In this document: in pieces, positions 1 through 64,000 of the stretch
Layout of the letters: every line of letters begins with the position of its first letter
Position numbering within the stretch: position 1 is the first letter of the stretch
Translations under genes and position numbers: made by a program
Assembly: GCA_944392785.1 (NCBI GenBank)
Contig: CALXXW010000013.1
Span: 52,903 to 116,902 of the forward strand
Length of the DNA stretch: 64,000 bases
From: an uncultured Alphaproteobacteria bacterium
GTDB lineage: Bacteria > Pseudomonadota > Alphaproteobacteria > CAAHEQ01 > UBA3637
Direction: 5' to 3'
The notes under the pieces: model-generated
The model's input: only the letters and a program-made list of their open reading frames with translations
What the model was told of the DNA's origin: nothing
Databases searched by the model: none

Positions 1-548
1 ACCATTGATTGGGGAAGTCGTTGAATGCGTTGTATCAAGGGATACCATAGGGAGATAAAATCCTCTCGGGCTTGTGGGGATAAACCACCGACAACATGGT
101 GACCAAACCAATCAGGGAGCAGTAAAACCTCTTCTATCATTTTATCGGCATCGTAGAGCGGCAATTGATGAAGGGGCGGGCAATTTTGCTGCAGTTGTAT
201 CAGTGTTTCAATCGCTTGTCGATACAGTTTATCAGGAGACTCTCCATGATCCAGCAGGTAGGAAAATGTCTTTTCTCCCAAATCCTCCAAGAGCAGGAAG
301 CCATTTTCCAAATCGGTTGCCAGTATACGAGGCACACGTATACCCGCTTGTTGCAGCAAGTTATCAATCAACACAAACTGGGCCGGATTTTCCGGAGCGG
401 GAGCATTCATTAAAATAGCTGTTTGACCTGTTGCTAAACATAGGCGCTCGTATGTTCGAAAAGAGGCATCGGCAGCCAAAGGCACACGAACAGCCGTTTC
501 CCAACCATTTTTTTTTAAAAAATCACCAAGTAATTCAGAACGATTCAT
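1..548 (-). CDS. amgK: Phosphotransferase, AmgK-like anomeric MurNAc/GlcNAc kinase (partial, runs off the window edge)
   Basis: Not in the ORF track. Manual translation from ATG at 548 (ATGA overlap with the tsaE stop) gives MNRSELLGDFLKKNGWETAVRVPLAADASFRTYERL...GFLLLEDLG... open to position 1. The DASFRxY and LLLEDLG motifs and the tsaE-amgK order are typical. Confidence 0.85.
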   Translation of the reverse strand, partial: MNRSELLGDFLKKNGWETAVRVPLAADASFRTYERLCLATGQTAILMNAPAPENPAQFVLIDNLLQQAGIRVPRILATDLENGFLLLEDLGEKTFSYLLDHGESPDKLYRQAIETLIQLQQNCPPLHQLPLYDADKMIEEVLLLPDWFGHHVVGGLSPQAREDFISLWYPLIQRIQRLPQSM

Positions 549-970
549 CGGTCAATACCTTCTATGGTTATACGCCGTTCTCCACCCGGCAAAATATCAA
601 ACCGAAGAGTTATATGTTTTTTGGGGAGCAAAGGGCGGATTTTTTCCGGCCATTCGATTAAGGAAACGCCTTCACTAAAAGCCTCTTCTATTCCGATTTC
701 ATAAGCCTCCTCAGGACATTTCAGACGATACATATCAAAGTGGTAGACTTCAAAATGAGGTGTTTCATAGATTTGTAAAAGTGTAAAAGTCGGGCTAGGA
801 ACCTCAGGTGTTTTAGGGGATAAAGATTGGATAAAACCACGGCAAAAAGCCGTTTTACCAGCCCCTAATGTTCCCTCCAGTGCCAAAATATCTCCCACCT
901 GAACCCGGGCCGCTATTTGGGCCGCCAAAGAAACTGTTTCTGCTTCCGAATGTGTTATAATTGTGTGCAT
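545..970 (-). CDS. tsaE: tRNA threonylcarbamoyladenosine biosynthesis ATPase TsaE
   Basis: GTLGAGKT P-loop, VPSPTFTL, HFDMYRL and IEWPE motifs. Start set at MHTIITH (970), overlapping the upstream stop. Confidence 0.95.
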   Translation of the reverse strand: MHTIITHSEAETVSLAAQIAARVQVGDILALEGTLGAGKTAFCRGFIQSLSPKTPEVPSPTFTLLQIYETPHFEVYHFDMYRLKCPEEAYEIGIEEAFSEGVSLIEWPEKIRPLLPKKHITLRFDILPGGERRITIEGIDR

Positions 971-1887
971 TAGAACCAATCTTTCCAACTTGAAGATGCT
1001 TTTTGTTGATGTTGTTGCCAGGCGGCCCTTTGAAGGCGAAACTCCCACGGAGCGACGAATTGTCCCTCCCACAGGCCTAAGTTTTGTTGATGAGCCATAT
1101 CTTCATAAGGGATATAGACATCGGTCAGAGCGCGATTTGTGACGGCCCAACCAACAGAAATCATCGTGGCACCAATATCATAGTCATCTAAAGTACAAAC
1201 GGCTATATAATCTGCATGAGAGGTTGTTATCAAAATTTGACAGTCAACTTTTTTACCCAAAATCAGACGCTCTAAACGCGTTTTAGCTTGATGTCCGCAG
1301 TCGTATTTTTGATGACGTTTGTCTATACAGGTCTGTGTTAAATCCGGAGCGTCAATACCAAACAATTTGATAAAATGGTCATTTATTCGAAATAGGTATC
1401 CGGTTTTAACCTCGGAGACGACACCGGATATCGTACTGATTTCTTGGGGCTCTACCGTTTCTTGCATCAAGGAAGAGGGGGGATGATTGGGTTGCTTGTC
1501 CAGATCTTGAGGTAAATCTCCCTCTGTGTTGCCTTTAAAAAAGCGTATCAGTTTTTCGGAAAAAGAAGCATGTTCCAGAGATGACTCCCACGAGGTTATT
1601 TTATTTTCTGCGGTGTTTTTGAAATGTTGCCCGCTTTTGAAAAGAAAGAGACCTCCCTGATAAAGTCCCCATCCCAGAAGAATTAATAAGCTACCGATGA
1701 AAACTATTTTAACGATGGTGATGCCGACATGTATCACCAATTTAGCTAAAAAGAAAAGAGCAAAAGCGGCGATGACAAAGGTGACAATCCCGACAACCGT
1801 TGTGGTTGCCGATCCGGTTTGCCAACCGAAGAATCCCATGACCACCGAGCCCAGCAACATGCTCCATAAACCGATTCTTAACAACAT
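970..1887 (-). CDS. Membrane-anchored thermonuclease (SNase-like) family protein
   Basis: Three N-terminal hydrophobic segments; IKLFGIDAPD, YDCG..A, GWAV, Y..YE..A...NLGLW.G.F..PWEFR SNase-family motifs. Confidence 0.8.
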   Translation of the reverse strand: MLLRIGLWSMLLGSVVMGFFGWQTGSATTTVVGIVTFVIAAFALFFLAKLVIHVGITIVKIVFIGSLLILLGWGLYQGGLFLFKSGQHFKNTAENKITSWESSLEHASFSEKLIRFFKGNTEGDLPQDLDKQPNHPPSSLMQETVEPQEISTISGVVSEVKTGYLFRINDHFIKLFGIDAPDLTQTCIDKRHQKYDCGHQAKTRLERLILGKKVDCQILITTSHADYIAVCTLDDYDIGATMISVGWAVTNRALTDVYIPYEDMAHQQNLGLWEGQFVAPWEFRLQRAAWQQHQQKASSSWKDWF

Positions 1888-1928
1888 GTCTTACTCCTTA
1901 TCCCATCAGTATTTACCATCATAATATA

Positions 1929-1965
1929 AAACGGGGTAAAAAAGCAACCTTTTTTTACCCCGTTT
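1929..1965 (-). terminator. Inverted repeat downstream of secB, putative intrinsic terminator
   Basis: AAACGGGGTAAAAAA-(7 nt)-TTTTTTACCCCGTTT perfect 15-bp stem, 22 nt past the secB stop. Confidence 0.6.
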
Positions 1966-1987
1966 GACAATAAAAAATCATCGTCCG

Positions 1988-2443
1988 TTAATTGGCTTTT
2001 TTGGCCTCTAACTTGGATCGATAAAGTGCCGCGAAATCGATCGGATTAATTTGCAAGGGTGGTAATCCTGCTTCGCGTGTTGTATTGGCGATGATTGCAC
2101 GGGCATAGGGGAAGAGTAAATGTGGGATTTCAACCAACAATAAAGGCTCAATGTGTTCCTGCGGGACATTCAGAGTTGTCAAGGCGCCATATGTCAACTC
2201 GCATAAAAAGATGGGTTTTTTATCTTCGGCTTTTTTGGCATTGGCCTTGACTGTCAACTCGACGACGAAAAGAGTCGGATTATCGGTTTTTGTGACCTTG
2301 ACATCAATGTCAACCGTAATAGCCGGAGGTGTTTTCATCTCGCTTAAAATCATAGGCATATGGGGTGCTTCAAAAGATAAATCCTTTATATATTGGGCGT
2401 TAATTTGCAAACTGGGGGTATTTTTTGTATCATTTTCTGCCAT
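1988..2443 (-). CDS. secB: Protein-export chaperone SecB
   Basis: QYIKDLSFEAP and P.LLFPYAR.II...TR.AG.PPL.INPIDF.ALY motifs. Start set at MAEND (2443). Confidence 0.95.
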   Translation of the reverse strand: MAENDTKNTPSLQINAQYIKDLSFEAPHMPMILSEMKTPPAITVDIDVKVTKTDNPTLFVVELTVKANAKKAEDKKPIFLCELTYGALTTLNVPQEHIEPLLLVEIPHLLFPYARAIIANTTREAGLPPLQINPIDFAALYRSKLEAKKAN

Positions 2444-2544
2444 TTTTAAAAATCCTCTTGAAAAAAAGTTTGTTTTTAGCTTATAATAAACAAGACATAT
2501 ATACACGTCATTTTGACGAAAGTAAAGTAAAAAAGGAAAAGGAA

Positions 2545-3120
2545 ATGATTGCGCAGTATATTATTTTGGTTTTATTGATTGGATATTTGGGGTGGCAGTT
2601 GTTAAGTGCTATTCGAAAAACACCTGCGGCATCGGATAGTATTCGTCTTGTCTCACGGGAGACGGGACAAATTTTAGAAATGAAATTGCTGAATATGGAA
2701 AAAAGCCAATCGTCTGTTTGGGATGAGGCGCTTTTTTTGGCAAATGCTAAAATTGTTTTTCAAGCGGTCTCTGAGGCTTTTGCCTCCGGTAATTATAAGG
2801 ATTTAAAACTTTTTTTAACACCGGTGCTTTATAGCACTTTTCAACAGTATATTGATGAGCGTAAAAAGAAAAACCAAAAAGTGGATTTTTCGCTTATCGG
2901 CTTTTTATCGGCCAAGGTTGTGGATAAAAATGACAGTTTAAGCAAAATTACGGTTCAATTTGTCACCGAACAAATTAACCTGTTGAAAAATGAAAACGGA
3001 GAAGTCATTGAAGGTGACCCCATGAGTATTTCAACCGTGTCAGATACCTGGACGTTTAAAAAATGTGATAAGTCCAGTTGGATCGTTTGTGCAACAAAAA
3101 GCGAGGCCATTCATGCATAA
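2545..3120 (+). CDS. timA: Tim44/TimA family membrane protein
   Basis: N-terminal TM helix; FL..AK..F..V..AF..G and ITVQF.TEQI...G.VIEGD.....V.DTWTF motifs; conserved position between secB and mltA. Confidence 0.85.
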   Translation: MIAQYIILVLLIGYLGWQLLSAIRKTPAASDSIRLVSRETGQILEMKLLNMEKSQSSVWDEALFLANAKIVFQAVSEAFASGNYKDLKLFLTPVLYSTFQQYIDERKKKNQKVDFSLIGFLSAKVVDKNDSLSKITVQFVTEQINLLKNENGEVIEGDPMSISTVSDTWTFKKCDKSSWIVCATKSEAIHA

Positions 3121-4138
3121 ACTGACGTCTCTTTGTTTATTGGGCTTGGCTTTGGGCTTGGTGGGCTGTAGTTCGCATCCGCTTTCTCAGGGGCGGAAAT
3201 TTAACTTGGTAGAGGCTGATTTCTCAGACCTTTCAGGCTGGGAAATCGATGATTTTGTTGAAGCGCGTCCCGCTTTATTGAACAGTTGCGCCCAAAATAC
3301 TGATAAGCGTCTGATTGATTTTTGTGCCACTTTGGCTGCAGATGAGGAAATGGATTCAGATGAAATACGGGTATTGATTGAAGAGACATTCCAACCCTAC
3401 CTTGTCGTTGCGGACGGCTCATCCAAAGGAGTAATCACCGGTTATTATGAAGCGGAATTAAGTGGAACCAGAGAACGGGAAAACTCGGCACAAGTTCCTA
3501 TTTACGCCCAGCCTTGGGATTACCAAAAAGACAAGAAATATGAGACGCGTCAAGATATTGAAAAACACGGGATTCATGCTCCGATTATTGCATGGGCAGA
3601 TGATCCGGTCGAGTTATTTATTCTGCATGTTCAAGGATCGGGACGTATGATGACACCGGATGGTGAAATTCGATTGGGATATGCCGGTAATAACGGTCGA
3701 ACATTTAAAGGGCTGGGGGCGATTTTGGCTGAGGAAGGTTTGTTATCCGAAACAGGACACTCTATGCCGGATATTAAGCAATGGCTACAGAATCATCCGG
3801 ACGTGGCGGTGCGGCTCATGCGGGAAAACCCACGCTATATTTTCTTTAAGGAAGTAGAAGGAGAAACACCTTATGGAACGGCCGGGGTTGTTTTAACACC
3901 GATGCGCTCGGTTGCTGTGGATAAACAGTTTATACCCATGCATACATTTATGTGGTTAGAAACACAGACACCGGATAAAAGTGATTTGAATCGTTTGGTC
4001 GTTGCTCAGGATACGGGTAATGCCATTAAGGGAGGTGTTCGGGCTGATTTCTTTTGGGGACATGGAGAAGATGCTTTTGATAATGCCGGCCGCATGAAAA
4101 GTATGGGTCGTTATTACCTTTTGCTGCCAAAGGATTAA
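3113..4138 (+). CDS. mltA: Membrane-bound lytic murein transglycosylase A (lipoprotein)
   Basis: Lipobox LVGC; ITGYYE, LHVQGSG, NPRYIFF, AQDTG.AIKG..RADFFWG motifs. Confidence 0.93.
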   Translation: MHKLTSLCLLGLALGLVGCSSHPLSQGRKFNLVEADFSDLSGWEIDDFVEARPALLNSCAQNTDKRLIDFCATLAADEEMDSDEIRVLIEETFQPYLVVADGSSKGVITGYYEAELSGTRERENSAQVPIYAQPWDYQKDKKYETRQDIEKHGIHAPIIAWADDPVELFILHVQGSGRMMTPDGEIRLGYAGNNGRTFKGLGAILAEEGLLSETGHSMPDIKQWLQNHPDVAVRLMRENPRYIFFKEVEGETPYGTAGVVLTPMRSVAVDKQFIPMHTFMWLETQTPDKSDLNRLVVAQDTGNAIKGGVRADFFWGHGEDAFDNAGRMKSMGRYYLLLPKD

Positions 4139-4140
4139 AA

Positions 4141-4551
4141 ATGAAGGAATCTTTTCTGACGGATGCGGATTTAAGTCTGTGGGATAGTCTTAAAGAAAAG
4201 GTTTGTCCTTTAACAACTCGTGGCAGGAAGAATCTTTTTTTTAAGCCGTTGCCGTCGCGGTTGCGCGTCCGGGCCTCAACACGCACGACATTGATAAATG
4301 TTCTGGATTTACACGGCATGACCATAGAGGAGGCCTATCAAGTATTTCATCAATTTTTAGTCACACACCAAGAGTATGGTTCACGTATCGTCAAAGTTAT
4401 CACCGGGCGAGGCTTGCACGGAGAAAGCAAAATAAAAAAAGAGATGCCTTACTGGTTGCAAAATCCGAAGTATGCGACAGGAATAAGGCGTGTCGTGTGG
4501 ACATCTGATGGGGGCGCTTTAACGATTGAATTGAAAAGGAAAAAGAAATGA
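4141..4551 (+). CDS. Smr/MutS2 domain protein
   Basis: LDLHGMT..EA, VITGRG and GGAL motifs; follows mltA. Confidence 0.9.
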   Translation: MKESFLTDADLSLWDSLKEKVCPLTTRGRKNLFFKPLPSRLRVRASTRTTLINVLDLHGMTIEEAYQVFHQFLVTHQEYGSRIVKVITGRGLHGESKIKKEMPYWLQNPKYATGIRRVVWTSDGGALTIELKRKKK

Positions 4552-5573
4552 AACACGTGGTCATGGGGATAGAGTCCAGTTGTGATGAAACGGCCTGCGC
4601 TCTTGTATCAGATACGCATGAAATTTTATCATCTGTTGTTTGGTCTCAGTATGATGAGCACCGGCGTTTTGGCGGAGTTGTTCCTGAAATTGCCGCTCGC
4701 GCCCATTTAGAAAAATGTGATATTTTGATACAAGAAGCTTTAGATAAAGCCGGAAAAACATGGACAGATCTTTCGGCTGTCGCTGTCGCGGGGGGGCCCG
4801 GTTTAATCGGGGGAGTTTTAGTCGGTGTGATGACGGCTAAAGCCATTGCGCTGAGCCACCATTTACCCTTTATTGCGGTTAATCACTTAGAGGGACATGC
4901 CTTAACCGCTCGTTTGACGTCACCGGTTTCATTTCCTTACTTGCTTTTACTCACCTCTGGTGGACACTGTCAGATTTTAGCGGTTGAGGGTGTGGGAAAA
5001 TATCACAAACTGGGGGCCACAATTGATGATTCGGCAGGAGAGGCTTTTGATAAGGTTGCAAAAATGTTGGACATTGGCTATCCGGGAGGGCCGAACTTGG
5101 AAAAACGTGCCAAAATGGGAAATCCGAAGCGCTTTTCTTTTCCGATTCCCATGAAGGGACGGGTAGGGTGTGACTTTTCGTTTTCCGGTCTGAAGACGGC
5201 TGTTCGCACAACAATAGAAAAGCTGACCCAATTAAGCGAGCAAGATAAAAATGATATAGCGGCCGCTTTTCAAGAGGCTGTTGTGGCTCAAATGAAAGAT
5301 CGACTACAGCACGCCGTTCAAGTGTTTAAAGAGTCTTATCCTTTGGCCAAAGATTTGGTGGTCGCCGGTGGTGTCGCGGCGAATGGTTCTGTCAGATCGA
5401 TGCTGGAAAGCCTAGCCAAAGAGCAGGGGTTTGTTTTTTCGGCGCCTCCTATAGGGCTATGTACGGACAATGGGGTGATGATCGCTTGGGCCGGTATGGA
5501 GCGCTTTTTAGCGGGGCATCGAGATTGTCTTGATTTTAAGGCTCGTCCTCGCTGGCCGTTAGAACAGCTATAG
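4548..5573 (+). CDS. tsaD: tRNA N6-adenosine threonylcarbamoyltransferase TsaD
   Basis: GIESSCDET, GGVVPEIAARAH, HLEGH, SGGHC, FSFSGLKT, CTDNGVMIA motifs. Confidence 0.97.
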   Translation: MKHVVMGIESSCDETACALVSDTHEILSSVVWSQYDEHRRFGGVVPEIAARAHLEKCDILIQEALDKAGKTWTDLSAVAVAGGPGLIGGVLVGVMTAKAIALSHHLPFIAVNHLEGHALTARLTSPVSFPYLLLLTSGGHCQILAVEGVGKYHKLGATIDDSAGEAFDKVAKMLDIGYPGGPNLEKRAKMGNPKRFSFPIPMKGRVGCDFSFSGLKTAVRTTIEKLTQLSEQDKNDIAAAFQEAVVAQMKDRLQHAVQVFKESYPLAKDLVVAGGVAANGSVRSMLESLAKEQGFVFSAPPIGLCTDNGVMIAWAGMERFLAGHRDCLDFKARPRWPLEQL

Positions 5574-5580
5574 TTTTTGC

Positions 5581-5609
5581 TTGACACTTTCCTTTTCTAT
5601 GCCTATATT
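5581..5609 (+). promoter_or_regulatory. Sigma70-type promoter of trxA
   Basis: TTGACA-17 bp-TATATT, followed by an AAGGAG RBS before ATG 5644. Confidence 0.7.
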
Positions 5610-5643
5610 GGTGCTGAAAACGGATAAAATATAAGGAGAAAAA

Positions 5644-5958
5644 ATGGAAATTATCAATGATACAACTTTTGAAAAGATTGTTTTAAACTCGGACAAGCCT
5701 GTATTGGTTGATTTTTTTGCAACATGGTGTGGGCCTTGTCGTCAATTGTTGCCGATTATCAGTGAATTGGCAGATGAGATGAAAGACCGTGTCACCATTG
5801 TCAAAATGGACGTCGATGAATCTCCCAATACGCCGGAACACTTTGGAATTCAGACGATTCCTACCCTAATTTTATTTAAGAATGGTCAACCGGTGGCAAC
5901 TCATACCGGGGCTTTATTGAAGCATGATCTGCAAAAGTGGATTGAAACTTACCTCTAA
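5644..5958 (+). CDS. trxA: Thioredoxin
   Basis: WCGPC active site; 104 aa. Confidence 0.97.
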   Translation: MEIINDTTFEKIVLNSDKPVLVDFFATWCGPCRQLLPIISELADEMKDRVTIVKMDVDESPNTPEHFGIQTIPTLILFKNGQPVATHTGALLKHDLQKWIETYL

Positions 5959-5983
5959 AGGTTAAGATCTGTCGATTAGGGAA

Positions 5984-6010
5984 GGGACGCTTCTTTGGAG
6001 CGTCCTTTTT
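5984..6010 (+). terminator. Intrinsic terminator after trxA
   Basis: GGGACGCTTC-TTT-GGAGCGTCCT stem-loop followed by a T run. Confidence 0.7.
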
Positions 6011-6099
6011 GTGGGCTATCCGGTATTATGGAGTTGCCACAACCGGACAGATAGCCTCATCAAGTATACTGAGGTTTCTATACTCGGAAGGATAGACGG

Positions 6100-7107
6100 C
6101 TAATAAAATAGTCCCTTGGAACACAACTGAGCATAAATAGGTTTATTTAATTGATATCGTTGAATCAGCTCTGAGGGTGTTTCTTGAACATTTAGATTTT
6201 GAATGGTGCATTTACCGTGTGTTAATCGTTTTAAAACGGCGCTTGGTAAATCACTGCGTCCGATACAGCAGGATAAATACACAAAAGCTTCATCCGCATC
6301 GCCCAGATTTTTAACGGCCAATTCTCGTGCCAGTAAGTTGAGCGTTAAATCTGCTTTCGTTCCGTCTTTTGTCCAAGGAGATCCCCCGCCGATAGGGGCG
6401 GCAGTTGAATAAAAATCGCAGGCTAGTTTGCGTCCTGTCATGCCGCAATCCGCGACCGTTGAATGATAGGTATAAGAGCCGGTTCCGTTGATAATCAAGT
6501 GTTTTGGTTCGGCTTTTAATATTTCGGCCACCCAAGAACGAGACGGTTGAGTATCCGTCCGTGACGGCACCGCAATCACAACTGTTTGAACATCATTATT
6601 TTCATCCAAGGTGATTTGTGTCTTGATATCCAGTCCCCATATATCAGATGTCTTAGCCTTTTCATATAAAGCCTTATTTAGTTGACGAGCCAAATACAGC
6701 TCCTTGGGCATAAAGGAGGGGCCTTGACAGGCATAGCCAACAAAAACACCCTGATCACCCCATCCGTTATGAACGACCCCCTGCTGAATTTCGGGTGATT
6801 GAAGACCGATTAAATTGATGATACGCAAGCGGGTTATATTAAGAGCGCAGTCTCCCCATATGGCGGCGTAGTGTTCGTCATATCCAATATAGCGCAAAGC
6901 GTCTTTAACCGTTGTTTCCAAATTTTCCAGAGAGACATGGCCCGAAATTTCACCGCCTAGGACAACGGTATTATCCTTAACCATGACCTCTACGCCATAT
7001 TTTAGAGAGCTATCTTGGACAATAAGGCTGTCTAAAAGATAACTGCTGATAAAATCAGCTGTTTTATCAGGATGCCCCAAAGAGACGAATTCTGCAGACT
7101 TAATCAT
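6100..7107 (-). CDS. metK: S-adenosylmethionine synthetase (divergent, short)
   Basis: GHPDK, QSPEI, GDQG, TGRK and GGG....KD.TK.D motifs. Confidence 0.85.
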   Translation of the reverse strand: MIKSAEFVSLGHPDKTADFISSYLLDSLIVQDSSLKYGVEVMVKDNTVVLGGEISGHVSLENLETTVKDALRYIGYDEHYAAIWGDCALNITRLRIINLIGLQSPEIQQGVVHNGWGDQGVFVGYACQGPSFMPKELYLARQLNKALYEKAKTSDIWGLDIKTQITLDENNDVQTVVIAVPSRTDTQPSRSWVAEILKAEPKHLIINGTGSYTYHSTVADCGMTGRKLACDFYSTAAPIGGGSPWTKDGTKADLTLNLLARELAVKNLGDADEAFVYLSCCIGRSDLPSAVLKRLTHGKCTIQNLNVQETPSELIQRYQLNKPIYAQLCSKGLFY

Positions 7108-8453
7108 TTTTTATCTCCCTTTTGTATCAAGGTTCGTTTCCATAAACCTGTCATAAAATAAAGCAAACCGGCCAATGCCGTTGCCGTACTTGCAACGGGG
7201 AAAGCCAGACCGACGCCAAATAAATCCGTTGCTTTCCAAATAAGAAGTATCCGTATGGGGGTTGATAGCACCGCATTTTGAAAAAGAGTAAAAGTTGTGT
7301 GACCGGTACCATTTAAAAAGCCGATAATACTAAACATTAAGCACATAATCAAACAATCGATGCTGAAAGGTTCAAGGTATGATGTTCCGGCTGCGATGAT
7401 ATCAGGATTGTGTGTTGTCAAGCGCATGAGCATCTCCGGTTCAAAATAAAACACGGCGGCTATCGGCAATCCGAACACCAGGGAGCACAAAAAGCCCCAA
7501 AAGAAAGTTTCTCTGGCACGACGAAAGGATTTTGCTCCGATGTTTTGAGCAACCATAACGGAAATAGCACTGGAAAACGCCACAGGCGGTAAGAATGAAA
7601 ATCCATCTATTTTACTGACAATTCCGATAGCTGCTGAAGCGATTAAACCCATGCGATTAACCAGAATGACCATGATAAGCAACGAAAGCATAACTAAAAA
7701 TTGACTGGCTGCTATGGGCATACCCAGTTTTAATAAAAGTATCATCTTATCAATATGTATTTTGGCAGACTTAAAGTTAAACTGTAAGCCAGGAAAATGC
7801 GTCTTCATGAAACGAATAGCCAGAAGCATGCTGACCCCTTGAGCTAAAATGGTCGCTAAAGAGGCTCCCGGGGCCTGCCACCCGAATTTTCCGACAAACA
7901 GCAGATCCAAAAAGATGTTTAAAATGCAAGCAATACCGATAAATTTTAAAGGGTTTTTAGAGTCTCCGAACCCACGCAACACGGCACATACCGTAAAATA
8001 ACCAAATGTAAAAATAAGTCCGGCCGAGCCAATAATGATATACCAAAATGTTTGATTGACGGCCTCTGTGGGTGTTTGCATCCAGGTGGTAATATACGGG
8101 GATAATACCATCATGAACAAGGACAGGACAAAACTAAGCAAGGTAAAAAATGAAAAAATTGTTGTAATACTTTCTTTAACCGCTTGCTCTTGTTTAGCTC
8201 CAAAAAACTGACCAATCATAATGGTTCCGCCCATTGTTAGCCCCATAATTAAGCACATGACAGTCATCAGTGCCTGCGCTCCGTTTGAGGTGGCAGATAA
8301 AGCGGCAGCATCGCCGTAATAGCTGACAATCAAGGTATCTACTGCTCCATACATAGCCTGTAAAAAGCTAGCTGCCAAATAGGGCACAGCAAAACGAACC
8401 AGTGTCCTCGGTGTATTTCCTTCCGTTAAATTGTGTGCCGTTTGAAGCATCAT
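7104..8453 (-). CDS. MATE family efflux transporter
   Basis: LTEG N-terminus, about 12 TM segments, LRGFGDSKNPL, NIFLDLLF, AQNIGA motifs. Confidence 0.92.
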   Translation of the reverse strand: MMLQTAHNLTEGNTPRTLVRFAVPYLAASFLQAMYGAVDTLIVSYYGDAAALSATSNGAQALMTVMCLIMGLTMGGTIMIGQFFGAKQEQAVKESITTIFSFFTLLSFVLSLFMMVLSPYITTWMQTPTEAVNQTFWYIIIGSAGLIFTFGYFTVCAVLRGFGDSKNPLKFIGIACILNIFLDLLFVGKFGWQAPGASLATILAQGVSMLLAIRFMKTHFPGLQFNFKSAKIHIDKMILLLKLGMPIAASQFLVMLSLLIMVILVNRMGLIASAAIGIVSKIDGFSFLPPVAFSSAISVMVAQNIGAKSFRRARETFFWGFLCSLVFGLPIAAVFYFEPEMLMRLTTHNPDIIAAGTSYLEPFSIDCLIMCLMFSIIGFLNGTGHTTFTLFQNAVLSTPIRILLIWKATDLFGVGLAFPVASTATALAGLLYFMTGLWKRTLIQKGDKK

Positions 8454-8595
8454 ATATCCTCTAAAAAATGCAAGTTCATCCTATCACTTCCCATTGAAAA
8501 GGTCAATATGAAGACAAGATATTTTATGCAAAAGTTTATCTTTCTTTTTCCAAATTGAGGCCTTATATTCTTATTATAGCCGCTATAGGGAGTAG

Positions 8596-8967
8596 ATGAT
8601 GAATTACTTTATCAATGCCATTACAAGCAAATATGCTACCTTTTCCGGACGTGCATCTCGAACCGAATACTGGTCCTTTATTTTAATTTATTTAATTTTA
8701 CAATTACTTATTTCGTTCTTACCGCTTGGTCTAATTGTGAACTATGTCTTATTTGGGCTATATGTGGCGCTATTCATTCCTTCTCTTGCCATAGCCGTTC
8801 GTCGATTGCATGATATCGATAAATCTGGTTGGATGGTCCTGCTGGGATTCATCCCCGTAGTAGGCGCTGTCGTCTTGATTGTTCTGTTCTGTTTGCCGGG
8901 AACTCCTCAAAAAAACCGTTTTGGAAAAGCCCCTTTGCCCATACAGGAAGCAACATCTATCATGTAA
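8596..8967 (+). CDS. DUF805 (YhaH-like) inner membrane protein
   Basis: FSGRASRTEYW, AVRRLHDIDKSGW, PGT...NRFG motifs. Confidence 0.92.
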   Translation: MMNYFINAITSKYATFSGRASRTEYWSFILIYLILQLLISFLPLGLIVNYVLFGLYVALFIPSLAIAVRRLHDIDKSGWMVLLGFIPVVGAVVLIVLFCLPGTPQKNRFGKAPLPIQEATSIM

Positions 8968-8971
8968 AAGC

Positions 8972-9721
8972 CTAAAGAGGACGTATTAAATCTGTAATAA
9001 CGCCATGTAATGTTTTGATTTCGGCTTTGGTTAAGGCAGCTCGTGTGAATATATTACGCAAATTCCGCTGCATACGCTCTTTTTTATCCGAAAAACGAAA
9101 ATACCCACGCCGAGTCAGTTCATTTTCCAAATGAGTGAATAGAGCCGCCAACTCAGCTTTTGTTGCCGGCTGAGCTTGTGCTGCATCTGTATGTTTCATA
9201 TCACCTTTCTGAGTCGCATGAAACCAAATATATCCTACCAAAAGGACAGCTTGTGATAAATTCAGGGATGAGTGCTGGGGATTTAAGGGAATTTCAATAA
9301 TGCCATCCGCAAAGATGACTTCATCATTTTCTAACCCCGTTCGTTCAGCTCCGAATAAGATAGCCGTTTTTTGATGATGATTCAGATGATTATTCAAAAG
9401 GGGAACCGCTTCTTCAGGAGAAAAGACAGGTTTTATCATTTCCCGATGACGAGCCGTTGTTGCCAAGACATACTGTATATCTGCCAGGGCACCTTCTAAT
9501 GTTTCAAAAACAGTGGCTGTTTCTAAAATACTCTGAGCTCCCGAAGCGGCGGACAAGGCCTTATCAGATAGATGTGACTCTCGCGGCTGAACCAGACGAA
9601 GTTCGGTTAACGTACAATTCATCATCGCTCGAGCGACCATGCCTATATTTTCCGCTAACTGTGGTCGAACCAGAATAACGACAGGCGCTTTTTCATTCGG
9701 AGTATTTTCTATTTTTTTCAT
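8972..9721 (-). CDS. trmJ: tRNA (C32/U32) 2'-O-methyltransferase, TrmJ/TrmH family
   Basis: RPQL.ENIG.VARAM.N, LFG.ERTGL.N, SSLNLSQAV motifs. Confidence 0.9.
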   Translation of the reverse strand: MKKIENTPNEKAPVVILVRPQLAENIGMVARAMMNCTLTELRLVQPRESHLSDKALSAASGAQSILETATVFETLEGALADIQYVLATTARHREMIKPVFSPEEAVPLLNNHLNHHQKTAILFGAERTGLENDEVIFADGIIEIPLNPQHSSLNLSQAVLLVGYIWFHATQKGDMKHTDAAQAQPATKAELAALFTHLENELTRRGYFRFSDKKERMQRNLRNIFTRAALTKAEIKTLHGVITDLIRPL

Positions 9722-10285
9722 TTAGAAGGCGTTCAGATTGATATCTAAGTTTTGAGCGCCCAACGTTCCACCAGGGAGATTGTTTACTCTTTTTTCCTCT
9801 GCCTGCCATGCACGACGCAATTCGACGGCTCCTCCCGGAGAAACGGGTAAAGCATCGATAGCCGCAAGAGCTTCCGAAGATATATGAGCGTCCGTTATCA
9901 CTTCAATAAGGGTATTTAACGGGTCGGTTATTATTTGCTCATTAACTTGATCTAAGTTGGCCCCTTTTGTTCCAAAGGTGAGACTCTGTTCGTAAAAATC
10001 TGATAAAGTAGCCGATCTTTTTTCTGCCTCGGTCGGCTGGGGATTGGTTGCCGCCAGGCGACTTTGATACGCCGGGTTATCCCTGTTATCACGGTCCCAA
10101 AGCTGTTGATAGATAATTCGAGCATAGTAGGGGGATTTCAAGTACTCTATATCTAAAATTTCATGTAAGCGAGCTTGGTAAGCTTCTGATGTTAACGGAT
10201 TGGTATCCTCCTTTGTTTCCATGGCAGCTGCTCCCGTTGTCCATAAGAGAGCTAACGATAAAATGGTTAAAAATTTTGTGGGCAT
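9722..10285 (-). CDS. Hypothetical exported protein
   Basis: 187-aa ORF with GGAGG RBS and signal-peptide-like N-terminus (…WTTGAAA); abuts both neighbours. Confidence 0.7.
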   Translation of the reverse strand: MPTKFLTILSLALLWTTGAAAMETKEDTNPLTSEAYQARLHEILDIEYLKSPYYARIIYQQLWDRDNRDNPAYQSRLAATNPQPTEAEKRSATLSDFYEQSLTFGTKGANLDQVNEQIITDPLNTLIEVITDAHISSEALAAIDALPVSPGGAVELRRAWQAEEKRVNNLPGGTLGAQNLDINLNAF

Positions 10286-10287
10286 AT

Positions 10288-10770
10288 TTACCTCCGTGCA
10301 TCAATAATGTTGAGTGAATTTTCAATGAGATTTTGAATGGACAGACCTGTCCTGCTTTCAAAAATCCGCACATATGCATTGGCTCCGACAGCAACGGGAT
10401 TTCCTGATCTTTTCAACATTTGAAGAGCCCCCATAATTTCTCGCCGAAGCTTTTCCGGAGCCGTGTTGATCAGTGTATCAAGACCGTCCGGGATTTGATA
10501 ACCAAGATTTCTTAGGTGTTGAGTCATCAATAAGATATTGGTGATATTAACGTCCGGTGCAATTTCTTCTTGGCCCATGGCCGTATTCCAAGTTGTATTA
10601 CTTCCGACCCAGTCGGGGGTTTTAATCTCTAACGTATTCGGAGCCTTGGACGACGTTGTTGCATGTGCTTTTGTTGGTAGTTTCCCGGCCCAAGGATTGG
10701 CGGGCAAGAACTCTGCCGCCCATACGGCATTGACGCTCAGACATAAAAGCAACAGACAGATATATCTCAT
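10288..10770 (-). CDS. Hypothetical exported protein
   Basis: 160-aa ORF, signal-peptide-like N-terminus (…VNAVWA), GGAGG RBS, ATGA overlap with pssA. Confidence 0.7.
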   Translation of the reverse strand: MRYICLLLLCLSVNAVWAAEFLPANPWAGKLPTKAHATTSSKAPNTLEIKTPDWVGSNTTWNTAMGQEEIAPDVNITNILLMTQHLRNLGYQIPDGLDTLINTAPEKLRREIMGALQMLKRSGNPVAVGANAYVRIFESRTGLSIQNLIENSLNIIDARR

Positions 10771-11573
10771 TTTGTTCCTCCCTGATGTTGTCGATATTTA
10801 AGGCGCTCTCGAGCAAAGTAAACTACGCCTATCGGAAGTATAATCAAGTAAAGAGCTCCCAGAGTGCTCAGCATCGACCACGGCTTGACAAAGAAGACGG
10901 CCATGACAATAAATAATAAAATTAACACGGCGGATCTCCAACGAGCCGGAATATGCAGATGCTTCATACCCGGGGTCGGGATGCGACTAGCCATCATAGC
11001 TCCGCTAAAAATCAAGAAACAGCTGACAAACCAAGGAGAACGCAAAAAATCAATAGATTTTCCCGTCGCAATCCAAAGAATGAGAGGAAACAACGCCAGT
11101 CCACCACCGGCCGGTGCCGGAACACCCATAAAAAAATGTGTCCAATAAGGGGGTTGCTTTGTCTCCAACATAGTATTGAAACGAGCCAAGCGAGTAGCAC
11201 AACACATGGCTAAAAATAAAACAACAGCCCAATGCACACCTATTGCTTCAGCTTTTTCGGCGGCATTGGTCAATACGCTGATTCGAGCGGTTTCATTCAT
11301 GGTCCATTGATACATAATAACAGCCGGTGCGACGCCAAAGCTGACAAAATCTGATAAAGAATCTAATTCTGCTCCGAATTTTGAAGAAACACCAAGCATC
11401 CTTGCGACTTTCCCATCAAAAAAATCCAGCAGAGCCGACAAAACAATGAAAATGATAGCTGTTTCCCATTGTCCCCAAAAAGCCATATTCATGGATGACA
11501 CCCCAAAACACAGGGCGGCCATAGTCACAGCGTTTGGAAAAATGGGTTTAATGTTGATTTCTTTATCTGTCAT
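10767..11573 (-). CDS. pssA: CDP-diacylglycerol--serine O-phosphatidyltransferase
   Basis: PNAVT, D..DGKVAR......FGAELDSLSDFVSFGVAPA, RLARFN, FMGVPAP motifs. Confidence 0.95.
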   Translation of the reverse strand: MTDKEINIKPIFPNAVTMAALCFGVSSMNMAFWGQWETAIIFIVLSALLDFFDGKVARMLGVSSKFGAELDSLSDFVSFGVAPAVIMYQWTMNETARISVLTNAAEKAEAIGVHWAVVLFLAMCCATRLARFNTMLETKQPPYWTHFFMGVPAPAGGGLALFPLILWIATGKSIDFLRSPWFVSCFLIFSGAMMASRIPTPGMKHLHIPARWRSAVLILLFIVMAVFFVKPWSMLSTLGALYLIILPIGVVYFARERLKYRQHQGGTK

Positions 11574-11576
11574 TGA

Positions 11577-12341
11577 TTAGATTCCCTTCTTTTGATCAGC
11601 CTCAGGCATTTCCGCTAAAACCGTTTCACCGGCGACAGCCACCTGACCGAGCAGAACCTTGGGGTACACTCCTTTGGGTAAGTAAACATCCAGACGGCTG
11701 CCGAAACGGATCATTCCGAAGACGTGTCCGGCCTTCAGCTTTTCACCTACGGTTAAGGGACAGAAAATTCGGCGTGCAATCAACCCGGCAATCTGAATAA
11801 CGCCGATTCTTTGGCCGTTTGTGGCATCAATAGAAATCAGCTGACGTTCATTATCCTCGCTGTCTTTATCTGCCACACTGACAAATTTTCCCGGACAGTA
11901 TTTTAAGGCATGAACTGTTCCCGAAACGGGAGATCGATTTACATGAACGCTAAAAACACTCATAAAAATGCTGATGCGAATAAGTGGCATATTGCCCAAA
12001 TCTAATTCTTTTGGCGGTACCATCTCTTTGATATTACTAACGATACCGTCAGCCGGTGCAATAATCAAGTGATTGCCTTTGGGGGTGACGCGTGGCGGAT
12101 TGCGAAAAAAGTAAAAAGAAAATATGAAAAACGGCAACCCAATCCACCAAGCAGAAGGCATATAAATATCAAACAAAAGGCCTATAATTTTTAAGACAAA
12201 ATCTAATGCCAAAAAGATACCAAATATGGCTGCTAAGATTTTGACACCCTCTGGGTGAATAGCCGGCAATAGGTAGCGTTTCCAAGATAGATCAACGGCA
12301 TCTAAATCTGCTTGTGTTGGAAAATGATATTCTTTTTTCAT
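11577..12341 (-). CDS. psd: Phosphatidylserine decarboxylase proenzyme
   Basis: FFRNPPR, APADG, SIFMSVFSVHVNRSP, QIAGLIARRI, and the RFGSR self-cleavage site. Confidence 0.95.
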   Translation of the reverse strand: MKKEYHFPTQADLDAVDLSWKRYLLPAIHPEGVKILAAIFGIFLALDFVLKIIGLLFDIYMPSAWWIGLPFFIFSFYFFRNPPRVTPKGNHLIIAPADGIVSNIKEMVPPKELDLGNMPLIRISIFMSVFSVHVNRSPVSGTVHALKYCPGKFVSVADKDSEDNERQLISIDATNGQRIGVIQIAGLIARRIFCPLTVGEKLKAGHVFGMIRFGSRLDVYLPKGVYPKVLLGQVAVAGETVLAEMPEADQKKGI

Positions 12342-12596
12342 AAAGTCTCCTTACTAAAATATGAATCTTTTTTCAGTCTAGTCCATTTTTATTTAAATGG
12401 GAAGTCTTTTTTTTATTTTAAGTGCTTTTTTTTAATTGACATCATGAATTTTGGTCTGGCTAAAAAGAGTTGAGGTCAGGCATAAAGCGGCTCTATCTGA
12501 GAGGTATTTTTTAAAAAAATAAGATTGAGAGGAGATGAAGAGAGTCGGTTTCTCTTTATAAAAAGACGCCTCGTTTTTTGAGCGAAGCGTCCTTGT

Positions 12597-12671
12597 TGGC
12601 TCCAGCGGTAGGGCTCGAACCTACGACCAATCGGTTAACAGCCGATTGCTCTACCACTGAGCTACGCTGGA
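12597..12671 (-). tRNA. tRNA-Asn (GTT)
   Basis: Reverse complement TCCAGCGTAGCTCAGTGGTAGAGCAATCGGCTGTTAACCGATTGGTCGTAGGTTCGAGCCCTACCGCTGGAGCCA folds as a cloverleaf with GTT anticodon and encoded CCA. Confidence 0.97.
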
Positions 12672-12733
12672 ACAGTGTACCTTTACACTTACAACAAAAA
12701 AAAGTAAAAAGCAAGTGTTTTTTTTAAATAATC

Positions 12734-12761
12734 TTGAAAATTTTTGAATTGGTGCTATACT
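12734..12761 (+). promoter_or_regulatory. Putative sigma70 promoter of the ankyrin gene
   Basis: TTGAAA-16 bp-TATACT with an extended -10 TG (TGCTATACT). Confidence 0.5.
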
Positions 12762-12806
12762 GTAAAAATTCACCATAAAAAAACAAACAGAAAGAAAGGA
12801 TAGAAA

Positions 12807-13283
12807 ATGAATATTGCTTACGAAATTCACACAAGAGAACGTCTTGAAAAATTAGCTGAAATTGAAAAATTTCTACAAAATCCGACGCCGGAGGAAGTCA
12901 ATAAAACAGATGATCGAGGCAGAACACGGTTAATGTGGGCGGCTTTTTACGGGCGTGCAGATCTGTGCAAACGATTGGTCATGGCCGGAGCCGATATGGA
13001 TATTCAAAGTGCTCCCAGTGATCATCGTCTCAGTGCACTGATGTTGACGGTTCGTTTTGGCAATATTGAGACGCTTAATTTTTTCTTGTATAACGGTGCT
13101 GATTATAGTTTGCGGGATACAGAAGGAAAGAATATCTATGACTACTTACAGGTTCATGAGGAAAAGCTGTCCGGTATGAAAAAGGCTTTTGAGCACTTTC
13201 TGACAGGAGCTCCTTCTCCTGAAAGAGTGACGGCTCATACCTATCTGCGTTCTCGGTCAGAGAATCAAAACGAACGGAACTAA
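12807..13283 (+). CDS. Ankyrin repeat protein
   Basis: D..GRT.LMWAA..G......LV.AGAD, SALM.....G......L..GAD...D.EGK ankyrin repeats. Confidence 0.88.
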   Translation: MNIAYEIHTRERLEKLAEIEKFLQNPTPEEVNKTDDRGRTRLMWAAFYGRADLCKRLVMAGADMDIQSAPSDHRLSALMLTVRFGNIETLNFFLYNGADYSLRDTEGKNIYDYLQVHEEKLSGMKKAFEHFLTGAPSPERVTAHTYLRSRSENQNERN

Positions 13284-13289
13284 AAAAAG

Positions 13290-13320
13290 AAACTTCTGAC
13301 TCTATCAGAAGTTTTCTTCT
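13290..13320 (+). terminator. Terminator after the ankyrin gene
   Basis: AAACTTCTGA-CTCTA-TCAGAAGTTT stem-loop followed by a T-rich tail. Confidence 0.65.
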
Positions 13321-13323
13321 CAT

Positions 13324-13351
13324 AAAAATCCCCTCTTTGGATGAGGGGATT
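13324..13351 (-). terminator. Terminator after pyk
   Basis: AATCCCCTC-7 nt-GAGGGGATT stem-loop with a T tail on the minus strand, just past the pyk stop. Confidence 0.65.
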
Positions 13352-13356
13352 ATTTG

Positions 13357-14772
13357 TTATTTAACGGTTGTGATGTGCAATACGTTTGTATTTCCTTTTT
13401 GGGCGAAAGGAATGCCGGCCGTAATGATAATCTCATCATCGATTTTAGCTAATTTAGCTTCCTTTGCCAGTTTGACAGCTATAGGAGCAACTTCGGTCAA
13501 GTTGTCCAGCTCTTTTGTCACAACAGAATGTACGCCCCATACCAAGGCTAAACGATTAGCAATTTTATCACTGACTGTCATTCCTAAAATGGGAATAGGG
13601 GCTCGTTCATGAGAGGCTCGCAACGTCGTTTTTCCGGAAACGGAATAGGTCGCTATACACCCGGGATGAGGTAAAACTGTCACCAGCTGACGCATAGCCG
13701 ATGTAATAGCAGTTGCAATGTTTTTTTCCTGAGGCAAGGAGGGGATATCCATCGCACGTTCATAGTAAATATCTTCCTGAATTTTACTGATAATCCGTTT
13801 CATCATGCTGACAGCTTGAATGGGATAACTGCCCATCGCTGTTTCAGCGGATAACATGACGGCATCGGCTCCTTCATAAACGGCTGTAGCGACATCAGAG
13901 ACCTCTGCACGCGTCGGCACCGGAGCGTTAATCATACTTTCCAGCATTTGTGTTGCCACAATAACCGGTCGATTGGCTACGCGGCATTTTTCAATAATGC
14001 GTCGTTGCAAAAAGGGAACAGATTCAATGGGGCATTCCACACCCAAATCACCACGAGCAACCATGACGGCATCCGCCAGTTCAATAATCTCATCCAGATA
14101 TTTTAGTGCGGATGGTTTTTCAATTTTACAGATAATGCCGGCACGGTCACCTATCAGCTGACGGGCCATCCGAACATCATCCGGTGTCTGAACAAAGGAA
14201 AGGCAAATCCAGTCAACTCCAAGATCCAAAGCAAAAGCTAAATCTTCTTTGTCTTTTTTTGTCAAAGCCTCAATGGGCAAAACAACATCCGGGACATTAA
14301 CGCCCTTATGATTAGACAAGATACCTCCGACGACGACTTTTGTATTCATGAAATCTTTTCCAAAGTCTTGAACTTCTAACTGTATTTGTCCATCATTTAA
14401 CAGCAGGAGCATCCCTGGTTTGACAACGGCATAAATCTCTGGGTGCAACAAAGATACACGTGTTTCGTCTCCTGGCTTTTTATCCATATCCAAGCGAAAG
14501 GTTTGGCCGACTTTTAGCAAAACTTTATCATTTTCAAAATTACCGACACGTAGCTTGGGCCCTTGTAAATCTGCCAATACGCTATAGTGTTGGCCATTAT
14601 CTTTAGCTAAAGAACGGATAGCATTATAGTTCTGTTGATGAACTTGATAATCTCCATGACTGAAGTTCATGCGAAAGACATTAACACCCGCCCGCATCAA
14701 TGATTTAATTTTTTCTGGCCCAGAGGTTGCCGGCCCAAGGGTTGCCACAATTTTTGTAAGATTATATTTCAT
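13357..14772 (-). CDS. pyk: Pyruvate kinase
   Basis: TKIVATLGPA, RMNFSHG, DLQGPKLR, KIEKP, MVARGDLGVE, ATQMLESM motifs. Confidence 0.98.
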   Translation of the reverse strand: MKYNLTKIVATLGPATSGPEKIKSLMRAGVNVFRMNFSHGDYQVHQQNYNAIRSLAKDNGQHYSVLADLQGPKLRVGNFENDKVLLKVGQTFRLDMDKKPGDETRVSLLHPEIYAVVKPGMLLLLNDGQIQLEVQDFGKDFMNTKVVVGGILSNHKGVNVPDVVLPIEALTKKDKEDLAFALDLGVDWICLSFVQTPDDVRMARQLIGDRAGIICKIEKPSALKYLDEIIELADAVMVARGDLGVECPIESVPFLQRRIIEKCRVANRPVIVATQMLESMINAPVPTRAEVSDVATAVYEGADAVMLSAETAMGSYPIQAVSMMKRIISKIQEDIYYERAMDIPSLPQEKNIATAITSAMRQLVTVLPHPGCIATYSVSGKTTLRASHERAPIPILGMTVSDKIANRLALVWGVHSVVTKELDNLTEVAPIAVKLAKEAKLAKIDDEIIITAGIPFAQKGNTNVLHITTVK

Positions 14773-14776
14773 TTTT

Positions 14777-15676
14777 TTATCCTTGTATTTCTAACATAAT
14801 ACGTCCCGTTAAATTTTGTTTGGGACCTATACTTTTTATACCGGTACCAATAACACCGTTTGAAGCTAAGTTAAAGGCATTACTGGCCATGGTTGTTGGC
14901 TCTAAACAAAAGAAATCCTTTCCCCTGGGGGCATACAATACCACATGATGAAATAAATCGTCTGTCGTCATGCGGACAGTGATGCCGTCCGAAGGATATG
15001 TCAGGGTTGCTTTCTCTTTAAAGCCTCCGAAACATGTGTCAAAGACCATATGGTTAAGCGCTTTTCCCGAAGAGAAATCCCAATCTTGAGGACAGGGATA
15101 TGGTCTGTCAAAAATGGGGTCATTTTCATTGCTCCAAACATGGCGTGTTTCAAACTCTAAGATGACGTCTTTCGTCTTCGTAAAAAAGGGATGGATACCC
15201 ATACCACAGGGCATCGGTAGAACCGTCGGATTTGTCAGAGTTATTTGGATAGCCAGTTGTCTGTCTTGCAATGTATACGCAATCTGAGCTTCATAGGAAA
15301 AAGGATAGCCGCCATCTTCCTTTTTATGCTGCATTTGAAGGGTTAAGCTGTTGGTTGTCTGCTGTATAATATGCCACTTTGTCTTCCATCCGTCTCCATG
15401 GATAGGATCAGAGATACCCATCTGATTTTTAGGCACTTTACGCACAATCCCCCAATAAGGAAAGCAGCCTCCACGGATACGCCCGCAATAGGGAAGCATC
15501 AAAAACATAGCCGCATCATTCACATCATATGTATGATCACTTTTTTTGAGGAGGGGACGCAAAATCTCTTTGTCCGATCCTTGAGCCGTCTTATAAGTAA
15601 GATGTGAAAGAGAAGCTCCCAATTCCGGCATGACTCCCAAGTGAATGTACTGATTAGATAGTATAACTTCAGGCAT
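14777..15676 (-). CDS. Aldose 1-epimerase family protein
   Basis: PY.GRI..G, IHGDGW, YPFSY, G.HPFF, FFCLEP motifs. Confidence 0.88.
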   Translation of the reverse strand: MPEVILSNQYIHLGVMPELGASLSHLTYKTAQGSDKEILRPLLKKSDHTYDVNDAAMFLMLPYCGRIRGGCFPYWGIVRKVPKNQMGISDPIHGDGWKTKWHIIQQTTNSLTLQMQHKKEDGGYPFSYEAQIAYTLQDRQLAIQITLTNPTVLPMPCGMGIHPFFTKTKDVILEFETRHVWSNENDPIFDRPYPCPQDWDFSSGKALNHMVFDTCFGGFKEKATLTYPSDGITVRMTTDDLFHHVVLYAPRGKDFFCLEPTTMASNAFNLASNGVIGTGIKSIGPKQNLTGRIMLEIQG

Positions 15677-16757
15677 TTGGTGTGTCCTCTTTTTTCTGTT
15701 TTTTTGTCAGTTTCTTACGGGTGTTTTTATCGGCTTCTTGTAAAGCTTGAAATGCTCTGAGTAATAAACTGTCGATGGTGTCGTCCTTACTTATCCGACC
15801 GCTAACGCCAAAAGTGGCGGTAATAAAGGAGCCGGAACTGCTTTTTAAATTACACTCTTGAATTTTTGCCTTCAAACGTTCTGCCAGGAATACAGCATTT
15901 TCTGCGGGCGTTTCTGTTAAAATCAGGGCGAATTCCACGTCTCCGACACGACCGATATAGTCCGAATCTCGCATAGAGTTTCGACAAATAGCAATCGTTT
16001 TTTGCAAAACCTCATCGCTAAAGGAAGTATCTGTCTCCTCTAACAGTGAGTGGAAATAGTTAAGTTTCATAATAACAACGGCCAGTTGACGGTCATAACG
16101 ATTGGCTCGTTTGATTTCACGTGCCCCTACCTCTAAAAGTGTTTGACGATTTAGGGCGCCGGTTAACGGATCTGTCGAAGCTAAAAATTTCAACTCATCC
16201 TCTAAACGCTTTCGTTTTGTGATGTCAAATCCGACAGAGCGGATTTCCAAAGGTGTCCCGTCATTGTTATAGATGACGCGATTCGTCCAGGAAATCCAAA
16301 AATGTTCCCCTGATTTTTTTATGTTTTCTGTTTCATGTTCGATATATAATTTGGGATTTGCAAAAATGCGGGATACAATAGTTGCCTGAAGCGAGTCTTT
16401 TTTTATTGGTGTGGGATAGATGGTGCCATATACATTTTGACCGACCATTTCATCCCGAGTATATCCGAAAACCTCCAGAGCGTAGTCATTAACATCTGTG
16501 ATTTTACCGGCTAAGTCAATTGACACAATGATGCTTTTCGTTGTTCCCGGTTTAAGGGGGGCTAACAGACTGGTTTGTGATGAACGCATTTCATCCAGCT
16601 CTTTGTTTTTAGCGTTTAAGGCCTCAATCATGCGAGAGACCTTTTTCCGCAAATGGCGTGAACGATTCATGAAAATAAAAGTTGTGAGTAAAAACAACAC
16701 GCTTGTCATGGCAAAAAAAGCCTGAGTAATAGCGAAACAGTCCACAGAGTTCAGCAT
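15669..16757 (-). CDS. TM-PAS-GGDEF domain protein with degenerate active site
   Basis: N-terminal TM, PAS/PAC (VNDYALEVFGYTRDEM.G, W.N......G.....G.DIT.RK), TDPLTGALNR; GDVEF in place of GGDEF. Confidence 0.88.
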   Translation of the reverse strand: MLNSVDCFAITQAFFAMTSVLFLLTTFIFMNRSRHLRKKVSRMIEALNAKNKELDEMRSSQTSLLAPLKPGTTKSIIVSIDLAGKITDVNDYALEVFGYTRDEMVGQNVYGTIYPTPIKKDSLQATIVSRIFANPKLYIEHETENIKKSGEHFWISWTNRVIYNNDGTPLEIRSVGFDITKRKRLEDELKFLASTDPLTGALNRQTLLEVGAREIKRANRYDRQLAVVIMKLNYFHSLLEETDTSFSDEVLQKTIAICRNSMRDSDYIGRVGDVEFALILTETPAENAVFLAERLKAKIQECNLKSSSGSFITATFGVSGRISKDDTIDSLLLRAFQALQEADKNTRKKLTKKQKKEDTPNA

Positions 16758-16885
16758 GATTTTTTCTTCTCCATTCTCGAAATTGACTATATTTTAACGA
16801 CTTTCAACAGATAACTCAAGAAAAAAATGCTTTTTCTTGACTTTTTTTCAAAATTAGGTCATCTTATAAAAAAAGATTGTAAAGG

Positions 16886-18331
16886 ATGTTGAAAGTGTCG
16901 CAGAACGAGCAAATAGAAAAAATAATTTCAGGAGCGTATCAATACGGTTTTGAAACCGATGTGGCGGCTGATGTTATGTCAAAAGGCCTTTCGGAGGATA
17001 TCATTCGTCAAATTTCCGCTAAAAAGAATGAACCGGATTGGCTTTTATCCTTCCGTTTAAAAGCTTATCGACATTGGCAAACCATGACAGAACCGCATTG
17101 GGGAAAGTTGACCTATCCTTCTATTGATTATCAAGCTTTGTCTTACTATGCCGCACCACAAAAAAAAGCTTTAAAATCACTGGAGGAGGTCGATCCAGCC
17201 ATTTTAAAAACATATGAAAAGCTGGGGATTCCTTTGCAAGAACAAAAGATGCTGGCTGGTGTGGCTGTTGATGCGATTTTCGATAGTGTTTCGGTTGCCA
17301 CAACCTATAAACAGAGGCTGAAAGAGCAGGGGATTTTATTTTGTTCCTTATCTGAAGCTGTGCAGGAGTATCCGGATCTTATACGCAAGTATTTGGGAAC
17401 GGTTGTTCCTTATACGGACAATTTTTTTGCCGCTTTAAATAGTGCCGTTTTTTCGGATGGTTCTTTTGTGTATATTCCTAAAGGGGTTCGTTGTCCGATG
17501 GAGCTGTCCAGCTATTTTCGCATCAATGCGCGTCATGCGGGGCAATTTGAGCGCACTTTAATTATAGCCGAAGAAGGCTCGTTTGTCAGTTATTTGGAAG
17601 GGTGTACCGCGCCTCAACGAGATGAAAATCAGCTTCATGCCGCAGTCGTTGAAATTATTGTTTTGGATGATGCCGAGGTCAAATACTCAACCGTTCAAAA
17701 TTGGTATCCCGGTGATGAAAAAGGGCAAGGTGGTATTTATAATTTCGTCACAAAACGCGGAGTTTGTCATCATCGAGCGAAATTATCTTGGACTCAGGTT
17801 GAAACAGGCTCGGCCATTACATGGAAATATCCCAGTTGTATTCTAAAGGGAGATGAGGCGGTCGGTGAGTTTTATTCGGTGGCTTTAACAAATCATTATC
17901 AACAAGCCGATACGGGAACAAAAATGATTCATTTAGGAAGGAATACCTCATCCACGATTATTTCAAAGGGAATTTCGGCCGGGCATTCTAATAATACATA
18001 TCGCGGACTTGTTAAAATGGGACGACAAGCGATATGTGCACGGAATATCTCTCGGTGTGACAGTTTGCTGATAGGTGATTTATGCGGGGCCCATACTATT
18101 CCCGTCATGGAGTCTCAACATACGACAGCCATTATTGAACACGAGGCAACAACCTCTAAAATATCAGCCGAGCAATTATTTTATGCCGAAAGTCGAGGCT
18201 TGTCGGCAGAGCAGGCTGTCGGGTTGATTGTTAACGGTTTCTGCCGGGAGGTTATGCAGCGCTTGCCGATGGAGTTTGCTATAGAGGCGCAGCGTCTGAT
18301 CGGCATTCAATTAGAAGGGAGTGTTGGATGA
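16886..18331 (+). CDS. sufB: Fe-S cluster assembly protein SufB
   Basis: [43 protein letters not shown] motifs. Confidence 0.97.
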
Positions 18332-18409
18332 CACCAAGCACGCTTTGATAAAATGTATCTCAACCCAAAAAGAGGGAATATGTGGCGCTTTAATAACGAG
18401 GAAAATAAA

Positions 18410-19171
18410 ATGACTGAAAATAACGAAAAGGCTTGGCTGGAGATTAGAAATCTATCGGCTCGGGTGGATGGAAAAGAGATTTTAAAAGATTTTTCTTTAA
18501 CCGTTAATGCGGGGGAAATTCATGTGATTATGGGACCTAATGGCTCGGGGAAATCGACTCTTTCAAACGTGATTGCAGGAAACCCCTTGTATGAGATAAC
18601 CCAAGGCTCAATCTATTTTAAAGGGCAAGATGTTTTAAAGATGACGCCGGATGCTCGAGCTAATTTGGGTATCTTTTTGGCTTTTCAATATCCCGTTGAG
18701 TTGCCGGGAGTCAGCACGGCTCTTTTCTTAAAAACAGCCCTTAATAGTAAGCGTGCTTTTTTAGGTGAACCCGAATTAGATGCCGTGCAATTTATGAAAC
18801 GCTTAAAAACCAGAGCAAAAGCTCTTGATATTTCAGATGATATGCTCAAACGCCCCGTCAACGTCGGTTTTTCCGGAGGAGAAAAAAAGAAAATGGAAAC
18901 TTTCCAAATGGCTTTTCTGGAACCGGATTTTTGTATTTTAGATGAGATGGACTCCGGACTGGACATAGATGCTTTACGAACGGTCTCTTCCGCCGTCAAT
19001 GTCATGCGAGAGCCTCATCGATCCTTTTTATTGATTACGCACCATCAAAAATTATTAGATTATATTACCCCTGATTATGTCCATGTGATGGTCAAGGGGC
19101 AGATTGTCAAATCCGGGGATAAATCTTTGGCACTTGAATTGGAAAAAACAGGTTATGATCTTTATAAATAA
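18410..19171 (+). CDS. sufC: Fe-S cluster assembly ATPase SufC
   Basis: GPNGSGKST, LAFQYPVE.PGV, GFSGGEKK, LDEMDSGLDIDA. Start set at MTENN (18410). Confidence 0.97.
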   Translation: MTENNEKAWLEIRNLSARVDGKEILKDFSLTVNAGEIHVIMGPNGSGKSTLSNVIAGNPLYEITQGSIYFKGQDVLKMTPDARANLGIFLAFQYPVELPGVSTALFLKTALNSKRAFLGEPELDAVQFMKRLKTRAKALDISDDMLKRPVNVGFSGGEKKKMETFQMAFLEPDFCILDEMDSGLDIDALRTVSSAVNVMREPHRSFLLITHHQKLLDYITPDYVHVMVKGQIVKSGDKSLALELEKTGYDLYK

Positions 19172-19763
19172 CATTTGTTTAATTGATAATCAGGAACCTG
19201 TCGAGCTGACGACTCCTCGAACGTTTGAGGTGGGAAAAGATGGGTGTTTAAGTATAACTCTCTTGCATTTTCAGGGAGAAAGTAAGCTTCGTATCATCTT
19301 GGCTGGGGATAATGCCAGATGCACAATAAAATGTGTATATTTATCTAATAAAAACAATCAGAATAACATAGAAATTGAAGTAATACATAAACATGAAAAT
19401 ACCTATTCGAATCAAGTGATAAAAGGTGTTGCAACCGATTCATCGCGTGTTTCCTTTAAGGGGATGATTCGTATTCCACCAAAGGCTCAACACTGTGAAG
19501 GCACTCAAAATCATCGCGGCATTTTGTTAAGTGATACAGCAACAATCACAGCTGTGCCGGAGTTAGAAATTTATGCGGATGATGTCAAGTGCACGCACGG
19601 ATCGGCTATTGGGTCCCTGGAAACATCGGCTTTATTTTATCTAATGTCGCGGGGGATTGAAAGAAAGACGGCTCGCCGATTATTGTTAACGGCGTTTTTA
19701 TCGGATATACTTCCGGATAGATATCAAGTGATTATAGAAGATTGGGTCAGTAAAAATGTATAA
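19155..19763 (+). CDS. sufD: SufD-family protein (short, C-terminal part only)
   Basis: PELEIYADDVKCTHGSAIG and FYLMSRGI motifs; position between sufC and sufS. Confidence 0.88.
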   Translation: MIFINNICLIDNQEPVELTTPRTFEVGKDGCLSITLLHFQGESKLRIILAGDNARCTIKCVYLSNKNNQNNIEIEVIHKHENTYSNQVIKGVATDSSRVSFKGMIRIPPKAQHCEGTQNHRGILLSDTATITAVPELEIYADDVKCTHGSAIGSLETSALFYLMSRGIERKTARRLLLTAFLSDILPDRYQVIIEDWVSKNV

Positions 19764-20973
19764 AGATGATTTTCCCTTGTTGAAAAATAATCCGTTGATT
19801 TATTTGGATACGGCGGCTTCAGCACAAAAGCCGGTTTGTGTACTTCAGACAATGGATAACTTTTATCGGAACTTTTATGCGAATGTTCATCGAGGACAGT
19901 GTGATATTGCGGTTCAAGCAACTGAGGCTTATGAAACGGCTCGACAAACGGTGGCTCAGTTTATCGGCGCGACACCTTCCGATATTGTTTTTACAAAAAG
20001 CGCCACAGAAGCTATCAATTTGGTTGCCAATAGTTATGCTTGGACATTGAAGGCGGGAGATGAGGTTCTTATTTCCATTGCTGAGCATCATGCCAATTTT
20101 GTTCCCTGGCAACAGGCTTGCCTGAAAAGTGGGGCGACATTAAAAATAGCTGGTATTTTACCTGATGGAACGCTGGATATGACGGATTTTAATATGAAAT
20201 TAAGTCCTCGAACAAAAGTTGTGGCTTTAACGCATATTTCCAATGTATTAGGGACGATCAATCCGATTGAACAGGCTATACAGGCAGCCCATCGTGTTGG
20301 CGCACGTATCTTGATTGATGCTTCACAGAGTGTTGCTCATCTTCCGATAGATGTCTCTGTCTTGAAATGTGATTTTTTAGCTTTTTCAGGGCACAAAATC
20401 TATGGACCGACAGGAATTGGTGTTCTTTACGGACAGGCTGATGCCCTCAAAGAATTACAACCCTATCAATATGGAGGGGATATGATTAAAGAGGTCTTTG
20501 TGGACAAGACAACGTTTGCGGAACCGCCCGCCTGTTTTGAAGCCGGAACGCCTCCGATTGCAGAGGCTTTAGGATTAGCGGCAGCTCTGGAATATATTCA
20601 TCATATTGGCTTTAAAAAAATACAAGAGCACGATCAAGTTTTATCTTCCTGTGCCCTTTCGGGACTTGAGAATTTTCCCAACGGGGATATTTTAGGAAAA
20701 AGTCATTCAAAAACAGGGTTGGTTTCCTTTAATATCAAAGGCATACATCCATCTGATCTTGCTTTTATATTGGCCAAAGAGAATATTTGTGTGCGAGTAG
20801 GGCACCATTGTGCCATGCCTTTGCATCAAGCTTTGGGACACCCTCTGTCTTTACGTATTTCTTTTGGCATTTATAATACACAAACGGATGTGCAGGTGTT
20901 TTTAGAAGCGCTTCAAAAAGCCGTATCTTTTTTTAAAAAGGACATGTTATGGACATCGAACATTATGAGATAG
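19756..20973 (+). CDS. sufS: Cysteine desulfurase SufS
   Basis: YLDTAASAQKP, EHHAN.VPW, FSGHK.YGPTG, RVGHHCA motifs. Confidence 0.96.
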   Translation: MYKDDFPLLKNNPLIYLDTAASAQKPVCVLQTMDNFYRNFYANVHRGQCDIAVQATEAYETARQTVAQFIGATPSDIVFTKSATEAINLVANSYAWTLKAGDEVLISIAEHHANFVPWQQACLKSGATLKIAGILPDGTLDMTDFNMKLSPRTKVVALTHISNVLGTINPIEQAIQAAHRVGARILIDASQSVAHLPIDVSVLKCDFLAFSGHKIYGPTGIGVLYGQADALKELQPYQYGGDMIKEVFVDKTTFAEPPACFEAGTPPIAEALGLAAALEYIHHIGFKKIQEHDQVLSSCALSGLENFPNGDILGKSHSKTGLVSFNIKGIHPSDLAFILAKENICVRVGHHCAMPLHQALGHPLSLRISFGIYNTQTDVQVFLEALQKAVSFFKKDMLWTSNIMR

Positions 20974-21347
20974 AAGTTCCTTTAAATCCCTTAGAAACAC
21001 AGGATTATAAAGCGACCGCCGGTCAACCGCTGGAATCAGAGACTCCTCACGCAACTCAAGAGGATATTATTTCGGCCTTAAAATCTGTTCAAGATCCTGA
21101 ATTGATGCTTAATGTATATGAGTTGGGGTTAATTTATGATATGCGACAAGAGGCGAATGGAGATGTATTCATCTTGATGACTCTTACCTCTCCCACATGC
21201 CCTATGGCAGGAGAGATGCCGCATATGGTCGCACTTGCCGTTGCCTCTGTTCCGGGAGTGGGACGAGTGACAGTTGAGCTGACTTTTGACCCCCCGTGGA
21301 CAATAGATCGATTATCCGAGGAAATCCGACTCTTGATGGGGATCTAA
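20949..21347 (+). CDS. sufT: DUF59/SufT Fe-S assembly protein
   Basis: DPE...NVYELGLIY, MTLTSPTCP, LTFDPPW motifs. Confidence 0.9.
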   Translation: MDIEHYEIEVPLNPLETQDYKATAGQPLESETPHATQEDIISALKSVQDPELMLNVYELGLIYDMRQEANGDVFILMTLTSPTCPMAGEMPHMVALAVASVPGVGRVTVELTFDPPWTIDRLSEEIRLLMGI

Positions 21348-21872
21348 ATAGACGGTTCGAGGCTCTGACGATGTTGAAGTGCCTGGCTTGTCAGAAGTGG
21401 TTGAATCCTTTTCTTCCTGAGCAATCAATGTTTTTAAAAGATTTAAAATCGTTTTAGCCATACCGGCATTTTTTATCTTTTGGTATAAACGAGCAACTTC
21501 AAAAGCATCTGCCGTCAGCCCCATAAATGTCATATGCAGGGATGAATCGAAAAATCTTTTGCCCGTGATATGCATGGGGCTTTGGGCTTCAGTTTCCTTA
21601 GCCATCCCATCATAGAAAAAGTCAATAGGGACGTTCAGAACTTGCGATAAATCCCAAAGACGGCTGGCTCCGATACGATTAAGCCCTTTTTCATACTTTT
21701 GAACCTGTTGAAATGTCAAGCCTAATTTTTTAGCCAATTCTTCTTGGCTCATTTTATTGATTTGTCGACCAAAACGAACACGTGATCCCACATAGGCATC
21801 TACCGGATTAGGAGTGCCGTCAGACAAACGACCACGAACGGTTCCCATTTTCTTTTCTGCTTTTTCTTTCAT
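21312..21872 (-). CDS. XRE-family helix-turn-helix regulator
   Basis: PNPVD..VG.RVR, SQEELA..LGLTFQQVQKYEKG.NRIGASRL. Start set at MKEKAE (21872) after a GGAG RBS. Confidence 0.9.
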   Translation of the reverse strand: MKEKAEKKMGTVRGRLSDGTPNPVDAYVGSRVRFGRQINKMSQEELAKKLGLTFQQVQKYEKGLNRIGASRLWDLSQVLNVPIDFFYDGMAKETEAQSPMHITGKRFFDSSLHMTFMGLTADAFEVARLYQKIKNAGMAKTILNLLKTLIAQEEKDSTTSDKPGTSTSSEPRTVYLDPHQESDFLG

Positions 21873-22032
21873 TTCTCCCTCCTGCAAAATACAACTATTA
21901 GTTTTGTTTATGAGGACATGATACATATAACCATATGTTTTGTCAAATGAAATTATCACTTTTGGGAATATTCTTTCGAATACAAGAATATATTCCTATA
22001 AAATCAATGCGATGAGAACAGCGGAATCCTGA

Positions 22033-23049
22033 TTAGACAATCACATTTTGAGGCTTTTTTTCCAAAAACAACCGTATATTTTCAAGTGTTGTAGCGTTAA
22101 TGCGTGAAATAGCATCTATGGAATTAAAGGCAATATGAGGTGTTGCGATAACATTACGAAACTGCAATAGTTTAAGATTCATCGCTGAGTCTAATAAAAA
22201 GGCGCTATCTTTCATATGCGGAGCCGTTGCGACTTCATCATGAAGCAAAAAATCTTCATTTTCCAAAACATCCAGGCCTGCCGCACCGACTTTACCGCTT
22301 TTTAAGGCCTGATAAAGTGCTTGGGTATCAATTAAATCTCCGCGAGCGGTGTTAATAATAATGACTCCTTTTTTCATCAAGCGAAAAGCTTCTTCATCTA
22401 GCAAGTGAAAATTCTCCGGCGTTGAGGGGATATGAAGAGAGATAATATCGGCTCTTTTAAAGATGCTTTTTAAATCTCTTGCATAGAACTTTTTTAAATC
22501 TGCGGCCGGGTATTTGTCAAAAGCCAAAACTTTCATGTTAAATCCTTGCGCCAACTGTATCATATGCCGCCCAATAGAGCCTGTTCCAATGATACCAATG
22601 GTCTTTCCCTGTAAATCGTAGCCCATATAATTGGACATTTCAATGCGGTTATGGGCCATATCGTTTTTCGCACGAATAATTTGGCGAGCCAAAGCCAATA
22701 AAAGGCCAAAAGCAAACTCAGCCACTGTGGCTTCTCCATATTTGGGAACGTTGACAACCGTAATGCCGCGTCGTTTACAATACTCTAAATCGATATGATT
22801 GACCCCGGTGGAGCGTGTCGCAATCAACTTGAGAGAGGGAAATAGATCTAAACGTTCATTTAATACGACTTCAGAATGCGTAAATAATGAAATGATCTCT
22901 ACATCTCGATAGGGCTCCACTTTATTCAAAGGGGCCGTGTTTAAACTCTCTCTAAAGAAAACAGGGGTCACTTCAGATACGGGGTGCTTCCGAATAAAGT
23001 GGGTCAGTAAAGAATCTGAATCAAAAAATAAAATTTGCTGTGTCATCAT
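22033..23049 (-). CDS. D-lactate / D-2-hydroxyacid dehydrogenase
   Basis: TRSTG.NHID, VAEF, GIIGTGSIG, INTARG, GLDVLE.E, TPHIAF motifs. Confidence 0.9.
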   Translation of the reverse strand: MMTQQILFFDSDSLLTHFIRKHPVSEVTPVFFRESLNTAPLNKVEPYRDVEIISLFTHSEVVLNERLDLFPSLKLIATRSTGVNHIDLEYCKRRGITVVNVPKYGEATVAEFAFGLLLALARQIIRAKNDMAHNRIEMSNYMGYDLQGKTIGIIGTGSIGRHMIQLAQGFNMKVLAFDKYPAADLKKFYARDLKSIFKRADIISLHIPSTPENFHLLDEEAFRLMKKGVIIINTARGDLIDTQALYQALKSGKVGAAGLDVLENEDFLLHDEVATAPHMKDSAFLLDSAMNLKLLQFRNVIATPHIAFNSIDAISRINATTLENIRLFLEKKPQNVIV

Positions 23050-23115
23050 AACTCTCCTTTAATGATATTGTAATACAGATAGAGAGAATCTATCAAAAAT
23101 GCAAGTAAAAAAGGC

Positions 23116-23961
23116 TTATTTCATCAATAAGCCTAAGATTTTTATAAGTTCAGACCGTAATTTCTTTCGATGAACGACCTGATCCAACATACCATGCTCT
23201 AACAGATAGCTTGCTTTTTGGAAGTTGGGTGGTAATTTTTCACGAATGGTTTGCTCAATAACGCGTGCTCCGGCAAAGCCGATAACAGAACCAGGTTCTG
23301 CCAAGGTAATATCACCCAACATAGCAAAGGAAGCCGTCACACCTCCTGTTGTCGGATCCGTCAAAACCGTAATGTATGGGAGTTTTTTCTTCTTCAGTTT
23401 TTTGACAGCCACGGTGGTGCGCGCCATCTGCATCAAGGATAAGATTCCCTCTTGCATACGAGCTCCTCCCGATGCGGGGATTAAGATGAGAGCTGCCTCC
23501 TGTAAATCCGCTAGATGGGCTGCCATCACAATCGCTTCCCCCACATACGTTCCCATAGAGCCTCCCATAAAACTAAAATCAAACACACCGATAACGGCAT
23601 TTTTTCCACCGATTTTCCCGTGTGCTACGATAATAGCATCGTCATTTTTAGTCTTTTTACGCGCCTCTTTCAAACGATCGGTATACTTTTTAAGATCAGC
23701 AAATTTTAACGGATCCTCTTTAACTTTTGGCAGTTGGATCAGCGTATACTCATGGTTATCAAACAGCATATCCAGACGCTTGAGAGAGGGAAGACGAAAG
23801 TGATGGTCACATCGTGGACAAACGAAATCTGATTTCGTAATCTCCGAATGAAAAAGCATCGCTCCGCAATCGGGGCATCTGTCCCAAAAATTATCGGGAA
23901 TATCCTTGTGAATATTAACCTTTTTAACGGTTGGGCGTGTTAAGTTGGTAATCCAGTTCAT
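23116..23961 (-). CDS. accD: Acetyl-CoA carboxylase carboxyltransferase beta subunit
   Basis: C4 zinc finger, FMGGSMG, SGGARMQEG, PTTGGVTASFA motifs. Confidence 0.97.
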   Translation of the reverse strand: MNWITNLTRPTVKKVNIHKDIPDNFWDRCPDCGAMLFHSEITKSDFVCPRCDHHFRLPSLKRLDMLFDNHEYTLIQLPKVKEDPLKFADLKKYTDRLKEARKKTKNDDAIIVAHGKIGGKNAVIGVFDFSFMGGSMGTYVGEAIVMAAHLADLQEAALILIPASGGARMQEGILSLMQMARTTVAVKKLKKKKLPYITVLTDPTTGGVTASFAMLGDITLAEPGSVIGFAGARVIEQTIREKLPPNFQKASYLLEHGMLDQVVHRKKLRSELIKILGLLMK

Positions 23962-23967
23962 GGTTTT

Positions 23968-24255
23968 CTAAGCGCTTTTTCTACCGTTTAAGGCATCATT
24001 AACATTTTTGCCTGCTTTAAAGAAAGGAATCTTTTTGGCGGCGACCTGAACATGGGCTCCCGTTTTGGGGTTTCTTCCCATGCGTGCGTGACGTTCACGA
24101 ACGGACAAAACACCAAAGCCACGCAACTCGACACGATTGCCCTTGACTAAAGCTTTGGTAATTTCATCAAAGACGGTTGTCACCAAACGATCTGCATCAG
24201 CTCGAGTCAGTTTTGTTTGTTTCGCGATTTTAGAGATTAATTCTGATTTAATCAT
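23968..24255 (-). CDS. ihfB: Integration host factor beta subunit
   Basis: MIKSELI, RVELRGFG, R.GRNPKTG, P.FKAGK motifs. Confidence 0.88.
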   Translation of the reverse strand: MIKSELISKIAKQTKLTRADADRLVTTVFDEITKALVKGNRVELRGFGVLSVRERHARMGRNPKTGAHVQVAAKKIPFFKAGKNVNDALNGRKSA

Positions 24256-24337
24256 ATTTTTTCCTTTCTTTTATGTTGGTCTGATAAGGTTGTTTTACTC
24301 GTTTTTTTGATAATTGTCAAGCAGTGTCATCAAATCT

Positions 24338-25228
24338 TCATTTTTTATCTTTCTTTTTCATGCTTTCAGCTCCGGAGACAATATCAATCAATTCATCCGT
24401 AATTGACGTCTGACGTAATTGCTGATAAGTTAGGTTCATTTCCTCCAAAGAAGCATCTATATTCTGTTCCGCTTGTTGCATATTTACCATGCGTGTATAG
24501 TGTTCCGAGGCTAAAGAGGCCGTTAATCCTTGAGCTAAAATAACGGTTAAATACTCATTAATTAAGGCACTAAACAGTTTTTCTCTTTCGGCCGTAATCA
24601 ACGGCAAACTTTTTCCTTCCCATTTATGGTGCTTGAGCTCTTGCAGATCCGTATAGGGTAGGGGCATCAGTTGTCGCATCTCGACATGCTGAACCATTCC
24701 GCTTTGACGATATGTATAAAAAACAAACACTTGTTCAATTTGCTGTTTAGCAATAATATCGTTTAATTTCATCAAAACCATGGCAGCGACTGTGGCAATT
24801 TCCTTTAAAGAATTTGAAATGGCATATGTTGCCGCAATAGGTAATTTTTGAGTTTCTGCCATAAGCCCCATGCGCTTCCCAACGCATAAAAAACAAGCAT
24901 CGGATAACAGATTCCGTTCTGCCAGAGTATTCTTAGCCGTAGTCATCACATCTCTGTTAAAACGTCCCACCAACCCATTATCCGAACCAATCACGATAGC
25001 CACTGTCTTTGGGTGAGGGGTCTTTATCGGTTGAGGCGTATAGAAAAAAGCATCGTTTTGTAATAATCCCTGAAACCCCTCACGAATGGTTTGTGCGTAT
25101 GCATTTAAAGAGACCAAAGCCCGTTCATATTGCCCGACACTGACCGAAGAAAGCATTTTCATCGTGCTGACAATATCGCGTAAATCGGTTGTTGTTTTAA
25201 TACGTTTGTTTAAGGCTTCTAGACTCAT
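24338..25228 (-). CDS. atpG: N-ATPase gamma subunit
   Basis: IV.TMK.LS, GSD.GLVG.FN, ASEH..RM..MQ.A..NI, RQ.SIT.EL.DIVSG motifs. Confidence 0.93.
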   Translation of the reverse strand: MSLEALNKRIKTTTDLRDIVSTMKMLSSVSVGQYERALVSLNAYAQTIREGFQGLLQNDAFFYTPQPIKTPHPKTVAIVIGSDNGLVGRFNRDVMTTAKNTLAERNLLSDACFLCVGKRMGLMAETQKLPIAATYAISNSLKEIATVAAMVLMKLNDIIAKQQIEQVFVFYTYRQSGMVQHVEMRQLMPLPYTDLQELKHHKWEGKSLPLITAEREKLFSALINEYLTVILAQGLTASLASEHYTRMVNMQQAEQNIDASLEEMNLTYQQLRQTSITDELIDIVSGAESMKKKDKK

Positions 25229-26751
25229 TCTATTTTAAACACCTTTCCTTTTTCCAAAGCCTTTTTGAAAGCGTTAATCAGGCGTTGTTGCTCTTCAGGG
25301 GTTAATTTTTTACGTTCCTCTTCAACGGCTTTCACAAGTTGGGGGAATTGCTGAGCCAAGGTTTTTGCAATAATCTCTTGAGCCAGGGTAAATTTATCTT
25401 CAGCGACACCATCCAATAGCCCGCTGTTTGTTGCCAGGAAAATAGCAACCTGTTGTGCTGCCGGCATCGGATGATACTGAACCTGTTCCATCACGGCGCG
25501 AATAGCACGCCCGCGATTGAGACGTTGAACGGTTTCCGTATCTAATTGTGTACCGAATTTTGCAAATGACTCTAATTCTTCAAACTGTGAAAAGAAGAGC
25601 TTTAACGGGCCAACAAGGCTTCGGTAGGCCGGCAGCTGGGCATCTCCACCGACACGAGAAACAGAGCGGCCTGTATCAATCGCCGGCAAAATCCCCTTCT
25701 GAAAAAGAGAGGTAGATAAATAAATTTGTCCATCCGTAATCGATATGATGTTGGTTGGAATATAAGCCGATATATTTCCAGCTTCGGTCGACACAATCGG
25801 TAAAGCCGTCAATGATCCACCGCCAAATTCTGGTCGCAAATGTGTCGAGCGCTCCAGCAAACGTGAGTGAATGTAGAAAATATCTCCCGGAAAAGCTTCT
25901 CGTCCCGGTGGTGTCCGGAGTAATAGGGACATTTGACGATAAGCTCGTGCATGTGCCGTCAAATCGTCATAAACAATCAGAACGTCTTTTCCTCTGGCCA
26001 TGAACCACTCTCCGATTGACGTTGCCGCATAAGGAGCAATATACTGCATACCGGCTTCATCATCGCCCGAGGCAACAACCACAATGGTATTGTTCATAAC
26101 GCCATATTTTTCCAGATCGGCGATAACCCGTGCCGTATTTGATGCCCGCTGTCCTATTGAACAATAAATGGATATGACACCTGTGTCTTTCTGATTAATC
26201 ATCGTATCCAAAGCAATCGCTGTTTTCCCTGTTTGGCGGTCACCCAGAATTAATTCACGCTGTCCTCGGCCGATGGGGGTGAAAGAATCGATTGCTTTTA
26301 ATCCTGTTTGCAAGGGGGTATCAACGGGGGCTCGATGCATGATAGGGGCGGCTTCTCGTTCAACCGGCAAAGTTTCTGTGGTTGCCAAAGGTCCTTTGTT
26401 ATCCAGCGGTTGACCCAAAGGGTTAATAACACGTCCCAACAGCGCCTCTCCGACAGGTACATCCAAGACGCGATGCGTGCGTTTGGCTTGATCGCCGGCC
26501 TTGAGTGTATCGGCATTCGTTAAAAAAACGATACCGACTTTATCAGCCGACAAAGTCTGAACCATACCGATGACATTATTTTTAAACGTTAACAGTTCAT
26601 TCATTTTAACTTTTGACAGACCTGATACTTCGGCTGTTCCTGAAGAAATAGAAATAATCGTACTTGTTTCAGAAACATTCAAGTCCATTTTCGTTTTTTT
26701 CAATGCCTCTGTAATGACTTTATCTGCTTCTTTTGATGCTTTTTTTAACAT
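25225..26751 (-). CDS. atpA: N-ATPase alpha subunit
   Basis: GRGQRELILGDRQTGKT, PPGREAFPGDIFY.HSRLLER, SVSRVGG motifs. Confidence 0.97.
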   Translation of the reverse strand: MLKKASKEADKVITEALKKTKMDLNVSETSTIISISSGTAEVSGLSKVKMNELLTFKNNVIGMVQTLSADKVGIVFLTNADTLKAGDQAKRTHRVLDVPVGEALLGRVINPLGQPLDNKGPLATTETLPVEREAAPIMHRAPVDTPLQTGLKAIDSFTPIGRGQRELILGDRQTGKTAIALDTMINQKDTGVISIYCSIGQRASNTARVIADLEKYGVMNNTIVVVASGDDEAGMQYIAPYAATSIGEWFMARGKDVLIVYDDLTAHARAYRQMSLLLRTPPGREAFPGDIFYIHSRLLERSTHLRPEFGGGSLTALPIVSTEAGNISAYIPTNIISITDGQIYLSTSLFQKGILPAIDTGRSVSRVGGDAQLPAYRSLVGPLKLFFSQFEELESFAKFGTQLDTETVQRLNRGRAIRAVMEQVQYHPMPAAQQVAIFLATNSGLLDGVAEDKFTLAQEIIAKTLAQQFPQLVKAVEEERKKLTPEEQQRLINAFKKALEKGKVFKIE

Positions 26752-26755
26752 CCTT

Positions 26756-27526
26756 TTACTCCTTTACAATCAATCCGGCCAAAGAATTGTTTAAATTTGT
26801 TTCCAACTCGGTCAAATAAGATTTTAAATGCCATTCTAAATTCGTTTCTCCCATTCGAACCTCCAGCCCTAAGATGAGCTCTTTATCAACAGAAAAACGA
26901 ACAATAGCCGTTTCCGTTTTAAACATCGACGACAAGAACTTTTTCAGTGCTGCTTGTTCTTTAGGTGCCAAAGTATCCGAAGAGATGACCTCAATCAATT
27001 TTGTTTTTTTGAGAGTTGCATTCATATCCGCAATATCCTTTTTGGGCAGAGCAGATACTTTTTTTTGGAAAAGCAACAGAGCTTGAGCCAATGGCGCTAA
27101 TCCTGACAATTCCGAAATAACCGTATTTGTTAAACGCAGAAAATGATCCGCCATCAAATTACGGATTTCCAGCTGAGCCGATTGTACCTCACGGTTAAGA
27201 TCGCTTTGTGTTTTGGCGCGCAAAGTGGCGATAGCTGCCATAACATCGGCTGTTTGCTGTTGCTTTAGATGTTCTACTTCCTTTTCAATGTCGGCCAGAC
27301 GAGTCGCTCGTGTTTCTTCAAAAATTTCGGCCTCACGAGATAATTCCTCGCGTTGTTTCTGAGCTGCTTCATACTCAGCCGCGGCTTTTTTGACCTTTCC
27401 CTCGATATAGGCTTGGCGTTTCGTAATAGCGTTAATAATGGGATGGTATAAGAAACGCTTTAACAGCCAAACCAACACGAATAGGTTAAGAATTTGGGCG
27501 ATAAATGTGACCCAACTGAATCCCAT
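26756..27526 (-). CDS. atpF: N-ATPase b subunit with fused delta-like C-terminus
   Basis: W.TFIAQI.N..VLVWLLKRFLY.PI...I..R N-terminus; ELILGLE...W.L.SYL C-terminus. Confidence 0.92.
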   Translation of the reverse strand: MGFSWVTFIAQILNLFVLVWLLKRFLYHPIINAITKRQAYIEGKVKKAAAEYEAAQKQREELSREAEIFEETRATRLADIEKEVEHLKQQQTADVMAAIATLRAKTQSDLNREVQSAQLEIRNLMADHFLRLTNTVISELSGLAPLAQALLLFQKKVSALPKKDIADMNATLKKTKLIEVISSDTLAPKEQAALKKFLSSMFKTETAIVRFSVDKELILGLEVRMGETNLEWHLKSYLTELETNLNNSLAGLIVKE

Positions 27527-27544
27527 GATTCACTCCTTTAACAA

Positions 27545-27823
27545 TCACTGAGCCGCCATTTCAACAGCATAATTCCAAAACGGATTAAAATATAAAATCA
27601 AAACAGTCACCACAAAAGCGTAAATAGCTGTTGATTCAACCATAGCCATTGAAACGAAAAGAGTTCGCGTAATGGTGTTGGCTTCGTCAGGTTGTTGTGC
27701 GATGGCACGCAAAGCGCTGGCAGCCGCTTGTCCTTCCCCCAAACCGGGGCCAATACCGCCGATTGAAATACAAAGGCCTGCTGATAAAACTGACATTGCG
27801 CCGATAAGTGTAATTGGATCCAT
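27545..27823 (-). CDS. atpE: N-ATPase c subunit, Na+-binding type
   Basis: GPGLGEG, AQQPD, AMVESTAIY, NPFW motifs. Confidence 0.95.
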   Translation of the reverse strand: MDPITLIGAMSVLSAGLCISIGGIGPGLGEGQAAASALRAIAQQPDEANTITRTLFVSMAMVESTAIYAFVVTVLILYFNPFWNYAVEMAAQ

Positions 27824-27835
27824 TTTTTCCTCCTT

Positions 27836-28720
27836 TTAATAAGTTATTGTATCTATAAACGGTTTTTGCGGCGCAACTGCGGATACATACACAATTGCGA
27901 GCAAGGCGAAGATATATGCTTGAATCGTTCCGGTAATCAGACTTAAAATCTGCAAAGGCAAAGGAATCAAGAAAGGTGCTAACATCATTAAGATAGATGC
28001 TATAATCGCACCGCTCAGCATATTTCCATACAAACGAAATGCCAATGAAAAAGTTGATGAAAAATCGCTTAGAACATTTAAAGGCAACATAATGGGGGTC
28101 GGATCAATATATTTTTTTAAATACCCGAGTAAACCTGCGTTCTTGATACCATAAATCGGCATAGCCAAGAAAACACAAAACGCAAAAGCAGCCGTGGTAG
28201 ATAAAGAGGCTGTCGGTGCCTGAAAAGAGGGAATAATAGTCAGTAAATTACTGAGCGCAATAAATAAAAAGAATGTTCCCATCATCGGTAGATAACGAGC
28301 CGGATCATCCCCACTGACATCCTTAATCTGTGATCGAATAGTCATCACAATCATTTCTAAAGCCGTTTGAAGCGGAGAAACCCGTAAGGTTGACCTCAAG
28401 CCTCGCGTCATTAACCACGAAACAAATACTAAAACACCCATCACTAACCAGGAATAAAAAACCGTCGCCCCTATCGGAATTGAAAAAAGCGTCAAGACAA
28501 TATCATTGTCTATATTACCCAGCGATAGTCCGCTTGGCTTTTCCCCTATATAAAAAGCGCTCCACCAGGCCGATATAACCAGGACACCTATGAATAGCCG
28601 CCCCAGACGACTTCGCAGCCAACAACATCCCAGCACGATAAAGATCAAGGCAGCAACCAAGGATAACACAATCTCTCCCGAGACGGAATAAGAGCCCAGA
28701 TGTATTTCTGCATTAAACAC
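27836..28720 (-). CDS. atpB: N-ATPase a subunit
   Basis: PTASLSTT, PTPIMLP.N, SLAFRLYGN, G.IQAYIF..LA.VY motifs. Confidence 0.93.
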   Translation of the reverse strand: MFNAEIHLGSYSVSGEIVLSLVAALIFIVLGCCWLRSRLGRLFIGVLVISAWWSAFYIGEKPSGLSLGNIDNDIVLTLFSIPIGATVFYSWLVMGVLVFVSWLMTRGLRSTLRVSPLQTALEMIVMTIRSQIKDVSGDDPARYLPMMGTFFLFIALSNLLTIIPSFQAPTASLSTTAAFAFCVFLAMPIYGIKNAGLLGYLKKYIDPTPIMLPLNVLSDFSSTFSLAFRLYGNMLSGAIIASILMMLAPFLIPLPLQILSLITGTIQAYIFALLAIVYVSAVAPQKPFIDTITY

Positions 28721-29102
28721 TATTTTTCCCTTTTTTATTAGAAGATAATTTTTTGTTTTTCATCTTTTTGTTTAACTTATTTTTAGTGCTTTTTTGAGCA
28801 AACTCTGCTTGATTGACAGTATCTTTTTTGACAAAGCTGAGAACAATGCGGCGCATAACCAAGGCCGCTAAGATCGTTAGCAAGAATTTACCGGCGTGGT
28901 CACCCGCAACCAATAGAGCCGCAAAAATCAATAAGAATAACCGTAAGACGGCTGAAGCAAACAAGAAAGCCCCCCTATGTTTAACACGGGGTAAAATTTG
29001 GATTGTTTGCCAAAGTAAATAGAGGTAAATGAGTCCCAATACGGCTCCGGCCAAGACCGGCCCCCACATCTCTGACACTGGAATATATAAAAGATGATTC
29101 AT
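28713..29102 (-). CDS. atpR: N-ATPase AtpR subunit
   Basis: G..LG..YL..LW.T, S..LR, ..RR hydrophobic pattern; position between atpQ and atpB. Confidence 0.8.
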   Translation of the reverse strand: MNHLLYIPVSEMWGPVLAGAVLGLIYLYLLWQTIQILPRVKHRGAFLFASAVLRLFLLIFAALLVAGDHAGKFLLTILAALVMRRIVLSFVKKDTVNQAEFAQKSTKNKLNKKMKNKKLSSNKKGKNSV

Positions 29103-29405
29103 TTTTTTATACCTTTTTCCTTTTTCTTTTTAACAATAATCCCTTCTTTTGTCAGCCATCGATTGGCGTTTAAAATACCGATGATGAAACCTATCAGAAT
29201 AAAATTTAAGGTCCAAGAAACAGACTCTATCGGGACTTCTTTATCCAAAAATAACCCCAACATAACGCCTAAAAGAACAGGGACAGCCATCTGCCAACCA
29301 TAAACACCCAATTGAGCCGCATTCAGAGTCAAATGACGATATTGACGATTATTTAAGGCCTTAGCTTTCTGTATCAAGACTCTGGCCGTTTTCCGATTTT
29401 CCTGA

Positions 29406-29419
<14 letters not shown>
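29099..29419 (-). CDS. atpQ: N-ATPase AtpQ (AtpZ/AtpI-like) subunit
   Basis: G..GWQ.AVP.LLG..LG..LD, SWTL..I..G...G..NA.RW motifs. Confidence 0.85.
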
Positions 29420-31237
<1,818 letters not shown>

Positions 31238-31253
31238 TCAATCTGCTTCTTTC

Positions 31254-31281
31254 TTTATAGAAGCTCTTTTTTTTAGGTCAA
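31254..31281 (-). promoter_or_regulatory. Putative promoter of the N-ATPase operon
   Basis: Minus strand TTGACC-16 bp-TATAAA upstream of atpD. Confidence 0.45.
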
Positions 31282-31324
31282 GAAAAAAAACAAAAAGGCG
31301 CCCAATTTTCACATGGGCGTCTTT
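31282..31324 (-). terminator. Terminator after tyrS
   Basis: AAAGGCGCCCA-9 nt-TGGGCGTCTTT stem-loop with a long T tail on the minus strand. Confidence 0.7.
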
Positions 31325-31341
31325 AAAAAGAAGTGGATACA

Positions 31342-32583
31342 CTACTTCAACACGACTTTTAAAAAGTTCTTTTTACCTTTTTGTAGTAAAAACTCGGTTT
31401 TACCACTTGGTAAAAGAGCGTCTATTGTGGCTACTTTTTCTCCGTCCAGAGAAAGGCCGTTTTGCTGGATTAAGCGACGAGCCTCGCCTTTACTGGGTAA
31501 AAAACCAACGGCCACAACGGCATCTACAACCGTCATATGTTGAGCCTGTGCAACATCCAACTGAGCTGTCGGAACATCGGCAGAGGGACCGGCACCGCCG
31601 AATAGGCTGGCGGATGCGGCAACGGCTTTATCTGCCTCTTCGGTGCCATGAACCAACTTTGTCACCTCATACGCCATACGCTTTTTAGCCGCGATAATAT
31701 CCGAGCGGCACATAGCCTCAATGTCGGCTGTCGGAATATCCGTAAATAATTTCAATAGTTTTTCGGTATCCGCATCATCTGTGTTATAAAAATACTGATA
31801 GAAAGCATAAGAGGTTGTTCGATCACGTGCTACCCACAGTGTTCCGTTTTCGGTCTTACCCATTTTTTTGCCTTCTTTGGTCATTAAGAGCGGGCAGGTT
31901 AACCCCAAAGTTTCACCACAGTCTGTTTGTGAATCACCGTTAGTATGGAAATTCATTTTCCGACTCAATTCCGTGCCGGCAACGATATTTCCCCACTGAT
32001 CAGAACCACCAATTTGCAAAGTACACCCATAGGTACGATTCAGATACACAAAATCATATGCCTGCATTAACATATAACCCATTTCTAAAAACGTCAATCC
32101 GCCGTTTTCCAATCGTTTAGCATATGCCTCTGAAGCTAACATTTTATTGACATTAAAGTGAATGCCGACCTGACGCATAAAATCAATATAATTAAAGCGG
32201 TTAATCCAATTTGAATTATCCAAAATAATAGCCGGATTTTCACCGTCCACACGGATAAATTGAGCCGCAAGACGTTTGACCTCTTCGACATTATGAGCAA
32301 CCATCTCCGGCGTCATCATTTTACGCATATCAGACTTTCCCGTCGGATCACCGACCAAAGCGGTAGCGCCGCCGATAACTAAGATTCCGCGATGTCCTTG
32401 ACGCTGCAAATGCCGAAACATCATCAAAGACACAAAATGTCCGATATGCAGACTATCGGCCGTTGGATCAATTCCAAGATAAAATGTTATGGGCTTTCCA
32501 TTGATTGCCGCGCGCGTTTCCGTTTCATGCGTTGTTTGATAGACATAGCCACGTTCTTTCAGATAATCAAAAAAATCTGTCAT
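31342..32583 (-). CDS. tyrS: Tyrosine--tRNA ligase
   Basis: GIDPTADSLHIGH, QIGGSDQWGNI, KMGKT motifs and a C-terminal S4 domain. Confidence 0.97.
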   Translation of the reverse strand: MTDFFDYLKERGYVYQTTHETETRAAINGKPITFYLGIDPTADSLHIGHFVSLMMFRHLQRQGHRGILVIGGATALVGDPTGKSDMRKMMTPEMVAHNVEEVKRLAAQFIRVDGENPAIILDNSNWINRFNYIDFMRQVGIHFNVNKMLASEAYAKRLENGGLTFLEMGYMLMQAYDFVYLNRTYGCTLQIGGSDQWGNIVAGTELSRKMNFHTNGDSQTDCGETLGLTCPLLMTKEGKKMGKTENGTLWVARDRTTSYAFYQYFYNTDDADTEKLLKLFTDIPTADIEAMCRSDIIAAKKRMAYEVTKLVHGTEEADKAVAASASLFGGAGPSADVPTAQLDVAQAQHMTVVDAVVAVGFLPSKGEARRLIQQNGLSLDGEKVATIDALLPSGKTEFLLQKGKKNFLKVVLK

Positions 32584-32633
32584 TTTATCTCTCCACCATT
32601 TAAATTAAAATTGCACGACGTATTTTATCTTAT

Positions 32634-34814
32634 TCAAGAGGGCTTTTCAAGCACTTTTTGCACTTTTTCCAACAGCTCAGACAACTCGAACGGCTTTGCT
32701 AAAAAGGTGAAAGCCTTATTTTCTTCAGATCCGTGACGCCTAAATTCTTCCGAGTAGCCTGAAATCAAAATACTTTTTAAATGTGGTCGTAGTTTTAAGG
32801 CCTCTTCAATAAGTGTTTCACCATCCATCCCCGGCATCATCATATCTGTCAACAGTAAATCTATTTCTTGCTTTTTTTGAAGTTCCAGCAGAGCGCTCTG
32901 AGCCGAATCGCATTCGATAATATGATACCCCTGGCTTTGCAAGGCGCGGGCAGAAACCAGACGAACACTTCGTTCATCATCAACCAGTAAAATGATCTGA
33001 TGCTCTGTATTCGGTATGTCATTTTCTACAACCTTTTCAACATGAAGCGGAGCCGCATCCGGCTCAAAACGCGGCAAATAAATTGAGAAAGTTGTCCCAA
33101 CACCTTTTTCACTGTCCACGGCAATATAGCCGTCGGCACCGCGTACAACGCCATATACCGTTGACAGGCCCAAACCCGTTCCCGAAGCTGTTGAGCTTTC
33201 TTTTGTCGTAAAAAAAGGTTCAAAAATATGTGGTAAATCTTTACTGTCAATTCCGACTCCTGTATCCGATGCCGTTATTTTGATATAGTCCCCCGGAGTC
33301 ATTTTATCTATACCGCACGGTCTTGACTTTTTAATTCGCTCACGCACGGCAGACAGACGAAATATCCCGCCATTAGGCATAGCATCCTTGGCATTCACTG
33401 CCAGGTTCAAAAAAATTTGTGTGAGTTGGTTTGGATCCAGCTTCACACATCCTAAATGGCGTTTAAATTCAAGTTTTAAGGTATTAAACGGAACCAACAA
33501 ACTCCGTTGTAATAAGGCTTCTAAATCAATAAAAGCATCATGTATAGAAATCAATTTCGGCCTGACGGGTTGTTTGCGAGAAAATGTCAATAATTGTCCC
33601 ACCAGACCAGCGGCTTTATTGGCATTTCCCTTAATTTGCATTAAATCTAAAAAGCTGGGATCATCCGCCGTCTTATTTTGCAACAATAAATCCGTAAATC
33701 CGATAATAGCCGTCAATAAATTATTAAAGTCATGCGCAATACCACCAGCCAATTGACCGATGGCCTGCATTTTTTGAGAGTGTGCGACTTGTGCTTCCAA
33801 GTTTTTACGTGCCGACACATCAACAATATAAAACAAAAGAGTATCTTTTTTATCTGTGGCAAACCCCATAAAAATGTTAAGTGTCCGTGTATCTAGCATG
33901 GGTAGAGTAATCAGCTCAACCATTTCGCTTTCACTCTGTCCCTGGACCATTTTATCCAGCTTACGAAGCAGAATTTGCTGCATATTCTCGGGGAAGAAAG
34001 AGAGGATATTTTTACCTTCAATTTCTTCTTTAACTTGTTTAAATAATATACAGAAAACATTATTAACTTTTAAAACTGTTTTATCTAATAAGTCGACAAT
34101 CAAGCACGGTAGAGGCGCTTGCTCGAATAAAGAAAAATGGGCGGCCTCAACTTGGGGAGAGTAGGGACGAATAATCCCGCAAAATAAAGGATCTAAGTCC
34201 GTATCTAAGGGCTGTTGCCTTACGGTAAAAGTTGTCAATTTATCCGTTGTTTTAATGAGGCAGAGGCCCTCAAAAAAACCTCCTATATCCGGTTGATTTT
34301 CAACAATAAATTTATTTAAAGACTGACCTAAAATTTGTTTAAAAGAAGCTCCAACCAGTTGACAAAACGCCATGTTAACATATATCAATGTTCCCTTAGC
34401 ATCAATCAAATAAAGAGGGTCTGATAATGTGCTCAAAATACCGGAAAGCAGCGCTAACTGATGAGACAAGCTGGTATGAACAGCAACAAAAGAAGTAATA
34501 TCTTTTGCCACCAGCAACATGCCGTCTGAGAGTTTTTTTAACTGAATCTGATAGACGCTTTTTCCAACGCGTATCTGAGCCTCCCAGGCCTGTTGGTGAC
34601 AATAGGCATCCACCAAACGTTGAATCTGGACGGACTCTAAACTATCTCTTAAAAAGAAAAAGGGATTTTCTTGCAGCCCGAAAAGACGCGCTCCAGCCTG
34701 ATTTGTTGCAAGCACCACATTTTGCAAAGAACGAATCTGTCGCGCGTCATCTTCCACATTTAACAAGGAGGCATATATTTTTTCTTTTTTTCGTCTGAAC
34801 ATGTCCGCTATCAT
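32634..34814 (-). CDS. cckA: PAS-containing hybrid histidine kinase, CckA-like
   Basis: SQKMQAIGQLAGGIAHDFNNLLTAIIGF.DLLL, NLAVNA.DAM, FEPFFTTK, GTGLGLSTVYG, C-terminal receiver domain (VDDE, TDMMMPGMDG, KPF). Confidence 0.85.
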   Translation of the reverse strand: MIADMFRRKKEKIYASLLNVEDDARQIRSLQNVVLATNQAGARLFGLQENPFFFLRDSLESVQIQRLVDAYCHQQAWEAQIRVGKSVYQIQLKKLSDGMLLVAKDITSFVAVHTSLSHQLALLSGILSTLSDPLYLIDAKGTLIYVNMAFCQLVGASFKQILGQSLNKFIVENQPDIGGFFEGLCLIKTTDKLTTFTVRQQPLDTDLDPLFCGIIRPYSPQVEAAHFSLFEQAPLPCLIVDLLDKTVLKVNNVFCILFKQVKEEIEGKNILSFFPENMQQILLRKLDKMVQGQSESEMVELITLPMLDTRTLNIFMGFATDKKDTLLFYIVDVSARKNLEAQVAHSQKMQAIGQLAGGIAHDFNNLLTAIIGFTDLLLQNKTADDPSFLDLMQIKGNANKAAGLVGQLLTFSRKQPVRPKLISIHDAFIDLEALLQRSLLVPFNTLKLEFKRHLGCVKLDPNQLTQIFLNLAVNAKDAMPNGGIFRLSAVRERIKKSRPCGIDKMTPGDYIKITASDTGVGIDSKDLPHIFEPFFTTKESSTASGTGLGLSTVYGVVRGADGYIAVDSEKGVGTTFSIYLPRFEPDAAPLHVEKVVENDIPNTEHQIILLVDDERSVRLVSARALQSQGYHIIECDSAQSALLELQKKQEIDLLLTDMMMPGMDGETLIEEALKLRPHLKSILISGYSEEFRRHGSEENKAFTFLAKPFELSELLEKVQKVLEKPS

Positions 34815-34866
34815 AGCAAGACTTCTGTTAAAAATCCAGTAAAATATGCAACCTATTTAAAATATC

Positions 34867-35463
34867 TTAGCTAAATACTTTAATGCGATCTTGGATGGGT
34901 AGAAACGCCTTTTCTCCTGGTTCTGTCACTGGTTTCCCAAACGGCATTTGGGCAATCAGTTTCCAATTTTTAGGCACGCCCCAATTTTGATATACCATAT
35001 CATCAACCAGGGGGTTATAGTGCTGCAAAGAGGCGCCGAAACCGGCATCTTCTAATAACATCCAAAGGTTAGATTGCAGCATACCATTTGCTTGAGCGGC
35101 CCACACGGGAAAATTTTCTTTATAGAGTGAAAATTGAGCTGCATATTTTTCGACTGTTGATGTATCGTCAAAGTACAAAATCGTTCCGTAAGCTTTTGAA
35201 AAAGCACTTATTTTATCTTGGGTTGATTGAAACTTCTCCTCAGGTGTCACTTGACGCAAAATTTCCGTCAATTCCCTCCAAAATTTTAAATGCTGTTGAT
35301 GCAGCAAGACAAGAAGCCGAGCACTTTGCATGTTAAATGCTGAGGGCGTATGTTTTAAAGCCGTTTCCGCTAATGTAATGATTTCAGCATCTGAAATAGG
35401 AGCCTCTGCCGATAACGTGTAATATGTTCGACGTTGTTGAATAGCATTGATTAAAGATGTCAT
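34867..35463 (-). CDS. Nitroreductase family protein (Frm2/Hbn1-like)
   Basis: RRTYY.L, PSAFN.QS.R, GASLQHYNPL, W.L.AQMPFG motifs. Start set at MTSLIN (35463). Confidence 0.9.
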   Translation of the reverse strand: MTSLINAIQQRRTYYTLSAEAPISDAEIITLAETALKHTPSAFNMQSARLLVLLHQQHLKFWRELTEILRQVTPEEKFQSTQDKISAFSKAYGTILYFDDTSTVEKYAAQFSLYKENFPVWAAQANGMLQSNLWMLLEDAGFGASLQHYNPLVDDMVYQNWGVPKNWKLIAQMPFGKPVTEPGEKAFLPIQDRIKVFS

Positions 35464-35651
35464 GTATATCCTCCTTTTTTTGTTGTCCTGCATGAAAAGA
35501 TACGGTTATTTGAATCAAAAATCAATCATCCTGTATCAAAAAGTCCTTTATCCATTTAAAAAGAGATTTAAAATAAGGGAAACAAACAGAGAACGACATA
35601 CTCCTTGTCGCAAATAGAGTTAGGACAAGCACTCATCCACCAGGTATAATG

Positions 35652-36497
35652 TTAATTTCTGCCATTTCTGAGAGGTGAGGGCATATACACTTCTCCTTTT
35701 GTTCTCTGAGTAATAAAAGCTTCAAATACCTCATGAGCCCGCACCATATTCGTCGCCAAAAGAGGGAGCATTGCCTGGGGTAGAGGACATGGGCAATTCT
35801 CTTTTTTCAAATAATCTTGGGTTATATCCCATCGCCACGGTAAAATCCGTTGTGTCGTCAAATTAACAACCTGCTCAAATGTCTTTCCTTGAATATCGTC
35901 ATACTCGGGAAGAACACCAGGCAACATCGGTAGCTCCTTTTTCAACTGAGTATATTCCTTTAGGGTTCCTCCACACGCCATGAAAGCGCCCAAACCAGCA
36001 GCTATAGCATCAGTTTCAATGACACAGTCACGTACCAAATCGGTGCTTTTTTGTGCATCTGAAGTATAGCTTTTTTCTTCGGGCTTACTCTTATCGTCAA
36101 GAGTAGCAATCGGATTTTTTTGATATTGACAAACATGTTCCAATTCATGTGCCATCAAATACAGAAGAGAGGAAGGAGAATACTGAGAAATTTTATCGGG
36201 ATCTAAAAAAATGCTCAGATTTTGAGAGTATTTATCCTTAAAACATTGAGCGATACGTTGACGATTATCCGATCGATTATCCTTACCCAAGTATATTCGC
36301 TCTAGAATACCACTGGCACCTTCTAAGGCTTTCTTGAATAAATCGGTATGAACATCTATGTTTTTTAGAGCATTTTGAGTCTTTTTCAACGTTTGAATAT
36401 AAGGGCTTAAAGAAAACAATTTTGATCTCAATCCCGCACCGATTGAATTATTAGATCTAAATCCCGTGTCATAATTCCAGATTTCAATAAAAAACAT
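35652..36497 (-). CDS. Hypothetical protein with HExxH motif (putative metallopeptidase)
   Basis: AGGAGG RBS before ATG 36497; LMAHELEHVCQ and a downstream E.DA motif. Confidence 0.65.
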   Translation of the reverse strand: MFFIEIWNYDTGFRSNNSIGAGLRSKLFSLSPYIQTLKKTQNALKNIDVHTDLFKKALEGASGILERIYLGKDNRSDNRQRIAQCFKDKYSQNLSIFLDPDKISQYSPSSLLYLMAHELEHVCQYQKNPIATLDDKSKPEEKSYTSDAQKSTDLVRDCVIETDAIAAGLGAFMACGGTLKEYTQLKKELPMLPGVLPEYDDIQGKTFEQVVNLTTQRILPWRWDITQDYLKKENCPCPLPQAMLPLLATNMVRAHEVFEAFITQRTKGEVYMPSPLRNGRN

Positions 36498-36819
36498 CAA
36501 AAGCCTCCTAGTTGCCTTTTTAAATGAATTTATAAGCCATATACGCATATATGTCAAGAACGAGGAAGCCTTTAATCAAATAACAATTCTAGAGGTATTT
36601 TAAGACATTTTAAGCGTCTTATTATTCACTTTTAACCGTCAGCTCGCTGAAAATCGATGTAATCCAAGGATGGAATAGGGTATCTTAGGCTTTAGAAGCA
36701 TTTGATTTCTTGGCGAGATATCAAAAAGCAGAGTCCAGGAGAAGTCTTGTCTCTTAACATCGGTATATCCTGCAAGAATAATAAATGACCGTGAGCGACG
36801 ACAAGAGCATGAGAAAATT

Positions 36820-37052
36820 TTATTCACAAATTTATCCACATATTTGTTTTTGTCATTATTAACACATTGTTTTATATTCATTTTATTTGTGTTTTTCTTT
36901 TATCATGTTTGTCGCATAATTTATATTATGTATAGAAAGAAGAAAAAGTATAAGTATATAATAAATACAATCAGTTATATGAAATTATCCCCAAAATAGC
37001 CAAAGCTATCGAATGAAATATCTAAATCCTTTTGTAAGAACTTTTTTGCACA
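36820..37052 (+). promoter_or_regulatory. Cluster of DnaA-box-like 9-mers
   Basis: TTATTCACA 36820-28, TTATCCACA 36832-40 (perfect), TTATCCCCA 36985-93, TTTTGCACA 37044-52, all in the same orientation. Confidence 0.55.
36909..36936. other. dif-like XerC/XerD recombination site
   Basis: TTGTCGCATAA-TTTATA-TTATGTATAGA matches the 11-6-11 dif layout (E. coli GGTGCGCATAA-TGTATA-TTATGTTAAAT); KOPS motifs converge on it. Confidence 0.8.
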
Positions 37053-37448
37053 AGCTGGTGTATCAGTTTTAACTCTGTCAGAGCCAAATTATTTGAAACA
37101 CTCGGGGGCGTTTATCATGAGCACCTTTAAAAAGGCTTTCTTTATATAGCATTTTTACCGACTATCCCATATAAAACCAAGACTAAAGCGACATCATGAC
37201 GAAATTTTGAATGTTGAAATAAATCGGCTCTCCCGTTCCATTGATATCTTTTAACGGCATTTTTATCAAAAATTTCACCCGATTGATAACTTGTTTGAAC
37301 CTTCCCTCCGGCCTAAGCAAACAAAAAATTTCAGACAACTTATTAAAATTCTGGAAAAGTATATCATTCTCGGATCTTTTGCCAAGACCGTTCTCTCAGG
37401 CATACACCTTAAAATGAAATCACTGGCTGATTTAAGGAAACGAAACTT

Positions 37449-38258
37449 TTAACCTTTATATTGAAAAACTAAAACACGGACAATATGTCCCATATCTCGG
37501 TATGAGGTTATGAAATCCCATCCGGCGGATTTCATCATCTCTATTACTTCGGTTTCCTGATCCTTTCCGATTTCAAGATAAATGCGACTGTTTCTGTGAG
37601 TATTACATGATAGTTGATGAGCCAAAATGCGATAGAATAAAAGACCATCCTGCCCCCCATCCAGAGCCATCATCGGTTCATATTCTCGCACCTCTTTTGA
37701 AAGTGTGTCAATATCGGCCGTTGGAATATAAGGTGGATTTGAAACAATAATATCAAATCTACCCATATCCCCATACCAATCCGGTTTTTGCATATCTTGA
37801 CAAGTGAAAGACGCTCGTTCGGATAGGCCTAATAATTGTGTGTTTTTAATGGCAATATCAATAGCTTTCTGGGATTTATCAACCCCTATTCCAATCGCTG
37901 ATGGATACTCGGATAATAAAGCTAACAAAAGACACCCGCTCCCTGTCCCTATATCTAAAATCCGTAAGGGCGCTGTCTTGTCTTTCCATTCGGATAAAAC
38001 GGCTTCAACAAGCGTTTCAGAATCTGGACGCGGATCTAATACATCCTGAGATACCAATAATTCCAGTGTCCAAAATCCCTTTCGCCCCAAAATTTTAGAA
38101 ACAGGCTCATGGGCATTGCGTCTGATGATAAAAGCCTCTTCTTGATACTCATCAGCATTGGGACAGGCCTTATAAAAATAGTAGGCATCTAAGATGGGTG
38201 TCTCCGAATATATTAATTTTTGCGCCAAAAAGCGCACTTTATCCTGTATATCGTTCAT
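37449..38258 (-). CDS. prmC: Release factor glutamine methyltransferase
   Basis: EPV..ILG...FW, VLDPRPDSETLV, DIGTGSGC, VSNPPYI, ALDGG.DGL motifs. Start set at 38258. Confidence 0.95.
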   Translation of the reverse strand: MNDIQDKVRFLAQKLIYSETPILDAYYFYKACPNADEYQEEAFIIRRNAHEPVSKILGRKGFWTLELLVSQDVLDPRPDSETLVEAVLSEWKDKTAPLRILDIGTGSGCLLLALLSEYPSAIGIGVDKSQKAIDIAIKNTQLLGLSERASFTCQDMQKPDWYGDMGRFDIIVSNPPYIPTADIDTLSKEVREYEPMMALDGGQDGLLFYRILAHQLSCNTHRNSRIYLEIGKDQETEVIEMMKSAGWDFITSYRDMGHIVRVLVFQYKG

Positions 38259-38259
38259 T

Positions 38260-39327
38260 TCAAGAAACTTCAGCCAAACGAGCCATTTGATCCTCAGCAA
38301 TCAAAGCCTCTATAAAATCATCCAAGTTCCCTTCCATAAATTCACCCAATTGATAACTTGTCTTATTGATACGATGATCTGTGACACGCCCTTGCGGAAA
38401 ATTATAAGTACGGATCCGCTCGGAGCGATCTCCGGAACCGACCTGACTTTTTCTGTCGGCAGAGCGCTCCTTATCCAAAGCCTGGCGTTGCATATCATAT
38501 AAAGCTGTTCGCAAGCGCATAAGAGCCTTTTCCTTATTTTTAAACTGAGAGCGCTCTTCTTGACATTCAACAGCTATTCCCGTCGGTTTATGCACAATCC
38601 GAATGGCAGAGTCAGTCTTATTAACATGTTGGCCACCTGCTCCGGAAGCACGACATGTCGTAATTTCCAAATCTGCCTCATTTAATTTAACATCAACCTC
38701 TTGGGCCTCCGGCAAAACAGCAACGGTTGCCGCAGAGGTATGTACACGTCCTCCGGATTCTGTTTCCGGCACACGCTGTACACGATGAACCCCGGATTCA
38801 AATTTGAGCCGTGCGAATACAGCATTGCCCGAAATTTGCGCAACAGCCTCCTTATAGCCACCCAAGCCCGTATCATTCAATGAAAGCACTTCGAATTTCC
38901 AGTGATGCAAAGCAGCGTAACGTTCATACATCCGAAATAGCTCTGCTGCGAACAAAGCAGCCTCTTCACCACCCGTTCCGGCTCTAATTTCCAGAATAAC
39001 GTTGCGATCATCCGCTTCGTCCTTTGGAAGCAATAAAATTTGTATTTGATGCTCCAATTGCGGCAAGCGTTCTTTAAGTTGGTAGAATTCTTCTTCGGCC
39101 ATCGCCCTCATTTCACTGTCCAAGCCGGTATCAGCAAGCATTGTTTCCATTTCAGAAAGCTCTGAGCGCGATTTAATATATTCTTTTCCTACTTTAACAA
39201 TTTCATCTAATCCATTTAATTCCTTGGATAATTTCACAAATTCCTCTCCGGAAATTCCCTCAGACAACAAAGCTGTCAATTCTTCATGTCGAGCCATCAA
39301 TGGAAGTAATTTTTGTTCAAAATTCAT
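38260..39327 (-). CDS. prfA: Peptide chain release factor 1
   Basis: [16 protein letters not shown] (PxT), [19 protein letters not shown] motifs. Confidence 0.98.
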
Positions 39328-39336
39328 ATATCTTCC

Positions 39337-40311
39337 TTATTTTTCAGCCGAATTTAACAACTCATTGACATCTAATGATACATGGGATTTAACCTCTCCT
39401 CGAGCCCCCATAGAGCGGATTTCAGCCCCATCAATATAAAGGGTGAGAGCTCCCGCATTAGCCATCCGCAACCGCAAAGCAGAGGATTCTGCCGGGGGAT
39501 TATAGATGTCTCCTTTTCTCAATATCTTATTGAAGACAACTTTTTCCTGTTTATCTGTCACCTCAATCCAAACATCCGCCGTTGCCAGAAATGACAAACG
39601 TGCGGGTGTTTTCAGTCCATAAACCTCTCCTGACGGTTGTTCCACGACAGTTGTCGACTCTGCTTGAAGCAGAGCCTGTTCTTGAAGCGTTGGTAATTCT
39701 TCCGAAGGTTGAGCATCCGAAATCGGTTCAGTCGCAACCGGTTCTTCAAGTACCTCAACCTGACTCTCCGGATCAGTCATGATAAAGGGAGAGTCAAATT
39801 CGGATCCGATATTACCGGCGACATACCAACCGCCGGCTACAATAATAAACAGAACCGTCATTTTAAGAGCTGTTTTCCAAGAAGGCATCATTTTTTTATG
39901 TTCAACAACCGGCATTTCCAAAGGTTCTGATTTGATATATGCGCTTTCCTTGTGGAACATCTCAATCATCTCAGAGGGGTTTAAGCCCAAAAAGGTAGCA
40001 TAAGTCCTTAGGAACCCAAGACCATAGGCCAATGCCGGAAAGGCATAATAATGTCCCTTTTCCAAGGCATTCAAGTAAACGGCCTTAATACAGAGCTTTT
40101 TAGAAACCGATTCCAAAGTCATTTTTTTACGTTCACGAGCCTGCGACAATATCTCCCCTAATGTTTTGGGCTCAGACTTGTCATCTGTTTTATTTTTTTG
40201 TATCTCGCGTTGAGACAATGTTTCTAAATCTAAATGAACTAACGTTTCTTCTTTTTGTTTTCTTCTTGGCATTCTTTTACCTTTCACTTTTTCATTTTGC
40301 ATATCATACAA
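39337..40311 (-). CDS. rodZ: Cell-shape protein RodZ (HTH-TM-DUF4115)
   Basis: LG..L..ARE, YL.ALE.G, GFLRTYA.FLGL, a TM helix, WIEV and NAGAL...DG C-terminal domain. Start is uncertain. Confidence 0.88.
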   Translation of the reverse strand: MYDMQNEKVKGKRMPRRKQKEETLVHLDLETLSQREIQKNKTDDKSEPKTLGEILSQARERKKMTLESVSKKLCIKAVYLNALEKGHYYAFPALAYGLGFLRTYATFLGLNPSEMIEMFHKESAYIKSEPLEMPVVEHKKMMPSWKTALKMTVLFIIVAGGWYVAGNIGSEFDSPFIMTDPESQVEVLEEPVATEPISDAQPSEELPTLQEQALLQAESTTVVEQPSGEVYGLKTPARLSFLATADVWIEVTDKQEKVVFNKILRKGDIYNPPAESSALRLRMANAGALTLYIDGAEIRSMGARGEVKSHVSLDVNELLNSAEK

Positions 40312-40335
40312 CTTCTTTTTTTAAAAGTCCAGTCT

Positions 40336-41022
40336 CTATTTTGCATACATAGCAAATAAAACATAAATAGCCGACATCCCCAAAGCGGGTCCAAAAGCGC
40401 CGTGTTTTTTCTGTCGGATAACGGCGCTTAACGCAAACAGCATGAACGAAAATACTAGGACGAAATTAAGGCCGGGAGCACCCAACCACGCTCCCAGTGC
40501 CACGACCATTTTAACGTCACCGGCACCAAATTCAACACGGCAAAACAGACCCATTAGAAAAACGGAAAGCACCGTCACGGTATACCCAAAAATCACTCCG
40601 AATAAGGCATAATCGATGGGTAAAAGATTACCAAAAACAGCCGCTGATACACCTATCATAAATAAAGGTATTGTGAAAAAATCAGGCAACAAGTAGTATT
40701 GATAGTCCACCACAATACACATTAAAATGATATAAATGAATGCATCACACCACCAGCTGGCCGTTCCACCAATGTAGATAGAGGAGAGCATAAACAGAAT
40801 GGAAGTTCCTCCTCCCCAGGCCAGAGAATAAAGCAATAATTTCAACCAACGACGTCGCAACAAACGGGTGCGCGCGACATCTTCAACGTTTGGGAAGTGA
40901 GGATAATGCCATAATCGCACCAAGACCATTCCGGGATCTGCCGGCAAAACCTTACCAAAGCGGCTGGCAATCGCAGGAATAAAAAGCCCTAAAAAAAAGC
41001 CGAATAGTGCTATAAAAATCAT
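40336..41022 (-). CDS. Prepilin peptidase, A24 family
   Basis: VD.....LPD..T, G.GDVK...ALGAWLG, AFGPAL motifs. Confidence 0.85.
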   Translation of the reverse strand: MIFIALFGFFLGLFIPAIASRFGKVLPADPGMVLVRLWHYPHFPNVEDVARTRLLRRRWLKLLLYSLAWGGGTSILFMLSSIYIGGTASWWCDAFIYIILMCIVVDYQYYLLPDFFTIPLFMIGVSAAVFGNLLPIDYALFGVIFGYTVTVLSVFLMGLFCRVEFGAGDVKMVVALGAWLGAPGLNFVLVFSFMLFALSAVIRQKKHGAFGPALGMSAIYVLFAMYAK

Positions 41023-41146
41023 CTGTCAACACCCTATCAAAAACTACTTATAAATAAAAAACACATAATAAGCAAGATTTTTCTTTTATTTTTTACAGGA
41101 AAACGCTATACTACGGCTGTTCAATTTTATTGTTAAGGAGTTTTTA

Positions 41147-41605
41147 ATGATTCGTGAATCTATCAAAACAGCACTGGTCAGTGCCATGAAAGCTAAGGAA
41201 GAAAAAACAGTTGCGACGTTGCGCTTAATCAATGCTGCCATTAAGGATAAAGATATCGAAGCACGGTCAAAGGGCATCATGGACGGCATTGATGACGGCG
41301 CGGTCATGAGTCTTTTACAAACCATGATTAAACAACGTCGTGAAAGTATAGAGATGTATACAAAAGGCGGTCGTCTTGATTTAGCCGATGCCGAACAAAA
41401 TGAAATCAACATTATCCAGTCATTTTTACCGCAACAAATGTCTGAGGCAGAGGTATTAGAGGCTATTCGCTCACTTGTAGCCGAGACCGGAGCTTCTTCC
41501 ATAAAAGATATGGGGAAATTGATGGGTCTGGTCAAAAGCAAATACGCCGGACGCATGGATATGGGAAAGGCTTCAGGAGTCATCAAGCCGGTTTTAGGGG
41601 CCTAA
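41147..41605 (+). CDS. GatB/YqeY domain protein
   Basis: AMKAK, LRLI.AAIKD, KQRRES...Y..GGR.DLA, FLPQQ, DMGK.M motifs. Confidence 0.93.
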   Translation: MIRESIKTALVSAMKAKEEKTVATLRLINAAIKDKDIEARSKGIMDGIDDGAVMSLLQTMIKQRRESIEMYTKGGRLDLADAEQNEINIIQSFLPQQMSEAEVLEAIRSLVAETGASSIKDMGKLMGLVKSKYAGRMDMGKASGVIKPVLGA

Positions 41606-41616
41606 AAAACGCTATC

Positions 41617-43362
41617 ATGCCTTTCATTACACCATCTTTTTTAGACCTTCTGCGGGATAAAATCGCTGTGTCCGATATTGTCGGGCGCCGGGTGCGTTTG
41701 ATAAAAAAAGGTGATGAATTTTTAGGGTTATGTCCTTTTCATCATGAAAAAACCCCCTCTTTTACCATCAATGATAGCAAGGGATTTTATCATTGCTTTG
41801 GTTGTGGAGCCCATGGGGATATTGTCCGCTATTTGATGGAGGCCGAAAAAATGCCTTTTAGGGAGGCGGTTGAGTATTTAGCTCATAGGGCGGGCATCCC
41901 CATGCCCAAATCTTCGGCCGAAGAAGTTCACTTACAAGAAAGACGCAATAACCTAACGACCATTATGGAGGAAGCATGTCACTTTTTTCATATGAATCTT
42001 TTTGGGGATATCGGTGCCTCTGCCCGAGCTTATTTAATCAAACGCGGGATTACAAGCACGGTTGCCCGTCAATTTCGGTTGGGATATGCTCCGTCCGGTT
42101 CGGCACTGACGGCCCACTTGGAGGCTAAAGGCTTTAACTTGAAGCAGTGCCAAGCTTTAGGATTGATTGCTGAGGGTCGAGACGGTCGTGGTTTTCATGA
42201 TTATTTTTATGATCGTGTCATGTTTCCGATTTTGGATCGTCGAAAAAAGGTTATTGGTTTCGGCGGACGTATGATGGCAAAGGGTGAACCGAAATATCTG
42301 AACTCCCCCGAAACTGAGCTATTTCACAAAGGGGATACTCTTTATGCACTGCCACATGCTCTGGAAACGATGCGCAAGACAAATAATACCATTTTGGTCG
42401 AGGGCTATATGGATGTTATTGCCTTACATTCGGCCGGATTTACCAACGCCGTTGCTCCGCTTGGAACGGCTTTAACCGAAGCGCAAATCAAGATATTATG
42501 GCAATCAACGGACGAACCGATTATTTGTTTTGACGGAGATGCTGCCGGACAAAAGGCCTCCTATCGCGCACTTCATCGCGCTTTACCACATTTAACACCC
42601 GGAAAATCGCTGCGATTTGTCTTTTTACCCTCTCCTTTTGATCCGGACGATATGATTCGTAAAAAATCACCCGAGGCTTTTCGTCAAGCTTTGGCTGAGT
42701 CACAATCCTTCATAACGACTCTCTGGCAATACTTGCTCTCGGAGCATCAAATTGATACACCCGAGCGCTTGGCAAAATTGGAAGAGGATGCTCTTCATCT
42801 TGTCAACAGCATTCAGAATACCATCACTCGTTCCTATTATACGAAAGAAATTAAGGATCGTTTGTGGCACCTGACGCATCAAGCTTCTAAACGCCGCAAG
42901 ACAACGACCAAAGTATTACCGGTTCATTCTCCGACACCCGGACTTTTGGATGCGAAAACAATCCTTGCCTATTTTGTTTCATACCCGGAAGTCGCCTCCT
43001 CTTTTTTAGAAGATATTGACAAGATGTTTATCCCGGAAAGGGAGCTGGCTGATTTACGACAAAAGATATCTTCATTATTACTTAAAAAACCAGAAATAAC
43101 ATCTTCAGAATTAAAAATTTTATTAGAAGATAAAGATATTTTACTTCTTAAAAATGAATTGGCTATACTCGAAAAATCTTCTCGGACATTAAGGGACGTG
43201 CAGCATGAGTTGGCAGAGTTGCTTGAAGCGACTCGTGTCCAAACAATTCAAGCAGAAATATCCTCTCTGACACAAGAATATCTGACAACGGGCAATTCGG
43301 AAATTTGGGAAAGAATTCTAACCCTCAAAAAAGAAATTGAAAAACGCTCGGAAAGTGAATAA
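41617..43362 (+). CDS. dnaG: DNA primase
   Basis: CPFHHEKTPSF...HCFGCG zinc finger, PKYLNSPET, VEGYMDV, FDGD.AG motifs. Confidence 0.98.
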   Translation: MPFITPSFLDLLRDKIAVSDIVGRRVRLIKKGDEFLGLCPFHHEKTPSFTINDSKGFYHCFGCGAHGDIVRYLMEAEKMPFREAVEYLAHRAGIPMPKSSAEEVHLQERRNNLTTIMEEACHFFHMNLFGDIGASARAYLIKRGITSTVARQFRLGYAPSGSALTAHLEAKGFNLKQCQALGLIAEGRDGRGFHDYFYDRVMFPILDRRKKVIGFGGRMMAKGEPKYLNSPETELFHKGDTLYALPHALETMRKTNNTILVEGYMDVIALHSAGFTNAVAPLGTALTEAQIKILWQSTDEPIICFDGDAAGQKASYRALHRALPHLTPGKSLRFVFLPSPFDPDDMIRKKSPEAFRQALAESQSFITTLWQYLLSEHQIDTPERLAKLEEDALHLVNSIQNTITRSYYTKEIKDRLWHLTHQASKRRKTTTKVLPVHSPTPGLLDAKTILAYFVSYPEVASSFLEDIDKMFIPERELADLRQKISSLLLKKPEITSSELKILLEDKDILLLKNELAILEKSSRTLRDVQHELAELLEATRVQTIQAEISSLTQEYLTTGNSEIWERILTLKKEIEKRSESE

Positions 43363-43367
43363 ATTCA

Positions 43368-43395
43368 TTGACATTCCTATAAAAATATATATAAT
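43368..43395 (+). promoter_or_regulatory. Putative rpoD promoter
   Basis: TTGACA-16 bp-TATAAT in the dnaG-rpoD gap. Confidence 0.6.
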
Positions 43396-43439
43396 ACTGT
43401 CAGTTTCTTCTTTTGGAATCCACGAAAGCGAGCCGTAAT

Positions 43440-45470
43440 ATGAATGCAATGATATTAGATGATGAATCCTCTCTGCGCCCTTTTAATACAGAAACACCTG
43501 ACACACGGGCGATGATGAAGGCTTTAATTGAAGAAGGCAAAGAACGCAGTTTTATCACTCTTGAAAAGCTCAAAAAATGCTTGCCCGCCGAATCTCGCAG
43601 CGAAGATGCTTTAGAGGCCATCATATCCTCTCTGGTTGACATGGGGATCAATGTTGTGGACAGTAATGAAGATATTACCGATTTGACAGAACCTCCAGCC
43701 TTGTCATCGGAACCAGAAACACCTGAGGTTGATACCGCCAGTCGCATTAATGATCCAGTTCGGTTATATTTGCGAGAAATGGGAGCGGTTGAACTGCTTT
43801 CTCGTGAGGGAGAAATCGCTATTGCCAAACGTATTACAGCCGGATTAGACGTGATGATGAGCGGTCTTTCAGAAAGTGCTTTAACAATGAAAGCTATCTC
43901 TGATTGGAATGAACAGCTGACAAACGGAACCATGCTGTTGCGTGATATCATTGATCTGGAAACAACGTTTGAGGCTACACCGAATAAAGATCAAATGGAA
44001 AAAGCCGAAAAAATCCGGAAAGAAGCGGATGCCGAGCTGACGAAATTGGAAAAACAAGAAGAACAAAAAACGGCGAAAGCGACCAAAGAAACCAAAACAA
44101 ACGATGATCATTCGGAAAAAGATGATCTCTTCTCTTTATTGGATGAAGATGAAGAAACACCCCCTGCTCCGGAAGAAGAGGAAGATGAGGATGATAATGC
44201 TTTGTCCATTGGGCAAATGGAGGAAAATTTATTACCTCAAATCATTGATTCTTTTAACAAGATTGAAGAGGTTTATCAAAAATTCAAAAAAGTTCAACAA
44301 GAGCGGATGGATAGCATTCTCAAAAATAAACCCGTGGCTCCTGCTGTCGAAAGAAAGTTTTTGCTTTTAAAGAATGATTTAACAAATCGCCTGAAAGAAA
44401 TTCATCTTAATCCGTTGCGAATTGAACAACTGATTAATCAAATAAACGACGTTAATCAACGCTTGATGATGTTGGAGGGAAAACTTTTACGGTTGGCGAC
44501 ATCATCTAAAATTGACCGCGAAGAGTTCTTGGCTTTTTACCAAAACAGTGAAATGGACACGAAATGGCTTGCCAAAGCTAAAAAACGTCCGGAAAAGGCC
44601 TGGAAGACTTTTGTTGAACGCTATGGACATGAAGTCCAGGATATACGGACGGCGATTATGGGCGTTGCCGAGGAAACAAAGATGCCTATTTCTGAGTACA
44701 GAAAATTGGTATCGACCGTCAAAAAGGGGCGCCAAGAAACAAACAAAGCCAAGCAAGAAATGATAGAGGCCAATCTGCGTCTTGTGATTTCTATATCTAA
44801 AAAATATACGAATCGTGGTTTACAATTCCTTGACTTAATTCAAGAAGGAAATATCGGTTTGATGAAGGCAGTCGATAAATTCGAATACCAACGAGGATAT
44901 AAGTTTTCAACATATGCTACGTGGTGGATTCGTCAATCTATTACACGTGCCATCGCAGATCAAGCCCGCACCATCCGTATTCCTGTTCATATGATTGAGA
45001 CCATTAACAAAATGTTGCGCACCAGTCGACAAATGATGCTGGAAACGGGACACGAACCAACGCCGGAAGAATTGGCGCCCCGCATCAATATGTCGGTTGA
45101 GAAAATTAAAAAAGTTCTGAAAATTGCAAAAGAACCTATCTCCCTAGAGACCCCCGTCGGAGATGAAGAAGACAGTCATTTGGGTGATTTTATTGAGGAT
45201 AAAAATACTCTACAGCCTTTGGAAGCGGCCATTCAAACTAATTTACGCCAATCTTGTACGGCTGTTTTATCTACTCTTTCTCCACGAGAAGAACGTGTTC
45301 TTCGCATGCGTTTCGGTATCGGTATGAATACAGATCATACCCTGGAAGAGGTCGGTTTACAATTTGCCGTCACCCGTGAGCGCATTCGTCAAATTGAGGC
45401 AAAGGCTCTTCGAAAATTAAAGCATCCCAGTCGCTCTCGTAAGCTGCGGAGTTTCTTAGAAGAAAGCTAA
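43440..45470 (+). CDS. rpoD: RNA polymerase primary sigma factor
   Basis: [57 protein letters not shown] motifs. Start uncertain (43413 or 43440). Confidence 0.98.
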
Positions 45471-45772
45471 CTTATCCTACTTAAGGAAAAAATGGTCATA
45501 TAATACCCCTACCCGTCTTTTTTGAAGGACAGTGTATTTATCCTGATATGGACTTCAATTTCATATTTCTGATATGAGGTTAATATGCGATAGATGATAT
45601 ATCATACTGGCAACGCTCTGCTGAATGCTTGCTCAACCAGTGATGACATATAAACAAAAACCTCTTGTTTACAATCCCAAAAACAATAATAAATGATCTC
45701 CCATAAAAAAAGGAGGAGAATATCATTAAAAAATCCCTTCCCGGGGGGAGGCCTCTCTCCAGATCCAAGATC

Positions 45773-45797
45773 AAAGCGCCTCCAAAAGAGGCGCTTT
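45773..45797. terminator. Hairpin terminator downstream of serS, possibly bidirectional
   Basis: AAAGCGCCTC-CAAAA-GAGGCGCTTT perfect stem. Confidence 0.7.
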
Positions 45798-45821
45798 AAC
45801 AGTTTGTGCGACATGAAGTTT

Positions 45822-47111
45822 CTATTTTTTAGGCACCAAAAAATCCTGTCCGCCCATATATGGTCGTAAGACTTCCGGTATACGGACATGCCCGTCCGCC
45901 TGTAGATTATTTTCTAAAAAGGCAATCAACATACGCGGTGTCGCTAAAACGGTGTTGTTCAAGGTGTGAGCAAAGTATTTTTTGCCATCTTTTTGAGCCA
46001 CCCGAATTTTTAACCGACGAGCTTGTGCATCTCCTAATGTGGAGCAAGATCCTACCTCAAAATACTTTTTCTGACGCGGAGACCAAGCTTCTACGTCTAC
46101 CGATTTCACCTTTAAATCCGCCAAGTCACCGGAACAGCATTCCAAAGTGCGCACGGGTATATCCAAACTACGGAACAAATCAACCGTATTTTGCCATAAT
46201 TTCTCATACCACTGCATACTTTCCTCGGGCTTACAAATCACTATCATTTCTTGTTTTTCAAACTGATGGATTCGATAGACCCCCCGCTCTTCCAGTCCAT
46301 GAGCCCCTTTTTCTTTTCTAAAACAAGGGGAATAGCTTGTTAATGTATACGGTAAATTTTCTTCAGGGATAATCTGATCAATAAATTTACCAATCATAGA
46401 ATGCTCACTGGTGCCAATTAAATAGAGGTCCTCATCTTCAATTTTATACATCATGGCATCTCGCTCGGCAAAGCTCATAACCCCTTCCACGACCTGAGAG
46501 CGAATCATAAACGGAGGAATGTAATAAATAAATCCGCGGTCAATCATAAAATCGCGTGCATAGCTCAAAACAGCTGAGTGTAGACGGGCAATATCTCCCA
46601 TCAAATAGTAGAAACCATTACCGGCTACTCGACGTGCACTATCTAAATCGATACCATTAAAAGATTCCATAATATCGGTATGATAAGGAATCTCAAAGTC
46701 CGGAACAATAGGTTCTCCAAAACGTTCGCACTCAACGTTTTCCGAATCATCTCGACCTACGGGGACAGAAGCATCAATCATGTTGGGGATAACAAGCATA
46801 CGTTGACGGATTTCTGCCTGATAAGCCTCTTGTTCCTGTTCTAAAGCTGTAATTTGATTACCGATTGTGACACTTTCCGAACGAAGGGCCTCACCCTCTT
46901 CCTTCTTTCCCTGAGCCATCAAAGCACCGATTTTTTTTGAAATTTGTGTTCGCTGTGCACGCAAAGCCTCAACTTTCGTAATAGCTGCCCGGTTTTTTTT
47001 ATCAAGTTCAATAACCTCATCCACCAAGGGAAGTTTTTCCTCTTGAAATTTTTTGCGAATATTTTCCTTAACAAGCTCGGGATTTTCCCTGACGAATTTA
47101 ATATCTAGCAT
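45822..47111 (-). CDS. serS: Serine--tRNA ligase
   Basis: MLDIK..RENP, LIGTSE, CFRKE, RIHQFEKQE, EVGSCS, HTLNNT motifs. Confidence 0.97.
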   Translation of the reverse strand: MLDIKFVRENPELVKENIRKKFQEEKLPLVDEVIELDKKNRAAITKVEALRAQRTQISKKIGALMAQGKKEEGEALRSESVTIGNQITALEQEQEAYQAEIRQRMLVIPNMIDASVPVGRDDSENVECERFGEPIVPDFEIPYHTDIMESFNGIDLDSARRVAGNGFYYLMGDIARLHSAVLSYARDFMIDRGFIYYIPPFMIRSQVVEGVMSFAERDAMMYKIEDEDLYLIGTSEHSMIGKFIDQIIPEENLPYTLTSYSPCFRKEKGAHGLEERGVYRIHQFEKQEMIVICKPEESMQWYEKLWQNTVDLFRSLDIPVRTLECCSGDLADLKVKSVDVEAWSPRQKKYFEVGSCSTLGDAQARRLKIRVAQKDGKKYFAHTLNNTVLATPRMLIAFLENNLQADGHVRIPEVLRPYMGGQDFLVPKK

Positions 47112-47120
47112 TTTTTCTCC

Positions 47121-47786
47121 TTACATAAACAGATAAACAAGCCTTAAAAAGAGCGGATAAAGCGTTCCAATAAACCAACGCACGATATCTATCCCAAATA
47201 ACGGTAAAACAAACAATAAACCCAACAGAATGAGAAAACCATATTTTTCTGTCTGTTGATATAACACACTATATTTAACCGGCAATAAAGAACAGACTAT
47301 TCGACCACCATCCAAAGGTAAAATCGGCAATAAATTAAAAATCCCCAAAGCAAGAGATAATCCTATTCCGTTCCTGATATTTTCAATCATCCAATGGGTA
47401 AAATGCCCTCCCAAAGGTAAACCCCATAATAACAAACGCCCCACCAGAGCAAATGCTATCGCTAGAAGCAGGTTAGAAATAGGCCCTGCGGCGGCAACCA
47501 ATCCCATATCTCGTTTAGGATGATTGAGATTCCTGAAATCGACGGGAACAGGTTTAGCCCAACCAAATAAAATCGGTGATCGAAGCAATAATAAAAGCCC
47601 CGGCAATAAAAGGCTACCTATCGGATCAAGATGATTCAAGGGGTTAAAATTTAAGCGACCGGCATAATAGGCTGTTTTATCTCCCAATTTATAAGCAACC
47701 AAACCATGAGCAACTTCATGCACCATCATGCATAATAACAAGGGCACAACCCAAGTCGTTAGGGTATAAATAAGTGTTGTTATCAT
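47121..47786 (-). CDS. Site-2 protease, M50 family
   Basis: HEVAHG, GWAKPVPV, AAGP.SN, NLLPILPLDGG motifs. Confidence 0.92.
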   Translation of the reverse strand: MITTLIYTLTTWVVPLLLCMMVHEVAHGLVAYKLGDKTAYYAGRLNFNPLNHLDPIGSLLLPGLLLLLRSPILFGWAKPVPVDFRNLNHPKRDMGLVAAAGPISNLLLAIAFALVGRLLLWGLPLGGHFTHWMIENIRNGIGLSLALGIFNLLPILPLDGGRIVCSLLPVKYSVLYQQTEKYGFLILLGLLFVLPLFGIDIVRWFIGTLYPLFLRLVYLFM

Positions 47787-48781
47787 TTGGCCGTCACACA
47801 ATCCTGTTTATTTGCTTTTAGTTTTTTACAAAAGGCAGCCGCCTGGTCTTTTGTTTTAAACTTACCGACATGTAAGCGATAGAACGTTCCCTTTCCGGCG
47901 ATTTGAGCCTCTGTTATCACATATGGCATATCTGATAACAGCGCCTTATTTTTAGCCAGAATACGCGGCCAAGCTTTTTCAACCGAGGCTTTTTTAGAGG
48001 ATGAGAAAAGCTGCACCTTCCACTCTCCCATATCCGATGAAGCCTTCTTAATCGGCTCCTTTATCGGGTTTTTCACCTGAGGGGCCGGATTTTCCTCGAC
48101 TTTAATCTGGATAATCTCTTTTTTAGGTGCTGCGGCATCTGCCGAATCAACCGGTCGCACTTCGGGAGGAACCGGAATAACTTCCGGTGGCGTGACATCC
48201 ACAACTTCAGGAGTAACAGGAGGCATTTCATCAAGTGGATTCACACCATCGGCTGCATCAGCCGAGACAAAAGTTTCAGGAGGTGTATTTTTTTCAATTT
48301 CTACCAAGCGAGGCAACACCGGTTTTTCCGGCTCCGGAAAGAGTTTTTCAACCTTTGTCGGGAGGGCATCCGTACGAATACGATTATAGACCAATTTGTC
48401 CTGATCCGGAATGACCATACCCCCCGGCTGTTCCGGTTTTACTTTAACCGGTGTCGCTGTTGCTGTAATTGTCATAATTTTTTCCTCGTCTTGCGCATCC
48501 GTCCCAAACAACAAAACGCCGGTAATAACGGCAGCCAAAACACCTATAAAAATGCCGCCGACTAAAAAATGCAGTTTCAACCCGCCGGAGGACAATTTAT
48601 CTTCAAGGTCATCAAATCGAAGAGAAGTGGCCGAAAAAGAGGCAAAAATTTCATCAGGCGTCTCAGACGAGCCCTCGCCTTTCTCTGGTTTTTGTGAAAC
48701 GGAGGGATCAATTTTTTCCTGAGATATTTCAGACTGAGCCAAGCCTTCTGACAACTCTCTTATTTTTTCGAACTCATCCAT
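47783..48781 (-). CDS. SPOR domain cell division protein, FtsN-like
   Basis: Single TM helix, KVKPE.PGGM.IP.QDKLVY, Pro-rich linker, C-terminal SPOR (VQL.S, FYRL.VG.F, FC..LK....C). Confidence 0.88.
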   Translation of the reverse strand: MDEFEKIRELSEGLAQSEISQEKIDPSVSQKPEKGEGSSETPDEIFASFSATSLRFDDLEDKLSSGGLKLHFLVGGIFIGVLAAVITGVLLFGTDAQDEEKIMTITATATPVKVKPEQPGGMVIPDQDKLVYNRIRTDALPTKVEKLFPEPEKPVLPRLVEIEKNTPPETFVSADAADGVNPLDEMPPVTPEVVDVTPPEVIPVPPEVRPVDSADAAAPKKEIIQIKVEENPAPQVKNPIKEPIKKASSDMGEWKVQLFSSSKKASVEKAWPRILAKNKALLSDMPYVITEAQIAGKGTFYRLHVGKFKTKDQAAAFCKKLKANKQDCVTAK

Positions 48782-48890
48782 GATTTTTCTCCTTACTTAC
48801 CAATGATGTTCAGCCTAGCATATTTTGCAGTCTTTTGACAAGCATTATTTTAAAAATAATCGAAAAATGACAAAAAAACAAAAAAAATAC

Positions 48891-48919
48891 TTGACGTGAG
48901 ATTTATTTTAGAGTATCTT
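48891..48919 (+). promoter_or_regulatory. Promoter of tRNA-Leu
   Basis: TTGACG-17 bp-TATCTT, preceded by A-tracts. Confidence 0.6.
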
Positions 48920-48944
48920 CGGACTCAAGCGCTTGCCTTTAGAT

Positions 48945-49032
48945 GCGGATATGGCGGAATTGGTAGACGCAACAGACTTAAAATCTGTCGGAGATTTTCT
49001 CCGTGCCGGTTCGATTCCGGCTTTCCGCACCA
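48945..49032 (+). tRNA. tRNA-Leu (TAA)
   Basis: GCGGATA..GGTAGACGC, ACAGA-CTTAAAA-TCTGT anticodon arm, long variable arm, GCCGG-TTCGATT-CCGGC T arm, ACCA end. Confidence 0.96.
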
Positions 49033-49196
49033 TATGTATTTCTCTCCTTTATTGTTTTGACAGAAACAAGAAAGGAGAGTTTTTTTGCTATTTGCTGCTC
49101 TTTTTTCCCATACTGGGTTGGTTATTTTTAAGACTATTATCTTTAGATTGGCACACCTTCAACACAAACAAAACACTTAGCCGTAAAAGAAGGAGT

Positions 49197-51521
49197 TCAA
49201 AAAGAGCAATGATGCTTTGCAGCCAAATGATTGATTCCCTCTTCGGTCAATGCCGGAAGAGCACCAATATGGGATTTCATTTCCTTTAAAATATAGCAAA
49301 TCTCATCATGTAAAACCCACCCATGAAAGCTGTTTTGCGGAACAATACCAGCCAAACTTTCATTCAGAAACCGATGAAAAGAGTTAAGTTGTTCAGTGGT
49401 ATATCCTGCTTTTTTCTGACTTGACCCCCTTAACAGGAAAGATGTCGGAAATACGGCTATTTGTCCGCCTTTTAAAATAATTTCATGCCAAAAAGGTGTA
49501 TCTTCAGCACTTGGAAAATGATCAGAATAGCGAATATTATTTTTTTCTAAAAAATCTCTTCGTATCATTGCAGAGGGGTGAAATATGGGTACATTAAAAT
49601 AAGTGGTAATCGCGGCATCTGACAGATCTTGGCTTGTTGGCTCATATCCTTCCAAGGCCTTGAGACTTAAAGCGTTCAACTTGTCCTTATCCATAACATC
49701 AGTATATGGAGGAACCGCAGAACCGACAACGGTAATATCCGGGTGCTGTTCCAAAAAATCGACCTGAACCTGCAATCGAACGGGTATAGAAACATCATCA
49801 TCATCCATTCTAGCAATATATTTACCTCGAGCTGTTTCTATTCCTCTGTTTAGGCTATAGACCAATCCTCTATTTGTCTCATTAGTTAAGACAATGACCC
49901 GTTCATCCCGTTGGGCATAACCTTTTAAAATCTTTGCCGTATTATCTGTTGAACCGTCGTTAATAACTATCAACTCAAAATTTTTATATGTTTGCGTCAG
50001 CATTGATTCCATCGCTTGAGATAATAATTTCTCACGATTATATGTAGATAATATTATAGAAACCTTCGGCTTTTTTACCTTGATACGATCTTTTTCATCC
50101 GTATATTTGTAGGCTCGATATGTATAAAAGGGAGCATGCAGTTTTAACAACCATAACACATTACCTTTGTCATCTAACTCTGCCGCCGAAGCCTTTTTGC
50201 TTGAACCATAGGAGACAAAAAATGTACCGTTATCTGTCAGACTGACACCTCCCATTGTATCTGCAGCATAGGGTGTATTTTGTATGTTAACTTTTGCTAT
50301 TTTGTTTTTTTCATCCAGCTTAATTCGCATAATACGGGAGGTTGTCTGCCGGGGATAAAAATTTTTATTTTCAGAAGAAGAAAAACCTTTTGATTGATTG
50401 TCAAACAGTAAAAGTTCATCCTGGCTCACAAATACAGGCATATGCTGACCGATAAAATACTCTGAAGATTCCAATCCAAAATCATCATGAAGGCCTCCCA
50501 GTGTCCATAAAATTTCACCCGTTTGACGGTCAATTTTAATCAATGACGATTGTGCAGCCAGAGACACAATCAAATTATTATCCTTTGGATCAATCAGTAG
50601 TGTATTATAGTGCAGATAATCTGAAAATTCTTTATTGCTAAAATGACAACGCTCTTGGGTCAAGCATGTATCGAATAGCTGAGGATGATCAGAGCTTCTC
50701 CAAAAAAAGATAACCTGACCATCTTTAATTTCTTCAATCACTAATTCAACTATTCTAATAGGCTCCCCTGTTTTAGGATGATAGACCTCTGTCCTGTTGT
50801 AGGTCGATAAAATATAATGATTCTTTCCAATTATCAAAGATTCGTGATTATCCACATAAGGTGATTTAAAATCTTTATATGACAACATATTTAACCGCTT
50901 CGTTTCACGGAACCTTTCATCCATAACGATAATACTTCCCCAGAGATAGTTCATGGGAGGAATGGGTTCTTCCTGCTGCATAAAGGTATTGACAACACCA
51001 CCGTCTTTTAATGCTGTTTGTTTAAAATCCGAAACACAGCCCCCTTCAGAATCATTGGTACGATAATATAGTAGTTTTCCTGATATATCAATAATATAAG
51101 CATATCCTTTATAGCGACAAGAAGCCTCAAACGGAGAAATATAAATTAACCCATTGGCAACTGGTTTAAATGCTGTCACCGTATAATCCGGCATCGAATC
51201 CGGACGCAGAGAAATTGTATATTCTTTTTCCCCAATTTTAATGTTTAATACCTCACCCTTTTTTATGGCATCCAATGAAAAAAATTGCACTTGCTTTCCA
51301 TATGTAATGACATTTGTCGTTAACGCCGAAACACTTTGGGGCGCATATTCATAAACATCCGATTCAAAGGGCGGCATTAAATCCATCTCATTTATTTTTA
51401 ACACCGCCCCAGCTTCCTCCGTGAAAAAAATAAAATTACTTTCCGATTGAAGAAGTATTCCTCCTATAGTACCAAGAAAAGCAACTATAAAAACGGATAT
51501 AAAATAGACAAAATACTTCAT
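49197..51521 (-). CDS. Arylsulfotransferase-like domain fused to a family 2 glycosyltransferase
   Basis: N-terminal TM/signal; DNHE, DYLHYN, GEILWTLGG, GQH, LFDN, YRAYK (ASST-like); KVSII.STYN, INDGSTD, YIARMDDDD (GT2). Confidence 0.8.
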   Translation of the reverse strand: MKYFVYFISVFIVAFLGTIGGILLQSESNFIFFTEEAGAVLKINEMDLMPPFESDVYEYAPQSVSALTTNVITYGKQVQFFSLDAIKKGEVLNIKIGEKEYTISLRPDSMPDYTVTAFKPVANGLIYISPFEASCRYKGYAYIIDISGKLLYYRTNDSEGGCVSDFKQTALKDGGVVNTFMQQEEPIPPMNYLWGSIIVMDERFRETKRLNMLSYKDFKSPYVDNHESLIIGKNHYILSTYNRTEVYHPKTGEPIRIVELVIEEIKDGQVIFFWRSSDHPQLFDTCLTQERCHFSNKEFSDYLHYNTLLIDPKDNNLIVSLAAQSSLIKIDRQTGEILWTLGGLHDDFGLESSEYFIGQHMPVFVSQDELLLFDNQSKGFSSSENKNFYPRQTTSRIMRIKLDEKNKIAKVNIQNTPYAADTMGGVSLTDNGTFFVSYGSSKKASAAELDDKGNVLWLLKLHAPFYTYRAYKYTDEKDRIKVKKPKVSIILSTYNREKLLSQAMESMLTQTYKNFELIVINDGSTDNTAKILKGYAQRDERVIVLTNETNRGLVYSLNRGIETARGKYIARMDDDDVSIPVRLQVQVDFLEQHPDITVVGSAVPPYTDVMDKDKLNALSLKALEGYEPTSQDLSDAAITTYFNVPIFHPSAMIRRDFLEKNNIRYSDHFPSAEDTPFWHEIILKGGQIAVFPTSFLLRGSSQKKAGYTTEQLNSFHRFLNESLAGIVPQNSFHGWVLHDEICYILKEMKSHIGALPALTEEGINHLAAKHHCSF

Positions 51522-51694
51522 TTGAGTATAACATCCTTTATTAAAAAAGAACAGTGGTACAAATATTCGTATTTAGATAAAACATAAAAGAAATAGTAAG
51601 TCAAGTTTTTTATCACATGATATTCCTCAACTTCCAAGGAGTGACAGAAAATTAACTCTTATTTTTCAGAAAAATCTACCACATATGAATCAAT

Positions 51695-54600
51695 TTACTC
51701 AGCAGCAATTTCTGCTAACTTTTTCATGATTTTCTCAATACCTTGCAACCGATCCTCTACTTTACCCCAGGGGCGTATAATCAACAATTTTTGATCCGGA
51801 CGTATCCGAATACTTCCCATTTGTGATGAAATATAGCTGATTAAACCGGCCGGATTCGGAAATGTGTTGTTATGAAAACTGATACTGGCACCTTTTGTTC
51901 CGGCATCTAACTTTTCAATATTCACCTGTTTGGCCAATAGTTTCAAATGAATCGTAATCAAAAGATTATCCACCTCTTTGGGATACGGTCCAAAACGATC
52001 AACCAACTCAGCTCGCAAAGAATCTATCTCCTCAGTGTTTTTAATATCACTAATTCGATGATAGAGAGCCATTCTAATATCTAAATCTTTAATGTAAGTA
52101 TCTGGAATAAGAACCTGTAATCCTATAGAAATTTGTGGAGAGTAATCTTCGTCTTTTACGGATTTCTCTCTTTGTCCGATCGTTTCTGAACGACGAGCAA
52201 AAATCGCCTCCGATAGCATCTTTTGATACAAAGCAACACCGACCTCTTTAATATGACCGGACTGATCATCTCCCAGTAAATTACCAGCACCACGAATATC
52301 TAAATCATGACTTGCCAATAAAAAGCCGGCACCAAGACTATCCAAGCTTTGCATAACATTGAGCCTTTTTTGAGCTCCCTCACCCAAACGTTGACAAGGA
52401 GGTGTGGTTAAATACGCATAAGCTCTTAATTTACCGCGCCCCACGCGACCACGTAATTGATACAATGCGGCTAAACCGAACATATCTGCTCGATAAACGA
52501 TCATTGTATTAACAGCCGGCATATCCAATCCGGATTCAATAATGCTGGTTGCAACCAAAACATCATATTTTCGATCGGCAAAAGCTGTCATGATTTGCTC
52601 CAATTTTGCCGGAGACATTTGTCCGTGCGCCTCGACCACCCGAGCATCCGGAACAATTTCCTTCAATATATCAACAACTTCAGACATATCCGAAATGCGC
52701 GGACAAACGAAAAAAACTTGTCCCCCGCGAAACTGCTCTCGTAAAATGGCCTCTTTGACAATAACGGCATCAAATGGCATAACGAATGTCTTAACGGCCA
52801 GACGATCTATCGGCGGTGTAGCGATGATTGACAACTCACGCACTCCGGATAAAGATAACTGAAGAGTTCGTGGGATAGGGGTTGCACTCAACGTTAATAC
52901 GTGAACACCGGCTTTCAGCTCTTTTAACCGCTCTTTATGAGCCACACCAAAATGTTGTTCCTCATCAATAATGACAAGACCCAAATTGTTAAATTGAATA
53001 CCCTTGGATAATAAGGCATGTGTTCCAATCACAATATCCAGCGTGCCCTTTTGCAACTCTTGCCGCACCAACCCTGCCTCTTGTACTGAGACAAGACGAG
53101 ATAAACTTCCAATACGGATAGGGAATCCTTGAAAACGTTCGCGAAAATTCTGCGTATGTTGTCGTGCCAATAATGTTGTCGGAACAACGACAGAAACCTG
53201 ATACCCCGACATAACGGCCAAAAAAGCGGCTCGCATAGCTATTTCTGTCTTACCAAAACCAACATCTCCGCAAACCAATCGATCCATGGGACGGCCGGAA
53301 GCAAAATCAGTTTCTATTTCTTGAATGGTCCTTAATTGATCTTCTGTTTCAGCATAAGGAAATCTGGCACAAAATTCTTGATATAAACCGTGAGGTGCTA
53401 AAATTTTATCCATATGATTCACAGCGCGCGCAGAAGCAATTTCAATTAATTTCCCTGCCATTTCGAATAAATCCTTTTTAACGCGCTCTTTTCTGTTCTT
53501 GAACTGTGATGAGCCCAAACGATCCAGAGTTGCACCTTCGGCGCTTCCATAGCGAGATAAAATATCGGCATTCTCAACCGGTACGAACAAGCGATCTTCA
53601 CCTTCATAAACAAGGCATAAGCAATCATGTGCAGCGCCTCCGATTTGCAGAGTTCTCAATCCTTCGAAACGCCCTATCCCATGTGTTTGATGCACAACCA
53701 AATCCCCGACATTCAACGTTGAAAGATCTTCAATAAAGCGGTCTTTTTTACGTTTTTTGGGTGTCCGCAAAATACGTTCTCCGAACAAATCTGTTTCGGT
53801 AATGATAATAAAATCCTTGCCCGAAAAGCCTTTCTCAAACGGAGCAATCAATAAACTGGGAGCTTTTTTTAAAGCTTCTGTCCATGTCTCAGCATCAGAC
53901 AATAACGTTTGCTGTTCACGCAACAATCCCCTCAATCGTTCCACCGATCCTGCCGTTGCTGCTGTCACAATAACCCGACGTGTCTCCGTCCGTATAAACC
54001 GAGATAACGCTGCCATTACATCTTGACGCTCCAGCAATCGCACATCAACAAAATCTTTTCCGGCGCGCCCTCCCATATCCGGTGTATTGGGCTCCAGAAA
54101 AGGTGATAACAAATATGTTTGACGGGGCGCCAGCTGTTCTTCTAGCTCTTTGGGCGACAGAAAGAATAACTCTGGCGGGATTGGATGATAAGGGGCATTT
54201 GTTTGAAGGTTATTTAGCAAGGCCTGTTTGCGTGCATCATAATAATCCATAATTTGCTCAAAGCGAGAGGAAACGGCATCTGAGACCTTAAAATCCAACG
54301 TCACCGCAACGTCAGGCGCATAGTCTAACAGAGTTGCCATCTTATCATAGAAGAGTGGTAAAAAGTGTTCAAGCCCCTGCACATAGCGCCCGGATGACAC
54401 ACTTTCGTAAAATATATCTTCCTGAGAACGATCAAACAGCGTTCGATAAGCCGTTCTAAAACGTGAAATACTGTCCGGGGTCAATGAAAATTCTGCCATC
54501 GGCATTAGAAAAAGCCGCTCTAATCGACTTGTTGTGCGTTGCGTTAAGGCATCGAAAAAACGTAAAGAATCAATCTCATCTCCGAAAAAATCCAAGCGCA

Positions 54601-55117
54601 CCGGATTGTCAAAACCGGCCGGAAATATATCTATGATACCACCGCGAATAGCATACTCACCATTTTCCAAAACCGTATCTGTCTGATGATAACCATTGCT
54701 GATAAGAAAAGCTTTCAATGTATCAAAAGAAAGAGCCTCTCCTTCAGCTATCGAAAGCGAGCGATTTTTAAAAAACGCCATCGGAGGAATTCGCTGCATC
54801 AAAGCGGGAATAGTGGCCAAAAGCAGAAACTCTTTCCCCTGCTCTTTCAACTGTAATAACCTCATCAGTGTTTCGATGCGCGTTCCAACGATATCTGACT
54901 TCGGAGCAGAACGATCGTATGGAACGGTATCCCAAGCCGGAAAAATCAAAACAGTTGCATGAGGCGCGACAAGGCGCAACGCCTCTGCTAAAAAAGCCAT
55001 TTGAGTATCATCTGGGACCAGATGAATCAACTGTTTTTTTGTCTTTTGCATCTGTGCCAGCACAAAGGCATCATATCCCTGCACTACACCACTTAATCGT
55101 TTCGCCGATGCAAACAC
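51695..55117 (-). CDS. mfd: Transcription-repair coupling factor
   Basis: RGGIIDIF, VVH..HGIG.F, CGDVGFGKTE, DEEQHFGV, QLRGRVGR, DLDIRGAGNLLG motifs. Confidence 0.98.
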   Translation of the reverse strand: MFASAKRLSGVVQGYDAFVLAQMQKTKKQLIHLVPDDTQMAFLAEALRLVAPHATVLIFPAWDTVPYDRSAPKSDIVGTRIETLMRLLQLKEQGKEFLLLATIPALMQRIPPMAFFKNRSLSIAEGEALSFDTLKAFLISNGYHQTDTVLENGEYAIRGGIIDIFPAGFDNPVRLDFFGDEIDSLRFFDALTQRTTSRLERLFLMPMAEFSLTPDSISRFRTAYRTLFDRSQEDIFYESVSSGRYVQGLEHFLPLFYDKMATLLDYAPDVAVTLDFKVSDAVSSRFEQIMDYYDARKQALLNNLQTNAPYHPIPPELFFLSPKELEEQLAPRQTYLLSPFLEPNTPDMGGRAGKDFVDVRLLERQDVMAALSRFIRTETRRVIVTAATAGSVERLRGLLREQQTLLSDAETWTEALKKAPSLLIAPFEKGFSGKDFIIITETDLFGERILRTPKKRKKDRFIEDLSTLNVGDLVVHQTHGIGRFEGLRTLQIGGAAHDCLCLVYEGEDRLFVPVENADILSRYGSAEGATLDRLGSSQFKNRKERVKKDLFEMAGKLIEIASARAVNHMDKILAPHGLYQEFCARFPYAETEDQLRTIQEIETDFASGRPMDRLVCGDVGFGKTEIAMRAAFLAVMSGYQVSVVVPTTLLARQHTQNFRERFQGFPIRIGSLSRLVSVQEAGLVRQELQKGTLDIVIGTHALLSKGIQFNNLGLVIIDEEQHFGVAHKERLKELKAGVHVLTLSATPIPRTLQLSLSGVRELSIIATPPIDRLAVKTFVMPFDAVIVKEAILREQFRGGQVFFVCPRISDMSEVVDILKEIVPDARVVEAHGQMSPAKLEQIMTAFADRKYDVLVATSIIESGLDMPAVNTMIVYRADMFGLAALYQLRGRVGRGKLRAYAYLTTPPCQRLGEGAQKRLNVMQSLDSLGAGFLLASHDLDIRGAGNLLGDDQSGHIKEVGVALYQKMLSEAIFARRSETIGQREKSVKDEDYSPQISIGLQVLIPDTYIKDLDIRMALYHRISDIKNTEEIDSLRAELVDRFGPYPKEVDNLLITIHLKLLAKQVNIEKLDAGTKGASISFHNNTFPNPAGLISYISSQMGSIRIRPDQKLLIIRPWGKVEDRLQGIEKIMKKLAEIAAE

Positions 55118-55129
55118 CTTGATACCTTT

Positions 55130-56497
55130 TTAAAAGAATGAAAACCCGACAGAGAACAGTCCCTCAACCTCTGAGGCATGTCCACGATCTGCAAAAATGA
55201 AAACGATATCTTTTTCTTGCACAATTAGATCTTTATTAGGCAACATAAATAAATCACCCCGCAAAACACCGGCTATTAAAACGCCTTTCGGAACAGAAAT
55301 TTTACCCAAAGCCATCTTTGTAATTTTAGAAGTAGCCAATGCTTCCATCTCCAAAATCTCACCAATACCTGATTGAATAAAATAATCATTTTTAACACGC
55401 CCTTTCCGCAAATACTGCAAAATAGAAGAGACAATAATAGCATTCGGGTTTACCGTTGCATCAATACCCAATCCCGACAATAAATTATCATATAGCGGAT
55501 TATGTAGCAAAGCACATGTACGTTCTATACCGCTTCGTTTAGACATTAAAGATAACAAGATATTGCTTTCATCTGTCTCTGTCATGGCGATACCCATTTG
55601 ATAGTTTTTCAGGTTCAGCTCATCCACCAACGTGTCATCCAAAGCATCTCCGTTAATCACCAAGGCAGAGGAAAGTTTTTCCGCCAAAAAGCGGGCCCGT
55701 TCTTCATGACGCTCAATAACGGTTATATCATGAGAGGTTGAATCTTCTTCCAACAATTTAGCCAACTGAAAACCAATCCTGCCCCCTCCGTAAATAACAA
55801 TATATCTGGGAGAGGAAACCTGATATCCGAATATATCCAGCGCTTGTGTCAAATGCGCAGCATCAACGATAAAATATACCTCATCTCCCGATTTGATGGT
55901 GACCTCTGACAGAGGAATCGTTTGGAAGCGGCGCTTTACAGCGACAACCATCAAGGATAAATCAGCCGTCATGGATCGAATATCGGCGACTGTTTTTCCC
56001 GCTAAAGGGGACGTCTTTTTACATTTTAATCCGACAAAACGTACCAATCCGCCGCCCATACTGACGACATCCAAAGCTCCGGCTATGGGCAATCGTTCCA
56101 CAATACGATTAGCTGTTTCTACTTCCGGAGACAGCACGCCGTCAATAGCTAATGACTGTAAAAAAGATTTATACTTTCCTGACATATACTCGGAGGAAGC
56201 AATACGTGCAATCCGTTGCGGGATATTAAAAATGGTTTTTGCCAACCCGCAAGAGACAATATTCGTTTCATCATTTCCTGTCACGGCTAAAAAAACATCA
56301 GCGTGTTCTGCCCCGGCCCGCTCTAATGTCGAAGGCAAAGCCGATGACCCCTCAATCAGCTGGATATCCAATTGTTCTGCAACGGCCTTTAGTTTTTCTC
56401 CTTCGCGGTCAATCATGATAATTTCATTATTTTCAGCACGCAAATACCGCGCCAAAGAAATACCCACTTCACCACCGCCAGCAATAATAATTTTCAT
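55130..56497 (-). CDS. trkA: Trk system potassium uptake protein TrkA
   Basis: Two RCK N-domains (GGGEVG, GGGRIG), AVT..DE.N; 455 aa. Confidence 0.93.
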   Translation of the reverse strand: MKIIIAGGGEVGISLARYLRAENNEIIMIDREGEKLKAVAEQLDIQLIEGSSALPSTLERAGAEHADVFLAVTGNDETNIVSCGLAKTIFNIPQRIARIASSEYMSGKYKSFLQSLAIDGVLSPEVETANRIVERLPIAGALDVVSMGGGLVRFVGLKCKKTSPLAGKTVADIRSMTADLSLMVVAVKRRFQTIPLSEVTIKSGDEVYFIVDAAHLTQALDIFGYQVSSPRYIVIYGGGRIGFQLAKLLEEDSTSHDITVIERHEERARFLAEKLSSALVINGDALDDTLVDELNLKNYQMGIAMTETDESNILLSLMSKRSGIERTCALLHNPLYDNLLSGLGIDATVNPNAIIVSSILQYLRKGRVKNDYFIQSGIGEILEMEALATSKITKMALGKISVPKGVLIAGVLRGDLFMLPNKDLIVQEKDIVFIFADRGHASEVEGLFSVGFSFF

Positions 56498-57417
56498 ATA
56501 TTCTCCTTAAAAAACGACTTGATTTTTCTTTGAACGGATATCATTTCCGTATCAGCATACACGCTTTGACAAAATTCTGCAACTCCTTTTTGTCCGCGAG
56601 CATACCAAGCAATATGCTTCCGTGCAATAAATAATCCCTTTCTGCCGTAATAACTTAATAACAGATCTAAATGTTGCAACACCAAATCAACCTTAGAAAA
56701 AAGCGGGGTCGTCCCAGTTTCAATTTCCGTCAACATCCAAGGACGTCCCAAAGCGCCTCGCCCAACCATGACACCTTCGGCCTGTGACGAGGATAGAGCC
56801 TTCTTTGCCGAAAGATGATCGACAATATCTCCATTAACAATAACGGGTATAGAAACGGACTCTTTAACACGTTGCACAATCCCCCAATCTGCTTGACCGG
56901 CGTAGCCCTCTTCTTTCGTGCGGGCATGTATTTCCAAACGCGAGGCTCCGGCTGATTCCAGCGTTTTGGCAAAATCAACAATGGATATATGCTCATTATC
57001 CCATCCCAGTCGCGTTTTGACAGACACCGGAACAGACACCCGAGAAGAAATCGCTTCTGTCAACTCCGCTGCCAAAAGCGGATTCCTCATCAAAGCGGCT
57101 CCGCTTCCGTTGGTAATCAATTTTTTCACGGGACAACCCATGTTGATATCCACACCTATCGCTCCGTTATCCACAGCAGCTTGAGCGGCTTCAATCAAAG
57201 CCTCCTTATTCACACCGACCAGTTGAACGACAATATTTTTTTCATCTTGAATAGACATCATTTTACGAGTTGTCGGATGATTTCGATGAAAACTTTCCAC
57301 ACCCATCATTTCGGTAAAAAGCACTTGATTTCCAAATAACCGCACCATATGTCGAAACGGCTTATCCGTGACACCGGCCATCGGCGCTAATAAAACCGGC
57401 TTAGGAAGGTGTGGCAT
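56494..57417 (-). CDS. dusB: tRNA-dihydrouridine synthase B
   Basis: LAPMAGVTD.PFR, DINMGCP, VK.RLGWD, NGDI, MVGRGA.GRPW, RKH..WY motifs. Confidence 0.95.
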   Translation of the reverse strand: MPHLPKPVLLAPMAGVTDKPFRHMVRLFGNQVLFTEMMGVESFHRNHPTTRKMMSIQDEKNIVVQLVGVNKEALIEAAQAAVDNGAIGVDINMGCPVKKLITNGSGAALMRNPLLAAELTEAISSRVSVPVSVKTRLGWDNEHISIVDFAKTLESAGASRLEIHARTKEEGYAGQADWGIVQRVKESVSIPVIVNGDIVDHLSAKKALSSSQAEGVMVGRGALGRPWMLTEIETGTTPLFSKVDLVLQHLDLLLSYYGRKGLFIARKHIAWYARGQKGVAEFCQSVYADTEMISVQRKIKSFFKENI

Positions 57418-57991
57418 CTGACCCCCCTTTTATTTTAGATTTCAGACGTACTAAATCTCCCGACACAGCCTCTAAATCCTTAGCCTTTGGGAACAGAATG
57501 CGCATCGCACGAGCCATCCAATCATAACTTTTTTGATACTCTTGACGCGCCTCATATAGCGCAGAAACTTTCAATTGAGCCGGCACATAATTATTCTGAG
57601 CCGCATACTCATACCAAAACAAGGCTTGATCCGGATCTGCCTCTCCCCAAGCGCTGTCCTGAGCATAAATAGCTCCCAAGCGCATAGCTGCCTCATCATG
57701 GTGATTTTGAGCCGCCAACTTATAGTAGCGCAGTGCTTGTTCCAAGTTCACGGCTATTCCTTGACCCTTTTCATAAGCCCGAGCGACAACGAACTGACTT
57801 TTAGGATCCCCATATTCTGCCAACTTGAAATACCACATCATATTCCAGTATGCCGCATCTTCATCGGAACCCTTTTCTTCCAGGGGTAAATTCCGCATAA
57901 ACGGCATATCCGGTGTCGAAGAAATTTGAGCCCGCCCCTGAAACGCAAAAATAACACACAGGCTGATAAAAATAACTTTTTTTTTCAACAT
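57401..57991 (-). CDS. Sel1-like repeat protein with signal peptide
   Basis: AE.GD..SQ......YE.G.G, A..YY.LAA, A..WY..AA....AQ repeats. Confidence 0.85.
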   Translation of the reverse strand: MLKKKVIFISLCVIFAFQGRAQISSTPDMPFMRNLPLEEKGSDEDAAYWNMMWYFKLAEYGDPKSQFVVARAYEKGQGIAVNLEQALRYYKLAAQNHHDEAAMRLGAIYAQDSAWGEADPDQALFWYEYAAQNNYVPAQLKVSALYEARQEYQKSYDWMARAMRILFPKAKDLEAVSGDLVRLKSKIKGGSDATPS

Positions 57992-58034
57992 AAATATGAT
58001 ATAGCATGTTTCATAAAAAAAAGGAAGTGTAAAT

Positions 58035-59375
58035 ATGAAGAAAGTGACAATTATTGGGGCTGGATTGGCCGGAAGTGAAGCTGCTTATCAGCTTTTAAAA
58101 CGCGGTTGGCATGTCCACTTAATCGAAATGCGTCCCATCAAATCAACACCGGCACATACAACGGACTTATTCGGCGAGCTGGTTTGTTCCAATTCGCTGC
58201 GTTCTGATGATGCCACAACAAACGCTGTCGGCTTAATGCATCAAGAAATGCGCGACTGTGATTCTTTAATTATGGCTTGTGCCGATGCAACATCCGTTCC
58301 TGCGGGAGGAGCTCTAGCCGTTAATCGACAAGATTTTTCGAAAATGATTACCTGCCGCCTTAAATCTTTTCCCAATCTTACCGTTGATATCAAGGAAACG
58401 GATATACCGTTGGATACGACCGAACCTGTTATTGTGGCGAGCGGCCCTCTGTCCGCCGGTAAAATAGCCCAACAACTTCAAGATTTTTCCGGAACAGAAG
58501 CCCTTCATTTTTTCGATGCGATTGCCCCCATTGTTTACACAGACAGCGTGGATATGACGCAGGCTTGGTATCAGTCTCGTTATGATAAAGGGGATGGAAC
58601 CGATTATCTGAATTGTCCGCTATCAAAGGAAGAATACAACATATTTGTGGACGCTCTTTTATCGGGCGAAAAAGTTGCCTTTCACGACTGGGAAGAAAAT
58701 ACACCTTACTTTGAAGGCTGCTTACCTGTTGAAGTGATGGCCGAACGAGGTCGTCAAACTCTCTTATTCGGTCCGATGAAACCGGTCGGGCTTTCAAACC
58801 CACACGAGGAAGGGCGCCGTCCTTTTGCCGTTGTCCAACTCAGAAAAGAAAACAAAGCCGGAACATTGATGAATTTGGTTGGTTTTCAAACAAAATTGAC
58901 GTATCGTGCTCAAAAAGAAGTTTGGCGTCTTATTCCAGCCTTAAAATCAGCGGAATTTGCTCGTTTTGGTGGCATCCATCGCAATACCTTTGTTTGTGGT
59001 CCGAAAGTATTGGATAAGCGTCTCTCTTTAAAAGGGAAACCTCTTATTAAATTGGCGGGACAAATCACCGGCTGCGAAGGGTATATTGAAAGTGCTTCCA
59101 TTGGACTTTTAGCTGGTCTTTTCACGGCATTGCCAAATTTGCCCCTGCCACCTCGAGAAACGGCTTTGGGCAGTATGCTGTCACATATTACGGAAGAAGC
59201 GAACGTGGATACCTTTCAACCCATGAATATCAACTTTGGTCTTTTCCCGGACATAAATAGCGTTGATGAACAAGGAAGAAAAATCAAGGGAGCAGATCGT
59301 AAGAAACGATATACGGAAAAAGCCCGAAAAGCCTTGGAAAGCTGGCTCCCGGCTATTTCCATGCCATCACTATAG
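58035..59375 (+). CDS. trmFO: Folate/FAD-dependent tRNA m5U54 methyltransferase
   Basis: GAGLAGSEAA, ELVCSNSL, FEGCLPVE, GPMKPVGL, GQITG.EGY.ES, QPMNINFGL motifs. Confidence 0.97.
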   Translation: MKKVTIIGAGLAGSEAAYQLLKRGWHVHLIEMRPIKSTPAHTTDLFGELVCSNSLRSDDATTNAVGLMHQEMRDCDSLIMACADATSVPAGGALAVNRQDFSKMITCRLKSFPNLTVDIKETDIPLDTTEPVIVASGPLSAGKIAQQLQDFSGTEALHFFDAIAPIVYTDSVDMTQAWYQSRYDKGDGTDYLNCPLSKEEYNIFVDALLSGEKVAFHDWEENTPYFEGCLPVEVMAERGRQTLLFGPMKPVGLSNPHEEGRRPFAVVQLRKENKAGTLMNLVGFQTKLTYRAQKEVWRLIPALKSAEFARFGGIHRNTFVCGPKVLDKRLSLKGKPLIKLAGQITGCEGYIESASIGLLAGLFTALPNLPLPPRETALGSMLSHITEEANVDTFQPMNINFGLFPDINSVDEQGRKIKGADRKKRYTEKARKALESWLPAISMPSL

Positions 59376-60510
59376 CCTTTGTTTTGGCTGCGATTTTAGA
59401 TTGAGGAAAACTGGCAACCCATCCTTTGGCATAATTTTGCGCCAATTGACGTGTCTTCTTATCCTTTACGGCTTGTTTCAAGCACTTGGCGATACGGGCA
59501 TCCATGCCTCTGATTTTACCGCCCAGGGACAAGATATTAAAATATATACCCAAAGCCTCTATAACTTCTCCAATCTGCTCTAAAATCAAGGCTAAATTAT
59601 ACAGAACATCAACCTGATGCGGATACTTCATTAAAATAACGCGATAATGCTCCAGCGCTTCCGTTAAACGCCCCTGCTTCACCAATAAGGCGGCTAGATT
59701 TTGATAGGCATCTAAAAGCGTATTGTCTTGCTGCAAAGCACGCTTATAATACTCCTCGGCCCAAGTGGTATGGCCTTGCTTGGCGTAGATATTAGCCTCA
59801 TTCATCATTGCAACAGCATTATAGGGGTTCATCTCGCGTGCTTGTTGATAAGCCGCCAAGGCATCCTCTAAACGCCCCATTGATTCCAAAACAACACCTT
59901 TTTGAATCCAATAAATATCCAGATTATCCCGCTCCAAAGCCTGTGTAATTTCTGTCAGAGCCCGTTCATATTTTTTTTCGCTCGCATCAATAAGAGACAA
60001 CTGGTAAAATGTATTTCCCACAAGAGGAGCCTGTTCTAACAAGGCTTTTGCCTCTTTTAACTTGCCTTCCTGTCTGGCCAAAGTCGCCAAACCTAAAACA
60101 GCCTCTGAAACACCGGCATTTTTTGCCTGTAAAAACAACTCTCTGGCTTTCTCCTTTTGTTCCATAGCCATGTAGATATAGGCGCTCTGCAACGTTGCTT
60201 CGGGAATGTTTGTGTGACGTTCATAAATGTCTAATGCCTCTTGATACCTTTGAGAAGTTGTCAACACACCTGCCAACGCCATGTGATATCTAAGAATATC
60301 TGGATATAGCTTAACAGCCTGATAAAGCAGTTCTTCTGCGGGAGACAAGGCCCCTGCTCGATAAGCAATCAATCCCAACAAAAACAAAGCGTCTCCATGT
60401 TGAGGCGAGAAGCTCAAGACATCTCGCGCCAATGTTTCCGCTGTATTCATATCGCCTTTATTATAAGCAGAAAAAGCCTGATCCAATAGCATATCCCTTT
60501 GATCATTCAT
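59353..60510 (-). CDS. Tetratricopeptide repeat protein
   Basis: Multiple TPR-like units (AL..LG, G....A...Y..A....P). Confidence 0.85.
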   Translation of the reverse strand: MNDQRDMLLDQAFSAYNKGDMNTAETLARDVLSFSPQHGDALFLLGLIAYRAGALSPAEELLYQAVKLYPDILRYHMALAGVLTTSQRYQEALDIYERHTNIPEATLQSAYIYMAMEQKEKARELFLQAKNAGVSEAVLGLATLARQEGKLKEAKALLEQAPLVGNTFYQLSLIDASEKKYERALTEITQALERDNLDIYWIQKGVVLESMGRLEDALAAYQQAREMNPYNAVAMMNEANIYAKQGHTTWAEEYYKRALQQDNTLLDAYQNLAALLVKQGRLTEALEHYRVILMKYPHQVDVLYNLALILEQIGEVIEALGIYFNILSLGGKIRGMDARIAKCLKQAVKDKKTRQLAQNYAKGWVASFPQSKIAAKTKAIVMAWK

Positions 60511-61669
60511 CGTCTATAGACCCCCTCCGTCCAATGACCATTTCTTGATTGATATGCACACACTCTATCAGCCCAAAAGAAATGCACAATGTCATCATGG
60601 CTGTCCCTCCATAAGACATGAGCGGTAAAGGTATACCGACAACCGGCATTAACCCCATAACCATTGACATGTTCATAAAAACATACAATGAAAAATTGAT
60701 GGTCAAGCCCATTGCTAATAATTTACCAAAAAAATTATTGCATTTCAGAGCAATCACAAACCCGTATGCAATAATAACAGCATACAAAAAGAATAAAGCA
60801 AAAGCTCCGAAAAGACCAAATTCTTCGGCTAAGACGGTAAAAATAAAATCCGTTTGTTTTTCGGGAATAAAATTCAACCGACTTTGCGTTCCCTGCATGA
60901 ATCCTTTACCCCATAAACCGCCCGATCCCAGGGTAATTTTAGATTGAGCAATGTGATAACCGGCACCCAAAGGATCACTTTCAGGATTTAAAAACGTTAA
61001 CACGCGCCGCTGTTGATACGTATGCAAACAAGACCAAATAATAGGCAGTGAAATGAGCGTCAATATAAACGCAGTACAAAATTTCCAGATCTGAACACCA
61101 ACCAAAAAGAACAAGGCTCCTCCAGCAAACACAAGCATTAATGCCGTACCAAGATCCGGTTGTTCCAAGATAAAAGCCACGGGAATAATGATCATCAAAG
61201 CCGGCGGAATCATGAAACGCCACGATCGTATTTCCTCCAAACTGGCTCCGTGAAAATAACGCGCAAGCGCCAAAACCAGAGCTATTTTCATAATTTCAGA
61301 GGGTTGCAGATGAAAAAGACCTAAGTCCAACCAACGTTGGGCTCCCATGCCGACGTGTCCCACAATTGAGACCGCTATCAATAACAGCAAAGCAATACCA
61401 TAAACAACATAAGCATATTTCATCCATAACCGTAAATTGGTCAGAGCAATCAGATATAAAAAAATCAGGCTTACAAAAAAGCGCACCAACTGCTTACTGG
61501 CCCAGGGATCGAAATTACCCTGAGCAACCGAATACAAAATACCGATTCCCATAAACACAACCAATGTGATAAAGAAAAGATAACCATAATTAAAACGCTT
61601 TATTTTTTCCAAAAGCGGTAAATTGTAATCCCTTAAATAACAGTTGCGGTCTTTAAAAAAGCTCATCAT
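60503..61669 (-). CDS. rodA: Rod shape-determining protein RodA
   Basis: GAQRW, QPSE.MK, QPDLGT, GYH..QS.I..GSGG, PEKQTDFIF, SYGG motifs. Confidence 0.97.
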   Translation of the reverse strand: MMSFFKDRNCYLRDYNLPLLEKIKRFNYGYLFFITLVVFMGIGILYSVAQGNFDPWASKQLVRFFVSLIFLYLIALTNLRLWMKYAYVVYGIALLLLIAVSIVGHVGMGAQRWLDLGLFHLQPSEIMKIALVLALARYFHGASLEEIRSWRFMIPPALMIIIPVAFILEQPDLGTALMLVFAGGALFFLVGVQIWKFCTAFILTLISLPIIWSCLHTYQQRRVLTFLNPESDPLGAGYHIAQSKITLGSGGLWGKGFMQGTQSRLNFIPEKQTDFIFTVLAEEFGLFGAFALFFLYAVIIAYGFVIALKCNNFFGKLLAMGLTINFSLYVFMNMSMVMGLMPVVGIPLPLMSYGGTAMMTLCISFGLIECVHINQEMVIGRRGSIDDE

Positions 61670-63501
61670 TAACGTATCTCCCTTGGGTATAACTCCAACG
61701 TTTTTTTCATGATTTTTGATGCCAGAGGAGCTGCCACCTGAGCACCGCCGCCACCATGCTCCACTAAAACGACGATTGCAAAACGCGGTTGATCAACGGG
61801 TGCATACGCAACAAATATAGCATGATCTCTGTATTCTTCGGGCAATTCATCTTGAGATTTAATGCCCTCTTGGCGCTCTTTTAACGAAATTCGCCGTACC
61901 TGAGTTGTTGCCGTCTTTCCGGCCATTTTCTGACCATCCACATCAAACGCTGATGCATGGCCGGTACCTTGTTGTTTATTGACAACACGATTCATACCGG
62001 ACTGGAGTATCCGAATATATTCTTCTTTAAAAAGACGTTCTTTGGGCTCCCGAGACTTTTCAGCGTCTGTTTCATAGATGAGAAAAGGACGTACTTGATA
62101 CCCTCCATTTGCGATTTCAGCCGTTGCTTTAACTAATTGCATCGGCGTTGCATTTAAAAAGCCCTGCCCGATACTCAGATTCAACGTATCTCCCATTCTC
62201 CAAGCATCGTTATAGCGCTCCTCTTTCCATGCTGGAGAAGGAACAAGTCCCGAACGTTCCCCCTTAATATCCTGTTGTGTCGGAGCTCCAAAGCCCAATT
62301 TGCGAGCAGTAGCCAATATCTGCTGTGAACCTATTTTTTGAGACACCTCATAAAAATAGACGTCACACGAGTGCATTAAAGCATTCTCGAGTGTCTCTTC
62401 CCCATGTCCATTCCTTTTCCAACAGTGAAAAATTTGATTTCCCAACTTGGTTTTACCTTGACAATCAACGGTGGTATTTCGCTTAATATCTCCTTTCTCT
62501 AAGCCGGCCAAAGCCACTACCAATTTAAAGATGGAGCCCGGAGAATAACTGCCGGATAGCGCCTTATTCTGTAGCGGCAATCGTTTATTGGTTATCAGTT
62601 GACGCCACTCTTTAGCCGGTATCGGATATGCGAATAAATTCGGATCAAATGTCGGCGCCGAAACAAGGCCTAAAATTTCTCCTGTCTTAACATCCAAAAC
62701 AACACTGGAAGCAGCATATGCCCTCAATACTTCCGTCATATATTTTTGAAGCTCAACATCTATAGTTAAATAAATATCCTCTCCCGGAACCGCCGGTATA
62801 TCTTCTAGGATACGGACCGAGCGACCTTGAGCATTTATTTCCGTTTTCCGCGTACCGGGAATACCTCTTAAGCGTTCTTCTTGACTGCCCTCAATCCCGG
62901 TTCGTCCGATACGATACCCCGGCAAATCGATAAAGGGATTATTGGGATCTGAGCGAACATCGTTTTCATTCAGCAGAGAAACGTATCCCACCACATGTGC
63001 TGTGGCTTTACCTTCCGGATAAAAACGCACCATGCCTTCCTCGGTTTGGATACCGACAAGGTCCGGTGCGTTCAGCTGTAGACGAGCTATTTCTTCATAC
63101 GATAAATTATCTTTTAAGCGAATAGGCATAAAAGCACGTTTCCACGAAATCTCTTTTTCAATCCGTTTTATTTCGTCTTCATCTAGCGGAATAAGCTTTA
63201 AAAAATTGGCCAGCGTTTGACGATAATCCGGAGCGTCCTCCTTAATCAAAACGGCCTGAAATGTTTTTTTATTAACCGCTAATTTAACACCATTTCTATC
63301 ATAAATGAAGCCTCTGCTCGGATGCGTTTGGCGCACGGAGATTCGATTTTTATCGGCCAAAAAACGATATTTTTCTCCTTCCAGAATCTGAAGATAGAAA
63401 ATACGAGACAACAAAATCAGCCCCATCATAACAAAAATACCCGCCAACGCCCAAATGCGCACGGTCATGACTCGTCCTTTTTCATATCCCCACACACTCA
63501 T
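61669..63501 (-). CDS. mrdA: Penicillin-binding protein 2
   Basis: RG.IYDRNG, PGSIFK (SxxK), SCDVYFY, GKTATTQV motifs; flanked by mreD and rodA. Confidence 0.96.
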   Translation of the reverse strand: MSVWGYEKGRVMTVRIWALAGIFVMMGLILLSRIFYLQILEGEKYRFLADKNRISVRQTHPSRGFIYDRNGVKLAVNKKTFQAVLIKEDAPDYRQTLANFLKLIPLDEDEIKRIEKEISWKRAFMPIRLKDNLSYEEIARLQLNAPDLVGIQTEEGMVRFYPEGKATAHVVGYVSLLNENDVRSDPNNPFIDLPGYRIGRTGIEGSQEERLRGIPGTRKTEINAQGRSVRILEDIPAVPGEDIYLTIDVELQKYMTEVLRAYAASSVVLDVKTGEILGLVSAPTFDPNLFAYPIPAKEWRQLITNKRLPLQNKALSGSYSPGSIFKLVVALAGLEKGDIKRNTTVDCQGKTKLGNQIFHCWKRNGHGEETLENALMHSCDVYFYEVSQKIGSQQILATARKLGFGAPTQQDIKGERSGLVPSPAWKEERYNDAWRMGDTLNLSIGQGFLNATPMQLVKATAEIANGGYQVRPFLIYETDAEKSREPKERLFKEEYIRILQSGMNRVVNKQQGTGHASAFDVDGQKMAGKTATTQVRRISLKERQEGIKSQDELPEEYRDHAIFVAYAPVDQPRFAIVVLVEHGGGGAQVAAPLASKIMKKTLELYPREIR

Positions 63502-63995
63502 CCCAAGCCAACACTTTCATCCAAGCGCGAAGCCATCTTCATCAAAAGTGGGTACGCCATCAAAACAAGCACATAACGCATGACAAAACCATCATATAAA
63601 AACGGCATTTGAGTTAATAAACTAAAAACAGCTGCGCTTATGACATCCAAAGCAAATGTGAGTCCCGCAAAAACCAACCAAAGTCGCTGATAACTAAACG
63701 TCATTAACAAACGACTTTTCAGATTGGCTACAAAGAAAAAAAGAACGAGAAAAAATGAACAAAAGCCAAAAGGAGCTTGCGTTAACAAATCAGCATAAAT
63801 ACCTAATAAAAACACACAAATAACATTTAAAAGCATCGGACGATAAACGGCATAAAAAAATATGACCGGCAAGACAAAAGGTATCGGGATTCTATCATAT
63901 GCAATCCATGACACCGGAGCCGTCCCCAGCGTGATTAGAAGAGCCGCAAATAGGAAAGGACAACAAATAACGAACGAACGCCATGAAAAATTCAT
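63498..63995 (-). CDS. mreD: Rod shape-determining protein MreD
   Basis: Hydrophobic 165 aa with F.LG...DLL...P.G; directly upstream of mrdA. Confidence 0.85.
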   Translation of the reverse strand: MNFSWRSFVICCPFLFAALLITLGTAPVSWIAYDRIPIPFVLPVIFFYAVYRPMLLNVICVFLLGIYADLLTQAPFGFCSFFLVLFFFVANLKSRLLMTFSYQRLWLVFAGLTFALDVISAAVFSLLTQMPFLYDGFVMRYVLVLMAYPLLMKMASRLDESVGLG

Positions 63996-64000
63996 GAAGA

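Follow-up and report, generated by a model that had tools for sequence, protein, structure and literature searches.

Tandem DnaA boxes and an IHF-like site at set distances from dif in a family of Alphaproteobacteria

In the models built on E. coli, B. subtilis and Caulobacter, initiation by DnaA at oriC and the action of XerCD/FtsK at dif are separate modules. What, then, are DnaA boxes and an IHF-like motif doing around a dif-like site? The question was raised by a preliminary description of a 64,000-nt stretch of DNA (herein, “the window”) from an uncultured alphaproteobacterium, which is a chicken-gut bacterium with a genome of 1.12 Mb. The features of the locus, in window coordinates, are these:

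36622-36630, + strand: weak box-like 9-mer TTATTCACT, two mismatches to TTATCCACA, not TTWTNCACA; unconserved
36820-36828, + strand: distal DnaA box TTATTCACA, one mismatch to TTATCCACA, fits TTWTNCACA
36829-36831, + strand: inter-box spacer of 3 bp, AAT here and AAG in most relatives
36832-36840, + strand: proximal DnaA box, a perfect TTATCCACA that reads towards dif and fits TTWTNCACA
36841-36859, no strand: spacer of 19 bp from the proximal box to the IHF-like site; unconserved
36860-36872, - strand: conserved IHF-like site, top strand TAACACATTGTTT, one mismatch to WATCAANNNNTTR on the - strand
36873-36908, no strand: AT-rich spacer of 36 bp from the IHF-like site to the dif arm
36909-36936, + strand: dif, the 28-mer TTGTCGCATAATTTATATTATGTATAGA, divided 11-6-11 as TTGTCGCATAA TTTATA TTATGTATAGA
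36965-36977, + strand: IHF-like site of the preliminary description, ATACAATCAGTTA, two mismatches to WATCAANNNNTTR; unconserved
36985-36993, + strand: box right of dif, TTATCCCCA, one mismatch, not TTWTNCACA; unconserved
37044-37052, + strand: box-like 9-mer TTTTGCACA, two mismatches, fits TTWTNCACA; unconserved in relatives

The 28-mer at 36909-36936 is a true dif, and it marks the terminus of replication. It has the 11-6-11 form and the inverted inner arms of a chromosomal dif, in single copy: the pattern CATAA-N6-TTATG occurs three times in the genome, and only the copy at C13:89811 has the conserved arms. Its resemblance to proteobacterial dif suggests that the left arm is the XerC-type one. 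The 22-mer core of dif is the single best match, at zero or one mismatch, in 17 of 18 relatives. The necessary proteins are encoded. XerC-like and XerD-like genes score 297.1 and 310.1 bits, just under their curated cut-offs (335.15 and 329.6, respectively), and the gamma domain of FtsK scores 94.3 bits, above its cut-off. Further, the strand-corrected GC skew flips between 75 and 90 kb on contig C13, where dif is found at 89.8 kb, and the cumulative skew has a maximum at the dif locus. All 15 KOPS (GGGNAGGG) on this contig point towards dif, with 5/5 on the top strand to its left and 10/10 on the bottom strand to its right; the switch occurs in the interval 24656-45507 of the window. The preliminary description had reported a dif-like site in an AT-rich tract (the 441-bp region is 31% GC) and a KOPS polarity that indicated a terminus, and both statements hold. 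The strand bias of genes on either side is too weak to be informative.

Contigs from four sequencing runs were compared with the locus. No joints at dif were present among them, an outcome that carries no weight either way. None of the 40 differences listed, of 62, affects either of the two boxes or dif. Contigs of two other studies lack one nucleotide at 36881, and a T>A change at 37046 in one other-study contig converts the 37044 9-mer to TTATGCACA.

An origin, too, is assembled from tandem boxes, an IHF site and AT-rich DNA, and a T-run found 13 bp past the box would formally fit a loose published rule (box, 0-16 bp, (.A.)x3). Nevertheless, we give next to no credence to the notion that the locus is an origin, whether oriC itself or a dormant second unwinding element of origin type. 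The KOPS converge here, and the skew polarity after gene-strand correction is of the terminus type. The origin-type skew minimum is not at the dif locus but on contig C6, ~18-20 kb from parAB/gidB, and dnaA is on contig C4. The minimum itself, at ~31.4 kb, has no boxes, and a three-box intergenic cluster is located at C6:13330-13539, near parAB/gidB. No GAT/TAG-type repeats appear to be conserved in the family consensus; the would-be trio position is that of the IHF-consensus site, whose T-run is what would fit the loose (.A.)x3 rule. The earlier preference for a terminus over oriC is thus borne out by the C6 minimum as well as by the skew flip and the KOPS. There is some likeness to the basal unwinding system of oriC, which, in the sections of the sources that treat it, also has co-oriented tandem boxes by AT-rich DNA (PMC8287927, PMC6669920). 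In that system, however, the upstream box is reported to be the stronger, whereas here it is the box nearer the AT-rich side; moreover, the present locus is at the terminus and appears to lack conserved trio repeats.

The preliminary description had claimed five 9-mers, at 36622, 36820, 36832, 36985 and 37044, and all were found on the + strand; a sixth box-like match, with two mismatches, is at 36856. Those at 36820, 36832 and 37044 are R-type boxes by sequence, i.e. they conform to TTATCCACA or to the relaxed consensus TTWTNCACA given in the relevant part of PMC4585315. The box counts were set against those in 5000 shuffles of this 441-bp region that preserved its dinucleotides. On one strand, there are three boxes with at most one mismatch (shuffle mean 0.13) and six with at most two (shuffle mean 1.45), and each of these counts was reached in 2 of the 5000 shuffles. 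An enrichment over an AT-matched background, for which the earlier account had called, is therefore present. The count alone is not unique, as three or more such boxes within 300 bp occur at eight places in the 1.12-Mb genome. According to a crude ORF map, the proximal box is the sole clearly intergenic one among the genome’s 24 perfect boxes. The DnaA of this genome is canonical: its GRDHTTVMHA lines up with the B. subtilis protein of known structure, and domain IV matches that of E. coli with an E of 6.9e-20.

Relatives were compared at 18 dif-selected loci from the family, which consists of gut and rumen alphaproteobacterial MAGs; these loci span 15 or more genera, with proteins that are ~50% identical and flanking genes that have been reshuffled. 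A tandem box pair is located within 160 bp of dif at 16 of the 18 loci. Such pairs number zero in 47.8 kb of flanks and were found in 0 of 10 from other alphaproteobacterial families. Among the 17 relatives with dif, 15 have a co-oriented box with at most one mismatch upstream of it, and two lack the boxes; at the family loci, the boxes always read towards dif. Only this genome and one other (L022) have a box of that quality within 100 bp to the right of dif (2/18). Hence, the box conservation around dif that the preliminary description had anticipated applies to the pair at 36820 and 36832 and not to the 9-mers at 36622, 36985 and 37044. Likewise, the IHF-like site noted earlier near 36965 exists, but it has two mismatches and is unconserved; the conserved one is to the left of dif, at 36860-36872. 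A match with at most one mismatch is present at this fixed offset in 14 of the 18 dif-selected loci, six of them perfect, against a background of 0.00176 per position per strand. Both relatives without boxes retain it. The predicted site is followed by a T/A-rich tract, and thus resembles IHF sites as defined in the pertinent section of PMC4585315 (WATCAANNNNTTR plus an A/T tract). IHF-beta-like and IHF-alpha-like subunits are encoded, with scores on 90-aa core segments of 113.3 and 103.7 bits, both just under the cut-offs.

Larger samples gave a similar picture. Among 50 family loci with a proximal box, a set partly selected for a perfect one, the proximal 9-mer is an exact high-affinity DnaA box in 47, and a distal box with at most two mismatches lies 12 bp upstream in 43. 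The 3-bp spacer sets the two boxes at 12-bp phasing, with the family consensus ACAaAgTTATCCACA. A third 12-bp unit would have at least five mismatches upstream (in 49 of the 50 loci) and at least three downstream. The strict pattern occurs in 36 of 80 family genomes and in 13 of 16 genera (control, 0/80). The two largest genera each have it in only 6 of 21 genomes, a shortfall that is due in part to variant dif spacers or degenerate boxes. CACA-NNN-TTATCCACA occurs 47 times in the 80 genomes, versus 11 for the reversed control, and by their coordinates at least 25 of the 47 are beside dif. The order and orientation of the elements (two tandem DnaA boxes, IHF-consensus site, dif) are fixed. These comparisons support an arrangement of DnaA boxes and an IHF-type site that is tied to dif and apparently selected across the family. 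We consider it very probable that a selected unit made up of these three elements exists.

Could proteins other than DnaA and IHF, such as a lineage-specific terminus protein or Xer accessory factor, occupy the 9-mers and the IHF-like motif? Both kinds of site are predicted from sequence. Moreover, in many loci of the larger of two spacing classes (class A, below), the stretch that separates the IHF-like site from dif includes a conserved AAGGGAA-like patch to which no factor has been assigned. We judge this idea decidedly improbable, given the exactness of the proximal 9-mer as a high-affinity DnaA box (47/50 in the partly box-selected set), the canonical domain IV motif of the DnaA, the fit of the second motif to the published IHF consensus and A/T tract, and the presence of IHF genes.

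The distances between the elements are discrete, although the spacer sequences are unconserved. In class A (28 loci), the gap from box to IHF site is 6-8 bp and that from IHF site to GTCG is 36-37 bp; in class B (7 loci), the respective values are 18-19 bp and 47-48 bp. The present genome has 19 bp and 38 bp. From one class to the other, both gaps that flank the IHF site change by 11-12 bp. The classes may go back to no more than two indels in ancestors, and the 12-bp step beside the boxes could reflect a lost box unit (9+3 bp) just as well as helical phasing.

No neighbor gene is common to more than 20 of 60 loci. At 8 of the 60, ihfB is the immediate left neighbor, reading away from the module with accD behind it. 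This raises the possibility that the module is a leftover promoter/operator of a neighbor, with an ancestral divergent ihfB under DnaA control and IHF autoregulation, that came to abut dif by chance. Promoter-like sites in the region number 10, compared to 4.8 +/- 2.2 in shuffles, which fits this proposal; none of them is conserved in relatives, and the family consensus has no conserved -35/-10 pair. Further, accD-ihfB is 12.5 kb away in this genome (with the usual right-hand genes on contig C8), yet the boxes have remained by dif, and there is no TTATNCACA near ihfB. The left neighbor differs in most loci, and the spacing is fixed to dif rather than to a gene start. We therefore hold such an origin to be very improbable. 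No convincing small ORFs were found in the 890-bp gap. No gene remnants were detected in 36400-37600 by tblastn with the dif-neighbor ORFs of relatives, which returned only self matches and a few weak ones (E 2e-5 to 0.009). There were no Rfam matches at E<=1 in 35000-39000, and no tRNAs are near the dif locus.

The preliminary description had advanced a datA/DARS-type element. According to this explanation, the boxes and the IHF site would titrate, inactivate (as datA does) or reactivate (as DARS does) DnaA, and dif would be a mere neighbor. Sited in the last-replicated DNA, such an element would not be duplicated until replication terminates, and each new initiation would thereby be tied to completion of the preceding round. 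The terminus position accords with this idea, as does an Hda-like gene, which shows that control of DnaA-ATP exists in this genome; that the proximal box is the genome’s only clearly intergenic perfect one is also in its favor. DARS boxes are oppositely oriented. In the passages of PMC4585315 on these loci, datA and DARS2 are built from DnaA boxes and an IHF site. Like the present locus, datA is there a non-origin locus with one IHF site in which spacing matters, and DARS1 and DARS2 have boxes outside oriC, the latter being IHF-dependent (PMC4585315). However, datA as described has five boxes, of which boxes 2 and 3 flank the IHF site, and is away from dif, while DARS has a three-box core to which DARS2 adds three boxes and Fis sites (PMC4585315). 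Here, the IHF site has two tandem boxes on one flank and dif on the other; neither the interval from the IHF-like site to dif nor the DNA past dif has a conserved box, and only the two head-to-tail boxes are conserved, not a three-box core. The locus thus falls outside the definitions of datA and DARS, and the earlier assignment is not supported in the form in which it was given. Titration, moreover, would require neither discrete spacing to dif nor attachment to it through the reshuffling of flanks, and the IHF-like site keeps the same offset to dif where the boxes have been lost. A terminus control element of this kind appears unlikely to us, though it deserves to be weighed. The locking of the spacing to dif argues for direct structural coupling with XerCD-dif over a free-standing titration or reactivation locus.

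We therefore favor, tentatively and at less than real confidence, the reading in which DnaA and IHF are accessory architectural proteins of the XerCD-dif complex. Two DnaA protomers would bind head-to-tail on the tandem boxes, and the DNA between boxes and dif would be bent by IHF, a bend that would set DnaA against the recombinase-bound arm of dif. The occupancy of DnaA, a read-out of the cell cycle, would then gate the resolution of dimers or their unlinking, or help it along, at the site that is replicated last. PepA with ArgR or ArcA at the plasmid sites cer and psi and IHF in the attP intasomes of phages would be analogues. Another possibility is that the phased complex acts as a terminus-coupled DnaA sensor. 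An accessory role must contend with the fact that the boxes are dispensable in some family members. An accessory system is also not needed a priori, because the FtsK gamma domain and polar KOPS make the canonical activator available. A predicted complex of DnaA with the XerC-like protein had a score of 0.00, which gives no answer and carries no weight either way.

Precedents for the favored accessory arrangement exist outside chromosomal dif. The attP site of phage lambda has a tyrosine-recombinase core with IHF at a fixed distance, and the bend delivers the outer-bound protein to the core. In lambda, it is the recombinase, bound to arm-type sites, that is delivered, whereas the present layout has DnaA boxes as its outer sites and dif as its core. 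In cer (ColE1) and psi (pSC101), as presented in the relevant parts of PMC2655662, a XerC/XerD core is accompanied by accessory DNA bound by regulatory or architectural proteins of the host that shape the complex. The likeness is that of a Xer core with conserved accessory DNA on one side (PMC2655662), which here amounts to ~90-115 bp with two motifs at fixed spacing beside one core arm. Those plasmid sites, however, have ~180 bp, use PepA with ArgR or ArcA, and act without FtsK (PMC2655662), whereas the site in question is a chromosomal dif with DnaA-box and IHF motifs, FtsK-gamma and KOPS.

The preliminary description knew of no report of such an arrangement, and our full-text literature search likewise found no description of a DnaA-box/IHF/dif layout. 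To our knowledge, chromosomal dif has no accessory sequences. The layout may tie the beginning of the chromosome cycle to its end. A selected, phase-locked unit would be a concrete cis-element for cross-talk between these two ends and one that is readily tested, as it has ~130 bp and calls for four purified proteins. It would be a class of signal that is unseen in model organisms yet present in uncultured gut and environmental lineages, and it would explain how origin-finding programs can be misled by DnaA boxes at the terminus.

Similar geometry is seen in other phyla, where the boxes are on the opposite arm of dif relative to the alphaproteobacterial family. Gaps of 19-20 and 45-46 bp beside dif occur in three Verrucomicrobiota (L175, L177 and L181), in one of the Lentisphaeria (L104) and in an unclassified MAG (L091). 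In a world-wide scan, five of the eight opposite-arm matches outside a 103-bp group have a perfect box 83-85 bp from the dif core, which is the span of class B in the family. Box variants beside dif in Verrucomicrobiota include TTATCAACA and TTATTAACA. When 401 Verrucomicrobiota genomes were scanned for a strict IHF half-site, TTGATW, at 30-60 bp from the dif core, there were nine matches, in eight genomes, with gaps scattered over 34-57 bp and no preferred gap; coupling of IHF to dif is hence not general in that phylum. Because the boxes of the other phyla are on the opposite arm, one DnaA-XerC contact cannot cover all cases.

This indifference to the side of dif would suit a roadblock or tether, in which tightly bound DnaA and IHF form a polar barrier beside dif to forks, FtsK translocation or read-through transcription, or membrane-associated DnaA anchors dif to the membrane. 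That the boxes always read towards dif is consistent with polarity. A precedent is the “iss” of phage T5, for which the portions of the source concerned with it report pairs of DnaA boxes 3 bp apart outside the origin, with the same variants, TTATCAACA and TTATTAACA (bioRxiv 10.1101/866236). Davison proposed that they arrest DNA at membrane-bound DnaA in T5-like phages, and the model is itself only a proposal; moreover, “iss” lies in a phage terminal repeat and has eight boxes in inverted repeats, and those portions describe no dif (bioRxiv 10.1101/866236). The barrier here would be one-sided. Most genes on the left are directed away from the module and so offer little transcription for it to block, and nothing in a barrier would call for an IHF site at constant spacing from dif. 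On balance, a roadblock or tether is improbable.

If, instead, the favored coupling to XerCD-dif or its sensor variant extends beyond the family, the tying of the initiator to the dimer-resolution site could be an old and recurrent design in several phyla, with DnaA, placed by an IHF-type bend at a set distance from dif, as a cell-cycle input to XerCD/FtsK, or with dif as an input to DnaA. We regard this broad proposal as doubtful but worth stating. It would take in the alphaproteobacterial family, parts of the Verrucomicrobiota/Kiritimatiellia, the Lentisphaeria and possibly the Chlamydiae and Margulisbacteria, phyla with a design that the model organisms lack.

All five DnaA-type 9-mers named in the preliminary description were found where it had placed them, every one on the + strand. 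They share an 890-bp gene-free gap with a dif-like site; to the left of the gap lies a 301-aa ORF without a Pfam family, and to the right a PrmC-type methyltransferase gene, then prfA. The ORF (35652-36557, - strand), directly left of the conserved module, contains HELEH, an HExxH-type stretch, and on that basis may encode a metalloprotease-like protein. The features are as follows.

36622, + strand: DnaA-type 9-mer TTATTCACT
36820, + strand: DnaA-type 9-mer TTATTCACA
36832, + strand: DnaA-type 9-mer TTATCCACA
36860-36872, - strand: conserved IHF-like site between boxes and dif, one mismatch to WATCAANNNNTTR, then an A/T tract
36909-36936: dif-like site, 28 bp, TTGTCGCATAATTTATATTATGTATAGA
36985, + strand: DnaA-type 9-mer TTATCCCCA
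37044, + strand: DnaA-type 9-mer TTTTGCACA

In one contig of the same species from another study, T>A at 37046 turns TTTTGCACA into TTATGCACA, one mismatch nearer to TTATCCACA.

The described cluster is enriched over dinucleotide-preserving shuffles of the same 441-bp region: three boxes have at most one mismatch (shuffle mean 0.13) and six at most two (shuffle mean 1.45), each count being attained by 2 of 5000 shuffles. Because the 1.12-Mb genome has eight places with at least three such boxes per 300 bp, the count alone makes the cluster unexceptional; its distinguishing feature is its position. Indeed, 23 of the genome's 24 perfect copies of TTATCCACA are inside ORFs on a crude ORF map, the dif-side copy being the one clearly intergenic; the copy at C6:13539 (contig C6), on an ORF edge, is probably likewise intergenic. 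Five of the 24 lie in the window (2919, 3916, 36832, 50848 and 57167), which is 5.7% of the genome, about 3.6-fold above its proportional share; all but the dif copy are within ORFs.

The locus is a terminus with a genuine dif, as the preliminary description had proposed in preference to an origin. The genome comprises 25 contigs (1.12 Mb), and the window is positions 52903-116902 of contig C13, whose cumulative G-C skew reaches its maximum near 74-75 kb; dif is at 89.8 kb. Scoring plus- and minus-strand genes separately showed a drop of the top-strand skew across 75-90 kb in each class: for plus-strand genes, values left of this interval are +0.11 to +0.18 and values right of it 0.00 to +0.03, and for minus-strand genes the corresponding values are -0.06 to +0.03 and -0.15 to -0.17. 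Further, all five top-strand copies of the KOPS-type motif GGGNAGGG are left of dif and all ten bottom-strand copies right of it, so that 15 of 15 agree, with the polarity switching between 24656 and 45507 of the window; the motif is G-rich, and its polarity and GC skew are thus dependent signals. An oriC at this locus was rejected on its terminus-type skew and KOPS polarity, and on the location of the origin-type skew minimum on contig C6, at about 31 kb and 18-20 kb from parB, parA and rsmG; dnaA is on contig C4. The genome encodes XerD-like and XerC-like recombinases, each slightly under the curated cut-off, as well as a gamma-domain FtsK. Among 18 same-family genomes the 22-bp dif core has no mismatch in nine and one in eight. 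The eighteenth (G017) has only a spurious three-mismatch match, and a tandem box pair at the extreme end of a contig, which suggests that its dif was lost to a contig break. A 6-kb contig of another organism in metagenome run X4 matches only the dif core (36904-36935, two differences), which indicates that dif is strongly conserved among co-resident relatives.

The box pair is conserved in the family, whose members compared here belong to other genera (PrmC identity 47-55%, DnaA identity 41-59%) and in which none of 19 prmC loci has dif beside it. In loci picked solely for having dif, a co-oriented TTATCCACA-type box with at most one mismatch lies 64-90 bp upstream of the GTCG of dif in 15 of 17 relatives, and is perfect in 14 of these. 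In 16 of 18 loci, this genome included, dif has a tandem pair (11-12-bp phasing, at most three mismatches over both boxes) no more than 160 bp away; the pair is absent from 47.8 kb of flanks of the 18 loci and from the vicinity of ten dif loci of other alphaproteobacterial families. The strict pattern, in which 55-85 bp separate a perfect box from a dif core, occurs in 36 of the 80 family genomes, with 13 of the 16 genera represented (reversed control, 0/80). CACA-NNN-TTATCCACA occurs 47 times in these 80 genomes (reversed control, 11), at least 25 times beside dif by coordinates, with about 14 occurrences chance-like.

The IHF-like site is likewise conserved, at a different place from that first described: the proposed site at 36965 has two mismatches and lacks conservation in relatives. 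Measured against the IHF consensus as quoted in literature passages, a site with at most one mismatch is present in 14 of the 18 dif-selected loci (perfect in six), at -49 to -51 from GTCG in 12 and at -60 or -61 in two, over a background of 0.00176 matches per position per strand. Both box-less relatives (L036 and L038) retain it. IHF-alpha-like and IHF-beta-like proteins, two HU-like proteins and a canonical DnaA are encoded in the genome.

Spacing in loci with an IHF-like match of at most one mismatch
Class; box to IHF-like site; IHF-like site to GTCG; loci
Class A; 6-8 bp; 36-37 bp; 28
Class B (at least three genera); 18-19 bp; 47-48 bp; 7
This genome; 19 bp; 38 bp; 1

The spacing is discrete, and a 1-nt deletion in two contigs of the same species from other studies gives a second gap of 37 bp. 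In an alignment partly selected for a perfect box, the boxes, IHF-like core and dif carry near 2 bits per position and the spacers little information. A face-of-helix constraint would produce such steps of 11-12 bp to each side of a bend site; the 12-bp step beside the boxes is, however, also the length of one box unit, and only two ancestral indels may be enough to account for the classes.

The unit of boxes, IHF-like site and dif travels with dif rather than with genes. Across 60 distinct dif loci (eight from outside the family), no neighbouring gene family is common to more than 20; an MBL-fold hydrolase (17/60) and tatD (12/60) are found on the right, ihfB (8/60) and accD (7/60) on the left. 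Here, accD and the IHF-beta-like ihfB are at 23149-24255, 12.5 kb left of the module and without boxes, and the genes usually right of dif in relatives are on contig C8. The order and orientation of accD-ihfB are those of relatives in which the two genes abut the module; ATP synthase beta-like, tyrS, hybrid histidine kinase, nitroreductase and unknown ORFs intervene. The existence of a conserved composite element of DnaA boxes, IHF site and dif is well supported.

A scan of 185,579 species, each represented by one genome, for a perfect box at a distance of 55-85 bp from a dif core yielded 67 loci. The box is on the GTCGCATAA-arm side in 46, mostly titled gut or rumen "Alphaproteobacteria bacterium" MAGs and all except L098 with a family-type GTCG/GGCG arm; five are unassignable. 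Only two loci resemble the ordinary gammaproteobacterial-type dif, about chance level by a rough estimate, and the association is therefore lineage-specific. In 16 loci, most of them from Verrucomicrobiota and Kiritimatiellia, the box is on the opposite arm, and eight have the same 103-bp span; single Chlamydiae, Lentisphaeria, Marinamargulisbacteria and other MAGs are also among the 16. Five of the eight outside the 103-bp group span 108-110 bp. Among Verrucomicrobiota loci chosen for dif (a strict core was present in 29 of 151 genomes), a strict tandem pair is near dif in four loci and in none of 73.6 kb of flanks, and about ten further loci have, by eye, degenerate tandem 9-mers of TTATCAACA or TTATTAACA type about 104 bp from dif. 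The class B values taken to the arm edge, namely gaps of 19-20 and 45-46 bp, are seen again in L175, L177, L181, L104 (Lentisphaeria) and L091. Only 8 of 401 Verrucomicrobiota genomes contain a strict TTGATW half-site at 30-60 bp from the dif core, and no gap is favoured, which counts against generality of the IHF-dif arrangement. One Verrucomicrobiota/Kiritimatiellia group (L088, L112, L113, L119, L133, L135, L138, L152, L158-L160) has three 12-bp-phased box-like units, xxTTCACA-GAC-TTATCCACA-AAG-TTATCGTCG; they stand exactly 78 bp from the core, beside the arm that the alphaproteobacterial family does not use, with a conserved CCACATATAG in between. This group has no IHF consensus.

We infer, as our preferred reading, a phased complex in which DnaA and IHF join XerCD-dif. 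A rough geometry estimate supports this reading: in classes A and B alike, a bend just dif-ward of the TTGAT core would place the box pair, folded back, against the outer edge of the neighbouring dif arm. IHF-dependent intasomes of tyrosine recombinases have a similar order of outer sites, bend site and core. The module, in which boxes, bend site and recombinase core follow one another at a spacing fixed to the core, also resembles the Xer sites cer and psi with their accessory sequences, as portrayed in passages of PMC2655662. The terminus-coupled DnaA control element of the preliminary description is a serious rival, and is borne out in part: a conserved unit does sit at the terminus, but identity with datA or DARS fails, the module having no box beyond its IHF site (datA as defined in passages of PMC4585315) and no three-box core (DARS as defined in published passages). 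Conserved DnaA-trio repeats do not appear in the family consensus of the module. A further serious rival is a barrier or membrane-tether role, like that proposed for T5 in bioRxiv 10.1101/866236. That other phyla carry the boxes on the opposite arm, and that some family members have lost them, argues against any single obligatory protein contact.

The composite element is apparently undescribed, in keeping with the preliminary description: openly searchable main texts yielded no account of a chromosomal dif with DnaA boxes or an IHF site joined to it. In passages of a 2026 review on how E. coli and B. subtilis replicate, dif is mentioned only regarding termination, Topo IV and XerCD/FtsK.

Further sites of both kinds were seen. 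Genomes G003 (C4:10832, C23:11172, C30:52038) and G018 (C24:31559, C24:31819) have, besides the main dif, extra dif-like sites with a central TTTACA or TTTCCA, which may belong to Xer-exploiting mobile elements or to plasmids. Three co-oriented boxes within 70 bp (ATATCCACA, TTATCCACA, TTATTCACA; window 57146-57214) fall inside a dihydrouridine synthase (Dus) gene of the opposite strand and may reflect chance or an intragenic DnaA site. The intergenic C6:13330-13539 holds three DnaA-type boxes, one perfect, between a DnaQ-type-exonuclease-like gene (by eye) and an unknown gene; adjoining rsmG-parA-parB and 18 kb from the skew minimum of C6, it is a candidate oriC or DnaA-regulated promoter. 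The tandem motif found beside dif recurs with an ATT spacer, CACAATTTTATCCACA, away from dif in four family genomes (G014:C53:23450, G041:C16:34295, G056:C50:2349, G088:C40:13465), where it may mark another conserved site for DnaA, for instance oriC or a promoter.

Follow-up and report, generated by a model that had tools for sequence, protein, structure and literature searches.

Canonical arylsulfotransferases (ASSTs) are described as periplasmic enzymes that work independently of PAPS, by a ping-pong mechanism that passes through a sulfo-histidine, in the accessible part of a 2026 review (PMC13426309). The roles of the active-site residues are set out in the accessible text of that review and of a preprint (PMC13426309; bioRxiv 10.64898/2026.10.08.757629), which also report a sulfate-contacting arginine in each of the three solved canonical enzymes (Ec R374, St R335, Dh R301) and its conservation in a 100-sequence alignment. 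In the same part of the review, no natural substrate of an ASST is identified and the physiological roles of the family are called poorly understood, while Cpz4 is said to favour the sugar hydroxyl of glycosides as acceptor (PMC13426309).

Here we describe a gene that joins an ASST-like domain to a GT2 glycosyltransferase in a single chain. It lies in a window of 64,000 nucleotides, the whole stretch of DNA analysed, from an uncultured alphaproteobacterium. The host is a gut bacterium with a reduced genome of 1.12 Mb (98% complete).

The fusion gene and its two domains

The gene forms one intact open reading frame (P0001; Table 1), as had been proposed in the initial annotation. Its stop and tRNA-Leu(taa) stand tail to tail, 165 nt apart, and its upstream neighbour, mfd, is on the same strand and ends 173 nt away. 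The adjacency to the tRNA was thus correctly recorded, as was the high AT content: the gene has a GC of 36.9% and a GC3 of 31.1% against a genome GC of 44.1%, which places it in the lowest 2.2% (GC) and 1.5% (GC3) of the 730 ORFs of at least 200 aa, and its two halves are similar in GC (36.3% and 38.0%). A mobile island was looked for at tRNA-Leu, with no evidence of one.

Table 1. Positions in the window of the fusion gene, its domains and key residues, and the neighbouring tRNA gene
Feature	Residues	Coordinates	Strand	Basis or remark
ASST-like::GT2 fusion protein (P0001), ORF	774 aa plus stop	49197..51521	-	ATG start
N-terminal hydrophobic helix (putative signal anchor or uncleaved signal)	aa 1-25	51447..51521	-	Kyte-Doolittle; AF2 helix 2-25
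Beta-sandwich domain before propeller	aa 30-117	51171..51434	-	AF2 strands 30-117; block pLDDT 96-97 over aa 31-120
ASST-type beta-propeller	aa 125-473	50103..51149	-	PF05935 + PF14269; AF2; Foldseek
His304 (E. coli ASST His356 counterpart)	304	50610..50612	-	Profile alignment to 3elq; invariant 36/36
Asn306 (E. coli ASST Asn358 counterpart)	306	50604-50606	-	Profile alignment to 3elq; invariant 36/36
Ala322 at sulfate-binding Arg position (E. coli Arg374)	322	50556..50558	-	Alignments to 3elq and Cpz4
His360 (sulfuryl-accepting His436 counterpart)	360	50442..50444	-	'GQH' aligned with 'TQH436' of 3elq; invariant 36/36
Asn375 (Asn451 counterpart)	375	50397-50399	-	FDN in 3elq alignment; invariant 36/36
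Linker TDEKDRIKVKKPK, fusion joint	aa 474-486 (13 aa)	50064..50102	-	Ends of standalone relatives; low pLDDT at both model ends
GT2 (GT-A) domain and C-terminal helical subdomain	aa 487-774 plus stop	49197..50063	-	PF00535; AF2; Foldseek
NDGSTD	aa 521-526	49944-49961	-	Alignment A5 D48/S50/D52 invariant 19/19
MDDDD, DxD metal/nucleotide-sugar motif	aa 572-576	49794..49808	-	Alignment A5 D99-D102 invariant 19/19
SAEDT	aa 671-675	49497-49511	-	Alignment A5 E199/D200 invariant
tRNA-Leu(taa)		48945..49032	+	ARAGORN; neighbour, membership in system not shown

Both the sequence and the predicted fold of the N-terminal half agree with its assignment as ASST-like. It matches the Pfam families Arylsulfotrans (PF05935; aa 121-441, E 2.4e-22, 79.9 bits against a curated cut-off of 24.2) and Arylsulfotran_2 (PF14269; aa 170-457, E 1.2e-19, 71.3 bits against 27), and its AF2 model has a mean pLDDT of 92.0 and a pTM of 0.88. 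In a Foldseek search with this model the best matches are Cpz4 (9kf4, 9kf6), followed by the E. coli ASST (3elq, 4p04), and these two enzymes account for hits 1-10, each with probability 1.00. The beta-sandwich preceding the propeller is homologous to the N-terminal parts of standalone ASST-like proteins. Along the half lie the motifs DNH (224-226), HYN (304-306), SLA (320-322), QH (359-360), FDN (373-375) and YRA (468-470), and the propeller retains all 19 columns that are invariant among 36 aligned ASST-like sequences. The third active-site histidine (His252 in E. coli) falls in a region outside the 3ELQ profile alignment, where the candidates are H226 (more than 90% conserved) and H235 (invariant).

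A likely catalytic arginine had been reported as missing, and it is indeed absent from the fusion, Ala322 of SLA aligning with Arg374 of the E. coli enzyme and with the arginine of Cpz4. The absence is not a peculiarity of this gene, since it marks a whole subfamily: the column holds A in 20, G in 2, K in 1 and R in 13 of the 36 sequences, and H304, N306, H360 and N375 are invariant in the 22 Arg-less (A/G) members. Because alanine occupies the place of the sulfate-binding arginine, we refer to the domain as ASST-like rather than as a canonical ASST.

The second half is a complete GT2 domain, as had been claimed. It matches Glycos_transf_2 (PF00535; aa 488-656, E 1.2e-36, 126.7 bits against a curated Pfam cut-off of 23.3), carries the NDGSTD, MDDDD and ED motifs, and retains all 40 columns invariant among 19 family members. 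By analogy with other GT2s, we take the ED pair of SAEDT to be the catalytic base. Two invariant cysteines, C742 and C772, lie in the C-terminal subdomain. The AF2 model of this half (pLDDT 93.7, pTM 0.91) has TarP, CgT/GalT1, SpsA, RmlT, TarS and WrtF among the Foldseek matches listed, at TM 0.56-0.70. Against the NCBIfam equivalogs (EpsE, TuaG, PgaC, WcaA and others) it scores far below every cut-off, the best being EpsE with 126.7 bits against 450 and a match to the N-terminal half only.

The place of the joint can be read from the relatives. Standalone ASST-like proteins stop 0-26 residues past a YRAYKY-type motif (8 residues or fewer in 15 of 16), and the domain of standalone GT2s starts, after their TM segment, at 'P.(V/I)S(V/I)'; residue 482, in the linker of the fusion, is V, A or L among strains. 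An assembly artefact was considered and rejected, since contigs bridging the junction come from three independent studies (X4, 2137 nt; X7, 4883 nt; X9, 1424 nt), X7 spanning the whole fusion gene, and since the 2.3-kb ORF has neither indel nor stop across the aligned independent contigs. The four indels listed all fall outside it (48872, 49079, 51548 and 51605), in flanks that total 0.98 kb. Nineteen SNPs are listed within the ORF, 12 synonymous and 7 non-synonymous (pN/pS about 0.16); the GT2 half accounts for four of them (2 synonymous, 2 non-synonymous), too few to resolve selection on the GT2 alone. Twelve residues differ among strain variants, none of them catalytic and none invariant. 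The fusion gene is real, intact and under purifying selection.

Within the proteins and genomes covered by our searches, the ASST-like::GT2 architecture is confined to one species-level cluster (7 members at 90% identity) with no second instance, and none of 79 other genomes of the family has it. The combination thus appears to be new within these searches; the ASST and GT2 families are each already known. Decaying ASST-like genes are also present in the host genome and in its relatives.

Anchor, donor supply and gene neighbourhoods

A Kyte-Doolittle scan agrees with the single N-terminal hydrophobic segment of the initial annotation: the segment covers aa 5-23 (peak 2.34), and the maximum of 1.07 elsewhere leaves no TM segment between the ASST-like and GT2 domains. 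The helix is preceded by 'MK' and followed by the net negative stretch QSESNFIFFTEEAGA, from which, under the positive-inside rule, we infer an N-in/C-out orientation. Export signals and anchors recur among the relatives. An N-terminal hydrophobic signal is found in 11 of the 12 standalone ASST-like proteins scanned, the twelfth having the lipobox-like LISGC, and all 13 standalone GT2 orthologues possess one N-terminal TM segment, several of them with K/R-rich N-tails of 25-30 residues. The subfamily of the fusion's GT2 combines such an anchor with the C-terminal helical subdomain and often with an extra module of about 90 aa. Judging from these sequences, an exported ASST-like domain probably took the place of the GT2's N-terminal anchor in the fusion. 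Arg-less propellers contain two cysteine pairs that Arg/Lys-bearing ones seldom or never have; the genome contains two DsbA-like genes, and DsbB was looked for there and not found.

TarP, CgT/GalT1, RmlT, SpsA, TarS and WrtF act in the cytoplasm, and we know of no nucleotide-sugar pool in the periplasm, so that an outward-facing GT2 would have no obvious donor. The topological puzzle raised in the initial annotation takes on another form, since the 13 standalone GT2 orthologues are already anchored at the N-terminus.

As to the sulfuryl donor, PF01507, PF01747 and PF01925 were sought in the 98% complete genome without a match, and sulfate-activation genes are absent from it. The genome does encode a canonical ASST, with the arginine and the catalytic histidine kept, whose gene shares its operon with an OprB porin. 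On the strength of these two observations we propose that aryl sulfates of the gut could serve as donor, independently of PAPS.

We compared 15 distinct loci of gut Alphaproteobacteria that contain a standalone member of the ASST-like clade. The ASST-like gene is adjoined by cysD-cysN in six of them (L022, L023, L027, L028, L098, L102), a canonical ASST with an Ig-like N domain is close by in five (L022, L027, L028, L098, L031), and TauE is close by in four scanned loci (L020, L027, L028, L098), counts in which L027, L028 and L098 represent one genus and L022 and L102 another. At four of these sulfur-gene loci the residue at the arginine position is A (L022, L027, L028) or G (L023). Glycosyltransferase and mdo genes are the neighbours at other loci. 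For instance, a TM-anchored GT2 gene at L096 overlaps the start of the ASST-like gene, and the pair adjoins mdoG and mdoH; this GT2 is 57-58% identical to that of the fusion, the second-closest relative found, and the ASST-like product is 42% identical. The order at L096, GT2 then ASST-like, is opposite to that of the fusion, and its ASST-like gene is split across two frames. Two GT2 genes abut the ASST-like gene at L101, and mdoG and mdoH adjoin it at L026. That the same two families are neighbours at L096 and L101 in differing arrangements speaks for a functional partnership over chance. In a quick tree, the fusion's propeller joins those with GT2 or mdo neighbours in one 7-row group (support 88), nested in a starred 16-row Arg-less clade. 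Near more distant GT2 relatives (at most 45% identity), an ASST-like gene was found at none of 77 metagenome loci.

Possible functions of the fusion protein

Our preferred reading, which we put forward tentatively and with less than even confidence, is that the fusion is an extracytoplasmic, membrane-anchored enzyme that extends one envelope glycan and sulfates it without PAPS. We infer the topology, the sulfuryl transfer, the glycan acceptor and the donor as follows: the N-terminal helix would hold the protein in the inner membrane, with both catalytic domains on the periplasmic side; the GT2 domain would transfer a sugar to an envelope glycan; and His360 of the propeller would accept a sulfuryl group, supplied without PAPS by aryl sulfates of the gut, and hand it to a hydroxyl of the same glycan, a sugar-directed transfer for which Cpz4 may serve as precedent in caprazamycin biosynthesis. 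The suggestion in the initial annotation of a chain that builds and sulfates a glycan appears to gain support from the neighbourhoods (cysDN, TauE, canonical ASST, GT2, mdoGH) and from Cpz4. Several observations run counter to the preferred reading. As a fusion the protein lacks deep conservation, being limited to one species-level cluster; the gene order at L096 is reversed and its ASST-like gene split; distant GT2 relatives have no ASST-like neighbour at any of the 77 loci; DsbB was not found; and the neighbourhood counts contain close kin.

With the sulfate-contacting arginine missing, the propeller may transfer sulfuryl groups weakly, in altered fashion or not at all. It is conceivable, if somewhat unlikely, that it has ceased to be a sulfotransferase and that its His-centred pocket serves other chemistry or binding: it might transfer or hydrolyse another anionic group, or bind a glycan that is sulfated or anionic, and in the fusion it would be a recognition or lectin-like module for the GT2. 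The alanine at the Arg374 position, with A or G in 22 of 36 sequences, would fit this, as would the conservation of the arginine in the solved canonical enzymes and the 100-sequence alignment, and the accessible part of the review says that little is known of what ASSTs naturally act on (PMC13426309). Invariance of H304, N306, H360 and N375 in the Arg-less members would be surprising in a pure binding module, and the presence of such members beside cysD-cysN, TauE and canonical ASST (L022, L023, L027, L028) ties them to sulfur chemistry. The narrow distribution, a single cluster of 7 members absent from the 79 other family genomes, would suit a different history, in which a recent and nearly neutral fusion arose when a deletion brought together an exported ASST-like gene and the catalytic region of a TM-anchored GT2. 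One half would then be misplaced and inert, namely the GT2, deprived of nucleotide sugars, and the protein would be retained for the other half; the decaying ASST-like genes, the low GC of the gene and the scarcity of SNPs in the GT2 half, too few to show selection of its own, are consistent with this. Such a history is distinctly unlikely in view of the 40 family-invariant residues that the GT2 has kept, of an ORF free of indels and stops beside flanks with four indels in 0.98 kb, of the whole-gene pN/pS of 0.16 and of the two families being neighbours, differently arranged, at L096 and L101.

The position of the active sites could also be other than we propose. Were both domains cytoplasmic, the helix would anchor the protein in reverse (N-out), the GT2 would draw in the ordinary way on the nucleotide sugars of the cytoplasm, and a lipid-linked or nascent glycan would be modified by the ASST-like domain prior to its export. 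The GT2 structures listed by Foldseek do act in the cytoplasm, the products of cysDN are cytoplasmic, and an N-out anchor would tolerate the two-residue N-tail. We nevertheless consider this very unlikely, as the lysine before the helix and the net negative stretch after it predict N-in/C-out, the propeller relatives have signal-peptide or lipobox-like N-termini, the long K/R-rich N-tails of several standalone GT2 orthologues are unlikely to be translocated, both domains contain conserved cysteine pairs, and canonical ASSTs are periplasmic (PMC13426309, accessible part). A highly improbable alternative is a secreted or surface factor that modifies foreign glycans in a host or partner compartment supplying nucleotide sugars and sulfated donors. 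It has in its favour the small genome, the ankyrin-repeat and teneurin-like EGF proteins encoded by relatives, the partner-dependent lifestyles proposed for other reduced-genome gut lineages in the accessible part of one study (PMC12306168) and, by our own comparison, a type-II-like anchor of the GT2 family that may resemble that of Golgi enzymes. In turn, no secretion-system signal and no secretion gene among the neighbours was seen, and the relatives are flanked by envelope-related and sulfur-related genes (mdoGH, OprB, cysDN).

If the preferred reading is taken further, the fusion could be a 'Rosetta stone' for an unrecognised, PAPS-independent sulfation of envelope glycans in gut Alphaproteobacteria, an extension that we regard as unlikely in its full form. 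A canonical periplasmic ASST would harvest the sulfuryl group, and Arg-less, carbohydrate-specialised ASSTs would place it on a glycan built by outward-facing, anchored GT2s. The sulfuryl group itself would stem from aryl sulfates of the gut or host, or from endogenous donors produced via CysDN and exported by TauE. The ASST family would thereby gain its long-missing physiological acceptor, and a Gram-negative bacterium would possess GT-A glycosyltransferases that are active outside its cytoplasm. The selected single-chain fusion, together with the recurrent sulfur, ASST, GT2 and periplasmic-glucan neighbourhoods, hints at bacterial glycans as acceptors of the ASST family, and the fusion provides a concrete, clonable protein with which this idea can be tested. 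A large Arg-less subfamily with an otherwise preserved catalytic site is relevant both to the mechanism and to the biocatalytic sulfation of sugars. Should both domains face outward, one must ask where a GT-A enzyme would get its donor on that side of the membrane. More speculatively, a gut commensal with sulfated glycans on its surface would be relevant to the mimicry of host mucins or glycosaminoglycans.

Comparison with described enzymes and operons

Cpz4, from caprazamycin biosynthesis in Streptomyces (PDB 9KF4, 9KF6), is the top PDB match to the fusion in sequence (E 7.5e-18 alone, 4.4e-39 with a profile) and the top match to its propeller in fold (E 5.6e-21, TM 0.66-0.70, rmsd 2.4-2.8 Å, about 381 columns). 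Both have the H.N, QH, FDN and YRA motifs, but Cpz4 retains the arginine (SGRNTH) where the fusion reads SLAAQS, and, with 23% identity, it is encoded within an antibiotic gene cluster as a protein of its own, with no glycosyltransferase fused to it. The canonical AssT of E. coli CFT073 (PF05935; 3ELQ, 3ETS, 3ETT, 4P04) is more distant (profile E 9e-10 in two short stretches, TM about 0.55/0.48, 13-15% identity). The beta-sandwich and six-bladed propeller are common to both, and His356, Asn358, His436 and Asn451 all have counterparts in the fusion, whereas Arg374 is replaced by alanine. AssT has an export signal and is unfused; the fusion has a predicted N-terminal hydrophobic helix and carries the GT2. 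The Ig-like N domain PF17425, matched by Pfam in the host's own canonical ASST, has no match in the fusion.

The inverting GT2s of envelope polymers (TarP/TarS, CgT (GalT1), SpsA, RmlT, WrtF, K4CP) share with the fusion PF00535, the DxD (DDDD), NDGSTD and ED motifs and the GT-A fold. They are soluble or peripheral cytoplasmic proteins, unlike the subfamily of the fusion's GT2, which bears the N-terminal TM anchor and the two invariant C-terminal cysteines. At the level of operons, the comparison is with the clusters canonical ASST - TauE - CysD - CysN - DUF4352 - ASST-like, of which we met no description in a literature search not aimed at the clusters themselves. Their last gene and the fusion's propeller fall in one Arg-less clade. 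In contrast to the genomes with those operons, that of the fusion is without cysD, ATP sulfurylase and TauE, and its own member of the clade lies outside any sulfur cluster and is joined to a GT2.

An uninterrupted fusion gene and its distribution

The ASST-like and GT2 regions that the initial annotation had placed in a single frame are both recovered, by ORF calling and by Pfam, in one uninterrupted ORF of 774 aa, and each of the motifs listed there was located where it had been placed. Nothing membrane-spanning separates the two domains, as had been claimed: the hydropathy scan returned a sole hydrophobic segment (aa 5-23), with nothing later near the TM threshold, and a linker of 13 residues joins the end of the propeller (YRAYKY) to the first strand of the GT2 domain (KVSIILSTYN). 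The AT-rich character of the gene and its position beside tRNA-Leu were likewise borne out, its GC content of 36.9% falling in the lowest 2.2% of the 730 ORFs with 200 aa or more, which average 44.7 +/- 3.2%, and tRNA-Leu(taa) lying on the opposite strand 165 nt past the stop codon. The halves are similar in GC content (36.3% and 38.0%) and in GC3 (31.2% and 31.0%). The 805-aa form called in some strains was rejected as the true start, since strains differ by a 2-nt indel in the added upstream sequence, which is therefore not coding; at the window's copy, the open frame with its upstream extension reaches 791 aa, short of 805 aa. Counts of promoter-like sites (18, against 12.0 +/- 3.8 expected) and of terminator-like sites (1, against 1.6 expected) at the gene were uninformative, and none of the listed public runs containing the stretch is an RNA run. 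Elsewhere in the window lies a gene for a Sel1-repeat protein.

Coordinates of the features discussed (L-numbers, loci of the window's own genome or of relatives)
Feature	Location	Strand or E value	Remark
Fusion gene	window 49197-51521	minus	ASST-like propeller and GT2
PF05935 (ASST)	fusion protein aa 121-441	E 2.4e-22	Pfam, well over curated cut-off
PF14269 (ASST)	fusion protein aa 170-457	E 1.2e-19	Pfam, well over curated cut-off
Glycos_transf_2	fusion protein aa 488-656	E 1.2e-36	Pfam, well over curated cut-off
mfd	173 nt upstream of the fusion gene	same strand as the fusion gene	
Direct repeat, 38 nt	window 48863-48900 and 51489-51526		A-rich, 71% identity
Sel1-repeat protein	window 57401-57991		
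Recurrent sulfur cluster	L027 2895-9287; L028 2902-9281; L098 7363-13740		reverse order in L098
Partial sulfur cluster	L022 7831-13709; L023 7516-11219; L102 4516-8811		
Apparent operon: 161-aa exported protein, canonical ASST, OprB-type porin	L078 9847-13209		own genome, contig C4
Closest GT2 paralogue	L078 7164-8291		own genome, contig C4
Second ASST-like gene	L002 1203-2637		own genome, contig C13, about 38 kb off, outside the window; 34% identical
ASST-like gene beside mdoGH and a GT2 gene	L096 9759-11244		broken over two frames
ASST-like gene of the clade	L031 7911-9367		broken over two frames or ORFs
288-aa protein, PF04488	L096 2834-3700	E 3.2e-12	DXD sugar-binding glycosyltransferase
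Ankyrin-repeat proteins (448 and 131 aa) and 721-aa teneurin-type EGF protein	L020 5360-7108; L023 5244-7409		beside ASST-like genes

The genome carrying the window (1.12 Mb in 25 contigs) is 98% complete, and public runs from 10 studies contain the stretch, most of them metagenomes of the chicken gut. Contigs from four runs, each of a different study, were compared over 48700-52000. The junction (about 50064-50102) is spanned without a gap by the contigs of three of them, X4 (49003-51139), X7 (48700-51676) and X9 (49635-51058); the pieces of the fourth, X3, from a study that may have yielded the window, end at 50078 and restart at 50129, none spanning the junction. The four indels listed all fall outside the ORF, within which 19 listed SNPs (two further ones being unlisted) comprise 12 synonymous and 7 non-synonymous changes, for a pN/pS of about 0.16. 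Seven proteins, drawn from NCBI, ENA and Logan assemblies, make up the 90% cluster, three found in one source alone and four in two or three; relative to the window's copy, substitutions affect 12 positions and no catalytic residue, and linker residue 482 is V, A or L across strains. An assembly artefact, which read mapping across the junction had been proposed to reveal, is excluded by the junction-spanning contigs of three other studies and by the seven-member cluster. Together with the indel-free ORF and its pN/pS, these contigs demonstrate that the fusion is real and, over the whole ORF, under purifying selection.

The fusion is also unusual. In a collection of 5.8 billion clusters, both sets of domains occurred in only one of 51 matches, P0002, which is the fusion's own cluster. 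A HMMER search over 1.84 billion representatives gave the same protein as the only one spanning residues 1-774 among the best 150 listed; all 16 of the mid-length two-stretch matches scanned were double GT2 proteins, and the longer multi-stretch matches all had their best stretches within the query's GT2 region. The fused form was absent from 40 relatives, from 79 further genomes in its family and from the ESM Atlas, which returned only GT2 clusters with scores of at most 0.87; a literature search on fused ASST-glycosyltransferases turned up no paper whose title or abstract bore on the subject. Within the databases and genomes searched, the architecture is thus confined to one species-level lineage, and the concern that it might already be common is answered.

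Whether the gene arrived by insertion was considered from its surroundings. The sole island-boundary candidate is a direct repeat bracketing tRNA-Leu and the fusion gene, which probably arose by chance, and neither an integrase nor any other gene of a mobile element was seen around the fusion gene. In 10 relatives, stretches of 1.3-7.8 kb following mfd contained no serS, M50 or SPOR gene and neither fusion domain; because gene order there is simply unconserved, synteny gives no verdict on insertion.

The two halves and their standalone relatives

The ASST-like half is most closely related to proteins that stand alone, about 470-490 aa long and 30-54% identical to it; going by the titles of their records, the genomic ones come from uncultured gut Alphaproteobacteria. 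Alignment to solved structures makes H304, N306, H360 and N375 the counterparts of E. coli ASST His356, Asn358, the sulfuryl-accepting His436 and Asn451, respectively, with roles assigned from a 2026 review (PMC13426309) and two 2026 preprints. The catalytic Arg reported as missing is indeed replaced, A322 standing at the position of E. coli Arg374 and of the Arg of Cpz4, the sulfotransferase of caprazamycin biosynthesis. According to these sources (PMC13426309; bioRxiv 10.64898/2026.10.08.757629; a second 2026 preprint), this Arg contacts or surrounds the sulfate in three solved ASSTs, and it is described in the same literature as conserved in a 100-sequence alignment. In our 36-sequence alignment the column holds A (20 sequences), G (2), K (1) or R (13), and 19 other columns, those of the four aligned residues included, are invariant. 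The loss of Arg is therefore a trait of a subfamily and not decay of this gene. In a quick IQ-TREE tree, the fusion propeller is sister to P0003, the closest standalone propeller (support 100), and groups with the members associated with GT2 or mdo genes (7 rows, support 88), nested in the starred Arg-less clade of 16. Two cysteine pairs, C135/C162 and C286/C292, occur in Arg-less propellers; three of these four cysteines are absent from all 14 Arg- or Lys-bearing sequences, and C292 is present in 3 of the 14. Several tblastn matches to the ASST-like gene carry one in-frame stop each, reflecting, like the broken genes of L096 and L031, either recurrent decay or MAG errors.

At every one of the 40 positions invariant across 19 relatives, including those of NDGSTD, DDDD and the ED pair, the GT2 domain keeps the shared residue; it reached no NCBIfam equivalog cut-off and has two invariant cysteines, C742 and C772, in its C-terminal subdomain. 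Its closest relatives are also standalone (P0055, 61-62% identical, and others), and an N-terminal TM segment directly precedes the catalytic domain in all 13 of the standalone relatives scanned. The closest paralogue in the own genome, a 375-aa protein 50% identical to the fusion's GT2, also has one N-terminal TM. In effect, the exported ASST-like module sits where the GT2's own anchor was. P0003 and P0055 lie on separate contigs (16,177 and 2,602 nt); the P0055 locus was absent from the metagenome contigs searched, where the best match was 44-45% identical, and none of 77 metagenome loci with more distant GT2 relatives had an ASST-like gene nearby. The GT2 family is much expanded in these small genomes, with 12 matches in the own genome and 24 in genome G001. 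Many of its standalone TM-anchored members (P0074, P0079, P0087, P0099, P0101, P0136, P0149, P0158 and P0162) end in an additional module, about 90 aa long and with a pattern like 'HP.W.D ... KWD.WG.E.F', which occurs twice in P0074, P0079 and P0101, is missing from the fusion protein, and had no Pfam match in the two proteins scanned (P0074, P0087).

Gene neighbourhoods and the proposed supply of sulfuryl groups

Fifteen distinct loci with a standalone member of the propeller clade were compared, four places reached twice being counted once and one locus being judged by ORF sizes alone; since many come from close kin, the counts are not independent. The ASST-like gene adjoins cysD and cysN in 6 of the 15, has a canonical ASST with an Ig-like N domain nearby in 5, and has TauE nearby in 4 of the loci scanned. 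The order canonical ASST - TauE - CysD - CysN - DUF4352 - ASST-like recurs in three loci. This recurrent cluster, from related gut Alphaproteobacteria, resembles a module devoted to sulfation, in which two distinct ASST-type enzymes take part; its CysN proteins, at 446-458 aa, lack a fused APS kinase, and the propeller-clade members linked to it are Arg-less. Its TauE is a TauE/SafE exporter and its DUF4352 protein is small.

Other loci associate the ASST-like gene with glycan genes. In L096, a TM-anchored GT2 that is second only to P0055 in its likeness to the fusion GT2 (57-58% identical) overlaps the start of an ASST-like gene (42% identical), and the pair adjoins mdoG and mdoH; in L026 the ASST-like gene adjoins mdoG and mdoH without the GT2, and in L101 it abuts two GT2 genes. 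The ASST-like genes of at least two relatives, L096 and L031, are broken. Near the L096 group lies a 288-aa PF04488 protein, which also weakly matched the model of the TcdA/TcdB catalytic glycosyltransferase at E 1.1e-6, with no single stretch passing by itself, and eukaryote-like repeat proteins, of ankyrin-repeat and teneurin-type EGF kinds, were found beside ASST-like genes in L020 and L023.

The own genome gave no match to cysD/cysH-type PAPS_reduct, ATP sulfurylase or TauE, and only borderline P-loop matches to APS kinase. It does encode a canonical ASST of 539 aa at L078 11103-12722, with Arg and catalytic His kept, in an apparent operon with a 161-aa exported protein and an OprB-type porin. 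Any sulfuryl transfer is therefore expected to proceed without PAPS and to draw on an external supply. The gene order of this operon recurs in L031, followed there by an ASST-like gene, and the GT2 paralogue lies 1.6 kb from the canonical ASST operon. A second ASST-like gene, adjoined by a UDP-glucose dehydrogenase gene, has Lys at the Arg374 site and a frameshift that separates an N-terminal ORF of 101 aa from an open frame of 381 aa in a different reading frame; it is a pseudogene or an assembly error.

Topology, alternative readings and known systems

Lacking a second TM, the protein must carry its two domains on one side of the membrane. An outside location is favoured by the charges around the single helix ('MK' ahead, a net negative stretch behind), by the signal-peptide or lipobox-like N-termini of the standalone propellers, by the periplasmic location of canonical ASSTs given in PMC13426309, by the 25-30-residue N-tails, rich in K/R, that some standalone GT2 orthologues carry, and by the conserved cysteines. 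The own genome has two DsbA-like genes, and no DsbB was found in it. We tentatively propose, at somewhat less than an even chance, a membrane-anchored, outward-facing enzyme predicted to extend and sulfate one envelope glycan with sulfuryl groups from aryl sulfates. The main weakness of this model is that the GT2 is left without an obvious nucleotide-sugar donor. A literature search on GT-A enzymes of the periplasm yielded no paper with a relevant title or abstract. A cytoplasmic arrangement of both domains is set against all of the export-type features just listed and appears improbable.

The absence of Arg speaks for a propeller with an altered or binding-only function, a reading that we consider rather unlikely and against which stand the invariant His and Asn residues of the Arg-less members. 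A recent, near-neutral fusion with one half inert is more doubtful still. In its favour, the fusion is phylogenetically narrow, and the GT2 half, with 4 SNPs alone, has too few for selection on it to be judged separately; against it stand the purifying selection over the whole ORF and the intact GT2 columns. That the protein is a factor acting on a partner cell is very improbable. The enzyme that extends and sulfates a glycan, as preferred here, would offer a testable candidate for a physiological acceptor in the ASST family, whose natural substrates are not known.

The two domains were modelled separately with AF2. The model of aa 1-481 (pLDDT 92.0, pTM 0.88) consists of a helix (2-25), a beta-sandwich (30-117) and a propeller (125-473), and its top matches in the PDB uphold the ASST-like assignment of the N-terminal half: the best is Cpz4 (9KF4/9KF6; E 5.6e-21, TM 0.66-0.70), followed by E. 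coli ASST. PMC13426309 describes Cpz4 as preferring a glycoside's sugar hydroxyl to phenolic ones. Because the defining Arg is absent, the domain is filed as ASST-like and not as a canonical ASST. The GT2 model (pLDDT 93.7) resembles TarP, CgT/GalT1, SpsA, RmlT, TarS and WrtF. The protein is a new domain architecture and includes a member of a distinct Arg-less ASST subfamily, each built from known kinds.
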